This document shows, one piece after another, positions 1 to 64,000 of a stretch of 64,000 bases of DNA. A program made the translations under genes and the position numbers. Numbering within the stretch: position 1 is the first letter of the stretch; each line of letters starts with the position of its first letter. This DNA comes from Candidatus Babeliales bacterium (GTDB lineage: Bacteria; Babelota; Babeliae; Babelales; JANWKD01): contig CAVXJH010000007.1 in the NCBI GenBank assembly GCA_963762115.1, forward strand, positions 32,001 to 96,000, read 5' to 3'. Below the pieces are notes generated by a model. It saw only the letters and a program-made list of their open reading frames with translations. It was not told the DNA's origin and ran no database searches.

Positions 1-783
1 GCAATATTCGATTTCTTTTAAAGAAAGTAATGGTTTTACCACAACTTCATAATGCAAACTAGCAAGCTCAAAACAATGAATTTTACCAACGGCAAAGCCT
101 TGAGGAAAGATAACGCCCTCACCACTTGATATAACTAATTCATCAAGTTCAAGAGTATCAAGATGACTCACATATTGCAAAGCTCCTGCATACTCATTAA
201 GCATTCCTTCATAAATGCCTTTGGCATGAGAACAATTACAATAAACGGGTATTTTGCAAAGAGGATCTGAGACACAAATCACTTTACTATAATAAGGATA
301 TACCTGACAAACACGCCCTAATATACAATTTTTGTAAACAGCAACCATATCAACTTCTGCACCGTGAACTGCACCATAATCAATGAGAAATGAATGTTCG
401 CAATCCGAAAATTGCTTCATAATAATTTGCGCACAAGGCAATGAATCTGCTGCATACCGTACAGAAAAATCAATAAGCTCTTTTATATTTTCTTGATACC
501 AAATAGTTGAGTGCAAAGCGATCACTTCAGCCAAAAGATCTTTCTTTTCAGCACGTAAACGCACAACCATTTCTTCTAACTGTGCAATCGAATGTCGATC
601 GGCCAAAAAACGTTGCACCGGTTTTACGATCATATTTTGTAACCGTAAAAAAGGATACATAACAAGGGATGCACCCTGCTCTAAGATACCTGGCGCAAAG
701 AAAAAAAAGCGATGAGCCATAAAAAAGAGCAGAGCGCCTATAATAAGAATCCGCAACATAAAAGCTGTTTTGCTTTTAAACAC
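1..783 (-). CDS. mreC: Rod shape-determining protein MreC (3' end beyond window start)
   Basis: Hand-translated: N-terminal TM, coiled coil, C-terminal ELVISSGEGVIFPQGFAVGKI...VVVKP motif; GTG at 783 (or ATG at 759), open to position 1. Confidence 0.85.
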   Translation of the reverse strand, partial: MFKSKTAFMLRILIIGALLFFMAHRFFFFAPGILEQGASLVMYPFLRLQNMIVKPVQRFLADRHSIAQLEEMVVRLRAEKKDLLAEVIALHSTIWYQENIKELIDFSVRYAADSLPCAQIIMKQFSDCEHSFLIDYGAVHGAEVDMVAVYKNCILGRVCQVYPYYSKVICVSDPLCKIPVYCNCSHAKGIYEGMLNEYAGALQYVSHLDTLELDELVISSGEGVIFPQGFAVGKIHCFELASLHYEVVVKPLLSLKEIEYC

Positions 784-1744
784 TCCGTGCACCTATTGCT
801 TGTAATTGTTCTTTTACATAAAGAGATGAATGAGAAAGCACCAAATCATTTCTCACCAACGTGGCATCAGGAATACCGCGCAAATAAAAAGGCAAATGTT
901 TCCTAAAACAGTAAAACCCTTTATTGCCATAATAATTTTCAAGCATTTCTAGATGCAGCAAAGCATACTTAAAAACCATCTGCTTATCAACACTAAAAGG
1001 CATTCCTTGTGAATGCATCTTTAATTCATGCAATTTCCATGGCTTACTCCACATGCCACGCCCAATCATATACCCATCAACACCAGTTTGCTCATAGGCC
1101 ATCTTTGCCGTTGCCCAGTTAATGACATTCCCTGATAACAAAACAGGAATTGAAAGTGATTTTTTTACTGCTGCAGCCAATGCATAATCAGGTCTTCCGG
1201 CAAACATCTCATCACGGAGTCGAGGATGAATGGTGATTGCTGCTGCGCCACAATCTTCAATAAGTTTTGCAACATCGAGGGCATTTTTTTGTTTAAACCC
1301 TGCTCGTATTTTCACGGTAAAAGGAACGGGTAAACGCTCTCGCAAACGATCAAGTACTATTTTTAATCGAGGCAAATCTGCCATGAGCGCTGATCCCGAA
1401 CCAGATTTAATAACATTTTTTGCGGGGCAACCGACATTGAGATCAACCAAATCAACCCCTTGGGCTATGATTTTCTCACAAGCCAAATCAATATCTTTTT
1501 CTGCGCAAGCGGCAATTTGATAATTTAGCGGCCGCTCATCTTGACTAAAATGTAATGCTTTTAATCCTGATTTATCGTGCGCAACACAAGAAACATGACG
1601 CATTTCGGTGAATAATAGTTCTTCTTTTGAAAAATGGCGCACCAATGTGCGAAATGGTGAATCGGTTATGCCATCTAATGGCCCACCGATAAAACGAGGG
1701 TATGCATGATTGCCAATCTTTACCTTCTCTGTCCAATAACTCAT
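776..1744 (-). CDS. dusB: tRNA-dihydrouridine synthase (DusB-like)
   Basis: PLDGITD, DLNVGCP, GSGSALM, TVKIRAG, HPR, GYMIGRG motifs. Confidence 0.9.
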   Translation of the reverse strand: MSYWTEKVKIGNHAYPRFIGGPLDGITDSPFRTLVRHFSKEELLFTEMRHVSCVAHDKSGLKALHFSQDERPLNYQIAACAEKDIDLACEKIIAQGVDLVDLNVGCPAKNVIKSGSGSALMADLPRLKIVLDRLRERLPVPFTVKIRAGFKQKNALDVAKLIEDCGAAAITIHPRLRDEMFAGRPDYALAAAVKKSLSIPVLLSGNVINWATAKMAYEQTGVDGYMIGRGMWSKPWKLHELKMHSQGMPFSVDKQMVFKYALLHLEMLENYYGNKGFYCFRKHLPFYLRGIPDATLVRNDLVLSHSSLYVKEQLQAIGARSV

Positions 1745-1819
1745 ACATTCCTTGATAATAATAACAAAATTTAACCTATACTCTCTAAGAGTATATCGCA
1801 GAGTTACCTTAATAAAAAG

Positions 1820-2518
1820 CTAAATAGTTGGCAATAATTGCTGATAAAGGTTATTTAACGCATCAATTAAAGCTTCAAGTGATTTTTTAATAGTCTCTCG
1901 CGAAATTTTTTGAGATTGTTGACTTAATTCTCGTTGCTTTTCCCTGCGCATCTCTTCTTGCACAATTGGCGTTTCTCGAACAATAAATTCTTCTGCTTCA
2001 TTTTTTTCTGCTGCTGTCCTTTCAACACTCTGTTTAATAACTGTTTTATAATAATGTTCTATATGTTCTGGCGAATAACCAAGCAACATTCCTGCAAGAT
2101 ACTCATTATAGAATGCATCTTTATATATTTTTTTTTGTTTTATTGACTGCTCTAACATGCGCAAAAATAATCGGGCATTTTTTTCTCCTCGTGGAGTATA
2201 TAATAACAAAAGCGTTTGGCCAAAAGTAACCTGTGGATCAGTAAATAATTTTTTTATAGCATATTGCTCCAAAGGCAAAAATTTCTCGTCGATCGTCTCT
2301 AGTTCACTTTCCGCGCCCCAATAAACATCCTTAAAGCCCCGAATCATACAAGCAAGAGCATGATTTATGTTATCTTTCACAGCTTCTTGCCCTTCTTGTC
2401 GTATCGCTGCACCGCATGTTTCTTTGCTCGGCACAAAATTTTCCAAGGCCAAAACATTCACAAAAAAAATCACCGAAAAGAAACAAAAACAAATCTTATA
2501 ACAATAAACACTCATCAT
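1820..2518 (-). CDS. Hypothetical secreted protein
   Basis: 232-aa ORF with signal-peptide-like N-terminus; GMLLGYS segment; no family recognised. Confidence 0.65.
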   Translation of the reverse strand: MMSVYCYKICFCFFSVIFFVNVLALENFVPSKETCGAAIRQEGQEAVKDNINHALACMIRGFKDVYWGAESELETIDEKFLPLEQYAIKKLFTDPQVTFGQTLLLLYTPRGEKNARLFLRMLEQSIKQKKIYKDAFYNEYLAGMLLGYSPEHIEHYYKTVIKQSVERTAAEKNEAEEFIVRETPIVQEEMRREKQRELSQQSQKISRETIKKSLEALIDALNNLYQQLLPTI

Positions 2519-2660
2519 TCACCCTCTTTTTTATAAACCCTCACCTAATAAATAGTATCATTCCACTCAACGGCAATTCAATGAAAAACTATTCCATTTA
2601 TTTTCATCCACTATTTTGCTTAGTATTATCGTATATACTTTTTCCATGCGAGGGACCTCT

Positions 2661-3329
2661 ATGAACAAACCATTAAAATTTTATTATGAAAACTATAAAA
2701 ATGTTGTAAAAGCAGCCTATCAACTTATGTCTGGCATTTGGAAAATTAATAAAATGGCAGGCCCCATTGTTACTATTTTTGGCGGGGCACGATGGCATAA
2801 AAGTCCCTATGAAAAACAAGCTCATGATTTAGCTGCCCTTTTGATTAAACACAATATTTCAGTGATTACTGGCGGCGGACCTGGCATTATGGAAGCAGCC
2901 AATTGCGGTGCTGCAGAAGCAATAAAAAAAAACCATTCTAACGCAAAATCAATTGGCATTTCCGTCATAGGATTAGAACGAGAACAAGGCATTAATTCTT
3001 GCGCACAAGAAAAATTAATTGTTGATACCTTTTTAGTACGCAAATGGCTCATGGTTGAATATTCAGTTGCTTTTGTCATTTTTCCTGGCGGTTTTGGCAC
3101 CATCGATGAATTAGGTGAAGTATTAACCCTCATGCAAACAAAAAAATTAGCCGGTGTTCCCGTCATTTTATTTGGCAGTCTTTATTGGCAACCTTTTCTT
3201 GATTGGATTCGAGAAACCCTTTTGAAAAATAATATTGTTTCACAAGCAGATGTTGAATTATTCAAAGTTACTGACAGCATTGAAGAAGCTTTAATACTCC
3301 TAAAAGAACGCTGTAAAGTCTGCGAATAA
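2661..3329 (+). CDS. LOG family nucleotide monophosphate nucleosidase (TIGR00730-like)
   Basis: VTIFGGAR, TGGGPGIMEAAN, FPGGFGTIDE motifs; ATG at 2661 after AGGGA. Confidence 0.9.
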   Translation: MNKPLKFYYENYKNVVKAAYQLMSGIWKINKMAGPIVTIFGGARWHKSPYEKQAHDLAALLIKHNISVITGGGPGIMEAANCGAAEAIKKNHSNAKSIGISVIGLEREQGINSCAQEKLIVDTFLVRKWLMVEYSVAFVIFPGGFGTIDELGEVLTLMQTKKLAGVPVILFGSLYWQPFLDWIRETLLKNNIVSQADVELFKVTDSIEEALILLKERCKVCE

Positions 3330-3412
3330 TTGTTTTGTTTTCTTGAACTCTCTTCATTCACTATGCTACTATAAAATCAGATTTCAAATCACAAAAAAAA
3401 TAGAGGAAAAGT

Positions 3413-3811
3413 ATGGAACATATAAATAACGAACATAAAAACGCCTGTAATAATTGCGTTGAATGTTGTGAGCGTTGTATTGATGCCTGCCAAAGACTCA
3501 TTGATATGTGCAGCGCAATGGATCAAGTTGCTTGCGCTAAGCAAATTGGCATATGCGTTAAAGAGTGCACAGCCTGCATTGCATCATGCCAAGAAACAAT
3601 CAAACATTCGCGCAAGCATTTAGAAGAATGTCGTGACGAACAATGCATAAAACGCGCTGATTGGTGCATTAAAAAATGCCAAGATTGCATCGATGCCTGC
3701 AAAAAATGCATAGAAAAATGCAAAGCTGGTGATTCAATATGTGTTGATCATTGTTTGGCTTGTATTGAAGCATGCAACAAATGTGCTGAGGCATGTGCTG
3801 CTTTTATGTAA
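3413..3811 (+). CDS. Cys-rich four-helix bundle, copper storage protein (Csp3/DUF326)-like
   Basis: 26 Cys in 132 aa in CxxC/CxxxC helical repeats; GAGG RBS; no signal peptide. Confidence 0.7.
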   Translation: MEHINNEHKNACNNCVECCERCIDACQRLIDMCSAMDQVACAKQIGICVKECTACIASCQETIKHSRKHLEECRDEQCIKRADWCIKKCQDCIDACKKCIEKCKAGDSICVDHCLACIEACNKCAEACAAFM

Positions 3812-4105
3812 TTAATCCAAATATTCGGTTGTTTTGGTAACTTCAGTAACACGTTTTACTGGATGCTCAGGCATTTCCATTGGTTCTTCTTGATATTCAT
3901 AAGGACCGTCATCAACAATAACCGTTCTGCGTTCATAATCAAGTGGATCAACAACATCTTGGACAATATCACCTGTTGTCACCACAGCATCCCCAGCAAT
4001 GTCAACAGCACCTGAAACAGCGTCACGAGCAGCATCAAACAAACCTAATGAATATGATTGCATTGTTAATGTTAAACAAATGATAAAAAATAATTGCTTT
4101 GTCAT
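3812..4105 (-). CDS. Hypothetical small secreted acidic protein
   Basis: Signal peptide, AGGAG RBS, 97 aa. Confidence 0.65.
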   Translation of the reverse strand: MTKQLFFIICLTLTMQSYSLGLFDAARDAVSGAVDIAGDAVVTTGDIVQDVVDPLDYERRTVIVDDGPYEYQEEPMEMPEHPVKRVTEVTKTTEYLD

Positions 4106-4186
4106 TCTTTTCTCCTAAAAAAATACACTTACTTTTTTTGAAACTATAATAAAATCATTCAAAACAAGTAAAGAATTTAAATTTTT

Positions 4187-5371
4187 TCATACTTTGCATG
4201 CATCTCTTAAAGGAACATATTTTATAAAAAGAGGATTCTTTACCGCCTGCATAAAATCATCAATATTTTCATCGCAAATAGCTTGTTCAAAAGCATCACG
4301 ATTTTTATTTCTTTCAACAATGCGCTTAATATACAATGGGTATTCTTCTTGTGGAATATCATTAAAACCATCAAGTTGCTGCCTAATTGATGCATCCATT
4401 GTGCTCAATCTTTCTAGAAGAACTTGTTCATCATACATTCTGCTTGTTCCCTTAACAGGGAAATTTGACACTCTTGAAAGCGGATCAGCAAAAAAATCTA
4501 AAATCGAACGACCCAAAATCATAAACTCTTTTTGTCGCGAAGATAATGTTGCAAGCAATAAAGCGTAATCTTTATGGTTAACATTTTGATACATTATTTT
4601 TGCACAGAGCTTTTGATACCCAGATGGCTCTAGAGAAATCTCCGTTAAAAATACAGAAAAAAAATCTTTCCCTGAATTTCCTGCAGGCAAAAAATATTTC
4701 CTTTGTAATTTTTTAAAATGTGGCACAATAATGTGTTGATTTACTGCAACATAGTGCAACCGCCTCTGAAAAATGGCATCTATTAATGAAAGCGCTCGAT
4801 TTGTTACTGGTTTTTCAGGCAATGGACTTATACTATTTTGTAAACATTCGCGCAAAGTAAATTCATAAGGACATGTCTGTTTAAAACATGTCTGCTCAAT
4901 ATGAGCAAAATTTCGAGCTTCAAGAGCATTTTGAAAAGCATCACGATTTTTTTTATAGCGCTTATCATGATTAAAACCTTGCAGTCTAACCCATTGGACT
5001 AAAAGCTCTTTTTCACATAATTCCGCTTTTTCTGGCAAGGTTTTGGGCAAAATAACATTATATTTTCTAATAAAATGATTTCCAGGATTTTTTTCTACAG
5101 GAACCTGTGAAATAATCTTATAAAGTTCAAACAAATTCGTCATGTCTTGATATGATACTAAATAAAAATCATCATCATCAAATTTTTTAAATCGACACTT
5201 TTGTTCTTCCGGCTTAAAGCAAAAACAATTTCCTGCCATCATTGCTTCAACAAATGAAATAAATAGAGGATATTGTTTTTTTTCAAGAAGCATTCGTGGC
5301 GAATCTTCCATACCAAAAAGCGATGTCATAAAAAAAATAAAAGTTGATAGAAGTGCAAGTAGCTTTATCAC
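4187..5371 (-). CDS. Hypothetical secreted protein
   Basis: 394-aa ORF, signal peptide ending SLFG|ME; internal KNRDAF repeat. Confidence 0.7.
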   Translation of the reverse strand: MIKLLALLSTFIFFMTSLFGMEDSPRMLLEKKQYPLFISFVEAMMAGNCFCFKPEEQKCRFKKFDDDDFYLVSYQDMTNLFELYKIISQVPVEKNPGNHFIRKYNVILPKTLPEKAELCEKELLVQWVRLQGFNHDKRYKKNRDAFQNALEARNFAHIEQTCFKQTCPYEFTLRECLQNSISPLPEKPVTNRALSLIDAIFQRRLHYVAVNQHIIVPHFKKLQRKYFLPAGNSGKDFFSVFLTEISLEPSGYQKLCAKIMYQNVNHKDYALLLATLSSRQKEFMILGRSILDFFADPLSRVSNFPVKGTSRMYDEQVLLERLSTMDASIRQQLDGFNDIPQEEYPLYIKRIVERNKNRDAFEQAICDENIDDFMQAVKNPLFIKYVPLRDACKV

Positions 5372-5596
5372 AAGATTCCTTTTTTAAAAATGAAAATTCT
5401 TTATAAACCATTTATAAATCTATTTTTTTTAAAAAAATTTACAAATTTTGCTTACCTATTCCATTGAAAAGCCCCATTAAAAAAATAACTTTCATCAGAA
5501 AAAAAAATTTATAAAAGTTGAATTATTTACTATAATTTTCCACTACATTAAAAAAAAATCATCAAATTCTTAAAAAAAAGAGTTACTATTTTGGCG

Positions 5597-6449
5597 ATGA
5601 AAAGACTTATATTTATTACTATTTTTTCACTATTTTCTTATATTACTTCTACCCAGGCAATGCTTAAAAAGAAAAAAGAACTTAATTCTAAATATACAAA
5701 GGCGGTTGCTTTAAAAAATAGTCCAAAATCTCTTGTTAATATTTGCATAACAAAGATAGAAAACGAAGAAAAAAATACACAATATAATTCATCAATACTC
5801 GATCTCTTATTACCAGACCATATGCAACACAGATTATTAAAATGTATATTGCCTCCCAAAACATCAAAGAAACAATTCGCGCAATTATGTCAATATATTC
5901 AACCACCATTATTACTACATGCAGGGTTACACATTGCTTTCATGCCAGAAAAAATCTTACAAAAAAAAGAAAAAGCTGAAATAGTAACCGTATTGGCATA
6001 TGACACTCGAATAACTAATGATCAAACTAAAAAAATTCTATCATTCTTGAAATGTAGAATTTTTAAGGTGATTTCCGATAATAATGACTGGTGGACCAAT
6101 GACACAAGTAACATGTCATTCTGGCTTGCCGAAGCTATGGCCTATTTAAAAAGATGATGAACCATTCAACTTAATGTTAGAAATTGTACCCAAAAAACCT
6201 TCTGATCCATTTATCGAAAAATTTCTTTCCATAGCAATAAAAAAAATTGAAAAAAAAGACAATCATGCAAATTATTTAATACGACTAAATAAAACATTAG
6301 AATCAGGATTTAAATCATGCCGATCTGATATTCTTTACTGTGCAAATGTGTTAGAAGCTGCTTCTAGGGATTATATAAGAAAAGAAAAACATAAATATAC
6401 AATCCCTTTTTTAACAAGAGCACTTAAAATATTGCATGAATTTAAATAA
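5597..6449 (+). CDS. Hypothetical secreted protein, probably one gene split by a +1 frameshift (ORFs 5597-6157 and 6174-6449)
   Basis: Removing one A from TTTAAAAAGA at 6145-6154 fuses the ORFs as YLKDDEPFNLMLEIV. Confidence 0.5.
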
Positions 6450-6501
6450 TCAATAAAATTAATGACATCCTATATAATCATCTACTCTTGATTGGATCAT
6501 C

Positions 6502-7686
6502 ATGATACATGAAACTCCGCAACAACAAACACCAAAAATAATTACTCCAGAAAAACAATCAACTTCACTCACCTGGATTGAAATTGATAAAAATGCTTTT
6601 GATCATAATGTTACACAGTATAAAAGGACCGTTAACCCAGCACTGCTTGCCATTGTTATAAAAAGCAATGCATATGGCCACGGCATGCATCAAATCGCGA
6701 CTCTCGCAGAACACAATAATAACGTTGATTATATTTGCACCGTAAGTTTATCAGAAGCAATTTCGTTACGTAATCATGGTATCAAAAAACCATTACTTGT
6801 ATTAAGCATTATTGATGATGCGTTAGAACAAGCATTTATTCATGCTATTGATGTTGTTGTATATTCTATGCATCAAGCATTAGCGCTGCAACAACTAGGA
6901 TTTCAATTCAAACAAAAAATTAATATTCATATAAAAATTGATACTGGACTTTCTCGCTTAGGCTTTCTACACGATGACGCCACACCATATATTAAAGAAA
7001 TAAAACAATTATCACACATCAACATCCAAGGAATTTTTACTCATTTTGCAGAATCAGAAAAAAAAGATTCAACATTTACTGATAGGCAAATTGAACGATT
7101 TAATCGTGTTATTGAAAAATTAGAAAAAGAAAATATTCACATTCCATTAAAGCACTCCTCATGTTCCGCTGCAATTACCGGAAATGCAAAAAGTCATTTC
7201 ACCATGACACGTGCAGGCATTGGCATCTACGGCCTATGGCCGTCAGACGACAATAAAGAAATGACGCAACATCATGATAGTTTGTTTTCATTAAAACCAG
7301 TGCTGACATGGAAAACAAAAATTATTCATCTTAAAGAAATTCCCGCCCAAAGCTGTGTAGGCTATGAACGAACCTACTGCGTTGATAAACCATCACGCAT
7401 TGCAACGTTACCCGTTGGTTATTGGGATGGTTATGACAGAGCACTTTCAAACAAAGGGTTGGTCATCATTAACAATCAATTCGCACCTATAGTTGGAAGA
7501 ATTGCTATGAATTTGATGATGGTTGATGTGACTAATTTAAATGTTGTTGTTGATGACGAAGTTATCTTACTCGGTAACAATGCAATGATCACTGCCGATG
7601 CTCTTGCAAAAAAATGCAATACTATTAATTATGAATTGGTGACGCGCATTAATCCGTTATTGCCAAGAGTGATAAAAAATCTTTAA
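6502..7686 (+). CDS. alr: Alanine racemase
   Basis: VIKSNAYGHG PLP-lysine motif, HIKIDTGLSRLG, GYWDG, GRIAM, TINYE. Confidence 0.95.
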   Translation: MIHETPQQQTPKIITPEKQSTSLTWIEIDKNAFDHNVTQYKRTVNPALLAIVIKSNAYGHGMHQIATLAEHNNNVDYICTVSLSEAISLRNHGIKKPLLVLSIIDDALEQAFIHAIDVVVYSMHQALALQQLGFQFKQKINIHIKIDTGLSRLGFLHDDATPYIKEIKQLSHINIQGIFTHFAESEKKDSTFTDRQIERFNRVIEKLEKENIHIPLKHSSCSAAITGNAKSHFTMTRAGIGIYGLWPSDDNKEMTQHHDSLFSLKPVLTWKTKIIHLKEIPAQSCVGYERTYCVDKPSRIATLPVGYWDGYDRALSNKGLVIINNQFAPIVGRIAMNLMMVDVTNLNVVVDDEVILLGNNAMITADALAKKCNTINYELVTRINPLLPRVIKNL

Positions 7687-7715
7687 GACCATTTTGCTTT
7701 ATTCAGCCATATTAC

Positions 7716-8258
7716 TTAAACTCTTTTAACCCACTTATTAAACATACGAAGTATATTTCGTTCTTGTGTTGGCAAAGCTGATATATCTTTACTAACCCAA
7801 CGCAATTCCTTTGATTCCGCATTCTGCACAACGTCCTCATCACTCGTTACGCGTAATAAAAATCTTACATCATAATGATAATGTGCTTTTTCACGTTTAT
7901 TCTCAGGAATAAGATGAATATCGATATCAAAAACATCAGATGAAACTGGTTCTATGCCACATATTCCTGATTCTTCTTGTGCTTCTTTAAGAGCAACATT
8001 CATAACATCTGAATCACCATCACAGTGCCCACCAAGTTGATACCATGCATTGAGTTTTGCATGATGCATTAACAATGCTTTTGAACAATCTTTGTTCAAC
8101 AACCATGCTGAAGCAGTTATATGACCTTTTTGCAATGATCTTTCAAAACAATCTGAATGTTCCTCAATAAAGCTGATCATTTCATTTTTATAAACAATTT
8201 CTTCTTCTAAAACGGGAAAATAATTTTGTAATTTTTCAAGCAAATTTACTCTATGCAT
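7716..8258 (-). CDS. NUDIX hydrolase
   Basis: GHITASAW and Nudix box GGHCDGD...ALKEAQEESG; HYHYDVRF. Confidence 0.9.
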   Translation of the reverse strand: MHRVNLLEKLQNYFPVLEEEIVYKNEMISFIEEHSDCFERSLQKGHITASAWLLNKDCSKALLMHHAKLNAWYQLGGHCDGDSDVMNVALKEAQEESGICGIEPVSSDVFDIDIHLIPENKREKAHYHYDVRFLLRVTSDEDVVQNAESKELRWVSKDISALPTQERNILRMFNKWVKRV

Positions 8259-8276
8259 ACAAAAACTCTCTAATTT

Positions 8277-9248
8277 TTACCTTGGATTATTATTTTTTAA
8301 TTCTTCTTCGGCTAATTTTGCCTTATATAAACGTTTTGCCCATAAAATTCTCTTATCAATGCTTGAATGAAAAACATCATCTTTTGCACATTTATGTGCT
8401 ATTTCAACAAATAATTTATCAAACGAACATGCTGTCATACAATGAGTACATGCCGCAGGAATCCTATCGGCTTCCGCTTCATTAGCTCTTACAAACTTTT
8501 GAAGAATTTTATTTTCTTTGACATTAAAATCTAATTGCCGAGAATCAAAAAATAACGCACTAATAACATCTTGTTGAAAACGATGAGCATTTTTGAAATG
8601 CTGTTCTTCATGAGATAATGTTCCATAACGTGTATCTAATGAGTAATTTTCAAACTCATCTTTTATATATAAATGATACTCTTTAATAACAACCTTATTT
8701 GGAATCTTAACCCCATTTTTTCTATAGGTACCCGTAAAAGGTTTTATGGCAGGTTCATAGGTGCAATCAGCTGCAGCAGGGCTATTAAACTCATTAAGAT
8801 CAAGATCATAACGCATAGAAATAGTATATCCACTAAAATATCTACAAATTTCTTCCTTAATTTCCATGGAAATTTTTGATTCAGGTGAAAAATGAAGAAT
8901 AAGGGGTATTGTAGGTGATTTAGAATTTACTCTAAAATTCTGACGAAGATTAATGAGATCATTATATTGTTTATCTGAAATATCACCTTCATGCTTCATC
9001 AATTTAAAAGTTTTTTTATGTTTTTTTTCAATCAAATATTGAGTACATTCACACAACGAAAGACCATTTTCTAAAAAAGATTTCTCTAAAGAAAAATAAT
9101 CGGCATATGGAGCATCAGGATTAATTTTCTTCAGTTGATTACAAAGAAAAAATGGTTTCTCTCTTTTTTCATGTTCATCTTGCACAGCATACACAACATC
9201 AAAAATAACAAGTACCGTTAAAACAAATATAATCTTAAATTTTTTCAT
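8277..9248 (-). CDS. Secreted protein with putative zincin (M48-like) HExxH...E motif
   Basis: Signal peptide; TLSHEEQHFKNAH and NEAEADRI. Confidence 0.6.
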   Translation of the reverse strand: MKKFKIIFVLTVLVIFDVVYAVQDEHEKREKPFFLCNQLKKINPDAPYADYFSLEKSFLENGLSLCECTQYLIEKKHKKTFKLMKHEGDISDKQYNDLINLRQNFRVNSKSPTIPLILHFSPESKISMEIKEEICRYFSGYTISMRYDLDLNEFNSPAAADCTYEPAIKPFTGTYRKNGVKIPNKVVIKEYHLYIKDEFENYSLDTRYGTLSHEEQHFKNAHRFQQDVISALFFDSRQLDFNVKENKILQKFVRANEAEADRIPAACTHCMTACSFDKLFVEIAHKCAKDDVFHSSIDKRILWAKRLYKAKLAEEELKNNNPR

Positions 9249-9283
9249 ATATTCCCAAACATGCGCAATTAACAGATATTATA

Positions 9284-9312
9284 ATTCTATATAGTTAATG
9301 GATATTTGTCAA
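9284..9312 (-). promoter_or_regulatory. Sigma70-type promoter for the 8277-9248 gene
   Basis: TTGACA-N17-TAGAAT on minus strand, about 35 nt upstream of the ATG. Confidence 0.65.
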
Positions 9313-9361
9313 AATTAACTCAATTAGAATTTTTATCAAAAAAACAAATCATTGTTATTTT

Positions 9362-10201
9362 TCAAAATCGATAACAAAGTTGTGCACAAGGCGCACCATA
9401 AGAATCAACACCACAGGAAAAAGCACATCGATCGGAAAGTTTTTTATCAACCACTTTGCTTGCCGCAACAGCAAAAATCAACCCAAGTCCTGCACCGGCA
9501 ACAAGTTGTGAAAGATAATGCCGATTACAATTCACAAAATCAGCAAAAACAAAACCGGCAAAAAGCCCAAGCGGCACTCCCCATGCAGGCCCATGACGCA
9601 TGCCAAATAATGACGCCATAAACATCACATTTGCCATATGCCCAGAAGGCAAACCGCCAGAAGATCGATGATGTCGATTAAAATTCTCATGCCAAGGTCG
9701 AAGGCATGATTTAAAGCGTAATTTTTTTATAATATCTTTTCCTGAATGCACAAACGGTAATCCTATTGCAAACATTCTCCCTGTTAAGCGCAAATCTTCG
9801 TCATTGGCAAAAATTGCAAGACTTGAAAGAACAACCATAGGGACGCCAATGCCATAATGAGCAATTGAATGGCAATGCTTAGGAAATTGATTAATATTTT
9901 TGTGACATGAACTATCATAAAAATGTACTTGCAATTTTTCATCATGCATACGAGAAAGAAGATAGAAAGGAACAAAACCGGTGATTACTTTTGCACTATC
10001 AACTGAAAAAAGATTTTTTAATAATAATCCGGCATCACAAAAAATTTCACCCAACCCCTCAAGCATACATGGCGCAGGTTGATTTATTATCTTTCTTCTT
10101 GAAAATGGCGTTTTATTACGTGATATAGGTGAACAATTAACTAAATATATTGGTTGTAAACAGTACCAACATAGTATGCTAAAAATAATTTTTTTTATCA
10201 T
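9362..10201 (-). CDS. PAP2 superfamily membrane phosphatase
   Basis: K...RP, PSGH and NRHYLSQ motifs; start placed at 10201/10207 because the longer ORF spans a terminator. Confidence 0.8.
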   Translation of the reverse strand: MIKKIIFSILCWYCLQPIYLVNCSPISRNKTPFSRRKIINQPAPCMLEGLGEIFCDAGLLLKNLFSVDSAKVITGFVPFYLLSRMHDEKLQVHFYDSSCHKNINQFPKHCHSIAHYGIGVPMVVLSSLAIFANDEDLRLTGRMFAIGLPFVHSGKDIIKKLRFKSCLRPWHENFNRHHRSSGGLPSGHMANVMFMASLFGMRHGPAWGVPLGLFAGFVFADFVNCNRHYLSQLVAGAGLGLIFAVAASKVVDKKLSDRCAFSCGVDSYGAPCAQLCYRF

Positions 10202-10279
10202 GTGCATACCATTCACACCACTATACCCATTTTGACATTTACTGCATAAGTATAAAAAATATGATGCTAAAAAGGCAAT

Positions 10280-10305
10280 AAAAAAAGGCTCGAAAAATCG
10301 AGCCT
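10280..10305 (-). terminator. Rho-independent terminator of the alpha/beta hydrolase
   Basis: AGGCTCGA/TCGAGCCT stem followed by a U-run on the minus strand. Confidence 0.65.
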
Positions 10306-10329
10306 CAAAATACAAAAAATGAACTATTT

Positions 10330-11148
10330 TTATCCAATAAACGTTAAAAATTCACGATTAAATTTTTCCAATTCATCATGCCATAAGCCATGACCACTTT
10401 CTTCAAAACGAACTAATTTTGAACCTTTAATGTTCTTATGCATATATTCACCAAGCTCAAAGGGACAAATTTTATCTTTTGTACCATGTAAAATTGCCGT
10501 TGGCACCGTAACTTTTGCAACATCTGCACGCAAGTCAGCATCACGCAAGGCAACCAAATACTCAGCAGTTGCATTAGGTGCAGCATCAGTACTCATTTGT
10601 TCAATCCAATCAGCAAACTGAGAACTTGGCTGTTTATTAAATAATATTTTGCCAAATGCCGCTGACATTGCAGGACGATCTGCATAACTATTTTTTATGA
10701 GTACATCAACTTCCTCTTTAGTGAATCCCCAAGGAAAATCTGGGCGCTTAGTAAAACAAGGAGCTGCGGCACTCAAAAAAATTGCTTTTGCAATACGATG
10801 TTGATTATGTTTTGCCAAGTAATGCAACACCATTGCGCCACCAATTGAAAAGCCTGCAATAGTCACCTCTTGAAGATCAAGCGCATCAATGACTTTTCTA
10901 ATATCATCAGCAAACATATCATAGGTGTAAGGGCCCCAAGGCGCATCAGATCTTCCTGATCCTCGCATATCAATTGCTACACAACGATATCCTTTAGCCG
11001 GAAATTGTACTAATTGATATTCAAACATTCTATGATCAAATGGCCAACCGTGAATAAATAAAATTGTTTTACCTACACCCCAATCACGAACATATAATTT
11101 TACCCCTGGTGCAGTTTCTATACAATGTGAAGACAATCCTTCTTTCAC
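10330..11148 (-). CDS. Alpha/beta hydrolase (non-heme haloperoxidase/arylesterase-like)
   Basis: FIHGWP, DMRGSGRSD, GFSIGG nucleophile elbow, HGTKDKI, SGHG. Confidence 0.9.
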   Translation of the reverse strand: MKEGLSSHCIETAPGVKLYVRDWGVGKTILFIHGWPFDHRMFEYQLVQFPAKGYRCVAIDMRGSGRSDAPWGPYTYDMFADDIRKVIDALDLQEVTIAGFSIGGAMVLHYLAKHNQHRIAKAIFLSAAAPCFTKRPDFPWGFTKEEVDVLIKNSYADRPAMSAAFGKILFNKQPSSQFADWIEQMSTDAAPNATAEYLVALRDADLRADVAKVTVPTAILHGTKDKICPFELGEYMHKNIKGSKLVRFEESGHGLWHDELEKFNREFLTFIG

Positions 11149-11237
11149 AATTTCCCTTTCAATACCATATTTTTACACTCTACAATGCAAAGCATACGCA
11201 AGAGAGAAATAAGCTGTAAAGAGATATATTATTAACG

Positions 11238-12701
11238 TTATTCGGCAATATTGGTTGTAAAGTTAATTGGCGTCAATGGCGTTGGTGAAATTGCAACGTT
11301 AGAAACATTAACAAAATCACCTCCCTTATTATTGCTGGCAAAATTACTATAAATATGATTATTTACCCCAAGATTATTGATACCAATATTGTTATTAGTA
11401 AGTGTATTCTCACGGACCTGACAGTTAGAACTTGTCGTATTAACTGATAATGCCGCGGCTAACAAAATTCCGTTAGTAACATTGCCTTGTGCTATACAAT
11501 TGAGCAGAACATTATTATTACCATTAATTTGAAAACCATTGGTATTATTATTTGCTTTGCATTCTTCAAGCGTTATATCATTGCCTGCAATTTGAAAGCC
11601 ATTTGTCGTATTATCATGAGCAAAATTTTGTATAAAATTCACATTAGCACTTGTGCCATTACTTGGTGCAATAATAAAACCAGTCTGATTTTCATGAGCA
11701 GTACATTGTTGAAAAGCACTCTCAATAAGAAAATTATTTATAAAACCGGGCCCTGTGTTACTATTTGCCGTACAATTTAAAAACTGAAAGGCGATATTCC
11801 CTGTTGTTGAAAATCCTGTGACGTTATTATTGCTAATACACGAATCAATAATAACATTTGTGTTTTGATTAAGTATAAAACCAGTGGCTGAACAAAAATA
11901 TGCTTCATTTTTTAATAAAACAACATCGATTGCACTGGTTATCGACATACCATTTCTATTATTAAAAAAGGTAACATTTTGTACCCCGATATTTTGTGGC
12001 ACCCGGCCCGTTGAAGTATTATTAGCAATTGTTATGCCATTATTTGTCATATTACGAATAGTACCATTTTTGATAAGAATATTTGGAAAACCATTTACCA
12101 CAATACCGGTCGTATTTGTTGTTCCTATACCAATAATCTCATTACCATTAAGATCGATAACCACATCATTACTATTAACGGTAATTGCTCTAATTTGAAA
12201 ATCACTTACGGTGATATTTTGGCCATTAGTTTGTTGTTGCACAACGGCTTGTTGCTGCTGAACAGTAAGATTTTGTTGTTGCTGTATAAGATGGCCGTTT
12301 ACTATGGTAAACGGTGTTGTTTGTAATGATGGTTGCACAATTTGAAATGTGCTCTGTCCCGTCGTATTTATTGGATTAATCTGATTAAAGCTAACAGAAT
12401 TTTGTATTGACGAAGTAGCATTTTGACCATTTTGCAATGCATTTAATGTTGTCTGAGCAGCAATACAATAATAGCCAGGCGTTGAAATCACAAAAGGAAT
12501 ATTAAATTGTGTTATTTGCGTTTGAAATAAACAACCTCTTGTTTGCGGCAGTCCATCGCCTTCAACACTTTTTTGATATTCAATAATATTGTGTATAATT
12601 TTTTGTTCAAAATCATCACTATTGAGCTCATATTCAGCATATAAACCATAAGAAATAAAAAAAAGAATGTATGATAAGAAACAATAGAAAAATTTTAACA
12701 T
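11238..12701 (-). CDS. Secreted right-handed parallel beta-helix repeat protein
   Basis: ISTPGYYCI, VVIDLNG, repeated CxAxxNxxGF coils; signal peptide. Confidence 0.8.
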   Translation of the reverse strand: MLKFFYCFLSYILFFISYGLYAEYELNSDDFEQKIIHNIIEYQKSVEGDGLPQTRGCLFQTQITQFNIPFVISTPGYYCIAAQTTLNALQNGQNATSSIQNSVSFNQINPINTTGQSTFQIVQPSLQTTPFTIVNGHLIQQQQNLTVQQQQAVVQQQTNGQNITVSDFQIRAITVNSNDVVIDLNGNEIIGIGTTNTTGIVVNGFPNILIKNGTIRNMTNNGITIANNTSTGRVPQNIGVQNVTFFNNRNGMSITSAIDVVLLKNEAYFCSATGFILNQNTNVIIDSCISNNNVTGFSTTGNIAFQFLNCTANSNTGPGFINNFLIESAFQQCTAHENQTGFIIAPSNGTSANVNFIQNFAHDNTTNGFQIAGNDITLEECKANNNTNGFQINGNNNVLLNCIAQGNVTNGILLAAALSVNTTSSNCQVRENTLTNNNIGINNLGVNNHIYSNFASNNKGGDFVNVSNVAISPTPLTPINFTTNIAE

Positions 12702-12761
12702 GATTAGGCCCTCAAAAAAAATAATTTTTTTCTTACTAAAGCTTAATCATGTCAAGACATA

Positions 12762-13655
12762 TTATACAATATTTTGTGCTTGTTCTCTTATTTTCTCAAG
12801 TTCAATCTTAATCGAAATCGCATGAGTACTGATTATGGCATCAGAACATTTTGCAGCAATAGTATTAATTTCGCGCATAAGTTCTTGCAAGGTAAAATCA
12901 ATACGTCGTCCTTTTTCAATTTCTTTTGAACTAATCATAGTCTTTAATGCCAGCAAATGACTTTTAAACCGAACAATTTCTTCATGAATATCCATGCGTT
13001 CTAATTCATAAAAAAGCTGGTTGCGCTTAAGTTCAACAACATCCGGCTGTTGTTGATCCAACTCAATCAATTTTGCTGCAATCATAGTTTTACGTTGCTC
13101 AAACAGATTTGTTGCTGCATGTTCAATAATCATAAGTTGATCAGCAAGAATAGCACCTCTCACTTCAATATCTTTTTCTAGAGAACGACCTTCAACTTCC
13201 TGAGCATCAATCAACTCACCAATTAATTGGTGAACAATAGTTATTATTTGTTGTTTTGTTGATTCCTCAATATTTACTTCTGCTTCAGAAAAAATATTAG
13301 GCAAACTAAGAAGTTCGGCAAGCGTGAGATTGCCCTCAACGTTAAAAGTTTCTTGTATATGCTTAATTGCAGTAAGATAACTCTGAATAATATGCGTTGC
13401 TGGTTCAACGGGACCTTTAAATATAGTGGGATTTTGCATCGCAATATTAAAAGTGATTTTCCCGCGATACAAAAGATCCTTAAATAACTTAATAAGCTCA
13501 ACTTCCATAGATTGCATAGCATAAGGAATTTTACACGTAGCTTCAAAATAACGTGAATTTAACGATTTCAGTGTTAACGAAAGATAGGCTTTATTACCAT
13601 CATGCAGAGGCAATTCAACAACTTTATTGGAAAAACCTGTCATACTTCGTATCAC
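12762..13655 (-). CDS. yicC: YicC/YloC family endoribonuclease
   Basis: MIRSMTGF, KSLNSRY, DIHEEIVRF, GRRIDF..QELMREINT, KIREQAQNI. Confidence 0.92.
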   Translation of the reverse strand: MIRSMTGFSNKVVELPLHDGNKAYLSLTLKSLNSRYFEATCKIPYAMQSMEVELIKLFKDLLYRGKITFNIAMQNPTIFKGPVEPATHIIQSYLTAIKHIQETFNVEGNLTLAELLSLPNIFSEAEVNIEESTKQQIITIVHQLIGELIDAQEVEGRSLEKDIEVRGAILADQLMIIEHAATNLFEQRKTMIAAKLIELDQQQPDVVELKRNQLFYELERMDIHEEIVRFKSHLLALKTMISSKEIEKGRRIDFTLQELMREINTIAAKCSDAIISTHAISIKIELEKIREQAQNIV

Positions 13656-13658
13656 GTA

Positions 13659-14381
13659 TTATCCTTCTGTTACCAAGTTAGTATACACATTCTTAACATC
13701 TTCATGATCTTCAAGACTACTCAAAAATTCATACGCTTTTTCTTCTTGTTCAGCTGAAAGTGCTACCGTATTTTGTGCAACCCATTCAATGTCAGCTTTT
13801 TCGACCTTTAACCCATTCTCCTGCAAAAGAGTTTTTACCTTTTCCAAAGATTTTGGATCACAAGTGATACTAAAAACCTCCTCATCAAAGGAAATATCTT
13901 TAATATCATAATCAAGCAACAGCTCAAGTAAAGCATCTTCTGAAGTTTTACCACTCACTTGAACAACACCCATACGAGCAAACATCCACCCAACTGAACC
14001 TGTTTCGGCAAGAGATCCGCCACTACTTAAAAATATTCTTCTTAATTCAGCAACAGTTCTATTTTTATTGTCGGTCAATGCATCAATAACAACAGCAGTG
14101 CCAAATGGCCCATAGCCTTCATACATGTGCTCTTCATATTGCATTCCTGGCATTTCACCAGTGCCACGCTTAATAGCACGCACGGTGTTATCCATCGGCA
14201 TATTAATTTCTTTTGCCTTATCAAGCAATAATCTCAAGCGAGAGTTGGCATTTGGATCACCACCGCCAAGGCGTGCCGCCACGGTGATTTCTTTAATTAA
14301 TTTAGTAAATTCTTTACCGCGCTTAGAATCTAATGACGCTTTTTTTCTTTTTATGGTTGCCCATTTGGAATGTCCTGACAT
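13659..14381 (-). CDS. yebC: YebC/PmpR family protein
   Basis: MSGHSKWATIKRKK, YEGYGP, TDNKNRT. Confidence 0.95.
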   Translation of the reverse strand: MSGHSKWATIKRKKASLDSKRGKEFTKLIKEITVAARLGGGDPNANSRLRLLLDKAKEINMPMDNTVRAIKRGTGEMPGMQYEEHMYEGYGPFGTAVVIDALTDNKNRTVAELRRIFLSSGGSLAETGSVGWMFARMGVVQVSGKTSEDALLELLLDYDIKDISFDEEVFSITCDPKSLEKVKTLLQENGLKVEKADIEWVAQNTVALSAEQEEKAYEFLSSLEDHEDVKNVYTNLVTEG

Positions 14382-14389
14382 ATTTGCTC

Positions 14390-15415
14390 CTAGAAGTTTA
14401 ACAATGTCTTTTGACCAAAAAACTTTTGCTTTAAAAAAGGTAACATTTTATGAGGAATCTGTCGACCGCGGGCAGTTTTTTCTAAATATCCCTGGCGCAT
14501 TAAAAATGGCTCATATACTTCTTCAAGCGTTTCTTTATCTTCACCCAACAAGGCCGCCAACGTTTCCAAGCCAACGGGCCCACCATTAAAATTTTCAACC
14601 ATTTTTCTCAAGATCATTATATCAACCGTACTTAACCCATCCTCATTAATACCTAGAAATTCCAAAGCCTGTATCACTAAAGCATCTGTTGCTTGATTAA
14701 GGTTAGTAACCTGAGCAAAATCACGTACTCTGCGTAGAATCTTTTTTGCCGTTCTTGGCGTTCCTCGTGAAGATTTGGCAATAAGCAACGCTGCTTGCGG
14801 AGAAACAATCAAATCAAGAAAAACAGCATTTTGTAAAACAATTTTTTGCAATTCATCATCAGTATAAAAATCAAGTCGCTCAACAATACCAAAACGACTC
14901 CGCAATGGCGCCGAAAGCATACCACTTTTTGTTGTTGCGCCAATCAACGTAAAAGGATGAATGGGTAAATTGATCGATTTTGCCCCTGCACCCTGACCGA
15001 TAATGACATCAACACGAAAATGTTCCATGGCACTATATAATACTTCTTCAACATTGGTGGGCATACGGTGAATTTCATCAACAAAAAAAATATCACGCGG
15101 TTCTAAACTTGTTAACAAAGCAACCAGATCACCGGTACGCTCAAGCATAGGACCACTACAAATTTTTATACCAACACCCATCACCTGCGCCATAATTTGG
15201 GAAAGCGTTGTTTTCCCCAAGCCTGGAGGCCCAAAAAGCAACAAATGATCAAGTGCTTCCCCGCGCATTTTGGCTGCCTGCGTATACACACTTAATTTTT
15301 TCTTTAGTTCTTCTTGTCCCAAATATTCATCAAATGATTTGGGCACAAAATTGTGCAATTGTTCTTCGGGTGTCTCTTGTTGCAACAAGAGACTAATTGA
15401 GTTTATTTCATGCAT
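14390..15415 (-). CDS. ruvB: Holliday junction branch migration helicase RuvB
   Basis: GPPGLGKTT, DEIHR, GATT, SRGTPR, YEPFL. Confidence 0.97.
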   Translation of the reverse strand: MHEINSISLLLQQETPEEQLHNFVPKSFDEYLGQEELKKKLSVYTQAAKMRGEALDHLLLFGPPGLGKTTLSQIMAQVMGVGIKICSGPMLERTGDLVALLTSLEPRDIFFVDEIHRMPTNVEEVLYSAMEHFRVDVIIGQGAGAKSINLPIHPFTLIGATTKSGMLSAPLRSRFGIVERLDFYTDDELQKIVLQNAVFLDLIVSPQAALLIAKSSRGTPRTAKKILRRVRDFAQVTNLNQATDALVIQALEFLGINEDGLSTVDIMILRKMVENFNGGPVGLETLAALLGEDKETLEEVYEPFLMRQGYLEKTARGRQIPHKMLPFLKQKFFGQKTLLNF

Positions 15416-15632
15416 TATAATAACTATTTTATGTATTGAGTAATAATAACTGGTTCGATGTTATTTTTAATATGATCAAATCTAATTTTTTTTCATAATA
15501 AAGTCTATTGATCAACATTATAAATGCGACAATCACTCTATTTTTCTCTGTTCAAAAAACTGGTATTATAAGCAAAATTAACTTATTATAAATATTATTT
15601 TTTTATAGTATTTCTTACAAAGGAAAATATAT

Positions 15633-16214
15633 ATGTATTTTAAAAAATCAATCTTCACCTTATTTTTAACAATTTCTATTTTCAGTACAACGTATGCCAT
15701 GGACCTAATATCAAAAGAAACTTTGCAAGATAAAATTATCACACCAGCAATTATCTTAGGAATCGGTGCAGCAAGTGGTGCTGCTCAAGCGATAATTATG
15801 AATAAAATAAATACACATTATCATGCTAAAAACCATTGGAACATTTCTAAAAATGCCATCTTGGGAGCTTTATTTGCAATACCCGCAACAGTCATAGCAA
15901 CGGCAGAGATAGACTCTTTGCCAAAGTTAGATAATGAAGGCATCATTTGGTCCGTCGCATCTTCAACTACTTACAAAATGATAATATGCATGGGTCATTA
16001 TTATTTTATAAAAAAAGCTTTCATCGAGCAGAACAACTTTTTTAATACGCCCGAAGCAAGAAAAAATCGAAAAACAACTAACGATCTTCAAGCTTCCAAT
16101 TTTTTTCAAAGTAAGAGCAAGCATCACTCTGCGGCCATTTTTTTTCTCAATCCAACGATATCAATTGTATCAACCTTTTTGACGGCATCAATACGCAATA
16201 ATCTCGATCATTAA
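15633..16214 (+). CDS. Hypothetical secreted/membrane protein
   Basis: AAGGA RBS, signal peptide TTYA|MD, hydrophobic segments. Confidence 0.65.
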   Translation: MYFKKSIFTLFLTISIFSTTYAMDLISKETLQDKIITPAIILGIGAASGAAQAIIMNKINTHYHAKNHWNISKNAILGALFAIPATVIATAEIDSLPKLDNEGIIWSVASSTTYKMIICMGHYYFIKKAFIEQNNFFNTPEARKNRKTTNDLQASNFFQSKSKHHSAAIFFLNPTISIVSTFLTASIRNNLDH

Positions 16215-16279
16215 ACCCCTAAGCCCATATCAAACTTTCCCATAGCAATACCATGTAACCAGCCAAAGCTGACAAGCAT
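16211..16279 (-). repeat. Diverged copy B of the rodA 3' end
   Basis: 47/57 nt identical, ungapped, to 17849-17905; reads MLVSFGWLHGIAMGKFDMGLGV*. Confidence 0.85.
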
Positions 16280-16296
16280 TAACCCAATAAGATGCT

Positions 16297-17091
16297 TTAT
16301 CCATTCACTGAAATAAATGGAACCATTTTCCCGGTAACGCGAGGCAAAACACCATCCCATTTTTCTATTGCCTTAAATTGCGCTTCAATTTCTTGTAGAC
16401 GAATCAATTCTAACGTTACTGATTCTTTTTTGACTTGCAATGAGAACGCTTCCGCTTCAGCGCGAGCTCGCGTCTGCAATGCTTCTTCTTGCACTTTTAC
16501 GGTTAAATTTTTCGCCGTTTTTGCACTTTGTTCTGCAATTTGCTTATCTTCAACTGCTTTAATAAAATCGGGAGAAAAATCAAGATGAATAAAATTGAAA
16601 TCAATTAAATCTAAATAACGAGGCGCTAACCGTTCTTTTAATTCATTAATAACTTTCTCTTTTGCTTCGTGTCGACTTTGAATAAGATCTTCTGCCGTAA
16701 ATTTGGCAATAACAGCTTTTACACTTTCCTGAGTAAATGGATCAATAATAACCCGATCAAAATGTATTCCGATTTCTTGATATAATTTTAATACATCGCT
16801 AATTCTATAATTGATAACCATACCAACCGAAACAGTTTGTAAGTCACGTGACATACCTTTTGTTTCAATTGCCGCCTTATTAATTTGTGTGTTAATTTTA
16901 ATGATAGAATCAATAAGAGGAATTTTATAATAAAATCCTGATATGTTTTCTGTACTAATTACTCTGCCCAACCGCAATTGAATGGCGGTAAAACCAGGTT
17001 CAATGGTATAAAATGATAAAGGTAAAAGAAAAAAAACCAGAGAGATTATTGCCAACAAGATAAGAGTGAATGCAGTACGAATATAATTCAT
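16297..17091 (-). CDS. SPFH/prohibitin (band 7) family membrane protein
   Basis: N-terminal TM; SRDLQTV, FTAEDLI..R, FSPDFIKAVEDKQIAEQ, KWDGVLP. Confidence 0.9.
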   Translation of the reverse strand: MNYIRTAFTLILLAIISLVFFLLPLSFYTIEPGFTAIQLRLGRVISTENISGFYYKIPLIDSIIKINTQINKAAIETKGMSRDLQTVSVGMVINYRISDVLKLYQEIGIHFDRVIIDPFTQESVKAVIAKFTAEDLIQSRHEAKEKVINELKERLAPRYLDLIDFNFIHLDFSPDFIKAVEDKQIAEQSAKTAKNLTVKVQEEALQTRARAEAEAFSLQVKKESVTLELIRLQEIEAQFKAIEKWDGVLPRVTGKMVPFISVNG

Positions 17092-17170
17092 GTAACAATA
17101 CTTTCGATGAGACTTTTAGAAATTAATTAAGATACTATAAGTATAAATATATACCTGAAATGCACAACAA

Positions 17171-17236
17171 TTAAACACCTACCCCCCTATCAAACCTTCG
17201 CATGGCAATACCATTCAACCACCCCAAATTGCCCAT
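17171..17236 (-). repeat. Diverged copy A of the rodA 3' end
   Basis: 49/57 nt identical, ungapped, to 17849-17905; reads MGNLGWLNGIAMRRFDRGVGV*. Confidence 0.9.
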
Positions 17237-17312
17237 TTGCACTAATTGCATAAATTCATCATACTAAATAAGTAATTATATTTTAATAAGCACATTCATA
17301 CTAGAGAAAAAT

Positions 17313-17852
17313 TTGAATATTTATCTATCAAAAAAGCTATTATTATTGCTATTATCTTTATCCCTCAATCTATTCTGTCTTTTACCCATAGATTCCCGTT
17401 TTTCCTTACAAACATTTAATAAAGAATCAGATAAAAATTGGATCATTAAGTTATTTAATGCAAATTATGAACACCTAGTTGATCAAAATGCTAAAGATTT
17501 TTCAATTGAATGGACATTAGACAATCTAAGGCTTTTTCCAGAGTATAAAGAAAAATTAATTATAAAAACTGCCACTATTAAAACTATTCCTGCTGGCTTT
17601 ATAGCTTATTCTATAGACAATAAAAATAGAGGTAACATCGATATGCTTTGTATTGATTCCCAATGGCGTAGAAATGGATGTGGCTTCAAATTATTAAATT
17701 ACGCCGTAGAAGATTTAAAGCAAAAAGGTATTTCAAAAATAAAATTAGGGGTTACGAACATAGCTGCTCAAAAATTATATGAAAAATATGGTTTTAAAAA
17801 AAAGAAAAAATGGCCATATGGTGATTCTATTATTATGGTCTTATCTCTTTAA
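17313..17852 (+). CDS. GNAT family N-acetyltransferase with signal-peptide-like N-terminus
   Basis: LCIDSQWRRNGCGFKLL acetyl-CoA motif A; NIAAQKLYEKYGF. Confidence 0.85.
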   Translation: MNIYLSKKLLLLLLSLSLNLFCLLPIDSRFSLQTFNKESDKNWIIKLFNANYEHLVDQNAKDFSIEWTLDNLRLFPEYKEKLIIKTATIKTIPAGFIAYSIDNKNRGNIDMLCIDSQWRRNGCGFKLLNYAVEDLKQKGISKIKLGVTNIAAQKLYEKYGFKKKKKWPYGDSIIMVLSL

Positions 17853-18961
17853 ACACCCACCCCCATATCAAACCTCCGCATAGCAATACCATTTAACCAA
17901 CCAAGACTCGCAAAATTAATCCAAAGATTGGTGATTCCATAACTAATAAAGGGAAGCGGTATACCAACAATGGGCAATAAACCAATTACCATGCCAATAT
18001 TAATAAATGCCGAAAGAACAATATGCAAAAGCAATCCCACTGCCAATAATTGAGCACTAATATTTTGTATACTCATAATGACCCAACACAATCGCCAAAA
18101 TAATCCTATAAATAATAATAAAAGACCGAGTGCCCCAACAAAGCCAAATTCTTCACCAATCACTGAAAAAATAAAATCAGTTCTACTTTCGGGCAAGAAC
18201 ATAAACTTATTCTGTGTTCCCTCAAGAAAGCCCTTACCAAATAAACCGCCTGAACCAATAGCAATTTTTGATTGTTCAATCTGATAACGCTCTTTATACA
18301 TTTCACCCTGACCCAAAAATACAGCAATTCGTTTTTGTTGATACGGCTTCAAAAAATGCCACGTTATAGGTGTTGTCATCAAAACAGCAAAAAAGAGATA
18401 TATAAAAAATTTTTGCGGCATTCCCACAAACCAGATCATTAAAAAACCGGAAATAAGAACAATGAGAGCAGTTCCTAAATCCGGTTGTTTTAAAATTAAT
18501 AAAAAGCTTACGCCTAATATGGTTAAAATGGGTAAAAATTCTTTAAATGCCACTTTAGGGAAATTCTTCTGGGTATAAAAGTAATAGGTAATATAAGCAG
18601 GCAAAAATAGCTTTGCCAATTCTGAAGGCTGAAATTTAATAAAAAACAGGTTTATCCAACGCTGAGCCCCCATTCCTACACTACCTTTAATTAAGGTAAA
18701 CAGAAGAAGCCCAATGACCACCCAATACAAAAAATACCCCCATCGACATAAAACACGGTAATCAATACCACAAAAAGCAAAATAAATCCCCAGCCCTGAT
18801 AAAATGCCAAGAGCCTGCTTTTTAAAGAATAATGAATAAGGTTGACCTGTTTTATAGGTAGCACTATAAATTAAGATAAGGCCTATTCCTGATAAAAAAC
18901 AGGTTAAAACAAAGCTAAGCCAGTCAAAATAGCGCAAATAGCGCTGATCAATCAAAAACAT
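17849..18961 (-). CDS. rodA: Rod shape-determining SEDS protein RodA
   Basis: GAQRWI, FQPSELAK, KQPDLGTA, FLPESRTDFIF, GIPLPFISYG. Confidence 0.95.
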   Translation of the reverse strand: MFLIDQRYLRYFDWLSFVLTCFLSGIGLILIYSATYKTGQPYSLFFKKQALGILSGLGIYFAFCGIDYRVLCRWGYFLYWVVIGLLLFTLIKGSVGMGAQRWINLFFIKFQPSELAKLFLPAYITYYFYTQKNFPKVAFKEFLPILTILGVSFLLILKQPDLGTALIVLISGFLMIWFVGMPQKFFIYLFFAVLMTTPITWHFLKPYQQKRIAVFLGQGEMYKERYQIEQSKIAIGSGGLFGKGFLEGTQNKFMFLPESRTDFIFSVIGEEFGFVGALGLLLLFIGLFWRLCWVIMSIQNISAQLLAVGLLLHIVLSAFINIGMVIGLLPIVGIPLPFISYGITNLWINFASLGWLNGIAMRRFDMGVGV

Positions 18962-19066
18962 GGGTATTCCTCATAAAACAGCATACAAATTGTAGTTAAA
19001 AAATAGATAATTTTAAGAAATTTGTCATGTATAAAGACAAAAGCCAATTTTAATTAAATAATCTAT

Positions 19067-19095
19067 TTGACAATATTTAAAATTAAGAATATGAT
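19067..19095 (+). promoter_or_regulatory. Sigma70-type promoter
   Basis: TTGACA-N17-TATGAT upstream of the GAGGAG RBS of the 19135 ORF. Confidence 0.7.
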
Positions 19096-19134
19096 TCTTT
19101 ATAGTAATACGCTTTAAAATATCGAGGAGAAGCC

Positions 19135-20859
19135 ATGTTTAAGCAAATATATATAAAAATGTTTTCAATTTGCATTATAGCAGCCTTAACAACTCAAAGT
19201 TTTGGCATGTTCATACTTACAAAAAAATTACATAAAAAAAACTGTGCATACGTTATGTATAGACAATCACAAAATGAAGAACAAGCAACAGTATCATCTC
19301 ATGCAAATAACCAAGAAACACTCTTTTCGGAAAAAGAAACTGATGCTCCTTTGGAAGCCTTAACAAGTTCCTCTGAAGAATCTGAAGAAACGGTGCAATC
19401 GAAAAGTATTTTTTCACGATTACTCGATTATTTTACCCCCGTACCAGCAACCGTAGAAGTTAACTCACACATTTATAATGGAAACAAAATTGAAATGTCT
19501 GAAAACCGTTGCATAAAACAAATCTATGTAACGAATCAATTTGGTACTCATGGTGGTGGCGATGCAAGTTGTGGCTATCAATCATTGAAAAATGCTATTT
19601 ATCTTATAAAGGCATTACAAGAATCTAGCACAACAGAGAGTTTAAATAACGATTTGAATAATCTTACTATTATCAATACTTTATTTGGACCAGTGCACAA
19701 AAACTCTGTCGGCACTTGGCGTGCAATCATCATGCAAAAGCGTGCTTTAATAGTATTCAAAAATTATATTTATCAACGCTTAGAACTTAAAAAATTAGAT
19801 GAAATACAAGAAAATACCTGTATACAATTTGAAAGCAAAAAACGTTTTCTTCTGAATAAAAGTAAAATTCGTGAGGTCTTTGCGACCTTACTCAATAAAT
19901 ATGCTCAAGAAGCAGCAGAAGCATTAACAAATGGCCAAACAACACAATTATATATTAATCCTGAACTTATCATTGAATATATTCAAAATAATTTAAATCC
20001 TGAAGTTATACAAGATCCTCAGGAATTTATAGAAGAAAGCTCCATTTGCTTAGATGAGAATCCAAGCATTGAATGTCATGACCTTGATGAACTATTTGGT
20101 TTATTATATACCTACCTCCGAGAAAACAACACCATTGACACCTATATTAACCTTTCGTCAATAAAAACATTTGAGCTCTCCCTTGATAATTCAAAAGAGG
20201 CTTTTGATCTCTATAATAATAACAACTCAAATCCATCACAATTGGATGGTGATTGGCTCCAAGAAGAAGAAATTTATGCCTTAAAAAATCTTGAAGCAGC
20301 AGACAACATTCATTGTATGAAAGAAAGCAGAAATGGCCTATTGCATGGACTTGATTACAAGTTCACCATTATTGAAGATGTTAACGATTTAACCGGCACA
20401 CATGGTGACACTATTAATCACGAAATTTTCCAAGAAATAGAACTCAAATCACAAAAAGGTATTAATAAAGCAAAAACTGCCTTAGCAGCAGATGAAATAA
20501 AAAAATATATCCATGCTTTTATTGTAGGAACTGCTGACAGATCTCGATCAACTCATGGTCATTGGTTTGTGTTACTGCTTTATAAGCATGACAATATGCA
20601 TGAATATATTGTTATGGATTCAGCCAATAACGCAAATCGCTTATATGACGAACGGGTGAAAAAAATTATTTCGCTACTAGAAAATCAAGATTTAACGGAT
20701 AAAATTGTCGCATCACCTGAAGAATTAAAAGAACTTGAAAATAAAATTAGAACTAAAGTTGCTGAACATGATTTGGAAGCACTTGATCTTATTGAAAACT
20801 ATAAACAATGTGGTGGAACAATTGATTTTTCTGAAGAAACACAAGCATTATTCTCATAA
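19135..20859 (+). CDS. Secreted protein with putative cysteine protease (ubiquitin/Ubl-protease-like) triad
   Basis: Signal peptide; NQF..DASCGYQSLKN, GDWLQEEEI, GHWFVLLL, VMDS motifs. Confidence 0.6.
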   Translation: MFKQIYIKMFSICIIAALTTQSFGMFILTKKLHKKNCAYVMYRQSQNEEQATVSSHANNQETLFSEKETDAPLEALTSSSEESEETVQSKSIFSRLLDYFTPVPATVEVNSHIYNGNKIEMSENRCIKQIYVTNQFGTHGGGDASCGYQSLKNAIYLIKALQESSTTESLNNDLNNLTIINTLFGPVHKNSVGTWRAIIMQKRALIVFKNYIYQRLELKKLDEIQENTCIQFESKKRFLLNKSKIREVFATLLNKYAQEAAEALTNGQTTQLYINPELIIEYIQNNLNPEVIQDPQEFIEESSICLDENPSIECHDLDELFGLLYTYLRENNTIDTYINLSSIKTFELSLDNSKEAFDLYNNNNSNPSQLDGDWLQEEEIYALKNLEAADNIHCMKESRNGLLHGLDYKFTIIEDVNDLTGTHGDTINHEIFQEIELKSQKGINKAKTALAADEIKKYIHAFIVGTADRSRSTHGHWFVLLLYKHDNMHEYIVMDSANNANRLYDERVKKIISLLENQDLTDKIVASPEELKELENKIRTKVAEHDLEALDLIENYKQCGGTIDFSEETQALFS

Positions 20860-20914
20860 AAAACTACATTTGCTCGAATAAGGGGAACTGGAGGTTTCAC
20901 TTAGGTGGGGTTAC

Positions 20915-20940
20915 CATGCCGCGTAATTAAGCGCGGCATG
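20915..20940. terminator. Hairpin between convergent genes
   Basis: CATGCCGCG / CGCGGCATG 9-bp stem. Confidence 0.55.
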
Positions 20941-20947
20941 TGCCATT

Positions 20948-21784
20948 TTAAAAAATCTTATAATGACACACTTCTTCTAATTCTTGGATAATTTTTTCAA
21001 TAACTATTAAAGGCAACCGAAACTGCTTAAGCATAGTAGGTTTTCTCAAAAGATCTCGACACAAAACATATCCTTTTTGAATAAGAATTCTCTTTTGTCG
21101 ATTATTAAGCGATGTTAAAACAGTAACAGGATATAATGCATACTTATCGATAAGTTCCGCTAAATTGTTTTTTAAAGGGTATGACCATGCGAGTAACTTC
21201 ATATCTACACATTGAGCATACGCAATTGCTTCAGTGGTAAAATTAGTATTGGTAATAAGCATTTTTTGAACATGTTTTTTTTCAGGAAATTGTTCAATTA
21301 TTTTTTTTTGAATATCATCAAAACGAGATTTAAAATAAAGAGGAACTTTGCTATCAGATTTCAAACCCTGGCGATTATGAAATTTACATTCACCCACCAT
21401 TATAGTTACGTCTTTAGTAGCAATAAGATCAATTTCATGACTTATACAACTTCCCTGAACAAATTTTCTTGTTTGGGTTATATAACCTTGATGCAAAAAT
21501 AATTGAGCAATAAAATCTTCAAATGGATATCCCGAAGGACCCAACTGAATTAAAGCATTTTTTAAACTATAACGAGCGGCAATAGAAGGTTTTTCTTGTT
21601 GCAAAGCATTAAATGCATATTTATAAATTTCATGAGTAGTCTTGAGCTCAGTATTTTTTTCAATACTCTCAATTAATGAATCAATTACTAATGGATCAGC
21701 ACCAGATTTTTCTAATGATCTTCTAAATTTTTGAGCATTAAATTCTTGAAGTTCACCGGATGCTTTTTTGATAATTTTTTTCAT
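20948..21784 (-). CDS. ATP-cone domain plus PD-(D/E)xK restriction-endonuclease-like protein
   Basis: IKKASGELQEFNAQKFRRSL (ATP cone); GYPFEDFIA, HEIDLIA...ECKFH (Mrr-like nuclease). Confidence 0.8.
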   Translation of the reverse strand: MKKIIKKASGELQEFNAQKFRRSLEKSGADPLVIDSLIESIEKNTELKTTHEIYKYAFNALQQEKPSIAARYSLKNALIQLGPSGYPFEDFIAQLFLHQGYITQTRKFVQGSCISHEIDLIATKDVTIMVGECKFHNRQGLKSDSKVPLYFKSRFDDIQKKIIEQFPEKKHVQKMLITNTNFTTEAIAYAQCVDMKLLAWSYPLKNNLAELIDKYALYPVTVLTSLNNRQKRILIQKGYVLCRDLLRKPTMLKQFRLPLIVIEKIIQELEEVCHYKIF

Positions 21785-21866
21785 AGGTTCAATCAAAAAT
21801 TTTTTAATTTTTATAACTGAACATAAGCTTCACTTGATTAGCCCTATAAAGTCAACACAATAATTC

Positions 21867-22775
21867 TTATGATAACAAATCATTATTGCAATAAGAAACA
21901 GTTGGCAGCAAAGTATTTCTTTGTTGCTCAGGAATAATTCCCTTTTGATCAAAAAGCATTACAGGATCGCTATTAAAACACCGTGTTTTAAAAAGATTAT
22001 AAAATTGAGCATAATAAAGGCGATCTAAAACAATATTCATTAAAGAAACATCTTCAACATGCTGCATAATGGGGCTTATCGCAGCAATAAGCTTTGGTTG
22101 CTCAGCTTCCAGGGCAAGAACCATAGAATAAGCAGAATTTAATATCGCAAATGCACGTTCATGCTCTTCACCATCAAAAGACATTTCATCAAATGCTTTA
22201 AACATGGATGCAATACTATGTATTCTCATGGCAGATTTTTGATTATTCTCATGCGTTTGAGCGCACGAATTAATAAGCAAATCACTATTATTATGCAAAT
22301 ATTCTTCAACAATTTTCATTCTTTCAAATGCAATCGCCTCAAAAATCTTTATTGCATTATTTTGTTCTTGTGAATCAAAATACTGCGTAACCACTTGCCA
22401 AATTTTTTGTGTTTCTTTTCTATGCATACATAAACGATTAAGCTTTTTTATCAGATGAGTAAGCTTTTGTATTAATTCTTCTGAATTATCATTTTTTGTT
22501 TTTAATTTCCAAAGAGTCATCAAAATTTTTGATACCACTTTATCATACTTTATATCTGCCTGAGCATATTGATACGAAGCAAAAAGTGCGTTAGCAACAA
22601 GTTGTATTTCATCACCAGATACATGCTCAAAATAAGTATCAACAAGACATTCCATATGAGATGAAACCATTTTTGATAATGGGCTATTTGGTGATTCTAA
22701 AATGAGAATTTCTTCGGAATACAATGAAAAAAGCGTTGCGTTCAAAAACAATACTACTAAAAAAACATTTTTCAT
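21867..22775 (-). CDS. Hypothetical secreted helical protein
   Basis: 302-aa ORF with signal peptide. Confidence 0.7.
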   Translation of the reverse strand: MKNVFLVVLFLNATLFSLYSEEILILESPNSPLSKMVSSHMECLVDTYFEHVSGDEIQLVANALFASYQYAQADIKYDKVVSKILMTLWKLKTKNDNSEELIQKLTHLIKKLNRLCMHRKETQKIWQVVTQYFDSQEQNNAIKIFEAIAFERMKIVEEYLHNNSDLLINSCAQTHENNQKSAMRIHSIASMFKAFDEMSFDGEEHERAFAILNSAYSMVLALEAEQPKLIAAISPIMQHVEDVSLMNIVLDRLYYAQFYNLFKTRCFNSDPVMLFDQKGIIPEQQRNTLLPTVSYCNNDLLS

Positions 22776-22833
22776 AACGAATTATCCCATAGGTGAGGAA
22801 TGAATAGCATATAAAGACTTAAAGGAAAAGAAA

Positions 22834-22909
22834 TGGTCGGGGCGGCCAGACTCGAACTGGCGACCCCTCGCTCCCAAAGCGAGTGCGCTACCAACTGCGC
22901 CACGCCCCG
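22834..22909 (-). tRNA. tRNA-Pro(TGG)
   Basis: CGGGGCG acceptor stem, CTCGC-TTTGGGA-GCGAG anticodon arm, GTTCGAG T-loop, encoded CCA. Confidence 0.97.
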
Positions 22910-23004
22910 ACAGACGTAATCAATGTAATAAAGGTAATGTAGCCGTTTTTATTGAGAAATGCAACTTCTTTTTAATGCGTATTTTACTCTACGCCTAAAA
23001 ACAA

Positions 23005-23247
23005 TTATTCTTTGTCGTCGCACGTATCATTAAAATCAATTTTGAAATTAATTTTTTTTTGTTTAATTTTTTGTACAAAACCAAATTTAGTTTCAAAAAG
23101 CATAATAAGACCGCAATAAACCAGAATACTACCCAAAACTATTTTAAAGATTGGAATATCTAGGTTAAAAATAGCTTTCAATAATACCGTAATACCCAAG
23201 AGTAATAACAGCACACCGGCCAAAAAATTTCCATCCAAAAAATTCAT
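23005..23247 (-). CDS. Small two-TM membrane protein
   Basis: ATG at 23247 (MNFLDG...); the longer ORF call runs into tRNA-His. Confidence 0.6.
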   Translation of the reverse strand: MNFLDGNFLAGVLLLLLGITVLLKAIFNLDIPIFKIVLGSILVYCGLIMLFETKFGFVQKIKQKKINFKIDFNDTCDDKE

Positions 23248-23264
23248 AGAAAGCCCCAAAAAAA

Positions 23265-23341
23265 TGGGGTGAGTGGTGGGGCTCGAACCCACGACCCTCA
23301 GAGCCACAACCTGATGCTCTACCAACTGAGCTACACTCACC
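23265..23341 (-). tRNA. tRNA-His(GTG)
   Basis: Encoded G-1, TCAGG-TTGTGGC-TCTGA anticodon arm, GGTTCGAG, CCA end. Confidence 0.97.
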
Positions 23342-23506
23342 ATAAATTATTTTAATTGCTTTTAAATGTACTGTTTTTTACGTCAAATTGCAACCACTGC
23401 TTTATTTTAATGTATACATCAGGCAACCTTGTCTGTCTGAAGCCCTCATGCTACACTAAAAGCCTTCAATAGAGGAACTTTTAATAAACAATGGTAAAAA
23501 GCTACA

Positions 23507-26227
23507 ATGATTCCCTTAAAAATACAACTTAAAAACTTCCTAAGTTACGGTCCAACACTACAAACCATTGATTTTGGACCATATCCACTCATTTGCCTTA
23601 GTGGTAAAAATGGTCATGGAAAATCGGCATTGTTGGATGCGATTACCTGGGCGGTTTGGGGACAAGCACGAAAAATTTCTGGCGTTGCTAAGGCAGATAA
23701 TCACTTATTAAGACTTGGTCAAACCCAAATGATGGTTATTTTTGATTTTTTATTCAATGATAACCAATACCGGATTAGACGAGAATATGCAAAAACATAT
23801 GGCAAACCTTATGCAACCTTAGATTTTGGCATAATTCAAAAGGAAACGCAGCTCTATCTTCCTCTCACCAGCAAGACCATTCGCGATACTCAGGCCATTA
23901 TTGAAACAACTCTGGGGTTAGATTTTGACTCGTTCATCAATTCTGCTTTTTTACGACAAGGTCAATCAAACGAATTTTCCAAAAAATCTCCCAAAGATCG
24001 CAAAGAAATTCTCAGTTCAATTCTGGGTCTAAAACATTATGACATTATGAAAAAATTGGCTTTGAATAAGGCTAGAGATGCTACAACACAGTTACAACAA
24101 TTACATAATTTTAATGAAAAAATCGAAAGAGAACTAGAAAAAACAAGTGAAATTGCTATAAAAATCATTGAAATACAACAACAAATAGTTCTCTCTCAAG
24201 CGCAAGACAAAAAAATTATCCAAAAAAAAATTGAACTTGAAACAGTAAAACAAAATTACACTCAAGCAAAAAATGCTGAGCAAGTATTACATTTTCAAAT
24301 TCAACAAAAAAATAAAGAACAAGAGACTCTTCAAATAAAGCTGATTGCTTTATATAAAGATTGGAAAAAAATACATGCTCAACAAAAAAACATGTATGAT
24401 CTCACGTCTCTAGAAACTAAGAAACAAGAAATACTCGATAAAATTTCACTATTTCAAAAACAATTACAAAAAAGTTTAGAACTTAAAACAAGCATTTTAC
24501 AGTATCAACAAGAAGAGCAGATTCTTTCAAAAAAATTTCAGGATTCCTTCCAACAACAAATTCAAGAACACCAAATACAACTTCTTTCATTGCAAACAGC
24601 TGTTATTACTAAACAAGCAGAAGAAAAAGAACTGTGCAATAAACAAAATGCTCATGTTCAATTGCTTCAAGAAATTACCAATAAAGTCACCACATTAGAT
24701 GAAAATATAAAAAAAATCACCAATTCTGATAATGAAAAAACTCTAGAAGAGAAAAGGTTCGAAAAGCGAAAAGCATTTTATCATCAATGGATTGCACAAG
24801 GCAATATGGTTGCTCAAGAGTTATCAAATATTCAGCAAAAGCAACTCTTACAATGCAATGATCAAAATACAAGCTGCCCCGTGTGCGAACAAAATTTATC
24901 TGCATCAAGAAAAAAATTTTTAAAAGCAAAATATACTCAAGATGAACAACTTCTCAAACATCGTTTTACTCGTTTAAGTGTTATTACCAAAAAATTAAAA
25001 ATAGTTTTAGTTAAACAACATGCACAATTAGAAACATTAAACAATCAATTGGCACTCCGTGCACAACTAAATAATAATCTTCAAGAATTCACCAAAAATA
25101 AGCTTGCTTTGGAAAATGAGCGCATAATAATTACTAAGCATCTTGCGCAACTTCAACAAGAAATTGTTCAATTTACCACTGAACTTACCGACAAAAATAA
25201 AGACATTCAGCTTTTGCAATCAACACAATCTGAACAAATAATTAATGATCCGTCATATAAAAACTTAAAAAACTCTCTTGAGCAAACACAAGAAGCTTTA
25301 GATAATACGCTTTATGATGCCCAAGAACATCAAAAAACGACCCAAGAATTACAGCTGCTTGAACAACAGCGTGTGCAAGCTCATGTATATTTTCAAGATG
25401 TAGACAAACAAAAAAACAGAAAAGAAGAAATTCAAAATCTTTGTCGCATACTCAAATCAATAAAAAAAGAAATTCGAGAATACACACAAAAAATAAAAGA
25501 ATATGCGCATTTAGAAGCAATCTTGCACACCATACAAACTGAAGAAAACATCATTAACGGTGAAATACAAACGTTACAAGAACAAAAAGAAATCCTTTTG
25601 CTTGAAAAAGGAAGATTAGAAAATGAACGAACAAATTTACTCATTCTAGAAAAAGAACATGCACGCCAGAAAGAAGAAATTAATTCTCTCAAGCAGACAG
25701 TCGATGATTATCAAATATTAGCAACAACATTTGGCAAAGATGGTATTCAAGCGTTACTTATTGAGGAAGCATTGCCCGAAATTGAACAAGAAGCAAATGC
25801 TTTGCTCAATCAATTGACCAATAATCAATCACATATATTTATTGAATCGCTACGAGATTTACAAAAAGGTGGTACCAAAGAAACATTAGATATTAAAATT
25901 TCTGATGCGCAAGGCATTCGACCTTATGAACTATTTTCTGGTGGAGAAGCATTTAGAATCGACTTTGCACTAAGAATTGCCATTTCAAAATTGCTTGCAA
26001 GACGTGCAGGAACTTCATTACAAACGCTCATAATCGATGAGGGATTCGGTTCACAAGATGAAGAAGGACTTGCCTATATTATGGATGCATTACATAAGAT
26101 TCAAGATAATTTTTCTAAAATTATTATCGTTTCTCATCTCACCTCAATGAAAGATCAATTTCCCGTGCATTTTTATATTGAAAAAGGTGCTCAAGGCAGT
26201 ACGGTTAATGTTGTTGAACAAGGTTAA
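23507..26227 (+). CDS. sbcC: SbcC/Rad50-like SMC ATPase
   Basis: GKNGHGKS Walker A, RQGQ Q-loop, CPVC zinc hook, FSGGE signature, IIDEGFGSQD, VSH. Confidence 0.9.
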   Translation: MIPLKIQLKNFLSYGPTLQTIDFGPYPLICLSGKNGHGKSALLDAITWAVWGQARKISGVAKADNHLLRLGQTQMMVIFDFLFNDNQYRIRREYAKTYGKPYATLDFGIIQKETQLYLPLTSKTIRDTQAIIETTLGLDFDSFINSAFLRQGQSNEFSKKSPKDRKEILSSILGLKHYDIMKKLALNKARDATTQLQQLHNFNEKIERELEKTSEIAIKIIEIQQQIVLSQAQDKKIIQKKIELETVKQNYTQAKNAEQVLHFQIQQKNKEQETLQIKLIALYKDWKKIHAQQKNMYDLTSLETKKQEILDKISLFQKQLQKSLELKTSILQYQQEEQILSKKFQDSFQQQIQEHQIQLLSLQTAVITKQAEEKELCNKQNAHVQLLQEITNKVTTLDENIKKITNSDNEKTLEEKRFEKRKAFYHQWIAQGNMVAQELSNIQQKQLLQCNDQNTSCPVCEQNLSASRKKFLKAKYTQDEQLLKHRFTRLSVITKKLKIVLVKQHAQLETLNNQLALRAQLNNNLQEFTKNKLALENERIIITKHLAQLQQEIVQFTTELTDKNKDIQLLQSTQSEQIINDPSYKNLKNSLEQTQEALDNTLYDAQEHQKTTQELQLLEQQRVQAHVYFQDVDKQKNRKEEIQNLCRILKSIKKEIREYTQKIKEYAHLEAILHTIQTEENIINGEIQTLQEQKEILLLEKGRLENERTNLLILEKEHARQKEEINSLKQTVDDYQILATTFGKDGIQALLIEEALPEIEQEANALLNQLTNNQSHIFIESLRDLQKGGTKETLDIKISDAQGIRPYELFSGGEAFRIDFALRIAISKLLARRAGTSLQTLIIDEGFGSQDEEGLAYIMDALHKIQDNFSKIIIVSHLTSMKDQFPVHFYIEKGAQGSTVNVVEQG

Positions 26228-26251
26228 TATCAAACAATAATTATCTCACTA

Positions 26252-26491
26252 TCAAGGCACAACGACAACGTTTCCAATCAAAGGAATTTGTTTTTTTAAT
26301 GATTCTTCAACACCAAAACGTATCGTCATTAATGAAAAAGGGCACCTTTTACAGGCACCCTTTAAAGATACATAAACAATATTGTTTTCAAACTTAATAA
26401 ATTCAATATCGCCACCATCTTTTTGAAGCATTGGTCGAATTTCATCCAATGCTTCATGAATTTTTTGAATAAGCTGTTCGCTTACACCCAT
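26252..26491 (-). CDS. NifU C-terminal (Nfu) domain protein
   Basis: IRPMLQKDGGDIE, LKGACKRCP. Confidence 0.9.
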   Translation of the reverse strand: MGVSEQLIQKIHEALDEIRPMLQKDGGDIEFIKFENNIVYVSLKGACKRCPFSLMTIRFGVEESLKKQIPLIGNVVVVP

Positions 26492-26838
26492 GTTAGTTGT
26501 GCAACAGGTGCAGTATCACTTAGACGTTGGCCAAGTGATCTAAGACGCGTATAACCGCCTGGGCGATTAGCATACGTTGGTGCTATTTCTTTTACAAGCT
26601 TAACAACAGCTTCTTTTTTATAAGGCAACAATGCATGAATACGTCGATATGTATTAAACGTATCGCCAGTTCTTGCAATAGTAACCACTTTTTCAGCCAA
26701 TCGTTGCACTTCTTTGGCATTCGCTCTTGTTGTGACCAATTTCCCATAAGTAATTAAATGGATCACTTGGTTTCGCAACATTGATCGGCGATGTGGAGCT
26801 TTTAAATTTAATTTTTTTTTGCCATTTTGATGATTCAT
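26482..26838 (-). CDS. rplQ: 50S ribosomal protein L17
   Basis: HRRSMLRN, RPGGYTR; follows rpoA. Confidence 0.95.
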   Translation of the reverse strand: MNHQNGKKKLNLKAPHRRSMLRNQVIHLITYGKLVTTRANAKEVQRLAEKVVTIARTGDTFNTYRRIHALLPYKKEAVVKLVKEIAPTYANRPGGYTRLRSLGQRLSDTAPVAQLTWV

Positions 26839-26863
26839 GGTATGTATTACCTTTAGTTACAAG

Positions 26864-27916
26864 TTATTCTTCATCAGCAACTTTTGCTAATTTTTTCAAA
26901 TCAGATTCTTTAATATTCATGCCGAACGAAAGACCAAATGCTTTAAGGCTCTCTTTAACTTCATCTAATGATTTGCGACCAAAGTTCTTAATTTTAAGCG
27001 CTTCATCATCTGAATAATTAACAAGATCAACAACACGTTTGATACCAGCATTAATTAAACAATTATGCGCACGAACTGAAAGTTCTAACTCATTAATTGG
27101 TTTCAAGAGTAAATCTACCGGAATGCCCTTAAGACCTTGTTCACTGTTACCTTTAGGCTGAATAAATTTCGTAGCTTCTTCAGGAACTGAAGAAATGTCA
27201 TTAAATGGTATTTCAGTACTTAACAAGAAATGCTCTAATTGAGTTCTTAATACCGAAACAGCGTAGTGTAATACTTGTAATGGAGTTTCAGCACCATCTG
27301 TATCAATTCGTATAATTAATTTATCATAATCAATATCACGACCTACACGAGTTTTTTCTACGTCAAAAGTAACTTTACGTACCGGTGAAAACATTGCATC
27401 AAGATAAATGCGACCATCTTCTTGTAATTGTTTTCCAGCAGGCCATTGAGCTGGTTGATAACCTCTTCCAGATTCAACAAAAAACTCTATATCAAGAATA
27501 CCACCAGGAGCAACATGCGCTAAAATATGATCTTTGTTAATAAGCTCTAAATGATCATCAGTTTTAATATCAGCAACACGTGCAACCGATTCACCTTTGA
27601 CTATTAGATGCATTTTACCTGATTTGCCCTCTTTATTACGGACAACAATTTCTTTAAGATTCAGAATAATTTGCATCGCATCTTCTAAAACACCCGGCAG
27701 AGGCGAAAATTCATTATTAACGCCTTTAATAATTACGGATGTAACCGCAGAACCTTCTACTCCCCCTAGCAAAACTCTTCGTAACGCATTGCCCAAAGTA
27801 ATCCCAAAACCTGGCTCCAATGGTTGTGCAACAAGTTCACCAAAAGTATCATTTAAGGTTTTCTTATTCCAACCAAGCAGTGGAATTGTTAAAGGTTTAT
27901 ACTCCTTCTTATCCAT
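26864..27916 (-). CDS. rpoA: RNA polymerase subunit alpha
   Basis: PLEPGFGITLGNALRRVLL; alpha-CTD LSVRAHNCL, NFGRKSL. Confidence 0.97.
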   Translation of the reverse strand: MDKKEYKPLTIPLLGWNKKTLNDTFGELVAQPLEPGFGITLGNALRRVLLGGVEGSAVTSVIIKGVNNEFSPLPGVLEDAMQIILNLKEIVVRNKEGKSGKMHLIVKGESVARVADIKTDDHLELINKDHILAHVAPGGILDIEFFVESGRGYQPAQWPAGKQLQEDGRIYLDAMFSPVRKVTFDVEKTRVGRDIDYDKLIIRIDTDGAETPLQVLHYAVSVLRTQLEHFLLSTEIPFNDISSVPEEATKFIQPKGNSEQGLKGIPVDLLLKPINELELSVRAHNCLINAGIKRVVDLVNYSDDEALKIKNFGRKSLDEVKESLKAFGLSFGMNIKESDLKKLAKVADEE

Positions 27917-27975
27917 ATGTTCTCCTGAAAAGTCGACTCAACACCTGTTGAATGACGTGCAAGTAATGACTTGCG

Positions 27976-28533
27976 TTATTTGGAATATAACTCAACAATT
28001 AAATGCTCTTCAATTGGCACTTGAATATCAGAACGAACAGGAAGACGCAAAACACGACCTTTACGATCTTTCTTGTTTAACTCCAACCATTCTGGCACTT
28101 TAACACCAATATTGAGCCTTTTATCAATTACTCTCTCCAAAAATTCTGGTTTTTGCGTAACATTTTGAGCTAACGAAACTTCATCATTAACAGAAACGAG
28201 ATATGAAGGAGAATATACCTTCTGCCCATTTACTAAAATATGTCCGTGTACAATTATTTGACGAGCTTGCGCACGAGATGTTGCAAGTTTAAGTCGATAT
28301 AATGTATTATCAAGTCTTCTCTCCAATAAGCTCAATAAACGCTCACCAGCTGCTTCCTGACTTTTTGCGGCCATCTTAAAAAATCTTTTGAATTGCTTTT
28401 CAAGCATGCCATACATGCTTTTAACTTTTTGTTTTTCTTCAAGCTGCTTACCATATTCGGACAATTTTTTCATACGCTTTGGCGCAGCCGTTTTTTGTTC
28501 TTGAGATCCAACTGGAGTAGACTTTTTTTTCAT
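27976..28533 (-). CDS. rpsD: 30S ribosomal protein S4
   Basis: SEYGKQLEEKQK, LERRLDN, ARQIIVHGH, IVELYSK; ATG at 28533 after AGGA. Confidence 0.93.
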   Translation of the reverse strand: MKKKSTPVGSQEQKTAAPKRMKKLSEYGKQLEEKQKVKSMYGMLEKQFKRFFKMAAKSQEAAGERLLSLLERRLDNTLYRLKLATSRAQARQIIVHGHILVNGQKVYSPSYLVSVNDEVSLAQNVTQKPEFLERVIDKRLNIGVKVPEWLELNKKDRKGRVLRLPVRSDIQVPIEEHLIVELYSK

Positions 28534-28564
28534 AACAATCTTAAATCCTACAAAAATATTATAC

Positions 28565-28951
28565 TTATACTCTACGTTTTTTTGCTGGACGGCATCCATT
28601 ATGAGGCAAAGGCGTCACATCTTGCAAAACGGTAATATTAAGACCTGATGCTTGTAATGCACGCACAACCGCATCTCTTCCTGATCCAGGACCTTGTAAT
28701 TTAACTTCAACATTTTTTGTACCATGTAATGCTGAAAGTTCTTTTGCAAGCTTTAATCCAATTTGTGTAGCTGCAAAAGGGGTCCCTTTACGCGCGCCTT
28801 TGAAATTTTCACGGCCCGCACTTCCTGTTAATAATACATCGCCACTTTCAGTTGTAATCGAAACAAGCGTATTATTAAAAGTTGACTTAACATGCGCAAC
28901 AACTGAGTCAACATGTCTTTTAGTTTTTTTTGTTTTTTTCTTATAAGCCAT
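28565..28951 (-). CDS. rpsK: 30S ribosomal protein S11
   Basis: STFNNT, GPGSGR, DVTPLPHNGCRP. Confidence 0.97.
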   Translation of the reverse strand: MAYKKKTKKTKRHVDSVVAHVKSTFNNTLVSITTESGDVLLTGSAGRENFKGARKGTPFAATQIGLKLAKELSALHGTKNVEVKLQGPGSGRDAVVRALQASGLNITVLQDVTPLPHNGCRPAKKRRV

Positions 28952-28984
28952 TCTTTAAATATCCTCAACAGTCTGTTGATGTTA

Positions 28985-29374
28985 TTATTTTTTAGTTACT
29001 TTACGCTTTAGAGCAACTGCGCCACCAGCTTTTCTAGGGCCTTTACGAGTTCTTGCATTTGTTTTGGTACGTTGACCACGAACAGGCAATCCTCTTTTAT
29101 GCCTTAACCCTCTATAAGATCCTATTTCCTGTAAACGCTTAATATTATTTCTAATATCTTTGCGCAATTCACCTTCAGTTGTATAATGAGAGGTTATTTC
29201 TTTTTGAATAGAAGCAACTTCTTCATCACTCAACTCTTTAACGCGCTTATCAAAATTAATTTTGAGCTTATTAAGAATATCTTGAGCCGATTTTAATCCA
29301 ATGCCAAAAATATACGTTAAGCCAAATTCAACTCTTTTATTGCTCGGAAGATTTACACCTTCGATTCTTGCCAT
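28985..29374 (-). CDS. rpsM: 30S ribosomal protein S13
   Basis: [31 protein letters not shown]. Confidence 0.97.
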
Positions 29375-29404
29375 AAAAATCCCTTGTTAAATCCAATAAT
29401 TTTT

Positions 29405-29521
29405 TTATCCTTGACGCTGCTTGTGTCTTGGATTTCTATCACAAATAATACGAACGACTCCTTCGCGTTTCACAACACGACAGTTTTCGCACATTTTTTT
29501 TACCGATGTCCTTACTTTCAT
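29405..29521 (-). CDS. rpmJ: 50S ribosomal protein L36 (absent from ORF track)
   Basis: Hand-translated [38 protein letters not shown]. Confidence 0.95.
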
Positions 29522-29540
29522 TTTTTCCCCGTGACGTTAG

Positions 29541-29777
29541 TTATATTCGATCACTTTTATAACGCAATACAATTCTTCCTCGTGTCAAATCATAGGGTGA
29601 AAGTTCTAACGCAACTTTATCCCCTGGCAAAATTCTGATGTAATTCATACGCATTTTCCCAGAAACATGGCCAAGCACAACATGTCCACCTTCGATTTCA
29701 ACACGAAACATAGCATTTGGTAGAGTTTCTTTAACAATACCATCAACTTTTATAACTTCTTCTTTTTTATTGCTCAT
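29541..29777 (-). CDS. infA: Translation initiation factor IF-1
   Basis: [33 protein letters not shown]. Confidence 0.97.
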
Positions 29778-30538
29778 TGCACACCTTGGTTTTTTCTCGT
29801 CAGCACAAGTGGCTCCTGTTCAGTAATCACAATAGTATCTTCAACATGTGCGGCCAAACTTTTGTCTTTAGTTTTTACCGTCCATCCATCATGAGTGACA
29901 TATACATCAAATTTACCCATAGTTATCATCGGCTCAATAGCAAAAGCCATCCCCGGTCGCAAAACAGGCCCTTTGCCTGCTTTACCATAATTCAGAATTT
30001 CGGGAGCTTCGTGCATACTTTTCCCAATGCCATGACCAGCAAAATCACGCACAACACCGTACCCATGGCTTTCAACTTCTTGTTGAATTGCTGCAGAAAT
30101 ATCAGAAAGGCGATTACCCGACCTTGCCATTTCTATACCTTTATCGAGTGCACCATGCGCAACAGCTACAAGTTTTTTTGCATTAGAATCACCTTCTCCA
30201 ACAAAATAACACCGAGCCATATCCGCACAATAACCCTGCCAAGACGCACAAACATCAACCTTAACCAGATCGCCTTCTTTTAAAATAATATCTAAGCGAG
30301 GAATTCCATGCACTACAACGTCATTCAAAGAAATACAACTAACATGCTTATAGCCACAATACCCTTTAGATTGCGAAACCATTTCTTTTTTCAAAAGCTG
30401 CTCTTCAATCCAACTATCAAGATATAAGGTATTAGTACCAACCTGAATCAAAGGTTGAATATCATTTAAAATCTCAGCAAGGAACACTCCCGCCGTTTTC
30501 ATTTTTTGTATTGACTGTTTATCTTTAATAGTAATCAT
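29774..30538 (-). CDS. map: Methionine aminopeptidase type I
   Basis: VVHGIP, DMAR, GHGIG..MHEAP, IEPM, AHVEDT. Confidence 0.96.
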
Positions 30539-30540
30539 AA

Positions 30541-31230
30541 TTATATTTTATTTTTTAACAAAAATTGAAAATCATCAAAAACATTTTTCAAAGGCTTTTC
30601 TACATTAACTTCACTTATAGGCAAACCATATGCCCGATAATAATCTAATAAAACTTGCTCATGACTATGATATATTTTCAATCTTTCTTTAACTGAATTT
30701 ATTTCATCGTCAGATCTACGCACCAAATCATTTTGACAATTATCACACGTCATTACCCGTTCTGGCATTAAAGCAGACGAAGGTAAAAAAGAATAAATAG
30801 ATTGACAGTCATTATTACTGCATATCAATCGAGCTGCCAATCTCTGAATAATTGCATCATCAGAAATAAATAATCGAACAACTTTTAAAACACAATCCTT
30901 AATTTTATTATTAAGAATGAGATTTAAAGCCTCAGCTTGTTTAACCGTTCGAGGAAATCCATCGAGAACCGTCGTTTCAAACTCAGAACCATTGTTCATT
31001 AACCATTCTTCAACCATGCTAATGATCAGCCCATCTGATATTAGTTTACCAGATTTTATAGCAAAATCTATTTGTTTGCCAATTTCTGTATTTTCATTAA
31101 TGTTTTTTCTGCATAAAAAACCTGTTGAAAGCTGTTTCCAACCTAATTTAGTTGTACAATAACTCGACAGTGAACCTTTACCTGAACCTGGTGGCCCAAT
31201 AAAAACAAAAACTTCTTTTTTCCTATTCAA
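30541..31230 (-). CDS. adk: Adenylate kinase (zinc-lid type)
   Basis: GPPGSGKG, LDGFPRT, Cys-containing lid, RSDD. Confidence 0.93.
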   Translation of the reverse strand: MNRKKEVFVFIGPPGSGKGSLSSYCTTKLGWKQLSTGFLCRKNINENTEIGKQIDFAIKSGKLISDGLIISMVEEWLMNNGSEFETTVLDGFPRTVKQAEALNLILNNKIKDCVLKVVRLFISDDAIIQRLAARLICSNNDCQSIYSFLPSSALMPERVMTCDNCQNDLVRRSDDEINSVKERLKIYHSHEQVLLDYYRAYGLPISEVNVEKPLKNVFDDFQFLLKNKI

Positions 31231-32540
31231 CGCGCAGTCCTACTTTTCAATCGACCAGATGTTAAAAAACCTTCATAACGATGTTCAATTAAATATGACT
31301 CAATTTGTGCCGATGTTTCCAAAGCAACACCAACGACAATAAGCAACGAAGTACCACTTAAATTAAATGGCATACGCATAAAAGCATGTAAAATGTTTGG
31401 GGCAAGCGCTAAACATGCTAAATAAATTGCACCAACCAAACCAATACGAGTTAATATATAATTGAAAAAAAGTGCTGTCTTTTTTCCAGGTCTAATACCA
31501 GGAATAAAACCACCACTTTTTTTGATATTTTCAGCAAGTTCTTCAGGATTGAATATAAGAGCTGTATAAAAGAACGAAAAAGCAATAATCAAAAAGAACT
31601 GTAGTACATTATATACAATTCCCATTTGACCAAACCAATCAACAAATCCTTTTATAAATTCAAACCGCTGAGACAATAAACCCGCCAATGCTAAAGGAGC
31701 ATTAATTACAGCAGAGGTAAAAATAATTGGCATTATACTTGCATTATTAATCCTAAAAGGTATGTAGGTACTTTGACCCCCATATACTCTTTGCCCAACA
31801 ACACGTCGTGCATACTGCACGGGAATTTTACGTTCGCCTTTTTCAAGAAAAACAATACAAGCAGTAATAATAAGAAAAATAACAAAAATAAGTAATGCTT
31901 GAAATATATTAATACTCCCAGCATCAACCATTGCTTTTGTTTTAATAATATATTCTGGAAATTTTGAAACAATACCAGAAAATATTATCATAGAACTACC
32001 ATTACCAATACCAAAAAGGGAAATCTGTTCACCTAACCACATAACAAACATGGCACCGATAGTTAAAGAGAGAACAAATATAATTCGAAAACTCCACCCT
32101 GGCGTTAAAGCTAAATTATGGCTCTCCAAGTATAATGCATACGGAAAACTATACATAATACTTAAACCAAAGGTTAAATACCTTGTATATTGATTAATTA
32201 TCTTTCTACCATAATCACCTTCCTTAATTAGTTGTTCTAAATAAGGAACAGTCATGCCCAACATTTGCATCATTATTGAAGCAGTAATATAAGGCGAAAT
32301 ACCCAAAGCAAACAAGGTGGAACTTGCAAGAGATCCACCTGAAAAAATATCAAGATAACTAAGCAACCCACCTAAACTGGTTGCTTGCTTCATATATTCA
32401 CCAAGAAGAGGAATATTAACTCCGATAACAGGAATATAACAACCCAATCTGGTGATAATTAAAACACCTAACGTAAAAAATAATTTTTTCCGTAGCTCGG
32501 GTATGAGTAAAATGTTTTTAAAATTTTTTAAAAGTACCAC
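31227..32540 (-). CDS. secY: Preprotein translocase SecY
   Basis: FALGISPYITASI, GIGNGSS, FIPGIRPG, GTSLLIVVGV. Confidence 0.97.
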   Translation of the reverse strand: MVLLKNFKNILLIPELRKKLFFTLGVLIITRLGCYIPVIGVNIPLLGEYMKQATSLGGLLSYLDIFSGGSLASSTLFALGISPYITASIMMQMLGMTVPYLEQLIKEGDYGRKIINQYTRYLTFGLSIMYSFPYALYLESHNLALTPGWSFRIIFVLSLTIGAMFVMWLGEQISLFGIGNGSSMIIFSGIVSKFPEYIIKTKAMVDAGSINIFQALLIFVIFLIITACIVFLEKGERKIPVQYARRVVGQRVYGGQSTYIPFRINNASIMPIIFTSAVINAPLALAGLLSQRFEFIKGFVDWFGQMGIVYNVLQFFLIIAFSFFYTALIFNPEELAENIKKSGGFIPGIRPGKKTALFFNYILTRIGLVGAIYLACLALAPNILHAFMRMPFNLSGTSLLIVVGVALETSAQIESYLIEHRYEGFLTSGRLKSRTAR

Positions 32541-32542
32541 CC

Positions 32543-32992
32543 TTAGCTCTCCTTAGTTATGTGTACTTCTCCACCGCATCGTTTAATTTCTTCAATAGCA
32601 TTCTTACTAAAAGCATCTGCATGAACAACAAATTTTTTCGTAAGAGTTCCGTTTCCTAAAATTTTAATGGCAACATTACGTGGGCCCTTTATAAGACCTT
32701 GTTCAAAGAAAGAATTTTTCGTGATTTGAGAACCAGCTTCAAAGGTTTTTTCTAAATCAGACAAATTTTTTATTACAAAGACAGTGCCAAATTCTTTATT
32801 GTTGAAACCTCGTTTAGGCAAACGACGAATAAGAGTAGTTTGTCCACCCTCGAAACCAACGCGAACCCTTGAGTGTCCGCTTCTTGCCTTTTGGCCCTTA
32901 TGGCCTCTGCCAGAAGTTCCGCCACGACTACCACCACGTCCAATTCTCTTCCTCTTTTTAACAAGTGATGTTAAATTACTTAGCTGCAACAT
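32543..32992 (-). CDS. rplO: 50S ribosomal protein L15
   Basis: GRGHKGQKARSG, FEGGQ, RLPKRGF. Confidence 0.96.
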   Translation of the reverse strand: MLQLSNLTSLVKKRKRIGRGGSRGGTSGRGHKGQKARSGHSRVRVGFEGGQTTLIRRLPKRGFNNKEFGTVFVIKNLSDLEKTFEAGSQITKNSFFEQGLIKGPRNVAIKILGNGTLTKKFVVHADAFSKNAIEEIKRCGGEVHITKES

Positions 32993-33494
32993 GGCTTCCC
33001 TTTATAATTTGCTCAATAGTTTTTCCTCTGAATCTTGCAATATCTTGAATTGTTCGCAATTTAGCCAAAGCATTTAATGTTGCTTTAACAACATTCAATT
33101 GATTTGAAGAACCAAGAGATTTTGCTAAAACATCTTTGACGCCCAAAACTTCCATAACAGAGCGAACAGGTCCACCAGCAATAACGCCTGTACCTTGATA
33201 TGCAGAACGAATAATCACTGTGCTTGAACCATGCTTACCAACAACATTATAAGGAATCGTTGTATTACGTAATGGTACAGTAATCAAGCTTTTGCGTGCT
33301 TTAACGGTTGCTTTTGCAATTGCCGATGACACTTCTTTACTTTTTCCTAATGCTAAACCAATGTTGCCCTTTTGATCACCAGAAATGACAAAAGCAGAAA
33401 AAGAAAATCTTTTACCACCTTTGGTAACTTTAGTAACCCTTCTAACACTGACAACTGCATCTAAAAAATCTTTTTCTTTATGACCTTCAGCCAT
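32976..33494 (-). CDS. rpsE: 30S ribosomal protein S5
   Basis: RVTKVTKGGKRFSF, GTGVIAGG. Confidence 0.96.
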   Translation of the reverse strand: MAEGHKEKDFLDAVVSVRRVTKVTKGGKRFSFSAFVISGDQKGNIGLALGKSKEVSSAIAKATVKARKSLITVPLRNTTIPYNVVGKHGSSTVIIRSAYQGTGVIAGGPVRSVMEVLGVKDVLAKSLGSSNQLNVVKATLNALAKLRTIQDIARFRGKTIEQIIKGSHVAAK

Positions 33495-33517
33495 TATTTC
33501 AATTCCTACCTTATAGA

Positions 33518-33871
33518 TTAGACTTGCAAACCACCATCTCTTAATCCATCAGCTAGGCATTTAACCCTACCATGGAAAAGATAACTTCCTCGATCAAAAA
33601 CAACAGCTTTAATACCTTTGTCTAAAGCTCTTTTTGCAAGCTCTAACCCTACAGCTTTTGCTTGTTCTTTTTTATCACCAGAAAGTGTTTTTAATTCAAC
33701 TGTTGAGCAACTTACAACAGTATTATGATTAGTATCGTCAATAATCTGTGCATAAATATTATTTATACTACGAAAAACAGATATTCTTGGTAACAGTTGC
33801 GTATTTAAACGGCTACGTACTCGACGTTTTCTTCGCACTGTTCTTTGTTTAATTTTTCTTTCTAAAGACAC
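33518..33871 (-). CDS. rplR: 50S ribosomal protein L18
   Basis: [22 protein letters not shown]. Confidence 0.96.
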
Positions 33872-33886
33872 GGCTATTTCCCATTA

Positions 33887-34426
33887 TTAAGATGATTTAG
33901 TTTTGCCAGCTTTACGGATTAACACTTCATGTTCTAATTTAATGCCAGTACCCTTGTAAGGCTCTGGTGGTCTTAATCCACGAATATGGCTACAAACTTG
34001 ACCTACCATCATTTTATCTGAACCTTTTACAATCAAAATCTGTCCAGTTTTATCAATATCAACAGTAATTCCAGCAGGTAATTCAAAGTCTATTTTATGA
34101 CTATACCCTAATGAAAAAACAAGTTTGTTGCCCGTTAATACCGCTTTAAAACCTAATCCAGTAATTATTAGTTTTTGTTCAAAACCAATATTAGCACCGA
34201 TGATTTTATTAGCTAACAAAGCTCGATTTAAACCCCAAATTCTATTGCCATCAGACGAACGAAGATCGGTTGTTAAAACAATCGTGTCGTCAGCTAGTTC
34301 AGCTTTTATCTCAGATGGTAAAACATGAACACCAGATGATTTTTTACCCTTAAAGTGCACTTCTTGCCCCTTAATATCAATCTGGACATCTTTTGAATTT
34401 ATTGGTCTTCTTCCAATTTTTGACAT
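33887..34426 (-). CDS. rplF: 50S ribosomal protein L6
   Basis: MSKIGRRP, LGYSH, RPPEPYKGTGI. Confidence 0.95.
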   Translation of the reverse strand: MSKIGRRPINSKDVQIDIKGQEVHFKGKKSSGVHVLPSEIKAELADDTIVLTTDLRSSDGNRIWGLNRALLANKIIGANIGFEQKLIITGLGFKAVLTGNKLVFSLGYSHKIDFELPAGITVDIDKTGQILIVKGSDKMMVGQVCSHIRGLRPPEPYKGTGIKLEHEVLIRKAGKTKSS

Positions 34427-34436
34427 AATTTTATCC

Positions 34437-34832
34437 TTACCAGATCGAACAAATAACTTCACCGCCAACAGATAATTCTCTGGCTTTTTTATTCGTCATG
34501 ATGCCTTTATTAGTTGTCACAATTGAAATTCCCAACTTCCCAATCACAAATTTCATTTGTGATGCTTGCTCATAAACACGTCTTCCAGGCGTACTTTTAC
34601 GAACAATTTCGTGAATTACCGATTCACCATCAACATATTTTAAAAAGACTTTAACCAATTTTTTACTTGGTTCTTCTTCTAAAATTTCAAAATCTTTAAT
34701 GAAGCCTTCTTCTTTCAAAATTTTGACAATTTCCAATTTAAGTTTTGAATACGGAGCAACAACATTGCGCTTAGAAGCCATCAGTCCATTTCTGATGATT
34801 GTTAAAAAATCTCCGATAGCATCAATTGACAT
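34437..34832 (-). CDS. rpsH: 30S ribosomal protein S8
   Basis: DFLTIIRN, STPGRRVY, GGEVIC. Confidence 0.96.
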   Translation of the reverse strand: MSIDAIGDFLTIIRNGLMASKRNVVAPYSKLKLEIVKILKEEGFIKDFEILEEEPSKKLVKVFLKYVDGESVIHEIVRKSTPGRRVYEQASQMKFVIGKLGISIVTTNKGIMTNKKARELSVGGEVICSIW

Positions 34833-34850
34833 AATAGTCCTTTATCTCAT

Positions 34851-35036
34851 TTACCAGCTAGTTTTCTTAACACCAGGAAGCAACCCTCTTAGAGCGAGTT
34901 TTCTAAAACAAAGACGACACATCATAAATAAACGAATATATCCTCTTGGACGACCGCATAATTTGCATCTATTTCTTTGTCTTACTAAAAATTTAGGCGT
35001 TTTATTGGCCTTTTCAATTAACGCTTTTCTTGCCAT
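34851..35036 (-). CDS. rpsN: 30S ribosomal protein S14 (zinc-binding type Z)
   Basis: RCKLCGRPR...[15 protein letters not shown]. Confidence 0.96.
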
Positions 35037-35044
35037 TGCTTCCC

Positions 35045-35599
35045 TTAAACATTTTTAATTTTTTTAAACGGCATATTAAATCCTTTAAGCAGCTCCAGCG
35101 CATGTTCATCTTTACGCGCAGTAGTATGTATAGAAACATTAAGTCCGTATACGGTTTCACCTACACCCCTGTCTGCTTCAGGAAAAATTGACCATTCTTT
35201 TAACCCTATATTATAATTTCCATTACCATCTAACTTTAGCGGCAAACCCTGAAAGTCTCTAACATTAGGTAAGGCAAGATTGATAAGCTTATCAAGAAAA
35301 TTATACATATTTTCTTTTCTAAGCGTTACCATCACACCAAGAGGCATACCTTCACGAATTTTAAATCCAGCAATTGATTTTTTTGCCAACGTTCTCACTG
35401 GTGCTTGACCTGCAATACGTCCAATTGTATCAACTACAGTTTTTAAAATCTTACTATCATTTACAGCTTCTTTTACGCCCACATTAAGAACAATTTTAGA
35501 AATTGAAGGAACTTGCATAATATTATCAATTCCCAATTTTGTTTTTAATTCTGAACGTATTTTTTTATCATATAATTCTTTTAAGCGAGACTTCGGCAT
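35045..35599 (-). CDS. rplE: 50S ribosomal protein L5
   Basis: [23 protein letters not shown]. Confidence 0.96.
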
Positions 35600-35619
35600 C
35601 AAACATCCTTAAAAACAAG

Positions 35620-35931
35620 TCAAAAAATCTCTTTACAACGATTACAAACACGAGCTTTATTTTCATCAGCGGTAACTATAAAGTTAACACGTGATGGTTT
35701 ATTACAAGCTTTACATACAGGCATTACATTTGAAATATCAATATAACACTCTTTTTCTTTTATAGCTGATACTTCGCCCTGCTTACGAGCCTTGGTATGA
35801 CGTTTTACCATAACAAGACCTTGAATCATTACTTTACCTTTTTTAGGCAAAATATCAATTATTCGACCTTGCTTGTTTTTATCTTTGCCAGAAGTGATGG
35901 CAACGAGGTCATCTTTTTTTACATTCATCAT
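35620..35931 (-). CDS. rplX: 50S ribosomal protein L24
   Basis: KKDDLV...GKDK KOW motif, ISNV. Confidence 0.95.
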   Translation of the reverse strand: MMNVKKDDLVAITSGKDKNKQGRIIDILPKKGKVMIQGLVMVKRHTKARKQGEVSAIKEKECYIDISNVMPVCKACNKPSRVNFIVTADENKARVCNRCKEIF

Positions 35932-35946
35932 GATAATAAATTTTCC

Positions 35947-36315
35947 TTAAACAACTTCTTGAGCGAGAGAACCAAATTTTTTATTAATACTTAATAGCTC
36001 TCTTGCAACAGGACCAAATAAGCGAGTGCCAATTGGCTCACCATCTTCTTTTTTGACAATAACGCCAGCATTATCACCAAATCGAACATAGCTTCCATCT
36101 TCACGACGAAACTCTTTTCTCGTTCTCACGATTCGAACGCGAACAACGTCCTTTTTTTTGACCATTCCACCAGGCATTGCAACTTTTACAGAACACATTA
36201 CTTCATCACCTAAATAAGCATAACGCTTATTGGTACTTCCGATAATGCGAATTACCATTAACTCTTTTGCGCCAGAATTATCAGCAACGACTAAATATGA
36301 AAGTTCTTGAACCAT
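35947..36315 (-). CDS. rplN: 50S ribosomal protein L14
   Basis: VADNSGAK, GTRLFGPVAREL. Confidence 0.97.
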   Translation of the reverse strand: MVQELSYLVVADNSGAKELMVIRIIGSTNKRYAYLGDEVMCSVKVAMPGGMVKKKDVVRVRIVRTRKEFRREDGSYVRFGDNAGVIVKKEDGEPIGTRLFGPVARELLSINKKFGSLAQEVV

Positions 36316-36328
36316 AGTCTTTACCTTA

Positions 36329-36604
36329 CTATTCTTTAGATTTCGTTTTTACAATACGAGATAAATACATATATTTATCTTTAGAGCGAGGGCTACCTTC
36401 ATATATTTCTACAACATCACCCTCTTGCGCACGGCCTTCTTCATCATGAACTTTATATCTTTTCGAAGTTCTTATAACCTTGTGTAATCGAGGTTCCTCA
36501 AAAGTTCGTTCAATTTTAACCACAATAGTTTTATCCATTTTATCGGATATTACTTCTCCGATCATGTACTTTTTTACTTTTTCAGCAGTTTCTTTAATAG
36601 CCAT
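36329..36604 (-). CDS. rpsQ: 30S ribosomal protein S17
   Basis: SDKMDKTIVV, KVHDE, GDVVEI. Confidence 0.95.
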   Translation of the reverse strand: MAIKETAEKVKKYMIGEVISDKMDKTIVVKIERTFEEPRLHKVIRTSKRYKVHDEEGRAQEGDVVEIYEGSPRSKDKYMYLSRIVKTKSKE

Positions 36605-36620
36605 CGATTACCTTTAATAG

Positions 36621-36830
36621 TTATGCAGCTTGTGCAGCATGATTTTTTTGACGTAAATATGTTTCTGCTCGTGCAATGTTTTTTCTTAATTTCACAAATT
36701 GTGAATAGTCTTTAACATGTGAGGTAGAAGCATTTAATTTTAAATTAAACAATTCACGTCTTAAAGATTCAATTTTATCTTTTAGCTGCAGTGCATTTAA
36801 TTCTTTAATTTCAACTTTTTCTTTATTCAT
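36621..36830 (-). CDS. rpmC: 50S ribosomal protein L29
   Basis: [16 protein letters not shown]; position between rplP and rpsQ. Confidence 0.93.
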
Positions 36831-37245
36831 GATTTTCTTCTAGTTTTTTTACAAATCTTGTCTTCATAGGAAGTTTGTAAGCAGCTAAACGCAATAACTC
36901 TTTTGCTTCTAGCTCTGGCAACCCTTCAATTTCACAAATTATACGATTGCGCTTTACAACAGCAACCCAAAATTCAGGATTACCCTTACCTTTACCCATA
37001 CGAGTTTCTGCAGGTTTTTTGGTAATAGGCTTATCAGGAAAAATTCTTAAAATAATTTTTCCAACTTTTTTTAACTTCCGTGACATTGTTACACGAATAG
37101 CTTCAATTTGTTGAGCAGTCACCCATGCAGGCTCTACCGCTTGCAATCCAAATTCACCAAAAGTAACATCTTTTGCTCCTTTTGATAAACCCTTCATTGT
37201 TCCTCTTTGAACTTTTCGGTATTTAGTTTTTTTAGGCATTAACAT
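36823..37245 (-). CDS. rplP: 50S ribosomal protein L16
   Basis: [25 protein letters not shown]. Confidence 0.97.
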
Positions 37246-37271
37246 GATTTAATTCTTCCAATCAAAAAGTT

Positions 37272-37904
37272 TCAAATTAGTCGGAACTCACCTTTACAAA
37301 TCCAAACCTTTACTCCAATAATGCCATAGGTGGTTTTTGCCTCAGCAAAACCATAATCAATATCCGATCGCAAAGTATGTAAAGGAACTGAACCAACTCG
37401 CGTCCATTCAGAGCGAGCGATTTCTGCGCCACCCAAACGACCCGAACAGCAAATTTTTATTCCTTTTGCACCACTACGCATACTTGTAGCAGCAGCTCGT
37501 TTCATAACTTGTTTAAAATTAGCGCGCTTTTCAAGCTGAGATGCGATGTTTTTTGCAACCAAGGTTGCATCAAGTTCGGGATTCTTTATTTCTTGTACCG
37601 AAACATCTACACTTGCTCGCTTTGTTAACTTCGCTAACTCTTTTCGTAGATTTTCTATTTCCTGGCCCTTTTTACCAATTACAACGCCAGGACGAGCTGA
37701 ATGAATGATTACGCGAACATTATCACCAGCTTTTTCAATTTCGATGCGAGAAACTTCAGCAGCATCAAAAAAAGATTCAAGATATTTTCTAATCGCTAAG
37801 TCTTCAAGTATTTGTTCGCCATATGATTTTCTTGCAAACCAACGAGCATCCCAATCTCGATATACACCTAAACGAAATCCTATCGGATGAACTTTTTGTC
37901 CCAC
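37272..37904 (-). CDS. rpsC: 30S ribosomal protein S3
   Basis: GTG start [34 protein letters not shown]. Confidence 0.97.
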
Positions 37905-37905
37905 T

Positions 37906-38253
37906 CTATGCCTCTCTAACATTATTTTTTAAAACAATACATGTCAAATGACTAAAACGCTTTCTCAAAACAGTAGGTCGTCCCATTGCACCTGGTTTGA
38001 AATAACGGAACATAGGACCCTGATCAACACGAAAATCCTTGATAATAAGATTTACTGCATCAAAATTGCCCATGTCCTTAGCGTTGGCAACAGCAGATCT
38101 CAGCACCTTTTCAATAGGCCTAACACGTTGGGTTGGATAAGTTGCAAGCCAATCTAAGGCATAACGAGCATTTTTTCCTCGAATCACATCAACTATAGGC
38201 CTTAATTTATAAGGCGAATATTGTATGTACCTTGCTTTTGCTATAAATTGCAT
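37906..38253 (-). CDS. rplV: 50S ribosomal protein L22
   Basis: [17 protein letters not shown]. Confidence 0.95.
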
Positions 38254-38280
38254 TTTTTATTTCCTTGTACTCACTATAAA

Positions 38281-38565
38281 TTATGCGCCAGCAGCGCCAG
38301 CTTTTCGCTGACCACTATGCAATCTAAAAGTCCTGGTCGGAGAAAACTCTCCAAGATAATGTCCTACCATATTTTCAGTTATGAAAACAGGAATAAATTT
38401 TTTCCCATTGTGCACAGCAATAGTTAATCCAACAAATTCAGGGATAATCATACTACCACGCGACCAAGTTTTAATCGCATCTCTTTTACCACTAACTTTC
38501 AAGCGATTAACTTTTTCTAAAAGCGATTCCGCTACAAATGGACCTTTTTTTGTCGATCTTGCCAT
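38281..38565 (-). CDS. rpsS: 30S ribosomal protein S19
   Basis: [24 protein letters not shown]. Confidence 0.97.
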
Positions 38566-38588
38566 TTTTTATCTTTCAAATTAGGTGG

Positions 38589-39404
38589 TTATTTGCGTCT
38601 TTTAAGAACTAAAGGATTTTTTCTTTTTCTTGTTCTTGTTCCCTTAGCGCCTTTACCCCAAGGACTTCGAGGATGTGAACCAGATTTTGAACGTCCTTCA
38701 CCACCACCATGAGGGTGATCAACAGGGTTCATAGCCATACCACGAACAGAAGGCCTGAAACCCATATGTCTTTTACGACCAGCTTTACCAATAACTATAT
38801 TTTTATGGTCAGCATTACCCAATTCACCAATTGTTGCCCAGCAATCCAAACCTATAAGTCGAATTTCTCCAGAAGGCATCTTTAAAGTGGCATATTCATC
38901 GCCCTTTGCAACCAATTGAATAGAAGTGCCAGCGCTTCGCGCTAACTTGCCACCTGATTTTGGTGTAATCTCCACGTTGTGTATAGTAAAACCAACGGGA
39001 ATATTACGCAACGGCATAGAATTACCAACTTTTACTTCTGCATCTTCACCAGCATAAATAGGTGCGCCAATATTAAGTCCAACAGGCATTAAAATATACT
39101 GCTTTGAGCCATTTTGGAAAAACACCAAGCCAATATGAACACTTCTATTTGGATCATATTCTACTGCAACAATTTTTCCTGGAACATTTCTATCCAAACG
39201 CTTAAAATCTACAACACGATACTTCCGTGCAGCACCACCGCCACGATGACGAGTAGTTATACGACCGTAGGCGTTTCTTCCGCCTCTTTTTCTTAACCCT
39301 TTAACAAGAGACTTCTCTGGTTTTTTTTTCGTCAAATCACTTGTATCAACGAAAGTTTGGAACCGCAGAGAAGCACTCCTAGGCTTTCTTCTAATAATCG
39401 GCAT
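38589..39404 (-). CDS. rplB: 50S ribosomal protein L2
   Basis: EYDPNRS, ARSAG, MNPVDHPHGGGEG. Confidence 0.97.
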   Translation of the reverse strand: MPIIRRKPRSASLRFQTFVDTSDLTKKKPEKSLVKGLRKRGGRNAYGRITTRHRGGGAARKYRVVDFKRLDRNVPGKIVAVEYDPNRSVHIGLVFFQNGSKQYILMPVGLNIGAPIYAGEDAEVKVGNSMPLRNIPVGFTIHNVEITPKSGGKLARSAGTSIQLVAKGDEYATLKMPSGEIRLIGLDCWATIGELGNADHKNIVIGKAGRKRHMGFRPSVRGMAMNPVDHPHGGGEGRSKSGSHPRSPWGKGAKGTRTRKRKNPLVLKRRK

Positions 39405-39426
39405 TTTTATTTACCCTTAATATACA

Positions 39427-39789
39427 TCATTCTTTTGTTTGTTCTGTAGCACCAAAAGATAAGTTTTGTTCCGTCATTACACCCCCAACACCTTGTTGAG
39501 TAAGTGTATCAAAAGATTGAGAATCTTTCAATGTGACAATTGCGCGTTTAGTTAAAACTCCTTTTGATTCAGTTTTTTTGAATCTACGAATTTTACCTTT
39601 ACGTGCACTTGTATTCACGCTTTTAACTTTTACATTAAATAATTTCTCAAGTGCTTCAGCAATCATAGGCTTTGTAGCTTCTGGATGAACTGAAAAAGTT
39701 ATCTTTTTTAAATTATTAAGCAGCTTGGAAGCTTTTTCAGTAACAATTGGACCACGTATAATATCATAAATAGTTAATTTTAATCCCAT
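39427..39789 (-). CDS. rplW: 50S ribosomal protein L23
   Basis: PIVTEKA, LFNVKVKSVNT, KRAIVTL; C-terminal extension. Confidence 0.94.
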   Translation of the reverse strand: MGLKLTIYDIIRGPIVTEKASKLLNNLKKITFSVHPEATKPMIAEALEKLFNVKVKSVNTSARKGKIRRFKKTESKGVLTKRAIVTLKDSQSFDTLTQQGVGGVMTEQNLSFGATEQTKE

Positions 39790-40439
39790 TTTGAAACCAT
39801 TTCTTTAAAAGAATCTATGTCTTTTTGTAGAACAAGCCAATGACCCCCATTCACTACATCAAACGCATTAGCTTCGTCAAAAAACAAAACCTGAACATTT
39901 GGAATATTAATAAACGAAGAATAATTCAACACATCGTTCATTGATAAGAATAATGTTAATTTTTTATCAAGCAACCCAAGGCCATTCAAAAGTGAATACG
40001 CTTCTCTAGTTGAAGGCTTAATTGTTGGCAGCTGCCATGATAAAAGATGAATATTACCCGACTCAAGATAATTCCAAAAAAGGGAATTCATAACATTTTT
40101 TTTAAGTTTCTTGGAAATTTTTAGCGTACGTGTTCTTGGTTGCGGGCCAAAAGTAATACCGCCACCACGCCACAAAGGAGATCGAGCAGACCCTGCACGA
40201 GCTCTTCCTGTACCTTTTTGTTTCCAAGGTTTTTTGTTGGAGTAACTTACTTCAGAGCGATCTTTAACGCCTACTGTACCTTGTCGCCAATTTTGCAACA
40301 ACGTACGAACCCAAATAGAAAAACCAGTAGGATTTACTGCTCTTTTTTCAAATTCAATCCCTAAGTTTTCTGCAGTAAGCTGAGTCATAACTGACTCATG
40401 TTGATTTTGTTTTGTTTGCATTTTATTTTGAGCACACAT
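39780..40439 (-). CDS. rplD: 50S ribosomal protein L4
   Basis: KPWKQKGTGRARAGS, WRGGG..FGP. Confidence 0.95.
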   Translation of the reverse strand: MCAQNKMQTKQNQHESVMTQLTAENLGIEFEKRAVNPTGFSIWVRTLLQNWRQGTVGVKDRSEVSYSNKKPWKQKGTGRARAGSARSPLWRGGGITFGPQPRTRTLKISKKLKKNVMNSLFWNYLESGNIHLLSWQLPTIKPSTREAYSLLNGLGLLDKKLTLFLSMNDVLNYSSFINIPNVQVLFFDEANAFDVVNGGHWLVLQKDIDSFKEMVSKWD

Positions 40440-40446
40440 TGTTTAC

Positions 40447-41069
40447 CTATACTTTTCGCATGAAAACCAATGAGCCAGATCCACCAGGAATCGATCCCTT
40501 AACAAACAATATCTTTGCTTCTGGTTCAACTTTAATAACTTCAAGGTTTTTCATAACTCTTTGCACATTGCCTAAATGACCTGGCAATTTTTTACCTTTG
40601 ATAACACGACCCTTTGATCTCATAAAACCAATAGAACCGGGTATTCTACCAAATCGTGGACCGTGACTCGCACGACCACCGGTAAATCCATGACGCTTTA
40701 CCACGCCTTGAAAACCATATCCTTTTGTTGTGCCAAAAACATCAACTTCTTCACCAACATTAAATACGTACTGAAAAATCAACCGGTTGCCCAACAGAAA
40801 TATCTTGAGCAAAATCATACTTATCAATTTCTTTTAGTATGCCGAAGATATCTATTAGTATTTTTTAGCCAAAGATCGGAAAACGTTTTTCCAATGTATT
40901 TTTTTCTGAGCGAGCCAACTTGTATAGCATCATAACCATCACGATCAACTGATTTTATACCTGTCACAAACCAGTTACTGTAATCTATTGCAGTAACAGG
41001 AACCACTTTGTCTTTGTCAGAAAAAATCTGGGTCATTCCGATTTTTTTACCCACGATACTTTTTGCCAT
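40447..41069 (-). CDS. rplC: 50S ribosomal protein L3, interrupted by 2 apparent +1 insertions
   Basis: GKKIGMTQ in one frame, KGYGFQGVVKRHGF in another; joined via FGILKEID...GQPVDFS. Confidence 0.9.
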
Positions 41070-41087
41070 TGAATGACCTTTCTCAAT

Positions 41088-41393
41088 TTATCTAATTTCA
41101 ACATCAACACCAGATGATATATTCAAGTTCATAAGAGCATCCATAGTTTGATCAGACGGTGAAACAATGTCCAAAACTCGTCTATGAGTCGTTAACTCAA
41201 ATTGTTCTCGTGATTTTTTATCAACGTGCGGTGATCGCAATACCGTAAAACACTGTTGTTTATTAGGAAGAGGAACAGGACCCATAACGAGAGACCCTGT
41301 TCTTTTTGCCGTTAAAACAATTTGTTTTACTGCTTTATCTAACAACTGATGATCATATGATTTTAAAGTTAAACGTATTTTTTGTTTTTTCAT
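41088..41393 (-). CDS. rpsJ: 30S ribosomal protein S10
   Basis: [25 protein letters not shown]. Confidence 0.97.
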
Positions 41394-41402
41394 CTAATAT
41401 AC

Positions 41403-42600
41403 CTACTTATTTAAAATTTCAGTTACAACACCAGATCCAACAGTTCTACCACCTTCACGAATAGCAAAACGTAAGATCTTTTTCCATCGCAATAGGAGAA
41501 ATCAATTCAACCGTTAATATCAACGTTATCACCAGGCATAACCATTTCACGACCCGCTGCCAAAGTAACAATACCAGTAACGTCTGTGGTTCTGAAATAA
41601 AACTGTGGACTATATCCATTAAAGAATGGGCTATGACGTCCACCTTCATCTTTTGATAAGAATATAAGCTTGACATTTGAATTTTTGATGAGGATTAATG
41701 GTACCTGGTTTTGCAATAACCATACCACGTTCAATATCTTCTTTTTTAACACCACGAAGTAATAATCCTAACGTTATCACCAGCTTGACCTTCTTTAAGT
41801 TCTTTACTGAACATTTCAACACCAGTTACTGTTGTTTTGATAGTACTACCAAATCCAACAATTGCAACTTCTTCGCCAACTTTAACTCTTCCGCGTTCAA
41901 CTCTTCCTGTTGCAACAGTACCACGGCCAGAAATTGAGAATACGCCTTCAACTGACATTAAGAATGGTTTATCAACTTCACGAGCAGGCTCAGGAATAAA
42001 AGTATCAACTGCATCCATTAATTTTTCAATAGCTTGAACACCAATTTCACTTTTATCGCCGCTCAAAGCTTTAAGTGCAGAGCCTCTGATAAAAGGAATT
42101 GTGTCGCCAGGGAAATCATATTTATTAAGCAAGTCTCTGATTTCTTCTTCAACCATGTCGATCATTTCAGAATCATCAACCATGTCTACTTTATTTAAGA
42201 AAACAACTAATGCAGGAACGCCAACGTTTTTTGCAAGAAGAATATGTTCACGTGTTTGAGGCATAGCACCATCAGCAGCAGAAACAACCAAAATCGCACC
42301 GTCCATTTGCGCAGCACCGGTGATCATGTTTTTTACATAATCAGCGTGACCAGGACAATCAACGTGAGCATAATGACGCTTTGCAGTTTCATATTCAACA
42401 TGTGATGTTGCAATGGTAATACCACGCGCTTTTTCTTCAGGCGCATTATCAATTTCATCAAAAGCTTTAGGTGTCGCGAGACCCTTGCTTGCTTGAACAG
42501 AAGTAATTGCCGCTGTTAATGTTGTTTTACCATGATCAACGTGACCAATAGTTCCAATATTTACGTGCGGTTTTTTTCGTTCAAATATTTCTTTTGCCAT
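41403..42600 (-). CDS. tuf: Elongation factor Tu, interrupted by 4 apparent +1 insertions
   Basis: [25 protein letters not shown]-terminal motifs to [14 protein letters not shown] spread over successive frames. Confidence 0.93.
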
Positions 42601-42642
42601 TGTAAATTCTCCCAACGGTAGTTTCTACACTATTAAACAATA

Positions 42643-44709
42643 CTATTTTTTCTCGAGAATTTTCTCTTGTGCATTCTTTGGCACTTCTCGATAACATTCA
42701 AATTCCATAGAATAACTCGCTCGCCCTTTAGTCTGAGAACGTAACGTTGTTGCATAGCCAAGCATTTCTCCCAGAGGAACTTCTGCATGAATATTTTGCA
42801 TGCCATTCTTTGCATCCATTCCCAAGATTCTTCCTCTTCGAGAATTCAAGTCACCCATCACATCGCCCATGTATTCATCAGGCGTTTCAACTTCAACTTT
42901 CATAATCAGGCTCAAGAAGAACTGGTGAAGCTTTAGCCATACCAGCCTTAAATGCCATTGAAGCAGCAATTTTAAAAGCAAGTTCAGATGAATCGACATC
43001 ATGATATGAACCGTCCGTTAAAGTACACCTTAATATCAACAACGGGATAACCACCTAAAATACCTGCATTGATAGCCTCAAGAAGACCCTTTTCAACTGC
43101 CGGAATATATTCTCGAGGAATTGTACCACCAACAACCTTATCTTCAAAGATAAATCCTTTGCCACGCTCTAAAGGCGTCAAGGTTAACCAAACATGGCCA
43201 TACTGACCTTTTCCACCAGATTGTTTGATATACTTACCTTCAGACTCAACAGGCTTTTGAATTGTTTCTTTATAAGCAACTTGCAATTTACCTTGGGCAA
43301 CTTCGACTTTGTGTTCACGCTTTAAACGATCAACAACAATTTCTAAGATGCAACTCACCCATACCACTAATAACTGTTTGAGCAGTTTCTTGGTCATAAG
43401 AAAATTTAAATGAAGGATCTTCTTGCATCATCTTTCTTAAAGAAAGAACCATTTTTTCATGATCAGCCTTGTTTTTTGGCTCAACAGAAGTAGAAATAAC
43501 TGGAGGCGGAACATCAATTGATTCAAGCAAAATAGGATGCCCTTCAGCAGCCAATGTATTACCCGTTGTAACATCTTTAATACCAACAACCGCCGCAATA
43601 TCACCAGCACCAACCGATTGAATTTCTTCTCTCTGATTAGCATGCATTTTTACCAAACGACTCACGCGTTCTTTATTACCCGTGCTCACGTTAAGCACAT
43701 ATGAACCCGCTTTTAATAAGCCAGAATACACGCGAATAAACGTAAGAACGCCAACAAATGGATCCGATATGATCTTAAAAGCCAAAGCGCTAAATGGCTC
43801 ACTATCATCAGATTTTCTTGTTTCTTCTTGATTTGTATTTGGGTTTATACCAGTTACTGGCGGAATATCTAAGGGAGATGGCAAATAATCAACAACGCCA
43901 TCAAGCATTAATTGAACGCCCTTGTTTTTAAACGCAGATCCGGCAAAGGCCAAAGCAATTTCACGCTTCAAAGTACCCTTACGCAAAGCCGACTTAACTT
44001 CCGCAATAGAAATTTCTTCTTCATTCAAAAACTTCTCAGCAAGCGCGTCATCAAAATCACACGCTTTTTCAATAAGATGATTTCTTAAAGCCTCTACGCG
44101 CTCTTTATATTCTTCTGGAACAGGTTGCCAATTAACTTCAAGAACTTGATCGCCGGTAAAAACAGCCATTCTTCGCGTCAGCAAATCAACTATTGCTGAA
44201 AAGTTTTCAGACTCACCGATTGGCATTTGAACAGCAACAGCATTCACACGCAAACGATCGTTAATATGATCAATAACTCTAAAATAATCGCCACCAGTGC
44301 GATCTAATTTGTTAATAAAAATAATTCTTGGAACACCATAACGATTAGCTTGTCGCCACACCGTTTCTGATTGAGGCTGAACGCCCGCAACGCCACAAAA
44401 AACACCGACCATACCATCAAGCACACGCAGTGACCGTCCAACTTCAATGCCAAAGTCAATATGCCCAGGAGTGTCAATAATGTTAATATTATAGCCATTC
44501 CATTCACAGGTGGTTGCCGCAGATTGTATAGTAATACCACGTTCACGCTCTTGCTCCATAAAGTCCATGGTCGCTTGACCTTCGTGAACTTCACCAAGCT
44601 TATGCGTGATTCCTGTATAAAATAAAATTCTTTCAGTAACCGTTGTTTTGCCAGCATCAATATGAGCAGCAATACCTATATTTCTGTATTTTTCAAGATT
44701 AGAACTCAT
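42643..44709 (-). CDS. fusA: Elongation factor G, interrupted by 3 apparent +1 insertions
   Basis: [50 protein letters not shown] over successive frames. Confidence 0.93.
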
Positions 44710-44727
44710 AAGCAATTACCCCTACCA

Positions 44728-45210
44728 CTACCATGCATAATGAGAGAATGCTCTGTTAGCTTCTGCCATTCTATGAACGTCAATCTTCTTTTTTATTGCA
44801 TTACCACGACCATCATAAGCTTCAATTAACTCTTCAGCTAATTTTTTGCCCATGGTATCACCGGAACGTGATTTAGCTGCACCAAGCAACCAACGAATAG
44901 CTAAAGCACGCGCTCTATCTGGTCTTACTTCGGTAGGAATTTGATATACACTACCACCCACACGACGAGGCTTAACTTCCACCGCAGGAATAAGCTGATC
45001 AACAGCCTTAAAGAATACACTGAGGCCTTTGTTTTGATCGCCGCCTGCTTTTTTAATTAAAACATCAATGGCATCGTATACAATAGTACGAGCAGCATTT
45101 TTTTTACCACGCCACATAGTAACGTTGATTAACTTTTGAATTAATTCTGAGCCATAACGCTCATCAACACCAATTTCTCTTTTATAGTTAATAGCTTTAC
45201 GCCTTGACAT
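44728..45210 (-). CDS. rpsG: 30S ribosomal protein S7
   Basis: RRVGGSVYQIP, HRMAEANRAFSHY. Confidence 0.97.
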   Translation of the reverse strand: MSRRKAINYKREIGVDERYGSELIQKLINVTMWRGKKNAARTIVYDAIDVLIKKAGGDQNKGLSVFFKAVDQLIPAVEVKPRRVGGSVYQIPTEVRPDRARALAIRWLLGAAKSRSGDTMGKKLAEELIEAYDGRGNAIKKKIDVHRMAEANRAFSHYAW

Positions 45211-45596
45211 TATTTACCTTCCTTAGCTTTAGGTCTTTTTGCACCATACAATGAGCGGCTTTGTTTTCTATTTTCAACGCCAGCTGAATCTAAAGTTCCA
45301 CGTACGATATGGTATTTAACACCAGGCAAATCTTTTACTTTTCCGCCACGAACTAAAACAACAGAGTGTTCTTGTAAATTATGTCCTTCACCAGGAATAT
45401 ATGCTGTAACTTCCATACCAGTTGAAAGTTTAACACGAGCAACTTTACGAAGCGCTGAGTTTGGTTTTTTTGGTGTCATTGTCGAAACACGTATGCAAAC
45501 GCCACGTGCTTGAGGAGCACTTTTTAACGCAGGACTCTTAGATTTATATTTAACTTTTGTGCGCCCTTTATGCGCTAGCTGTGTTATTGTAGGCAT
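45210..45596 (-). CDS. rpsL: 30S ribosomal protein S12
   Basis: [27 protein letters not shown]. Confidence 0.97.
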
Positions 45597-45958
45597 TATA
45601 AAATTCCTAAATTAAGAATGAAATTTTTGAAAAAACACTTTTTAACGGCCTGTTACCTGAGTTTCGTTGGACGAATCATGTAGTTAAGGATAAGAATATT
45701 TTAACCTTTTTATTAATTTTTTCAAGTGGAATTGAAAACAGTATGAATAATAACTATTTTCGCCAAAAAATTATTGCATATTATCTCTTTTTTAATGAAT
45801 TTTACCAAAAACATTTTCATAAAATAAGCTCATCGCCACTTATTATAAAAATTCAAGAGACACCATAGACTTATTTTATTCTTGTTGATACCTTTATGGA
45901 GTATTATTTGTTGTTTTTAATCATCTTTGTATTCAATTACAGAATCTAAGGAGCTTTT

Positions 45959-47071
45959 ATGCCTCACATTTTTCAAACTCTCTTTTCATTAGCACAAAGT
46001 GGCATCTTTATCGTTATCGGACTTTTTGGCATAGGCTTTGTTATAGGGTTCCATGAATTCGGACATTTTATGTTTTGTAAATTATTCAAAATAGCAACTC
46101 CCTCATTTTCCATCGGCATGGGGCCGCGAATATTTACAAAAAAAATAGGCGAAACCGAATTTTCACTTTCGGCAATACCCGTCGGTGGCTATGTTGAAAT
46201 TGCAGGTAATGCAGAAATTGGTCAAGGCGAACAGAAAGAAGCACATCGCAATGATCAATATTCCTTTGCAAACAAACCTTACTACCAAAAAATGCTGGTA
46301 ATGTCTGGGGGAATCCTTTTCAACTTTATATTTGCCTATTTTGCACTTACCATGCTTTATTTGTTTGGTATGCCAAAATCACCAATTTTATATCATTTCA
46401 GCGCATCAACAACTATTGATCAAATAATGCCAAATACGCCTGCGGCACAATCAACGTTAGCTTCTCACGACACTATCATCGCCATCAATGGCACTCTCGT
46501 TAACAACGCACAAGAATTATTGAACCTTATTAAAGAATTACCCAATACAACAGCAAAATTCACTATTGAACGCAATACAACTCGACAAGACATAGACGTT
46601 GCAATTGGATCAAAAGAATGCAATAAAAATTTAATTGGCTTTTTGGGTATTGACTTTGTTATACCGCGTTATGGTTTAATCAAATCGGTGCAAAAAAGCT
46701 TTTCAGCAGTAAATCATATAGTATATCAAGTAATTTTAGCCTTCAAAGGCATGTTCACTGAAAGAAAATTTGATAATCTCGGTGGACCTTTTATGATTAT
46801 TCATCAAACAATAAAAAGCGCCGAACAAGGCTTTTCAATGCTCATTTTATTATTAGCATTCATTAGCATCAATCTAGCCATAATTAACATTTTCCCTTTA
46901 CCAATTCTCGATGGCGGACAAGCATTATATTATACCATTGAAGCAATTATGCGGCGCCCACTTTCTGAGCGCATTCGAGAATACGTTCATTATGCAACAT
47001 GGCTATGCGTACTCTTACTGGTAATTTATTTAACCATTAAAGATTTCATCAAAATATTCTGGACATGTTAA
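45959..47071 (+). CDS. rseP: RIP metalloprotease RseP (M50, PDZ)
   Basis: HEFGH, FSIGMGP, PVGGYV, PDZ domain, NIFPLPILDGG. Confidence 0.92.
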   Translation: MPHIFQTLFSLAQSGIFIVIGLFGIGFVIGFHEFGHFMFCKLFKIATPSFSIGMGPRIFTKKIGETEFSLSAIPVGGYVEIAGNAEIGQGEQKEAHRNDQYSFANKPYYQKMLVMSGGILFNFIFAYFALTMLYLFGMPKSPILYHFSASTTIDQIMPNTPAAQSTLASHDTIIAINGTLVNNAQELLNLIKELPNTTAKFTIERNTTRQDIDVAIGSKECNKNLIGFLGIDFVIPRYGLIKSVQKSFSAVNHIVYQVILAFKGMFTERKFDNLGGPFMIIHQTIKSAEQGFSMLILLLAFISINLAIINIFPLPILDGGQALYYTIEAIMRRPLSERIREYVHYATWLCVLLLVIYLTIKDFIKIFWTC

Positions 47072-47096
47072 TCCAGCTTTCAAGAAAATAATGAAC

Positions 47097-47133
47097 AAAA
47101 AAAAGACCTGCATTTTGAGCAGGTCTTTTTTTT
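47097..47133. terminator. Bidirectional terminator between rseP and rplM
   Basis: A8-GACCTGC / GCAGGTC-T8. Confidence 0.8.
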
Positions 47134-47148
47134 AATATACTTAATTTT

Positions 47149-47595
47149 TTAAGCAGCTTGAACAGACTTATCAGTTCCTGTTTGTGCAATATGAGGATGT
47201 TCAGGTCCTACATAAATTTTAAGCTTATCTGCCATAGCTTTACCCATTTTTGTTTTAGGGAGCATACGTTGGACAGCCAATCTAATAATTTCTGTAGGCT
47301 TTTTATCCATCATTTCTTGAGCTGTGGTAAATTTTTGTCCACCAATAAAACCAGTATAACGAACATAGTTCTTGGCTTCCATTTTGTTGCCGCTCAAAAC
47401 AATTTTCTCAGCGTTAATAACAACAACATAATCACCGGCATCAGTATGACGGGTAAATTCAGGTTTTAATTTGCCTTGCAAGGTATCAGCTATTATAGTT
47501 GCCAATCTACCTAAAATCTTGCCTTCTGCATCTAAAACTTTCCATTTAGGCTTTCTATCTTCTTTTTTCAAAAAGAACGCCTTGTTCATGTCCAT
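47149..47595 (-). CDS. rplM: 50S ribosomal protein L13
   Basis: DAEGKILGRLA, GDYVVVINAEK, RMLPK, HPH. Confidence 0.96.
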   Translation of the reverse strand: MDMNKAFFLKKEDRKPKWKVLDAEGKILGRLATIIADTLQGKLKPEFTRHTDAGDYVVVINAEKIVLSGNKMEAKNYVRYTGFIGGQKFTTAQEMMDKKPTEIIRLAVQRMLPKTKMGKAMADKLKIYVGPEHPHIAQTGTDKSVQAA

Positions 47596-47783
47596 AAAAA
47601 GATCCTTATATAATTTTTTCTAAGAGGAAACGTTGCTTAAAAAACGAACAGGTATTTATACTTTATAGTAAAGAAATTTTATCAACAGGTCAAATAAAAA
47701 TAGATAAGCGCCTAGGCAAGCCTTCTATTTAATTTTATACTATTAGTAATGTTATAATAACCTCATCATAAGGATAACTGTTT

Positions 47784-49400
47784 ATGCAAAATTCTTGGGT
47801 CGTGCTCATACCACCACTTCTTGTTCTTACTGCAGCTTTTGTTACTAAACGAGTATTGCTTTCACTCTGCTTGGGTATAATAACCGCTTGTTTTATCATA
47901 GCTGATCTTTCAGTGATCCATGCGGGATCCATTCTGATACAAAACTTGCAAAAACAGATATTCAATACTGACAATATATATACGTTTATCTTTCTTATTG
48001 CCTTAGGTTCTCTCATAGCATTATTAAGCCACACCGGCGGCACCACTGCCTATAGCACAATCATGGCCAAAAAAATTTCTGATGCAAAAAGTGCTGAATC
48101 AGCAAGCCTACTTTTATCATGCTTGTTGTTATTTGATGATTTTTTTAGCAGCATTACCGTTGGTTGCATTATGCGCCCACTCACCGATCGCTTTAAAATC
48201 CCCCGAGCAAAATTAGCTTTTTTAATTGATTCAATGGCAGCCCCTTTGGTTGTTCTTATTCCTGTTTCAAGTTGGATCGCCACCCTCACCATGCAACTGC
48301 ACAAATCTGGCATATCGCAAGATTTATCTGATAACCCTTTAATTCTTGCTGATCCATTTTCATTATATTTGCACATTATTCCTTATATTTTTTACTCATT
48401 TATTATTATGGCATCTGTTTTATTTATTGTACGCAAACGCATTTCTTTTGGACCCATGCACAAACAAGAAGCAATTGCACAAAAAACGGGCAATCTTTAT
48501 GGCGGTAAAAAACCATCAAAAAATATCGATAAAAATTACTGCCCTGTTGATCATGGTTCATTAATCGATTTCTTTTTACCAATTGGCTTATTATTATTCT
48601 CAGTATTTTCAGCAATTTTATATGCTGGCAAGTATCATCTTTTTGGCGGCAATCATTCATTATTAAAAGCATTAGCATCAACTGACATTTTTTTTGCGCT
48701 CTGCACCGGCACCGTATTTACGCTGATTACCAGTTTTATATTTTTTTTGATTAAGAAAAAAATGCATTTAAAAGATATTTTATCATTAATCAAAGAAGGC
48801 GTTCAACTTATGGGTCCTTCTGTTGCTATTTTATTCTTTGCTTGGACATTCAGCAGCTTGCTTATTCATGATTTAAAAAGCGGTTCTTATTTGGCTTCGC
48901 TCGTTGTTGGCAATATCATACTCCCTTTATTGCCGTGCATTTTTTTCATAGTGTCAGCAATTACTTCGATTGCAATTGGTTCATCGTGGGGCACTATTGC
49001 CGTTATGGTCCCTTTAGCAACACCAATGCTTATACAATTACTCGGCATACAAACGCCCGCAACACCCGAACAGGTATATTTATTATTGCCTTTGCTTGGT
49101 GCTGCTTTTGCTGGTGCAATTGCCGGCGATCATATTTCGCCAATTTCCAGCACAACAGTTATGTCCTCAACCAGCAGCGGTGCATATCACACTGATCATG
49201 TGTATACACAATTTATGTATGCCTTACCAGCGTTAATTGCCACCATTATTGCCTATCTTATTGCCGGCTTTCTTGCAACTTACAGTAATGCTTTAAGTTT
49301 AATCGCATTACCAATTGGCATTATTTTGTCTTTAAGCATGCTTTATATAGTGAATATAATTGCTCATAAAAATGGCTCCAAAGCCGCCAAAATTGACTAA
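47784..49400 (+). CDS. Na+/H+ antiporter NhaC-family / ion-transporter superfamily membrane protein
   Basis: FDDFF, RAKLAFLIDSMAAP, GSSWGT, GDHISPIS; multiple TMs. Confidence 0.85.
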   Translation: MQNSWVVLIPPLLVLTAAFVTKRVLLSLCLGIITACFIIADLSVIHAGSILIQNLQKQIFNTDNIYTFIFLIALGSLIALLSHTGGTTAYSTIMAKKISDAKSAESASLLLSCLLLFDDFFSSITVGCIMRPLTDRFKIPRAKLAFLIDSMAAPLVVLIPVSSWIATLTMQLHKSGISQDLSDNPLILADPFSLYLHIIPYIFYSFIIMASVLFIVRKRISFGPMHKQEAIAQKTGNLYGGKKPSKNIDKNYCPVDHGSLIDFFLPIGLLLFSVFSAILYAGKYHLFGGNHSLLKALASTDIFFALCTGTVFTLITSFIFFLIKKKMHLKDILSLIKEGVQLMGPSVAILFFAWTFSSLLIHDLKSGSYLASLVVGNIILPLLPCIFFIVSAITSIAIGSSWGTIAVMVPLATPMLIQLLGIQTPATPEQVYLLLPLLGAAFAGAIAGDHISPISSTTVMSSTSSGAYHTDHVYTQFMYALPALIATIIAYLIAGFLATYSNALSLIALPIGIILSLSMLYIVNIIAHKNGSKAAKID

Positions 49401-49462
49401 TTTTAGTGATTCTTTATGATTAATAATGTTATATTGTCTTTTTTTCTAAGCTGAGGTTTTTT

Positions 49463-49903
49463 ATGAAAAAGCTTATTTTACCTTTGTTGATCTTATCAAG
49501 TAATTTGTTTGCTGATTTTCCTGAAGTAGCTAAAGAAGCTGATACACCTTGTGCACCTGAGGCATTTGCTGCAAATTATGACGGTGAAAGCATAAAACTT
49601 ATTAATGAATGTATCCGTCACGAGAACACGAACGCTTGTAGATTATTAGAAGTGCTTACTGAATTACAACAAGTTGAAGGCAAAATGCGATCACAAGGCA
49701 TAAGTACTCGTGTTGTACCAGCACTATCAAAATGCTTAAGTACTGATCCAGGAAATGCAACACATGAATGTAAAGCAGTAAAACTAGCACTGAGATGGCA
49801 TATGCTTTATAGTGAACTTAACAACAATCAACAATTTAAGCATTTTTCTAGATATTCGTTTCAAGATGATTTATTAAAACACACCAAAAAAGCTACAAAA
49901 TAA
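49463..49903 (+). CDS. Hypothetical secreted Cys-containing protein (paralog 1)
   Basis: GAGG RBS, signal peptide ending LFA. Confidence 0.75.
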   Translation: MKKLILPLLILSSNLFADFPEVAKEADTPCAPEAFAANYDGESIKLINECIRHENTNACRLLEVLTELQQVEGKMRSQGISTRVVPALSKCLSTDPGNATHECKAVKLALRWHMLYSELNNNQQFKHFSRYSFQDDLLKHTKKATK

Positions 49904-49923
49904 CTCAATCAATGAGTATTGCT

Positions 49924-49960
49924 AAATCGGGAATTAAGTAAATAATTCCCGATTTTTTTT
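49924..49960 (+). terminator. Rho-independent terminator
   Basis: AAATCGGGAATTA-agtaaa-TAATTCCCGATTT followed by a T-run. Confidence 0.85.
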
Positions 49961-50146
49961 GCACAAAAATGCCTTCTTATAAATATCTTTTTCCAATTGG
50001 AATTTTATTGTCTTTAAGCATGTTTTATATAGTGAATATAATTGCTCAAAAAAAATGATTCCAAAGCCGCCAAATTTGACTAATTTTGGCGATTCTCTAT
50101 GATTAATAATGCTATAATGTCTTTTTTTTCTAAATTGAGGTCTTTT

Positions 50147-50485
50147 ATGAAAAAGCTTATTTTACCCTTATTATTACTAGTATCTGGTAGTTTGTTTGCA
50201 GAACATACCCTTAATGATCACATTCAAAAGCATCATGCAACACCAGCTCAATGCGAAACGTGCCAAGAAACTTCGTTGTTAAAAGAATGTGTACAAGGAA
50301 ACAACAAAGCTTGCAAAACGTTGTTACTAAAAGCATACCAACGTCATTTTAATACTAACGAAGCAGTAGTACTCACTCTATTTCTTAAAGATCAAATACT
50401 AGAAAATATAAAACGAAAAAAAGCTGTCTCTGACGCCATTTCCCCAAATGAATCACTACCTACAATGGACCAATCAGACAAATAA
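50147..50485 (+). CDS. Hypothetical secreted Cys-containing protein (paralog 2)
   Basis: Start at 50147 by homology to paralog 1 (GAGG RBS, MKKLILPLL...LFA). Confidence 0.75.
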   Translation: MKKLILPLLLLVSGSLFAEHTLNDHIQKHHATPAQCETCQETSLLKECVQGNNKACKTLLLKAYQRHFNTNEAVVLTLFLKDQILENIKRKKAVSDAISPNESLPTMDQSDK

Positions 50486-50507
50486 TCATTCACTTATAAA
50501 ACTTGCT

Positions 50508-50545
50508 AAATCGGGAATTATTTACTTAATTCCCGATTTTTTTTT
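50508..50545 (+). terminator. Rho-independent terminator
   Basis: AAATCGGGAATTA-tttact-TAATTCCCGATTT followed by a T-run. Confidence 0.85.
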
Positions 50546-50633
50546 GCACAAAAATACCTTTTTCTAATCATCTTTTTCCTATATACTTTCATCAATTGAT
50601 AATGCACAAACAAAACATTGAAAGTAAATTTTT

Positions 50634-51056
50634 ATGAACACCACAAAAAAAATAGTTATCATATTCGCTCTTCTTATTCTTCAACAAAACATACAAGCAG
50701 ATCCTGCATTGAATTCAATTGCTAATAAGCTTGAACGTGCCCTAACAGGTCCATCAAATAATGATCGACGCGTTGTTGCATTAACAGCAATTGGTGCAGG
50801 TGTTGTAATAACTGGTTTATGTTTAACAATAATTGGTGGCTATAGAGCTGCAAATGGTAAACCACAAAAAGAAGGTTCTGAAAATGAACCAATAGTTACT
50901 AATGTTGTAACTGACGGCATCGCACGCCTCAGCGGCTTTGGCACGGCACTATTAGGAATTTTATGCACTGTTGGCGGCAGTGCAACAATTGTTTTGGCTA
51001 AAGAAGCAATCTTTAGATTGCAAAGCTTAATGGATCAACATCGAATAGATTGTTAA
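50634..51056 (+). CDS. Hypothetical membrane protein
   Basis: Signal peptide plus two Gly-rich hydrophobic helices. Confidence 0.65.
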   Translation: MNTTKKIVIIFALLILQQNIQADPALNSIANKLERALTGPSNNDRRVVALTAIGAGVVITGLCLTIIGGYRAANGKPQKEGSENEPIVTNVVTDGIARLSGFGTALLGILCTVGGSATIVLAKEAIFRLQSLMDQHRIDC

Positions 51057-51060
51057 AAAT

Positions 51061-51109
51061 ACTAAAGGGCACTACAATAATTTTGACGAATTATTTAGTG
51101 CCCTTTAGT
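51061..51109. terminator. Long hairpin between convergent genes
   Basis: ACTAAAGGGCACTA...TAGTGCCCTTTAGT. Confidence 0.7.
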
Positions 51110-51133
51110 CTGCATTTTATTAAAATCTAATTT

Positions 51134-52438
51134 CTACTCTTCTTCAAACTGATATTTCATCATCGCTTCAATATCATCAGCCGTTTTTGGTAAATTTTCA
51201 CTCAAACAAACAACACCATCATCGATCACCCAATAATCATCTTCAATACGAATTCCAAGGGATTCTTCAGGAATATAAATGCCGGGTTCAATAGTAAAAA
51301 CATCACCTGCTGCAAGTGGTTCTGCATAACTACCAACATCATGAACATCAAGTCCTAAATAATGACCAATACCATGAATAAAATAATGACCATACCCCTT
51401 TTCATGCAAAAACTTTTTAGCCAAATGATTAAGTGATTCATCTTCATGTTCTTTATTTGAAAGCCACATGCCAGGCTTTGCAATACTTGCAATATATTCC
51501 TGTGTTTCCAAAACAAGATCATAAAGTTCGCGTTGCCGTTTAGTGAAAGCACCCGAAACAGGATACGTTCGCGTTATATCGGCACAATAATAATTAAACT
51601 GAGCGCCAATATCAACAACAACCAAATCGCCCGATTTAAGCGTTCCATTATTTGCATTATAATGCAAAACGGTCGAATTTTTACCCGAACCAACAATACT
51701 TGGAAAAGCAATCGTTCCACCTGAAGAAATAAAGGTATATTCTATGCCTGCTTGCACTTCATATTCAATCGCATTTGGTTTAATTAATCGTGCAGCTGTT
51801 TCATGAGCATCACTGGTTATATCAATTGCTTTATATAACAGCTCTAATTCATAATTTGTTTTTTTTCTTCGTAATTGAGCAACAAGATTTGCAATATCAA
51901 TGAGTGCAATTGATAGTGCCGGCAATAATTTTTCTATACGTTGTAACACAAATCGCTGATCAACATAGCCATATGATGACTCTGGATTAAAAACAAAGAG
52001 CTTTTGATCATCCCCAAGCCATTCTTGTATGGATTGTATCAAGTGAGAATATTGATTCTGAGAAAAAAATGGATGACACTGATATCCTTGGCATGGCTCA
52101 CCCAAATACTCAATACTATCAACACAAAGTTCCTGTGCCTTATGCTCTGATGGCTCAAGAGCGCCTTCAACCCATTTAGCTCGTTCTTTACCAAAATTTG
52201 GCACAAATAGAGTTACTTTGCCCGTAACAATATCAAGCGTTAATGCCGTTGCTGGCTCAGTAATACCCGTCAAATAATAAAATGATGGTTCTTGCCTGAA
52301 AGAAATCGTTTCTTGTTCAAAATTAGCAAACAAGAGAATATGCCCCTTGATACCAACATACTTATTTTTGACAAGAGTTATGAGTGCATTACGACGCTCT
52401 TTGAATACTGAAAAATTATGTTCATATAGTAATGGCAT
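51134..52438 (-). CDS. pepP: Xaa-Pro aminopeptidase (M24B)
   Basis: FRQEPSFYYLTG, VLHY, YCADITRT, HGIGHYLGLDVHD, TIEPG, GIRIEDD. Confidence 0.93.
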   Translation of the reverse strand: MPLLYEHNFSVFKERRNALITLVKNKYVGIKGHILLFANFEQETISFRQEPSFYYLTGITEPATALTLDIVTGKVTLFVPNFGKERAKWVEGALEPSEHKAQELCVDSIEYLGEPCQGYQCHPFFSQNQYSHLIQSIQEWLGDDQKLFVFNPESSYGYVDQRFVLQRIEKLLPALSIALIDIANLVAQLRRKKTNYELELLYKAIDITSDAHETAARLIKPNAIEYEVQAGIEYTFISSGGTIAFPSIVGSGKNSTVLHYNANNGTLKSGDLVVVDIGAQFNYYCADITRTYPVSGAFTKRQRELYDLVLETQEYIASIAKPGMWLSNKEHEDESLNHLAKKFLHEKGYGHYFIHGIGHYLGLDVHDVGSYAEPLAAGDVFTIEPGIYIPEESLGIRIEDDYWVIDDGVVCLSENLPKTADDIEAMMKYQFEEE

Positions 52439-52726
52439 GAAAAACCCCTTTAGAAACCAAGAAATTATTTTTATCCAAAAGTATCCCAGCTAAAACGTAT
52501 TTTTGCAAATAAATTCATTTTTATTTAAAAAAGCAACTTTTTCCCTCTAAACAAAACTCTTGCTTTTTTAATTCCTATTTTAGTATTCTTATAGTAGGAA
52601 GCACCTTGCCAAAACAGTATATTTTATTGTACACAATGCAATTTGAATCTTAATAAATACATAGAATTCAAATAAAAAAGAGAAAAAAATCTAACTAACT
52701 CAACCTAGAAATCGAGAGGAAGCACC

Positions 52727-52957
52727 ATGAAAAAAAGAAATATAATCGGTTTTACCTTATTACTAACGGGGTTGTTTATCTTCCCTCTTATTGAAGCAAA
52801 AAAATGCCAAACACAAGAATGTGCGTACACAAAAATAAATTGTGAAGAATGCTGTAAAGCAAAAACAGGCGTTAGCCCTGAATGTTGCGCAGCATGTAAT
52901 AATTGTATGTTATATGATGATGGCGGAAGATCTGGCTGCAAAGACTTTCCTTCGTAA
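52727..52957 (+). CDS. Small secreted Cys-rich protein
   Basis: GAGGA RBS, signal peptide ending IEA, 10 Cys in a 52-aa mature part, own terminator. Confidence 0.7.
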   Translation: MKKRNIIGFTLLLTGLFIFPLIEAKKCQTQECAYTKINCEECCKAKTGVSPECCAACNNCMLYDDGGRSGCKDFPS

Positions 52958-52965
52958 AAAATAAG

Positions 52966-53000
52966 GGCGCTCACTAATATGGTGAGCGCCTACATTTTTT
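52966..53000 (+). terminator. Rho-independent terminator
   Basis: GGCGCTCAC/GTGAGCGCC stem followed by TACATTTTTT. Confidence 0.7.
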
Positions 53001-53064
53001 CAACTCAATTTGATACATTAAAAACATGAATTTAGCCTAAGAGAAATGACATTAAAATCGGCAT

Positions 53065-53233
53065 TGTCATTGCGAGCCAACATTGTTGGCGTGGCAACCC
53101 AGCATATAAAATTCTTTTTATTTCTCCTAAATTAATTTGAATTTATTGATTCAATAAGTTTTAATTTTAGGGATTTCATTAATAAGAACATTATAATCTG
53201 GATCCCCACGGCACAATGTGCCTCGGGAAGACA
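53065..53233. repeat. RPE/REP-like imperfect inverted repeat element
   Basis: TGTCATTGCGAG...CGTGGCAACCCAG (53065-53102) and an inverted variant (53198-53233) around an AT-rich spacer. Confidence 0.7.
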
Positions 53234-53291
53234 TTTTGGGATATTTTGCTTCATTGATACGTTGATAATTTTTTTATCGAACTCGAACTAA

Positions 53292-53891
53292 TTAAAAAGG
53301 ACGACGCTCAGATAATGCTTTATATACCGTAAGGCGGTCCATAAACTCAAGAGAAGAACCAACAGGAACTCCTCGAGCCAAACATGAAACAACGATGGGA
53401 AACTTCTTAAGCTTACTGGCAATATAAGCCGCTGTAGCCTCACCTTCAGGTGTTTGATTGGTAGCAAGAATAACCTCTTTTACCGTATCATTAATACGCT
53501 GTAATAAATAAGGTGTCGTGAGATCTTCAGGCCCAATACCATCAAGTGGCGATATTACGCCACCAAGAACATGGTAAACCCCTTGATATCCGCCCGTCTT
53601 TTCAATACTCATAAGTTCTTGCCAAGTTTCAACAACACATATAACACTTTGATCTCTTTTAGAAGATGAACAAAAAAGGCATTCTTTAGTATTTTCTTTC
53701 CAGGTACAACATATTTGACAACGAACAATCTGCTCCTGAGCAGATAAAATTGCCTTACAAAATTGTTCTGCCTTCACTGCATCCATTGATAACAAATAAT
53801 TAGCAACGCGATACATGTTTTTTGAAGCCAAATAAGGCACTTGCTGCAAATGTTTTATTAAATGAGCTAATGGCGGCAATTGTTCAATCAT
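53292..53891 (-). CDS. recR: Recombination mediator RecR
   Basis: C4 zinc finger, ICVVE, YHVLGGVISPLDGIGP, TPEGEATA. Confidence 0.95.
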   Translation of the reverse strand: MIEQLPPLAHLIKHLQQVPYLASKNMYRVANYLLSMDAVKAEQFCKAILSAQEQIVRCQICCTWKENTKECLFCSSSKRDQSVICVVETWQELMSIEKTGGYQGVYHVLGGVISPLDGIGPEDLTTPYLLQRINDTVKEVILATNQTPEGEATAAYIASKLKKFPIVVSCLARGVPVGSSLEFMDRLTVYKALSERRPF

Positions 53892-55405
53892 TTAACAAAT
53901 CTTTTCGCTATTTGAGCTTGTAAGGCACCAAGAGCTGTGCTGGTGAATATATATAATGCAATACCTGCTGAAAACGTTGTTGCAAATGCCGCAAGCATAA
54001 TTGCCATAGCAAAAGATGAAATACGTTTTTTGGGATCATTTGTTGGGGAATGAAAAATCATCGCTAGCCCAATCAATACTGGCAATATATACAAAGGATC
54101 TGGTGCTGATAAATCATGAATCCATAAAAATGGTGCCATAAATAATTCAATTGAATTTGAGATTACCCAACTTAATGCAATAAAAAGAGGCAGTTGTAAA
54201 AAGACTGGCAAACATCCTGATAATCCAGGCATACCATGCTTACGCAACAACTCTGCCTGCGCAGCTCTCAACGCTTCTTTATCATGCTTATATTTTGATT
54301 GAAGGTAATCAAGTTTTTTTTGATACTCAATACTTTTTTTCATAGTTTGTTCACTTTTATACGTAAAAGGCAACAAAATCAGCTTCATCAAAATTGTCAA
54401 AATAATAATAGCTAAACCATAATTTTTGCAATAATCATAAATCAATGTCAAAATGTGGAGCAAAACTTTTGAAACTGGTCGGGAAACCCTGCCGAGCCAA
54501 CCATAATTTAATGTTTGTTCCAAACGAGGATCAACAGCAACTAATGCTTCATCTTCTTTTGGGCCAACATAAAAGGAAACTTGCCACATTGTTTTAGTTT
54601 GTATTTCAGGTCCTTCTAACACAGAAAATAAATTTTCTAAGTCAAAGACTTTAAAATAACCACGCTGCACAAAATTATCTTTATCTTGCACAAAAGCATG
54701 AACAAAATAACGATCTTGAACACCAAATAATGTTGGTTTTACCCATGATTTTGTAATATTCTCTTCTGTTTTATCCAACAATTGAATTCTATCATAAGCA
54801 TCACCAACTACACCTTTAATGATATCTTTATTACCTAATTCAGGAACAATAGGTGCTGGATAAAAAATACGAGGCTGCAAAATTCCTTGAGAGCCCTCTT
54901 TCGGCTCCAATGTTAAAATAAGATCTATTTTAAACAGCTTTTTATCGATGATAAATCGCTTTTGCATCGTGCCATCTTGAAAATCAGCAGAATAAACCAG
55001 CATAAAATAATCGTCAGTTGATGTCTCTTCAATCAAATCAAAATAATAGGGAGTTTTTTCGTTAAGCCCAACAAGAAAGCAACGCTTCTCTTTATCAACA
55101 GCTGCTGGGGCAAAAATAGTTGCCAAATAACCTTCTTTACCACCCCAATTACGTTTAAATTCTATATTTTCAAGTGAAGCACCTTCGGTGGAAAATCGAT
55201 AACGAGTATGCTCCGTTTCAAGCTCAGTTAAAACTGCTTTTTTTGCTGACTTCTTATCAAAAAAATCCACTTCAAGATTAAGAGGTTTTTGCTCTGCCAA
55301 TGATTCAGTTGGCGTCGACGCTTTACGCGGACCAAAATAATATTGTATTCCCAAACTTGTTAATACCGCTAATGGAAGAACAATTAATAATTCTCTAAAA
55401 TTCAT
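53888..55405 (-). CDS. yidC: Membrane protein insertase YidC
   Basis: YVGPK, NYGLAIIILT, GCLPVFLQLP, FLWIHDLSAPDP. Confidence 0.93.
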   Translation of the reverse strand: MNFRELLIVLPLAVLTSLGIQYYFGPRKASTPTESLAEQKPLNLEVDFFDKKSAKKAVLTELETEHTRYRFSTEGASLENIEFKRNWGGKEGYLATIFAPAAVDKEKRCFLVGLNEKTPYYFDLIEETSTDDYFMLVYSADFQDGTMQKRFIIDKKLFKIDLILTLEPKEGSQGILQPRIFYPAPIVPELGNKDIIKGVVGDAYDRIQLLDKTEENITKSWVKPTLFGVQDRYFVHAFVQDKDNFVQRGYFKVFDLENLFSVLEGPEIQTKTMWQVSFYVGPKEDEALVAVDPRLEQTLNYGWLGRVSRPVSKVLLHILTLIYDYCKNYGLAIIILTILMKLILLPFTYKSEQTMKKSIEYQKKLDYLQSKYKHDKEALRAAQAELLRKHGMPGLSGCLPVFLQLPLFIALSWVISNSIELFMAPFLWIHDLSAPDPLYILPVLIGLAMIFHSPTNDPKKRISSFAMAIMLAAFATTFSAGIALYIFTSTALGALQAQIAKRFVK

Positions 55406-55598
55406 ATAAACCCTTGATCTTGAAAACAACTTTATAAAGAAATCACTATTAAATAGTTATACTTTTTTGAATAATAATAGCTACTTAAGAGTAGCAAAGA
55501 ATATTCGTTTGATCCAGTACAAAAAAAGGAATGGATATATACAAAAAATAAATTTTACGTTATATAAAAAGGATATCTTAAAAGAGGAAGAGGTACTT

Positions 55599-55955
55599 AT
55601 GAAAATGAATAAACGACAATTTCGCATCGGTGAATTAGCGCAGTTTCTTAATGTTGAACGCTTTGTGGTTCGTTTCTGGGAAAAAGAATTCAATGTTCAC
55701 TCATCTCGCTCAAAAGGCGGACAACGTTTTTATCAAGAAAAAGATCTAAAAACATTCACCAAGATAAAAGAACTTTTATACGAAAAAAAATTCACCATTG
55801 CCGGAGCAAAAGAAGCGTTAAAATCAGGAAAAAATTCGTCACTTTTTGCATCAAAAACAACGATGGAATCAAATGCTCCTAACGCACTTTTTTTATCACG
55901 CGAACAACTAATCGAATTACAAAAAAAATTACTTAAAATACGTGAACTTATTTAA
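55599..55955 (+). CDS. MerR-family HTH regulator
   Basis: FRIGELA...VVRFWEKEF...RSKGGQRFY...FTIAGAK; GAGG RBS before 55599. Confidence 0.85.
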   Translation: MKMNKRQFRIGELAQFLNVERFVVRFWEKEFNVHSSRSKGGQRFYQEKDLKTFTKIKELLYEKKFTIAGAKEALKSGKNSSLFASKTTMESNAPNALFLSREQLIELQKKLLKIRELI

Positions 55956-56072
55956 TTTTATCGAGCATATTTCTCCATTCGCCTTGATCAAGACTCTTTC
56001 TCAATTTGTACAACAGAAATAATTTTGTTATTTTGTAACAATTAATCTGTAAATAAAAATCGGGAAATAAGC

Positions 56073-57470
56073 ATGTATAGAAAAAAAGTTCATCTTCACT
56101 TTGTTGGTATAGGCGGTATTGGCATGAGCGGTATTGCAAAAATACTACGTTATCAAGGATACACAATATCAGGCTGTGACATTGACCTTGATCAACAAAG
56201 CGTTGTTGATTTACACAATATCGGTTGCTCAATATATCAAGGTAATAATACACCTGCATGCAATGATCATGGTATCGATATTGTTGTTTATTCATCGGCT
56301 ATACATGCAAACAACCCTGAAATTATTGCTGCACAAGAACGCAATATTCCAACTATTCCTCGAGCTCTCATGCTTGCAGAACTTATGCGCACAAAATATA
56401 GCATCGCTATTGCAGGGAGTCATGGAAAAACAACGACAACATCACTGATTTCACACATTTTAATTGAAACAAAAAAAGACCCTACCGTTATTATCGGGGG
56501 TCACTTAAAAACCATTTCAACAAATGCTCAATTTGGCCTTGGTGATTTTTTAGTTGCTGAAGCAGATGAAAGCGATAAATCTTTAATTCATCTACAAGCA
56601 ACGTTAGCGGTTGTCACCAATATTAGTGCAGAACATCTGGATGTATATAAAGATGTTGATGATATAAAAGATACTTTTAAACAATTCCTCAATAATCTTC
56701 CCTTTTATGGCACGGCAATAATGTGCATTGATAATCAAAATGTACGCTCAATGTTGCCTCTGTCTCACATCAGAACAATCAAATATGGTTTAGACCCTGC
56801 AGCAGACATACAAGCGCAAGATGTTAAACTAGAACCAAGTCAATCAACATGCCACGTTTATCAAGATCAAAAACATCTTGGCTCTTTAACAATCCCTATG
56901 CCAGGCAATCACAACGTGCTCAATGCCCTTGCTGCAACTGCCGTGTGCCTTGAATTAGAAATTCCTTTTGATGCCATAAAAAATGCTTTGGAAAGCTTCA
57001 AAGGAGTTGAACGAAGATTTAGTTATAACGGCAACTATAAAGGCGCAGAGATTTTTAATGATTACGGGCATCACCCAGAAGAAATAAAAAATACCATCGA
57101 AGTTGCCTGCAAACGCAAAAATAATAATGGTAAACTCACCGTTGTATTTCAACCTCATCGCTATACACGAACCTATGCTTTATGGGATCTCTTTATTGAA
57201 ACCCTTCTGCAAAGCCCCATCGATCATTTAATTATTACCGATATTTATGCTGCAAGCGAATCTCCCATTCCTGAAATAACTGCACATAATTTAGTAAAAG
57301 CTATTACCAAACGACACCCACATTTTTCAGTTTCATATGTTCCGTATGAAGAGCAATTTAATTTGTTAAAACGAAACCTTGATGCTCTTATTAATGCTGA
57401 TGATTTAGTATTATTCCAAGGTGCTGGCAATGTGTATAAATGCGCGCACTTTTTAACTGAAAAAAAGTAG
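56073..57470 (+). CDS. murC: UDP-N-acetylmuramate--L-alanine ligase
   Basis: HFVGIGGIGMSG, GSHGKTTTT, EADESD, DYGHHP, FQPHRYTRT. Confidence 0.97.
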   Translation: MYRKKVHLHFVGIGGIGMSGIAKILRYQGYTISGCDIDLDQQSVVDLHNIGCSIYQGNNTPACNDHGIDIVVYSSAIHANNPEIIAAQERNIPTIPRALMLAELMRTKYSIAIAGSHGKTTTTSLISHILIETKKDPTVIIGGHLKTISTNAQFGLGDFLVAEADESDKSLIHLQATLAVVTNISAEHLDVYKDVDDIKDTFKQFLNNLPFYGTAIMCIDNQNVRSMLPLSHIRTIKYGLDPAADIQAQDVKLEPSQSTCHVYQDQKHLGSLTIPMPGNHNVLNALAATAVCLELEIPFDAIKNALESFKGVERRFSYNGNYKGAEIFNDYGHHPEEIKNTIEVACKRKNNNGKLTVVFQPHRYTRTYALWDLFIETLLQSPIDHLIITDIYAASESPIPEITAHNLVKAITKRHPHFSVSYVPYEEQFNLLKRNLDALINADDLVLFQGAGNVYKCAHFLTEKK

Positions 57471-57499
57471 CGGCAACTTTTACATTGCCGCTTACTTTT
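57463..57499. terminator. Hairpin terminator after murC
   Basis: AAAAGTAGCGGCAA...TTGCCGCTTACTTTT. Confidence 0.6.
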
Positions 57500-57519
57500 A
57501 GTTCTTGTTAAACCTTAAT

Positions 57520-58098
57520 TTAGTAGTGGTATGGATAACAACCAGGAGTATAAATGGGTATAATCATAGGAGCAGAAGGTTGTTTATTTTCGAAACGCTC
57601 AAATGACTCAATAAGATCTTTATCAATATAAATATTCAATCTATCGTTTAATTGAACGAGTTCTGATTTCAAGTGTTGAATTTTCTCAACAAGTTGAACA
57701 AGGTCTCTATTTTGTAATCGCTTTAACCAAGTATCGCATTTATTAATTGTTCTGCGTATAAAATAAAAACATTTTAAGTTACCCTTCACCGTATAACTCT
57801 CATCTAAATCAACTATTTTTCTCAGTTTTTTCAATTGAGAAGCTAAACGTTTTTCGATCTTATTCGTAAATTTAGTAACCAAAGCTGCCATTTCATCATC
57901 AGTTTTATTATTCCAAAGCTCTCGCTCAGCTTTCTCTTTTTGATAATCACGATACAAAAGATACCCAAATCCTGCAAATAAACAGGTAGCTGCCCCTAAA
58001 AAGCCTACCATTCCCGCTTTCTGATCATTAGTTAAAGCCAATGATTGAGCAGGAATTAAACCTATACATAGTATGAGTAATAGTTTTTTGAAAATCAC
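57520..58098 (-). CDS. Hypothetical protein (signal peptide, TM, coiled coil)
   Basis: Probable GTG start at 58098 after GGAG (MIFKKLLL). Confidence 0.6.
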   Translation of the reverse strand: MIFKKLLLILCIGLIPAQSLALTNDQKAGMVGFLGAATCLFAGFGYLLYRDYQKEKAERELWNNKTDDEMAALVTKFTNKIEKRLASQLKKLRKIVDLDESYTVKGNLKCFYFIRRTINKCDTWLKRLQNRDLVQLVEKIQHLKSELVQLNDRLNIYIDKDLIESFERFENKQPSAPMIIPIYTPGCYPYHY

Positions 58099-58297
58099 TT
58101 TTTTTATCTCCACGTAATATAAACAAATTATTGAGCATTTTAAGTATAACAAAAACACAAATTCAATCAATAATATGTTTTTATAAAAACAATTAATATT
58201 TTATTTGTAATTAAATCATTGCTTTTTCTTAATAAAACCTGATAAACTTTACTTAAAATAGATTAGTTCTGTTTAAATAAAAACAGAGGAGTTAATA

Positions 58298-58795
58298 ATG
58301 AATACTATTAAAAAAATAATGATTTTGACGATATTTTTTACTTCTTACTCTTTAAAAGCAGGCGGCGGTGGATTTGGCGGTGGCTTTGCAGGTGGATTTA
58401 CCGGAAGCTTATTAGGTAATGCCTTAACAGCGCCACGACAACAGCAAGTAATATATCAAGAACCAGAAGTTCGTTATATTGAACGACCTTCATGCAGAGT
58501 TGATGATGAACGGACTTCACGAGCGCAGGAAGAACGAATACGACGTGAAGAAAGAGAAAGAATTGAACAAAATAAAATAACAAGACAACGCCAAAAAGAA
58601 GAAGCGCGAAAAGCAGCAGAACAAACTCAAAAAAATAAAGAAAAACAACAAAAAAATGATGAACTTAAAATGCGTGAATTGACCTTACGAGAAAAAGAAG
58701 TAGAAGCTAAATTAGCTGAAATTGAAGCAAAAAATAAAGAATTGGAAATTAGAAACAAAGAACTTGAAGTAGAATTGCAGAAAAAGAAGAATTAA
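58298..58795 (+). CDS. Hypothetical secreted protein with glycine zipper and charged coiled coil
   Basis: GAGGAG RBS, signal peptide, GGGFGGGFAGGFTGSLLG, E/K/R-rich tail. Confidence 0.7.
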   Translation: MNTIKKIMILTIFFTSYSLKAGGGGFGGGFAGGFTGSLLGNALTAPRQQQVIYQEPEVRYIERPSCRVDDERTSRAQEERIRREERERIEQNKITRQRQKEEARKAAEQTQKNKEKQQKNDELKMRELTLREKEVEAKLAEIEAKNKELEIRNKELEVELQKKKN

Positions 58796-58803
58796 AACTT
58801 TTT

Positions 58804-59067
58804 TTAATAACTGCCATTCTCTTGTTCGTAATGTTTTTTCGATGCAGATATCACTTCACATATAAATTTCTTGGCATCATCTCTTTGTTGCATCTGTTTA
58901 TTTACAGCTTGCGAAAAACCTCTCCATGAACCATCTGCATGTTGAGAATCTTCTACATTTTGATAAAAAGCAGTTGACGAACTTGGCGTCTTAACGGTTC
59001 CTGCTTTCATTGCTGTTAACTCAAAAACAACAAAAAAAGAAAAAAGAATTTTTTTAGGTAGAATCAC
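58804..59067 (-). CDS. Hypothetical small secreted protein
   Basis: 87 aa, GTG start after AAAGG, LTA|MK. Confidence 0.5.
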   Translation of the reverse strand: MILPKKILFSFFVVFELTAMKAGTVKTPSSSTAFYQNVEDSQHADGSWRGFSQAVNKQMQQRDDAKKFICEVISASKKHYEQENGSY

Positions 59068-59133
59068 AAGAACCTTTCAAGTTTTAGTTACTTTATAAAA
59101 AAATAACAAAAGGTATCGATAATCTGCAAGAAA

Positions 59134-59565
59134 TTATTTTTCAATAACTATTTTTTGCCCATTAAAAATAACAACATGTAACTCATCATATAACCAACGC
59201 AAAGAAATTGAGCAATATTTTTGAGGCTTTTCAAAATTTAACAGAATTTCATTACTACTCATAAAACACGCAATTTGACGCCAACCAAAACGTTCCATAT
59301 GTTCTTGGTAGAACGCTAAAGAATCGCCGATAGACATTGTTGATGCATAGGCAACAATGGCATTATCCCCTTTTTCAGAACTATTCAAAAGATGCATAGA
59401 TTTTGCACCTATCAAAATAGGCACATCATAGAGTCGTGCTTCAATATGAGCTTGATCCCATACTTCAGAATCGCCATTATTATATGGCTTACGCTTGTTA
59501 CAAGCGGGAAGTATCATGAGGGACAAACCAATAAAAAACAAGGTGAAAAAAGGTATTTTTTTCAC
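59134..59565 (-). CDS. Hypothetical lipoprotein
   Basis: Lipobox-like LPAC after a hydrophobic stretch. Confidence 0.65.
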   Translation of the reverse strand: MKKIPFFTLFFIGLSLMILPACNKRKPYNNGDSEVWDQAHIEARLYDVPILIGAKSMHLLNSSEKGDNAIVAYASTMSIGDSLAFYQEHMERFGWRQIACFMSSNEILLNFEKPQKYCSISLRWLYDELHVVIFNGQKIVIEK

Positions 59566-59591
59566 GTATTACTACTCATCAACCCTTAATG

Positions 59592-59981
59592 TTATGCAGC
59601 TTCTACCATTGAAGATGCAACAAACTTTTTACGCTCAACATTTGCAGCTCTACCAACACGACCACGCAAATAATAAAGCTTAGCTCTTCTTACGCGACCT
59701 TGACGAACGAGTTTTATTGAAGCAATTCGAGGTGAATAATAAGGGAAAATCTTTTCAACCGCTACAGCATTCGCTCCAATTTTTCTTACGGTAATAGTGC
59801 TTGAAATACCATTATGATTCCATGCAATAACAGCACCTTCAAATGCTTGAAGACGTTCTTTATCACCTTCTTTGATTCTTTGTTCTACAACAATGACATC
59901 GCCGATAGTGAATTCAGGAAAATTGCGATCTTTTATGCCATATGACAAGATCGTCTCTTTAGTATATCTTTTAGCTTTCAT
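59592..59981 (-). CDS. rplS: 50S ribosomal protein L19
   Basis: KERLQAFEG, TVRK, GRVRRAKLYYLR. Confidence 0.96.
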   Translation of the reverse strand: MKAKRYTKETILSYGIKDRNFPEFTIGDVIVVEQRIKEGDKERLQAFEGAVIAWNHNGISSTITVRKIGANAVAVEKIFPYYSPRIASIKLVRQGRVRRAKLYYLRGRVGRAANVERKKFVASSMVEAA

Positions 59982-60106
59982 GATAAATATCCTTGTTTAT
60001 CTCGTAATTTTTGTGTCAGCCTAGCAAATTAATTTTAGTAACAATTGTATGTTAGTATACAAAAAAATTGTTACTGTGCCAATTACCTTAAAAATTTATT
60101 TTAAAC

Positions 60107-61420
60107 TTAACCTATTACTTTAGGATTTATTCCCAACCAACGATCCAAAATAATTGCCACTGCCGAACGAACAGATAAATGATTAAAATCTGAAAATCCT
60201 TCAATAGGTGCCAGCAAATAATCACATCGCTCTAATACCTGAGGCGCAATACCATGACCAGTACCAAAAAGTAATAAAACTGGTCGATCGTCTTCCCAAA
60301 CCTTATTTTGATCACTATACGTGATTATTTTCTTCCCAAAATGGTCATCATGATAACGAGCAGATGTTGCAATCACCAATGGTTTTTTACCCTCTTTTTT
60401 CTCAATTGCTTCAAGCGCCTGTTCCAAATGGTCAACTACTTCAACATTTTTGATCGCCTGATGACGATGTTGATTATATTCAACACCTTCACCAACTTTC
60501 CAAAAATCAAGCAATTTCTCAACAATTCTTTGTTGATCCAATAAAGGCGTCACAATAAAATATTGCTTAAGCCCAAAAGTACACGCAGAACGAGCAATAT
60601 CGTGAATATCAAGAGAGGTGACTGAAGTGGTGCCAACCTGCTGTTGAGGCAACATAACTTGATCATGCATCAGCGCTATATAATGATGAGGAATATAGGT
60701 TCTGGCAATCTTTTTTTGCTGTTGCGTCAACAATGAAGAAACGAGCCATGAAAAATGTTTTTTTACCGTTTTTTCTGCGGCCTTTTCTTCTTGCCATTTC
60801 TGAATAGCACCATGATTGCCAGAGCGTATTACTTCTGGCACTTCAAGATCATGCCACACAACGGGTGTTGTAAACTCTGGATAATCAACAAAAGGACCCG
60901 AAAAAGATTCTTTCTCAACTGATTCTTGCCTACCCACAACCCCCGGCAACAATCTAACAAAACCTTCCAATAACATCATAGCAGGTAAATCACCTGCCAA
61001 AAGAACAAAATCACCAACAGAAACAACCAAATCAGCATATACCTGCTCAACACGGTCATCCATGCCCTCATAGCGAGACGCAATGAGCATCAAATGATTT
61101 GTTTTCTGTGCATTTTGAACTATTTGTTTTAGAAGTGGTTGATTGAGCTTTTTACCCTGAGGCGAAAAAAAGATCTTGTATGCTTTACCATATCGAGCTT
61201 CTTTATCATCGAGCGCCTTTTCAATGACTTCAGGCCTAATGAGCATTCCTGCCCCATGACCAAACGTAGGGGCATCAATACGCTCTTTAGGCTGCACATA
61301 TGAAAAAAAGCCATCCACATCATAGTGAACTAACTTTTTTTCAGACGCTCTTTGCATCAAGCTTGTTTTCAGAAAAGTGTCATATAATTCGGGGAAAACA
61401 GTAATAAGAGAAACGTTCAT
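60107..61420 (-). CDS. trmD: tRNA (guanine37-N1)-methyltransferase TrmD fused to a C-terminal TM1570-like SPOUT methyltransferase
   Basis: RYEGMDDR, SVGDFVL, SGNH; then DIHDIARS, LLFGTGHG, NHLSVRSAVAIILDR. Confidence 0.9.
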   Translation of the reverse strand: MNVSLITVFPELYDTFLKTSLMQRASEKKLVHYDVDGFFSYVQPKERIDAPTFGHGAGMLIRPEVIEKALDDKEARYGKAYKIFFSPQGKKLNQPLLKQIVQNAQKTNHLMLIASRYEGMDDRVEQVYADLVVSVGDFVLLAGDLPAMMLLEGFVRLLPGVVGRQESVEKESFSGPFVDYPEFTTPVVWHDLEVPEVIRSGNHGAIQKWQEEKAAEKTVKKHFSWLVSSLLTQQQKKIARTYIPHHYIALMHDQVMLPQQQVGTTSVTSLDIHDIARSACTFGLKQYFIVTPLLDQQRIVEKLLDFWKVGEGVEYNQHRHQAIKNVEVVDHLEQALEAIEKKEGKKPLVIATSARYHDDHFGKKIITYSDQNKVWEDDRPVLLLFGTGHGIAPQVLERCDYLLAPIEGFSDFNHLSVRSAVAIILDRWLGINPKVIG

Positions 61421-61430
61421 AAGGATAACA

Positions 61431-61655
61431 CTATTTTACAATAAGCTCGACAGGACCAACCCCATCAATACTATTGACCATTGTCCTTAATGCACGCACA
61501 ATTCGACCATCTTTTCCAATTACTCTTTTAAGATCAGTGGGAGAAACGTTAATTTCTACCACTACTTTTGTTTCTGCTTGCGTTTCAGATACCATAACTT
61601 GATCAGGATGATCCACGAGCTGTTTAATGGCAAATTCTAGTAATTCTTTAAGCAT
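61431..61655 (-). CDS. khpA: KH-domain RNA-binding protein KhpA
   Basis: LVDHPDQV, VIGKDGR..RALR; position after rpsP. Confidence 0.88.
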   Translation of the reverse strand: MLKELLEFAIKQLVDHPDQVMVSETQAETKVVVEINVSPTDLKRVIGKDGRIVRALRTMVNSIDGVGPVELIVK

Positions 61656-61677
61656 GTATATCCTATACTTACCAAGC

Positions 61678-61926
61678 TTACGCCGCTACCCGTTGTCTTG
61701 CTAATTTTTGTAAGCGCACTACGGTATCGGTTGGAATAGCACCCTTTTTAATCCATTCTTCAACGCGTTCTTGATGGAATTGTACCAATTCTCCGGTTAA
61801 CGGATTATAGGTTCCTAAATCTTCAAGAAATTTACCATCTCTTTTTTTGCGAGAATCAATTGCAACGATACGATAAAAAGGAGCATTCTTTTTACCAATT
61901 CGTGACAGCCGTATTTTTACTGCCAT
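61678..61926 (-). CDS. rpsP: 30S ribosomal protein S16
   Basis: MAVKIRL, PFYRIV, RDG...LGTYNP, GAIPT. Confidence 0.97.
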
Positions 61927-61958
61927 CTAATATATCCTTTCTTAAAACTGTTGTAGTA

Positions 61959-63293
61959 TCAATGAAAGCCCGGTAAACGGCTAAACTTATTAAAAAGTTT
62001 AACAACTTCCTTACTTTTTTCAAATCGATCTAATAATATATTTACATCTGAAACGGTTACGCCTGCCCCTGAGGCTATACGTTGCTTGCGTGAACCATTT
62101 AATATTTTGGGAAAAATACGTTCTTTTTTAGTCATAGAACTAATAATTGCCCTAAATTTCTTTAATTCTAATTCGCCCTTTGAAACCATCTCTGGCGACA
62201 ATGAAGCCATCGATGCGCCAGGCATATATTTCATAATTTGTGAAAGTGAACCTATTTTATTCATCATTTCTAATTGCTGAGCAAAATCTTGCAGCGTCAT
62301 CTTTCCTTTACTCAATGAAGAAGCAAGGGCATCCTGATCTGCTTTTTTAATTTTTTCTTGAGCTTTTTCTATTAAGGTCTGAATATCACCCATACCTAAA
62401 ATACAGCTGGTCATACGCTCAGGTCTGAATTGTTCCAAATCTGCAGCCTTTTCACCGGTACCAACAAAAAGAATTGGTTTTTTCAAACAATACCGAAAGG
62501 CCACGGCACACCCTGCACGAGCCTCACTATCCATTTTGGAAAGAATTGCCGCATAAAAGCCAACGCCATCTTGAAAAGCTTCGGCTACTTTTAATGATTC
62601 TTGTCCCGTCATAGCATCAAGCACTAAAAATTTATATTTAGGTTGTAGTTTTTGATCAACAAGCTGTATTTCCTGCATCATGGTTGAATCAACATGCATT
62701 CTTCCTGCCGTATCGAGAATCAATATTTCAAAACCATGCTGCTTATAATAAGCATGAATATCAACGGCAGCCTTTAAAGGATCAGTAGAAGAAGGACGAT
62801 AAAAGGCAATATTATTTTGCTGTGCCAAAATTTCAAGCTGATCAATGGCGGCTGGCCTATAAAAATCGATAGAAGCAAGTAAGATTGTTCGCGATTTCCC
62901 CCGCGATTCAGCCTGTTTCTTGATAAAACAAGCAAGTTTAGCTGCGGTCGTTGTTTTCCCTGAACCCTGCAAACCCATAAGCATAATTATTGAAGGAATC
63001 TGAAAAGTAAAGGCTGACGATTCTTGTCCACCCAAAAATGCTAATAACTTATCATGAACAATTTTTATTAAATGCTCACCTGGCTTTAATGAATTTGTTA
63101 ACAACTTTTGACCAACAACTTCTTGAGAAATTTCCTTTAAAAAGGTATCCACCACGCCAAAAGGCACATCTGCTTCAAGAAGCGCATCGCGCACTTTCTG
63201 CATTGTTTCTTCAATATTTTTTTCAGTTAACTTCGTTTGACCGGTTAAACGAGAAAAAAGATTAGCGAATTTATTAGATAAAAAATCAAACAT
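61959..63293 (-). CDS. ffh: Signal recognition particle protein Ffh
   Basis: ALLEADV, GLQGSGKTT, DTAGR, LGMGD, SRKQRIASGAG. Confidence 0.96.
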   Translation of the reverse strand: MFDFLSNKFANLFSRLTGQTKLTEKNIEETMQKVRDALLEADVPFGVVDTFLKEISQEVVGQKLLTNSLKPGEHLIKIVHDKLLAFLGGQESSAFTFQIPSIIMLMGLQGSGKTTTAAKLACFIKKQAESRGKSRTILLASIDFYRPAAIDQLEILAQQNNIAFYRPSSTDPLKAAVDIHAYYKQHGFEILILDTAGRMHVDSTMMQEIQLVDQKLQPKYKFLVLDAMTGQESLKVAEAFQDGVGFYAAILSKMDSEARAGCAVAFRYCLKKPILFVGTGEKAADLEQFRPERMTSCILGMGDIQTLIEKAQEKIKKADQDALASSLSKGKMTLQDFAQQLEMMNKIGSLSQIMKYMPGASMASLSPEMVSKGELELKKFRAIISSMTKKERIFPKILNGSRKQRIASGAGVTVSDVNILLDRFEKSKEVVKLFNKFSRLPGFH

Positions 63294-63457
63294 CTCTAAT
63301 TACCTTAAAAGACCTGGCTATCATATTCTGATAATCTTAACATAATTTCTCACATTTCTCAATTGAGAATAATTCTGTTAAACTACTTTATAATAAGCGA
63401 ACTAAAATACAACGTAATTCCTCTTTCGTTTCGCATTACCCTAATTTGGAAATTTTT

Positions 63458-64000
63458 ATGGCAAAAACAGCACATCATTTATCAAAGTACCGTCCAAACA
63501 TTCTTCTTGTAGGCATTCATGCTCCCTATAATCATACCCCTGATATTAATGCTTATTTTGAAGAATTCATTAATCTCGTAAAATCTAACAACATTGAATT
63601 TGATGAAGTAGTTTTCTTTAAGTTGCGAGAAATTGACGCCGGAACCTTTATTCAAAAAGGTAAACTCGAACAATTATTTGAACTTTGCGAAAAACATGAC
63701 ATTGATGAAGTTATTATTTCTGAACCAATTTCACCGCAACAAGAACGTAATTTACGCGATCACTTGCATAGAAAAGTTTTTGATAGAACACAACTCATTT
63801 TAGAGATTTTTGAAAAGTCAGCTCATTCAGCTGAGGGTAAAACTCAAGTACAGATTGCTATGTTACAACACAAAAAATCTCGCCTTTCTGGCAGAGGTGT
63901 TCATTTAGCGCAACAATCTGGCGCAGCAGGAACCATGGCCGGCGCTGGTGAAACAGCAAAAGAACGCGAACGCCGTCACATTGAAGATGATATTTTAAAA
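63458..64000 (+). CDS. hflX: GTPase HflX (partial, runs off window end)
   Basis: Hand-translated: ISPQQERNL, DRTQLILEIF..AHSAEGKTQV, GAGET. Confidence 0.92.
   Translation, partial: MAKTAHHLSKYRPNILLVGIHAPYNHTPDINAYFEEFINLVKSNNIEFDEVVFFKLREIDAGTFIQKGKLEQLFELCEKHDIDEVIISEPISPQQERNLRDHLHRKVFDRTQLILEIFEKSAHSAEGKTQVQIAMLQHKKSRLSGRGVHLAQQSGAAGTMAGAGETAKERERRHIEDDILK

What the first reader, a model, noticed from the sequence alone, without database searches (positions are those of the whole stretch)
15633..17905. Cassette-like array at the rodA 3' end: accessory genes separated by diverged, in-frame rodA-tail copies
Seen: the last 19 codons of rodA (LGWLNGIAMRRFDMGVGV*) recur ungapped at 17171-17227 (49/57 nt; 7 of 8 changes synonymous; 17/18 aa identical) and at 16211-16267 (47/57 nt; 13/18 aa). 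The order going downstream is rodA, GNAT, tail A, SPFH, tail B, hypothetical, ruvB. The convergent GNAT and hypothetical genes both end in the TTAA overlapping a rodA or tail stop. Established: elements that integrate into a gene 3' end carry a replacement tail and displace the old one. Inference: the synonymous bias means tail A evolved as coding rodA, and the farther copy is the more diverged. This fits sequential single-gene capture about 60 nt before the rodA stop. No integrase lies in the window, so capture would need a trans-acting recombinase or homology-driven acquisition.
Basis: partly seen in the sequence, partly recalled or inferred. Interest (0 to 1): 0.8.

Follow-up and report, generated by a model that had tools for sequence, protein, structure and literature searches.

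The report
Stranded gene ends mark gene capture
In an uncultivated Babeliales bacterium, two extra genes sit behind the cell-shape gene rodA, each followed by a leftover copy of rodA's last ~20 codons, and the same scar lies behind about 15 other genes; this likely records how the lineage picks up neighbouring genes from relatives by homologous recombination, without an integrase.

Summary
Observation confirmed exactly: tail A 49/57 nt, tail B 47/57; chance ceiling 34/57. The organism is a Candidatus Babeliales bacterium. Relatives lack the inserts: L241 has rodA-ruvB, G001 has rodA-hypothetical-ruvB. Two genes (GNAT, SPFH) were therefore added; the hypothetical is likely the older neighbour. 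The pattern is genome-wide: 16 curated sites here, 9 in G001, 0 of 1137 genes in non-Babeliales controls. Across 29 copies, the shared stretch starts 34-210 nt before the stop, 17 end within 7 nt after it, and pN/pS is 0.17, so most behave as foreign alleles rather than local duplicates. There is no fixed site and no integrase in the cassettes. At several sites the insert is the homologous interval of a relative. Best reading: a donor fragment carrying gene tail plus neighbour integrates additively through the tail, likely by circularisation and single crossover (shown in E. coli). It works like the published 'insertion with long target duplication', without restriction-modification cargo. The scan noted this kind of scar before in other genomes. 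Reads were not examined; the route of DNA entry is untested.

The parts
17849..18961 (-). rodA, the anchor gene (370 aa); its last 57-85 nt are the duplicated segment
   Evidence: PF01098; TIGR02210 346.7 bits against cut-off 336.7
17313..17852 (+). GNAT acetyltransferase, inferred latest cargo; convergent, its stop overlaps the rodA stop (TTAA); 27% GC; start codon uncertain
   Evidence: PF00583; no match at E<=1e-25 in 260 other Babeliales genomes; only itself in the protein database at E<=1e-20; GC
17171..17227 (-). tail A: displaced copy of the last 19 codons of rodA, in frame to its own TAA
   Evidence: 49/57 nt, 7 of 8 changes synonymous
16297..17091 (-). SPFH/band-7 gene, inferred earlier cargo; its stop lies about 10 nt from the start of tail B
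   Evidence: PF01145; best relative among 261 genomes is G004 (79%), also in the rodA-ruvB interval
16211..16287 (-). tail B: older displaced rodA end (77 nt gapped; 57 nt ungapped core 16211-16267); ends DMGLGV like the functional RodA of L241
   Evidence: 47/57 nt; 77 nt at 79%; allele comparison
15633..16214 (+). hypothetical 193-aa gene, convergent, stop overlaps the tail-B stop; inferred former rodA neighbour
   Evidence: orthologue (37-38%) between rodA and ruvB in G001, the only other genome of 261 with a match
14390..15415 (-). ruvB, conserved downstream flank
   Evidence: PF05496; 98 nt behind rodA in L241
47784..49400 (+). second site in the window: Na+/H+ antiporter family gene (anchor)
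   Evidence: PF03553; flanking orthologues adjacent in G001
49463..49903 (+). 146-aa gene between the antiporter and its displaced tail; shares its leader and flanks with the next gene (50099-50485)
   Evidence: no Pfam hit
49990..50083 (+). displaced, frameshifted copy of the antiporter 3' end (similarity continues about 39 nt past the stop)
   Evidence: 94 nt at 89%

Best explanation
The GNAT and SPFH genes lie between rodA and two leftover copies of rodA's 3' end, likely because two DNA fragments from related Babeliales, each carrying the end of the donor's rodA plus the donor's next gene, were added one after the other by homologous recombination through that short tail. Inferred steps: (1) a chromosomal fragment of a relative enters the cell, possibly by competence; (2) its two ends join (the most likely route), making a circle whose only useful homology is the 35-210-nt tail; (3) a single crossover in the tail inserts the whole piece, restores a complete rodA and pushes the previous end and its neighbour downstream; (4) short, diverged repeats are poor substrates for the reverse reaction and persist. 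Similarity stops at the stop codon because donor and recipient differ from there on. No dedicated recombinase is needed, and the same process acts at many genes. Shown: the anatomy, the empty sites, the allele-like divergence, the variable joints, the same-locus origin of cargo at several other sites. Inferred: the order of events, the circle, the crossover and the entry route.
For: Empty sites: L241 (RodA 89%, RuvB 95%) has rodA-98 nt-ruvB; G001 has rodA-hypothetical-ruvB without tails. Genome-wide: 13 of 599 core genes in G000 and 7 of 601 in G001 have a same-strand downstream tail copy, against 1 and 2 for internal pieces, which make up most of the gene length; 0 of 1137 genes in 78 non-Babeliales loci. 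Allelic origin: 29 copies, 150.5 synonymous and 102.5 non-synonymous changes, pN/pS 0.17; synonymous share 0.595 against 0.35-0.46 expected if a local duplicate decayed neutrally (p 2e-15 to 2e-5 for transition bias 1-8). Same-locus donors: at gpsA the piece runs gpsA tail-neighbour-relic of the next core gene, matching the G001 order, and is joined with 1 nt of overlap; cargo has its G001 orthologue at the same locus at gpsA, truA, tamB and aspS; in G004 a 57-nt copy of the SPFH start lies 75 nt behind the rodA stop, so rodA-SPFH adjacency existed in a relative. Joints are variable (-34 to -210) with 0-5 nt overlap by eye. RecA, ComEC and DprA are encoded. In E. coli, linear DNA with one homologous end gave partial duplications in 56 of 60 clones (109-950 bp in the 14 sequenced) by recircularisation and single crossover, ten times more often than HFIR (PMC3240628).
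Against: No donor for GNAT was found, and neither rodA joint has a matching flank elsewhere, so same-locus origin at rodA rests on the G004 relic and the stop overlaps. A circle model predicts gene-start duplications as often as gene-end ones. Core genes show 20 tails against 5 head hits, several of them spurious, although heads and tails are equally conserved (0.69 vs 0.70); upstream-region duplicates (9 and 5 hits, several ambiguous) explain this only in part. At Maf, aspS, the MurB-like gene, the antiporter and the 312-aa gene, the cargo or its flank has a homologue in the same locus, which local tandem duplication also gives. Six copies at less conserved genes show no synonymous excess (28 vs 40). 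Competence genes are present but uptake is untested in this lineage. Closest relatives are only about 82% identical, too far to show the predicted mosaic tails.
Confidence: 0.68

Rival explanations
1. Local tandem duplication of [gene tail + neighbour + flank], followed by replacement or fast divergence of one copy of the neighbour; no foreign allele of the tail is involved.
For: Cargo or flanks are homologous within the locus at 5-6 of 16 G000 sites; the genome has many tandem paralogue arrays; the antiporter site in this window looks like a duplicated unit with 2.5 synonymous and 5.5 non-synonymous changes.
Against: At rodA the three genes are unrelated. Pooled synonymous excess rejects neutral decay of local copies. 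At Maf the first cargo continues about 90 nt beyond the point where the second is joined to its tail, which needs a second source. Tail B shares a residue with a functional allele of a relative.
Confidence: 0.13
2. A trans-acting site-specific or programmable recombinase (Xer-like, large serine or IS110 type) integrates circular cassettes that carry a replacement tail, as phages do at gene 3' ends.
For: The anatomy equals attL/attR with a replacement tail (established knowledge, recalled). The genome encodes 2 large serine recombinases and 5 IS110 copies. Two tamB copies share a 30-nt left flank.
Against: Only two tyrosine recombinases, of XerC/XerD size; the serine recombinases lie beside tRNA genes; none is inside a cassette. 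The 24 target ends share no visible motif and the joint differs between copies at one gene.
Confidence: 0.08
3. One-ended, homology-facilitated illegitimate recombination of linear DNA, with the illegitimate joint made upstream of the end of homology, or a break-repair template switch giving the same product. Same donor logic as the best explanation but without a circle; part of the 0.68 above (about a third of it) could belong here.
For: Same-locus donors and sharp joints; proposed for stacked immunity genes in Vibrio cholerae (PMC5361080); DprA and ComEC present.
Against: Described HFIR products generally delete recipient DNA and mostly show 3-10 bp microhomology (PMC3240628 introduction); here there is duplication with 0-5 nt. 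No link to replication direction: 13 of 25 anchors lie on the G-rich strand against 54.5% of G001 genes.
Confidence: 0.07
4. Assembly chimera of co-occurring strains, or tails kept by selection as small peptides or spare C-termini.
For: The genome is incomplete and not from a named isolate (7 contigs, 95% complete, 3% contamination); reads were not examined. Tail A has in-frame ATGs 22 and 26 codons before its stop.
Against: Copies differ by 3-24% with unique joints; the pattern recurs in G001, G004, L242 and others; several copies carry stops or frameshifts.
Confidence: 0.04

Closest known systems
Insertion with long target duplication (Furuta, Abe and Kobayashi 2010, PMC2853133, passages read; the first description, Nobusato et al. 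2000, was not seen and is named from earlier scan notes)
   Same: A few genes inserted without integrase or transposase, flanked by direct repeats over 30 bp that are single in an empty-site genome; mostly in naturally competent species; two published repeats touch gene 3' ends.
   Different: Defined there for restriction-modification cargo, with near-identical repeats in the Table 2 rows seen (43-47 of 45-47 bp) and an unexplained, break-linked mechanism. Here the cargo is GNAT, SPFH and other genes, the repeats are coding 3' ends differing like alleles, they stack, and there are 16 sites in one genome.
Single-crossover integration of recircularised linear DNA in E. coli (PMC3240628; passages and Discussion read)
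   Same: One-ended homology gives an insertion flanked by a partial duplication of the homologous gene (109-950 bp), more often than HFIR.
   Different: Laboratory plasmid conjugation in E. coli; the authors suggest competent species may avoid circularisation. No circle was shown here, and lengths here are shorter (34-210 nt).
Sequential displacement in Vibrio cholerae T6SS immunity arrays and Rhs orphan tips (PMC5361080, passages)
   Same: New modules enter at a conserved anchor and push older ones downstream, with no integrase; array members are alleles from other strains.
   Different: There the old effector is deleted and the arrays are one functional class; here nothing is deleted, the anchors are housekeeping genes and the cargo is mixed.
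Integrative elements that enter protein-coding 3' ends with a replacement tail (for example e14 in icd; recalled, also named in an earlier scan note)
   Same: Complete gene upstream, displaced tail downstream of the insert.
   Different: Those encode an integrase and use one fixed site; these cassettes have neither.
Minimal mobile elements of Neisseria (recalled; search listing only)
   Same: Variable genes between conserved flanks exchanged between relatives by homologous recombination.
   Different: As recalled, they replace one another by double crossover and leave no duplicated gene end; here capture is additive.

Membership tests
Insertion with long target duplication (Furuta 2010 criteria) | Insert under 20 kb with no mobile-element genes | tested here: met
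   0.68 and 0.96 kb units holding only GNAT and SPFH
Insertion with long target duplication (Furuta 2010 criteria) | Direct repeat over 30 bp, single in an empty-site genome | tested here: met
   57 and 77 nt repeats; single in L241 and G001
Insertion with long target duplication (Furuta 2010 criteria) | Insert carries restriction and modification genes | tested here: not met
   Pfam and NCBIfam give GNAT and SPFH only; cargo at the other sites was not scanned
Site-specific integrative element in a gene 3' end | Integrase within the element | tested here: not met
   No recombinase in the cassettes; genome hits lie on other contigs
Site-specific integrative element in a gene 3' end | Fixed attachment site and shared core | tested here: not met
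   Joints at about -57 and -77 at rodA, -99/-96/-59 at tamB, -34 to -210 overall; no shared motif by eye
Site-specific integrative element in a gene 3' end | Excised circle made by a recombinase in trans | not testable with these tools
   No reads were examined
Integron cassette array | attC-type imperfect inverted repeat after each cassette | tested here: not met
   None of the 25 longest inverted pairs in 13000-20000 lies within a tail; the separators are coding rodA ends
Integron cassette array | IntI integrase | tested here: inconclusive
   Two PF00589 proteins of 299 and 319 aa on contig C3, far from the array; no IntI-specific profile was run
Homology-facilitated illegitimate recombination | Homologous anchor at one end, abrupt joint at the other | tested here: met
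   gpsA, Maf, hpf and aspS joints; not resolvable at the rodA joints
Homology-facilitated illegitimate recombination | Deletion of recipient DNA of similar size | tested here: not met
   Recipient neighbour retained and tail duplicated; deletion-type events would be invisible to this scan
Homology-facilitated illegitimate recombination | 3-10 bp microhomology at the joint | tested here: inconclusive
   0-5 nt by eye at five joints, read against diverged proxies of the donor
Single-crossover integration of a circularised fragment | Insert flanked by a partial direct duplication of the homologous gene | tested here: met
   29 copies at 24 sites
Single-crossover integration of a circularised fragment | Circular intermediate and mosaic repeats | not testable with these tools
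   Nearest relative is about 82% identical in DNA; no reads examined

The most novel reading that the evidence does not exclude
Gene 3' ends serve as general, integrase-free docking sites in Babeliales: tail-plus-cargo units excise as small circles, pass between co-infecting relatives and re-enter through any copy of the tail, so that stranded tails become handles that let arrays grow by plain homologous recombination. This would be a main route of accessory-gene gain and of the tandem 'paralogue' arrays in these reduced, host-dependent genomes, with a real and unexplained bias to gene ends over gene starts.
Probability: 0.25. Interest if true: 0.75.

Novelty: new variant of a known kind. Interest (0 to 1): 0.5.

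Why it matters
Insertion with long target duplication is described for restriction-modification genes and its mechanism is open. This locus and its 23 analysed sister sites add three testable facts: the repeats are allelic coding ends, the inserts can be the same chromosomal interval of a relative, and about 1-2% of core genes carry the scar in two genomes of one genus. That points to additive homologous capture as an ordinary way for small-genome, host-dependent bacteria to gain genes, and gives a simple scar for counting and ordering such gains. I found no description for Dependentiae or of this gene-end pattern in nine literature searches, which cover open-licence papers only. It is a recombination scar, not a demonstrated new enzyme or element.

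Tried and rejected
Reverse-transcriptase route: no PF00078 match in G000 (genome 95% complete). Replication-direction model: 13 of 25 anchors on the G-rich strand. Faster divergence of gene starts as cause of the tail bias: heads 0.689, tails 0.702 identity over 557 orthologue pairs. Long partial duplicates of core genes: none over 210 nt among 608 and 603 genes. rodA tail copies in relatives: none in 31 Babeliales loci at >=30/45 (ten have under 1.5 kb downstream, and in several ruvB was not reached) nor in L241 or L242 at >=25/36, so tail number could not be correlated with cassette content at rodA. Promoter and terminator scan of 15300-18000: at chance level (13 vs 14.9; 1 vs 1.2). GNAT donor: none found. 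SPFH neighbours in 28 other genomes: none next to rodA or ruvB within 1.5 kb. No tree of tails was built; only pairwise identities over 57 nt. Rows dropped before counting: of 22 raw G000 genes, 8 dropped as paralogue arrays, repeat protein or ambiguous, and Maf and sbcD added, giving 16; of 16 raw G001 genes, 7 dropped as paralogues or spurious ORFs, giving 9; the RsmG site gave no copy, leaving 24 sites and 29 copies. Gene calls are mechanical (longest ORFs), so start codons are uncertain. My working label 'rlmN' was wrong (FAD-binding, MurB-like); 'holA', 'priA' and 'sbcD' are my readings, the last backed only by a metallophosphoesterase hit. PMC6561590 holds no passage on competence or duplication. 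Read-level support and a wider sample of other families remain open.
Full report
Observation. The region reads ruvB (14390-15415, -), hypothetical (15633-16214, +), SPFH (16297-17091, -), GNAT (17313-17852, +), rodA (17849-18961, -). The only long repeat family in 13000-20000 is the three-copy rodA end. Tail A matches 49 of 57 nt with 7 of 8 changes synonymous; tail B matches 47 of 57 with 5 residue changes. The next best match genome-wide is 34 of 57. Tail B extends with gaps to about 77 nt, so the two joints are not at one position. Both TTAA stop overlaps are real.

Organism and empty sites. The nearest named RodA relatives are titled Candidatus Babeliales (79%) and Dependentiae (60%). The closest locus found, L241 (RodA 89%, RuvB 95%), has ruvB 98 nt behind rodA. 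G001 (same genus) has rodA-hypothetical-ruvB, the hypothetical being 37-38% identical to ours. None of 31 Babeliales rodA loci nor L241 or L242 has a rodA tail copy, though the interval holds very different genes. So GNAT and SPFH were added in this lineage. The hypothetical, whose stop overlaps the stop of tail B, is likely the older neighbour (inference; its absence from the closer L241 means loss or exchange also occurred).

The pattern is genome-wide. A scan of all genes against intergenic DNA within 12 kb found same-strand downstream tail copies for 22 of 1328 genes in G000, 16 of 1179 in G001, 1 of 258 in part of G003, 2 of 262 in 18 Babeliales rodA loci and 0 of 1137 in 78 non-Babeliales rodA loci; 4 of 385 in 420 kb of G004, and a 191-nt ruvB tail behind a 522-aa insert in L242. 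The control covers rodA neighbourhoods only, not whole genomes. Restricted to core genes without near paralogues: 13 of 599 and 7 of 601 tails, against 3 and 2 upstream head copies and 1 and 2 downstream internal pieces. After curation (rows dropped are listed under Tried and rejected) 16 G000 and 9 G001 sites remain. Anchors named by Pfam, for G000 through their G001 orthologues, include YdjM, RsmG, Maf, gpsA, a DAO oxidoreductase, truA, tamB, aspS, a Na+/H+ antiporter, gatB, secA, hpf, a HAD hydrolase and a class I tRNA ligase. At 7 of the 16 G000 sites the flanking orthologues are adjacent in G001. A second site lies in this window at 47784-50083.

The copies behave as alleles. Over 29 copies at 24 sites, similarity starts 34-210 nt before the stop (median 81) and ends within 0 to +7 nt of it in 17; pN/pS is 0.17. 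If a local duplicate had decayed neutrally beside a fully constrained gene, 35-46% of changes would be synonymous; 59.5% of 253 are (p 2e-15 to 2e-5; sites are not fully independent). The excess comes from conserved genes (122.5 vs 62.5); six copies at less conserved genes show none (28 vs 40). Tail B ends DMGLGV like the functional RodA of L241. Over 57 nt the tails are 47-49 identical to our rodA, and relatives' alleles 46, so the donors were close and are not among the genomes sampled.

Where the cargo came from. At gpsA the insert consists of the neighbour found at this place in G001, the following intergenic stretch and a 54-nt relic of the next core gene, joined with 1 nt of overlap to position -107 of the old gpsA end; the old neighbour, unrelated and absent from G001, follows. 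At aspS the flank of the tail copies the upstream region of the next core gene. At Maf two related cargo genes end at different points before their tails. For our locus, the best SPFH relative among 261 genomes (30 with a match) is G004 at 79%, higher than RodA between the two (69%), and it lies in the rodA-ruvB interval; a 57-nt copy of the SPFH start sits 75 nt behind the G004 rodA stop, the mirror-image event. In 28 other genomes SPFH is not beside rodA. No GNAT donor was found. At hpf in G001 the cargo has a close copy elsewhere in G000, so not all cargo is shown to be locus-bound.

Machinery. G000 encodes two tyrosine recombinases of XerC/XerD size, two large serine recombinases beside tRNA genes, five IS110 copies, RecA, ComEC and DprA, and no reverse transcriptase (tRNAs). 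None lies in a cassette. Target ends share no visible motif and show no link to replication direction.

Mechanism. The simplest account is additive homologous capture of a donor fragment that begins in the last 35-210 nt of a shared gene and carries the donor's neighbour. In E. coli, such one-ended substrates gave partial duplications in 56 of 60 clones through recircularisation and single crossover, while HFIR as described generally deletes recipient DNA (PMC3240628). I give capture from a relative 0.68 with the circle as the likelier route, local duplication 0.13, a trans-acting recombinase 0.08, a strictly one-ended joint as a separate class 0.07, artefact or selected peptides 0.04. The narrow length range probably reflects a minimum for recombination and loss of longer repeats (inference; none over 210 nt). 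The excess of ends over starts is only partly explained by upstream-region duplicates and remains the oddest feature.

Comparison with the known. It works like insertion with long target duplication (PMC2853133, passages) but fails that class's restriction-modification criterion, and its repeats are diverged coding alleles. It resembles sequential displacement in V. cholerae immunity arrays (PMC5361080, passages). It is not an integron or a site-specific element by the tests run. PMC5426353 (passages) shows a recombinase-free island that excises and integrates between imperfect direct repeats, which keeps the circle reading open. Supplements of these papers were not read. Earlier notes of this scan describe the same scar in other genomes, including behind recA and rodA in a Patescibacteria genome; none concerns this genome. 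I reached the genome-wide, homology-driven reading before seeing them and took the literature label from them.

Verdict. Real, not chance, and not special to rodA: a new variant of a known but unexplained insertion mode, with evidence on donor origin that makes its mechanism testable. Interest 0.5.

Noticed in passing
window 47784-50600: Second displaced-tail site: antiporter, 146-aa gene, tail copy, 128-aa gene. The two small genes share leader, signal-peptide start and 3' flank but not their middles.
   Followed up: partly
L242 4224-4437 relative to the rodA stop: A 191-nt, 95% identical copy of the ruvB 3' end lies behind a 522-aa insert in a relative.
   Followed up: partly
L113 2870-2926: Orphan copy of the SPFH start 75 nt behind rodA in G004, followed by four large genes and then the full SPFH gene: a head-side version of the scar. 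Other head copies: Maf in G001 (609866-609926), sbcC-like gene in G003.
   Followed up: partly
G000 C6:349000-361600: Tandem array of about 12 related ORFs whose junctions (gene end plus next leader) are 80-94% identical while the bodies differ.
   Followed up: no
G000 C3:196786-218995, C3:501997-528035, C3:558363-572727, C5:99899-112676, C6:376541-397102: Families of intergenic, partly palindromic repeats of about 50-200 nt in both orientations, REP- or MITE-like.
   Followed up: no
G000 C5:166500-177600: Gene-poor stretch dense in short repeats in both orientations, with three extra tRNA genes (Asn, Tyr, Arg) and a tRNA-Gly, just beyond a large serine recombinase and tRNA-Glu/Lys.
   Followed up: no
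G000 C6:80577-81283 and L212 2337-3007: A 96-aa plus 142-aa gene pair is cargo at tamB here, sits at the same locus in G001 (84%, 76%) and follows SPFH in G004 (88%, 80%); more conserved than average, possibly a mobile pair.
   Followed up: no
window 23005-23343: This ORF overlaps tRNA-His (C7:55265-55340) and lies next to tRNA-Pro, so its first half is probably not coding.
   Followed up: no
window 20948-21796: ATP-cone plus Mrr-type nuclease domain protein (both weak Pfam hits), conserved upstream of rodA in L241 and L242.
   Followed up: no
window 11238-12701: Beta-helix protein (PF13229) with a glutamine-rich N-terminal stretch, downstream of yicC.
   Followed up: no
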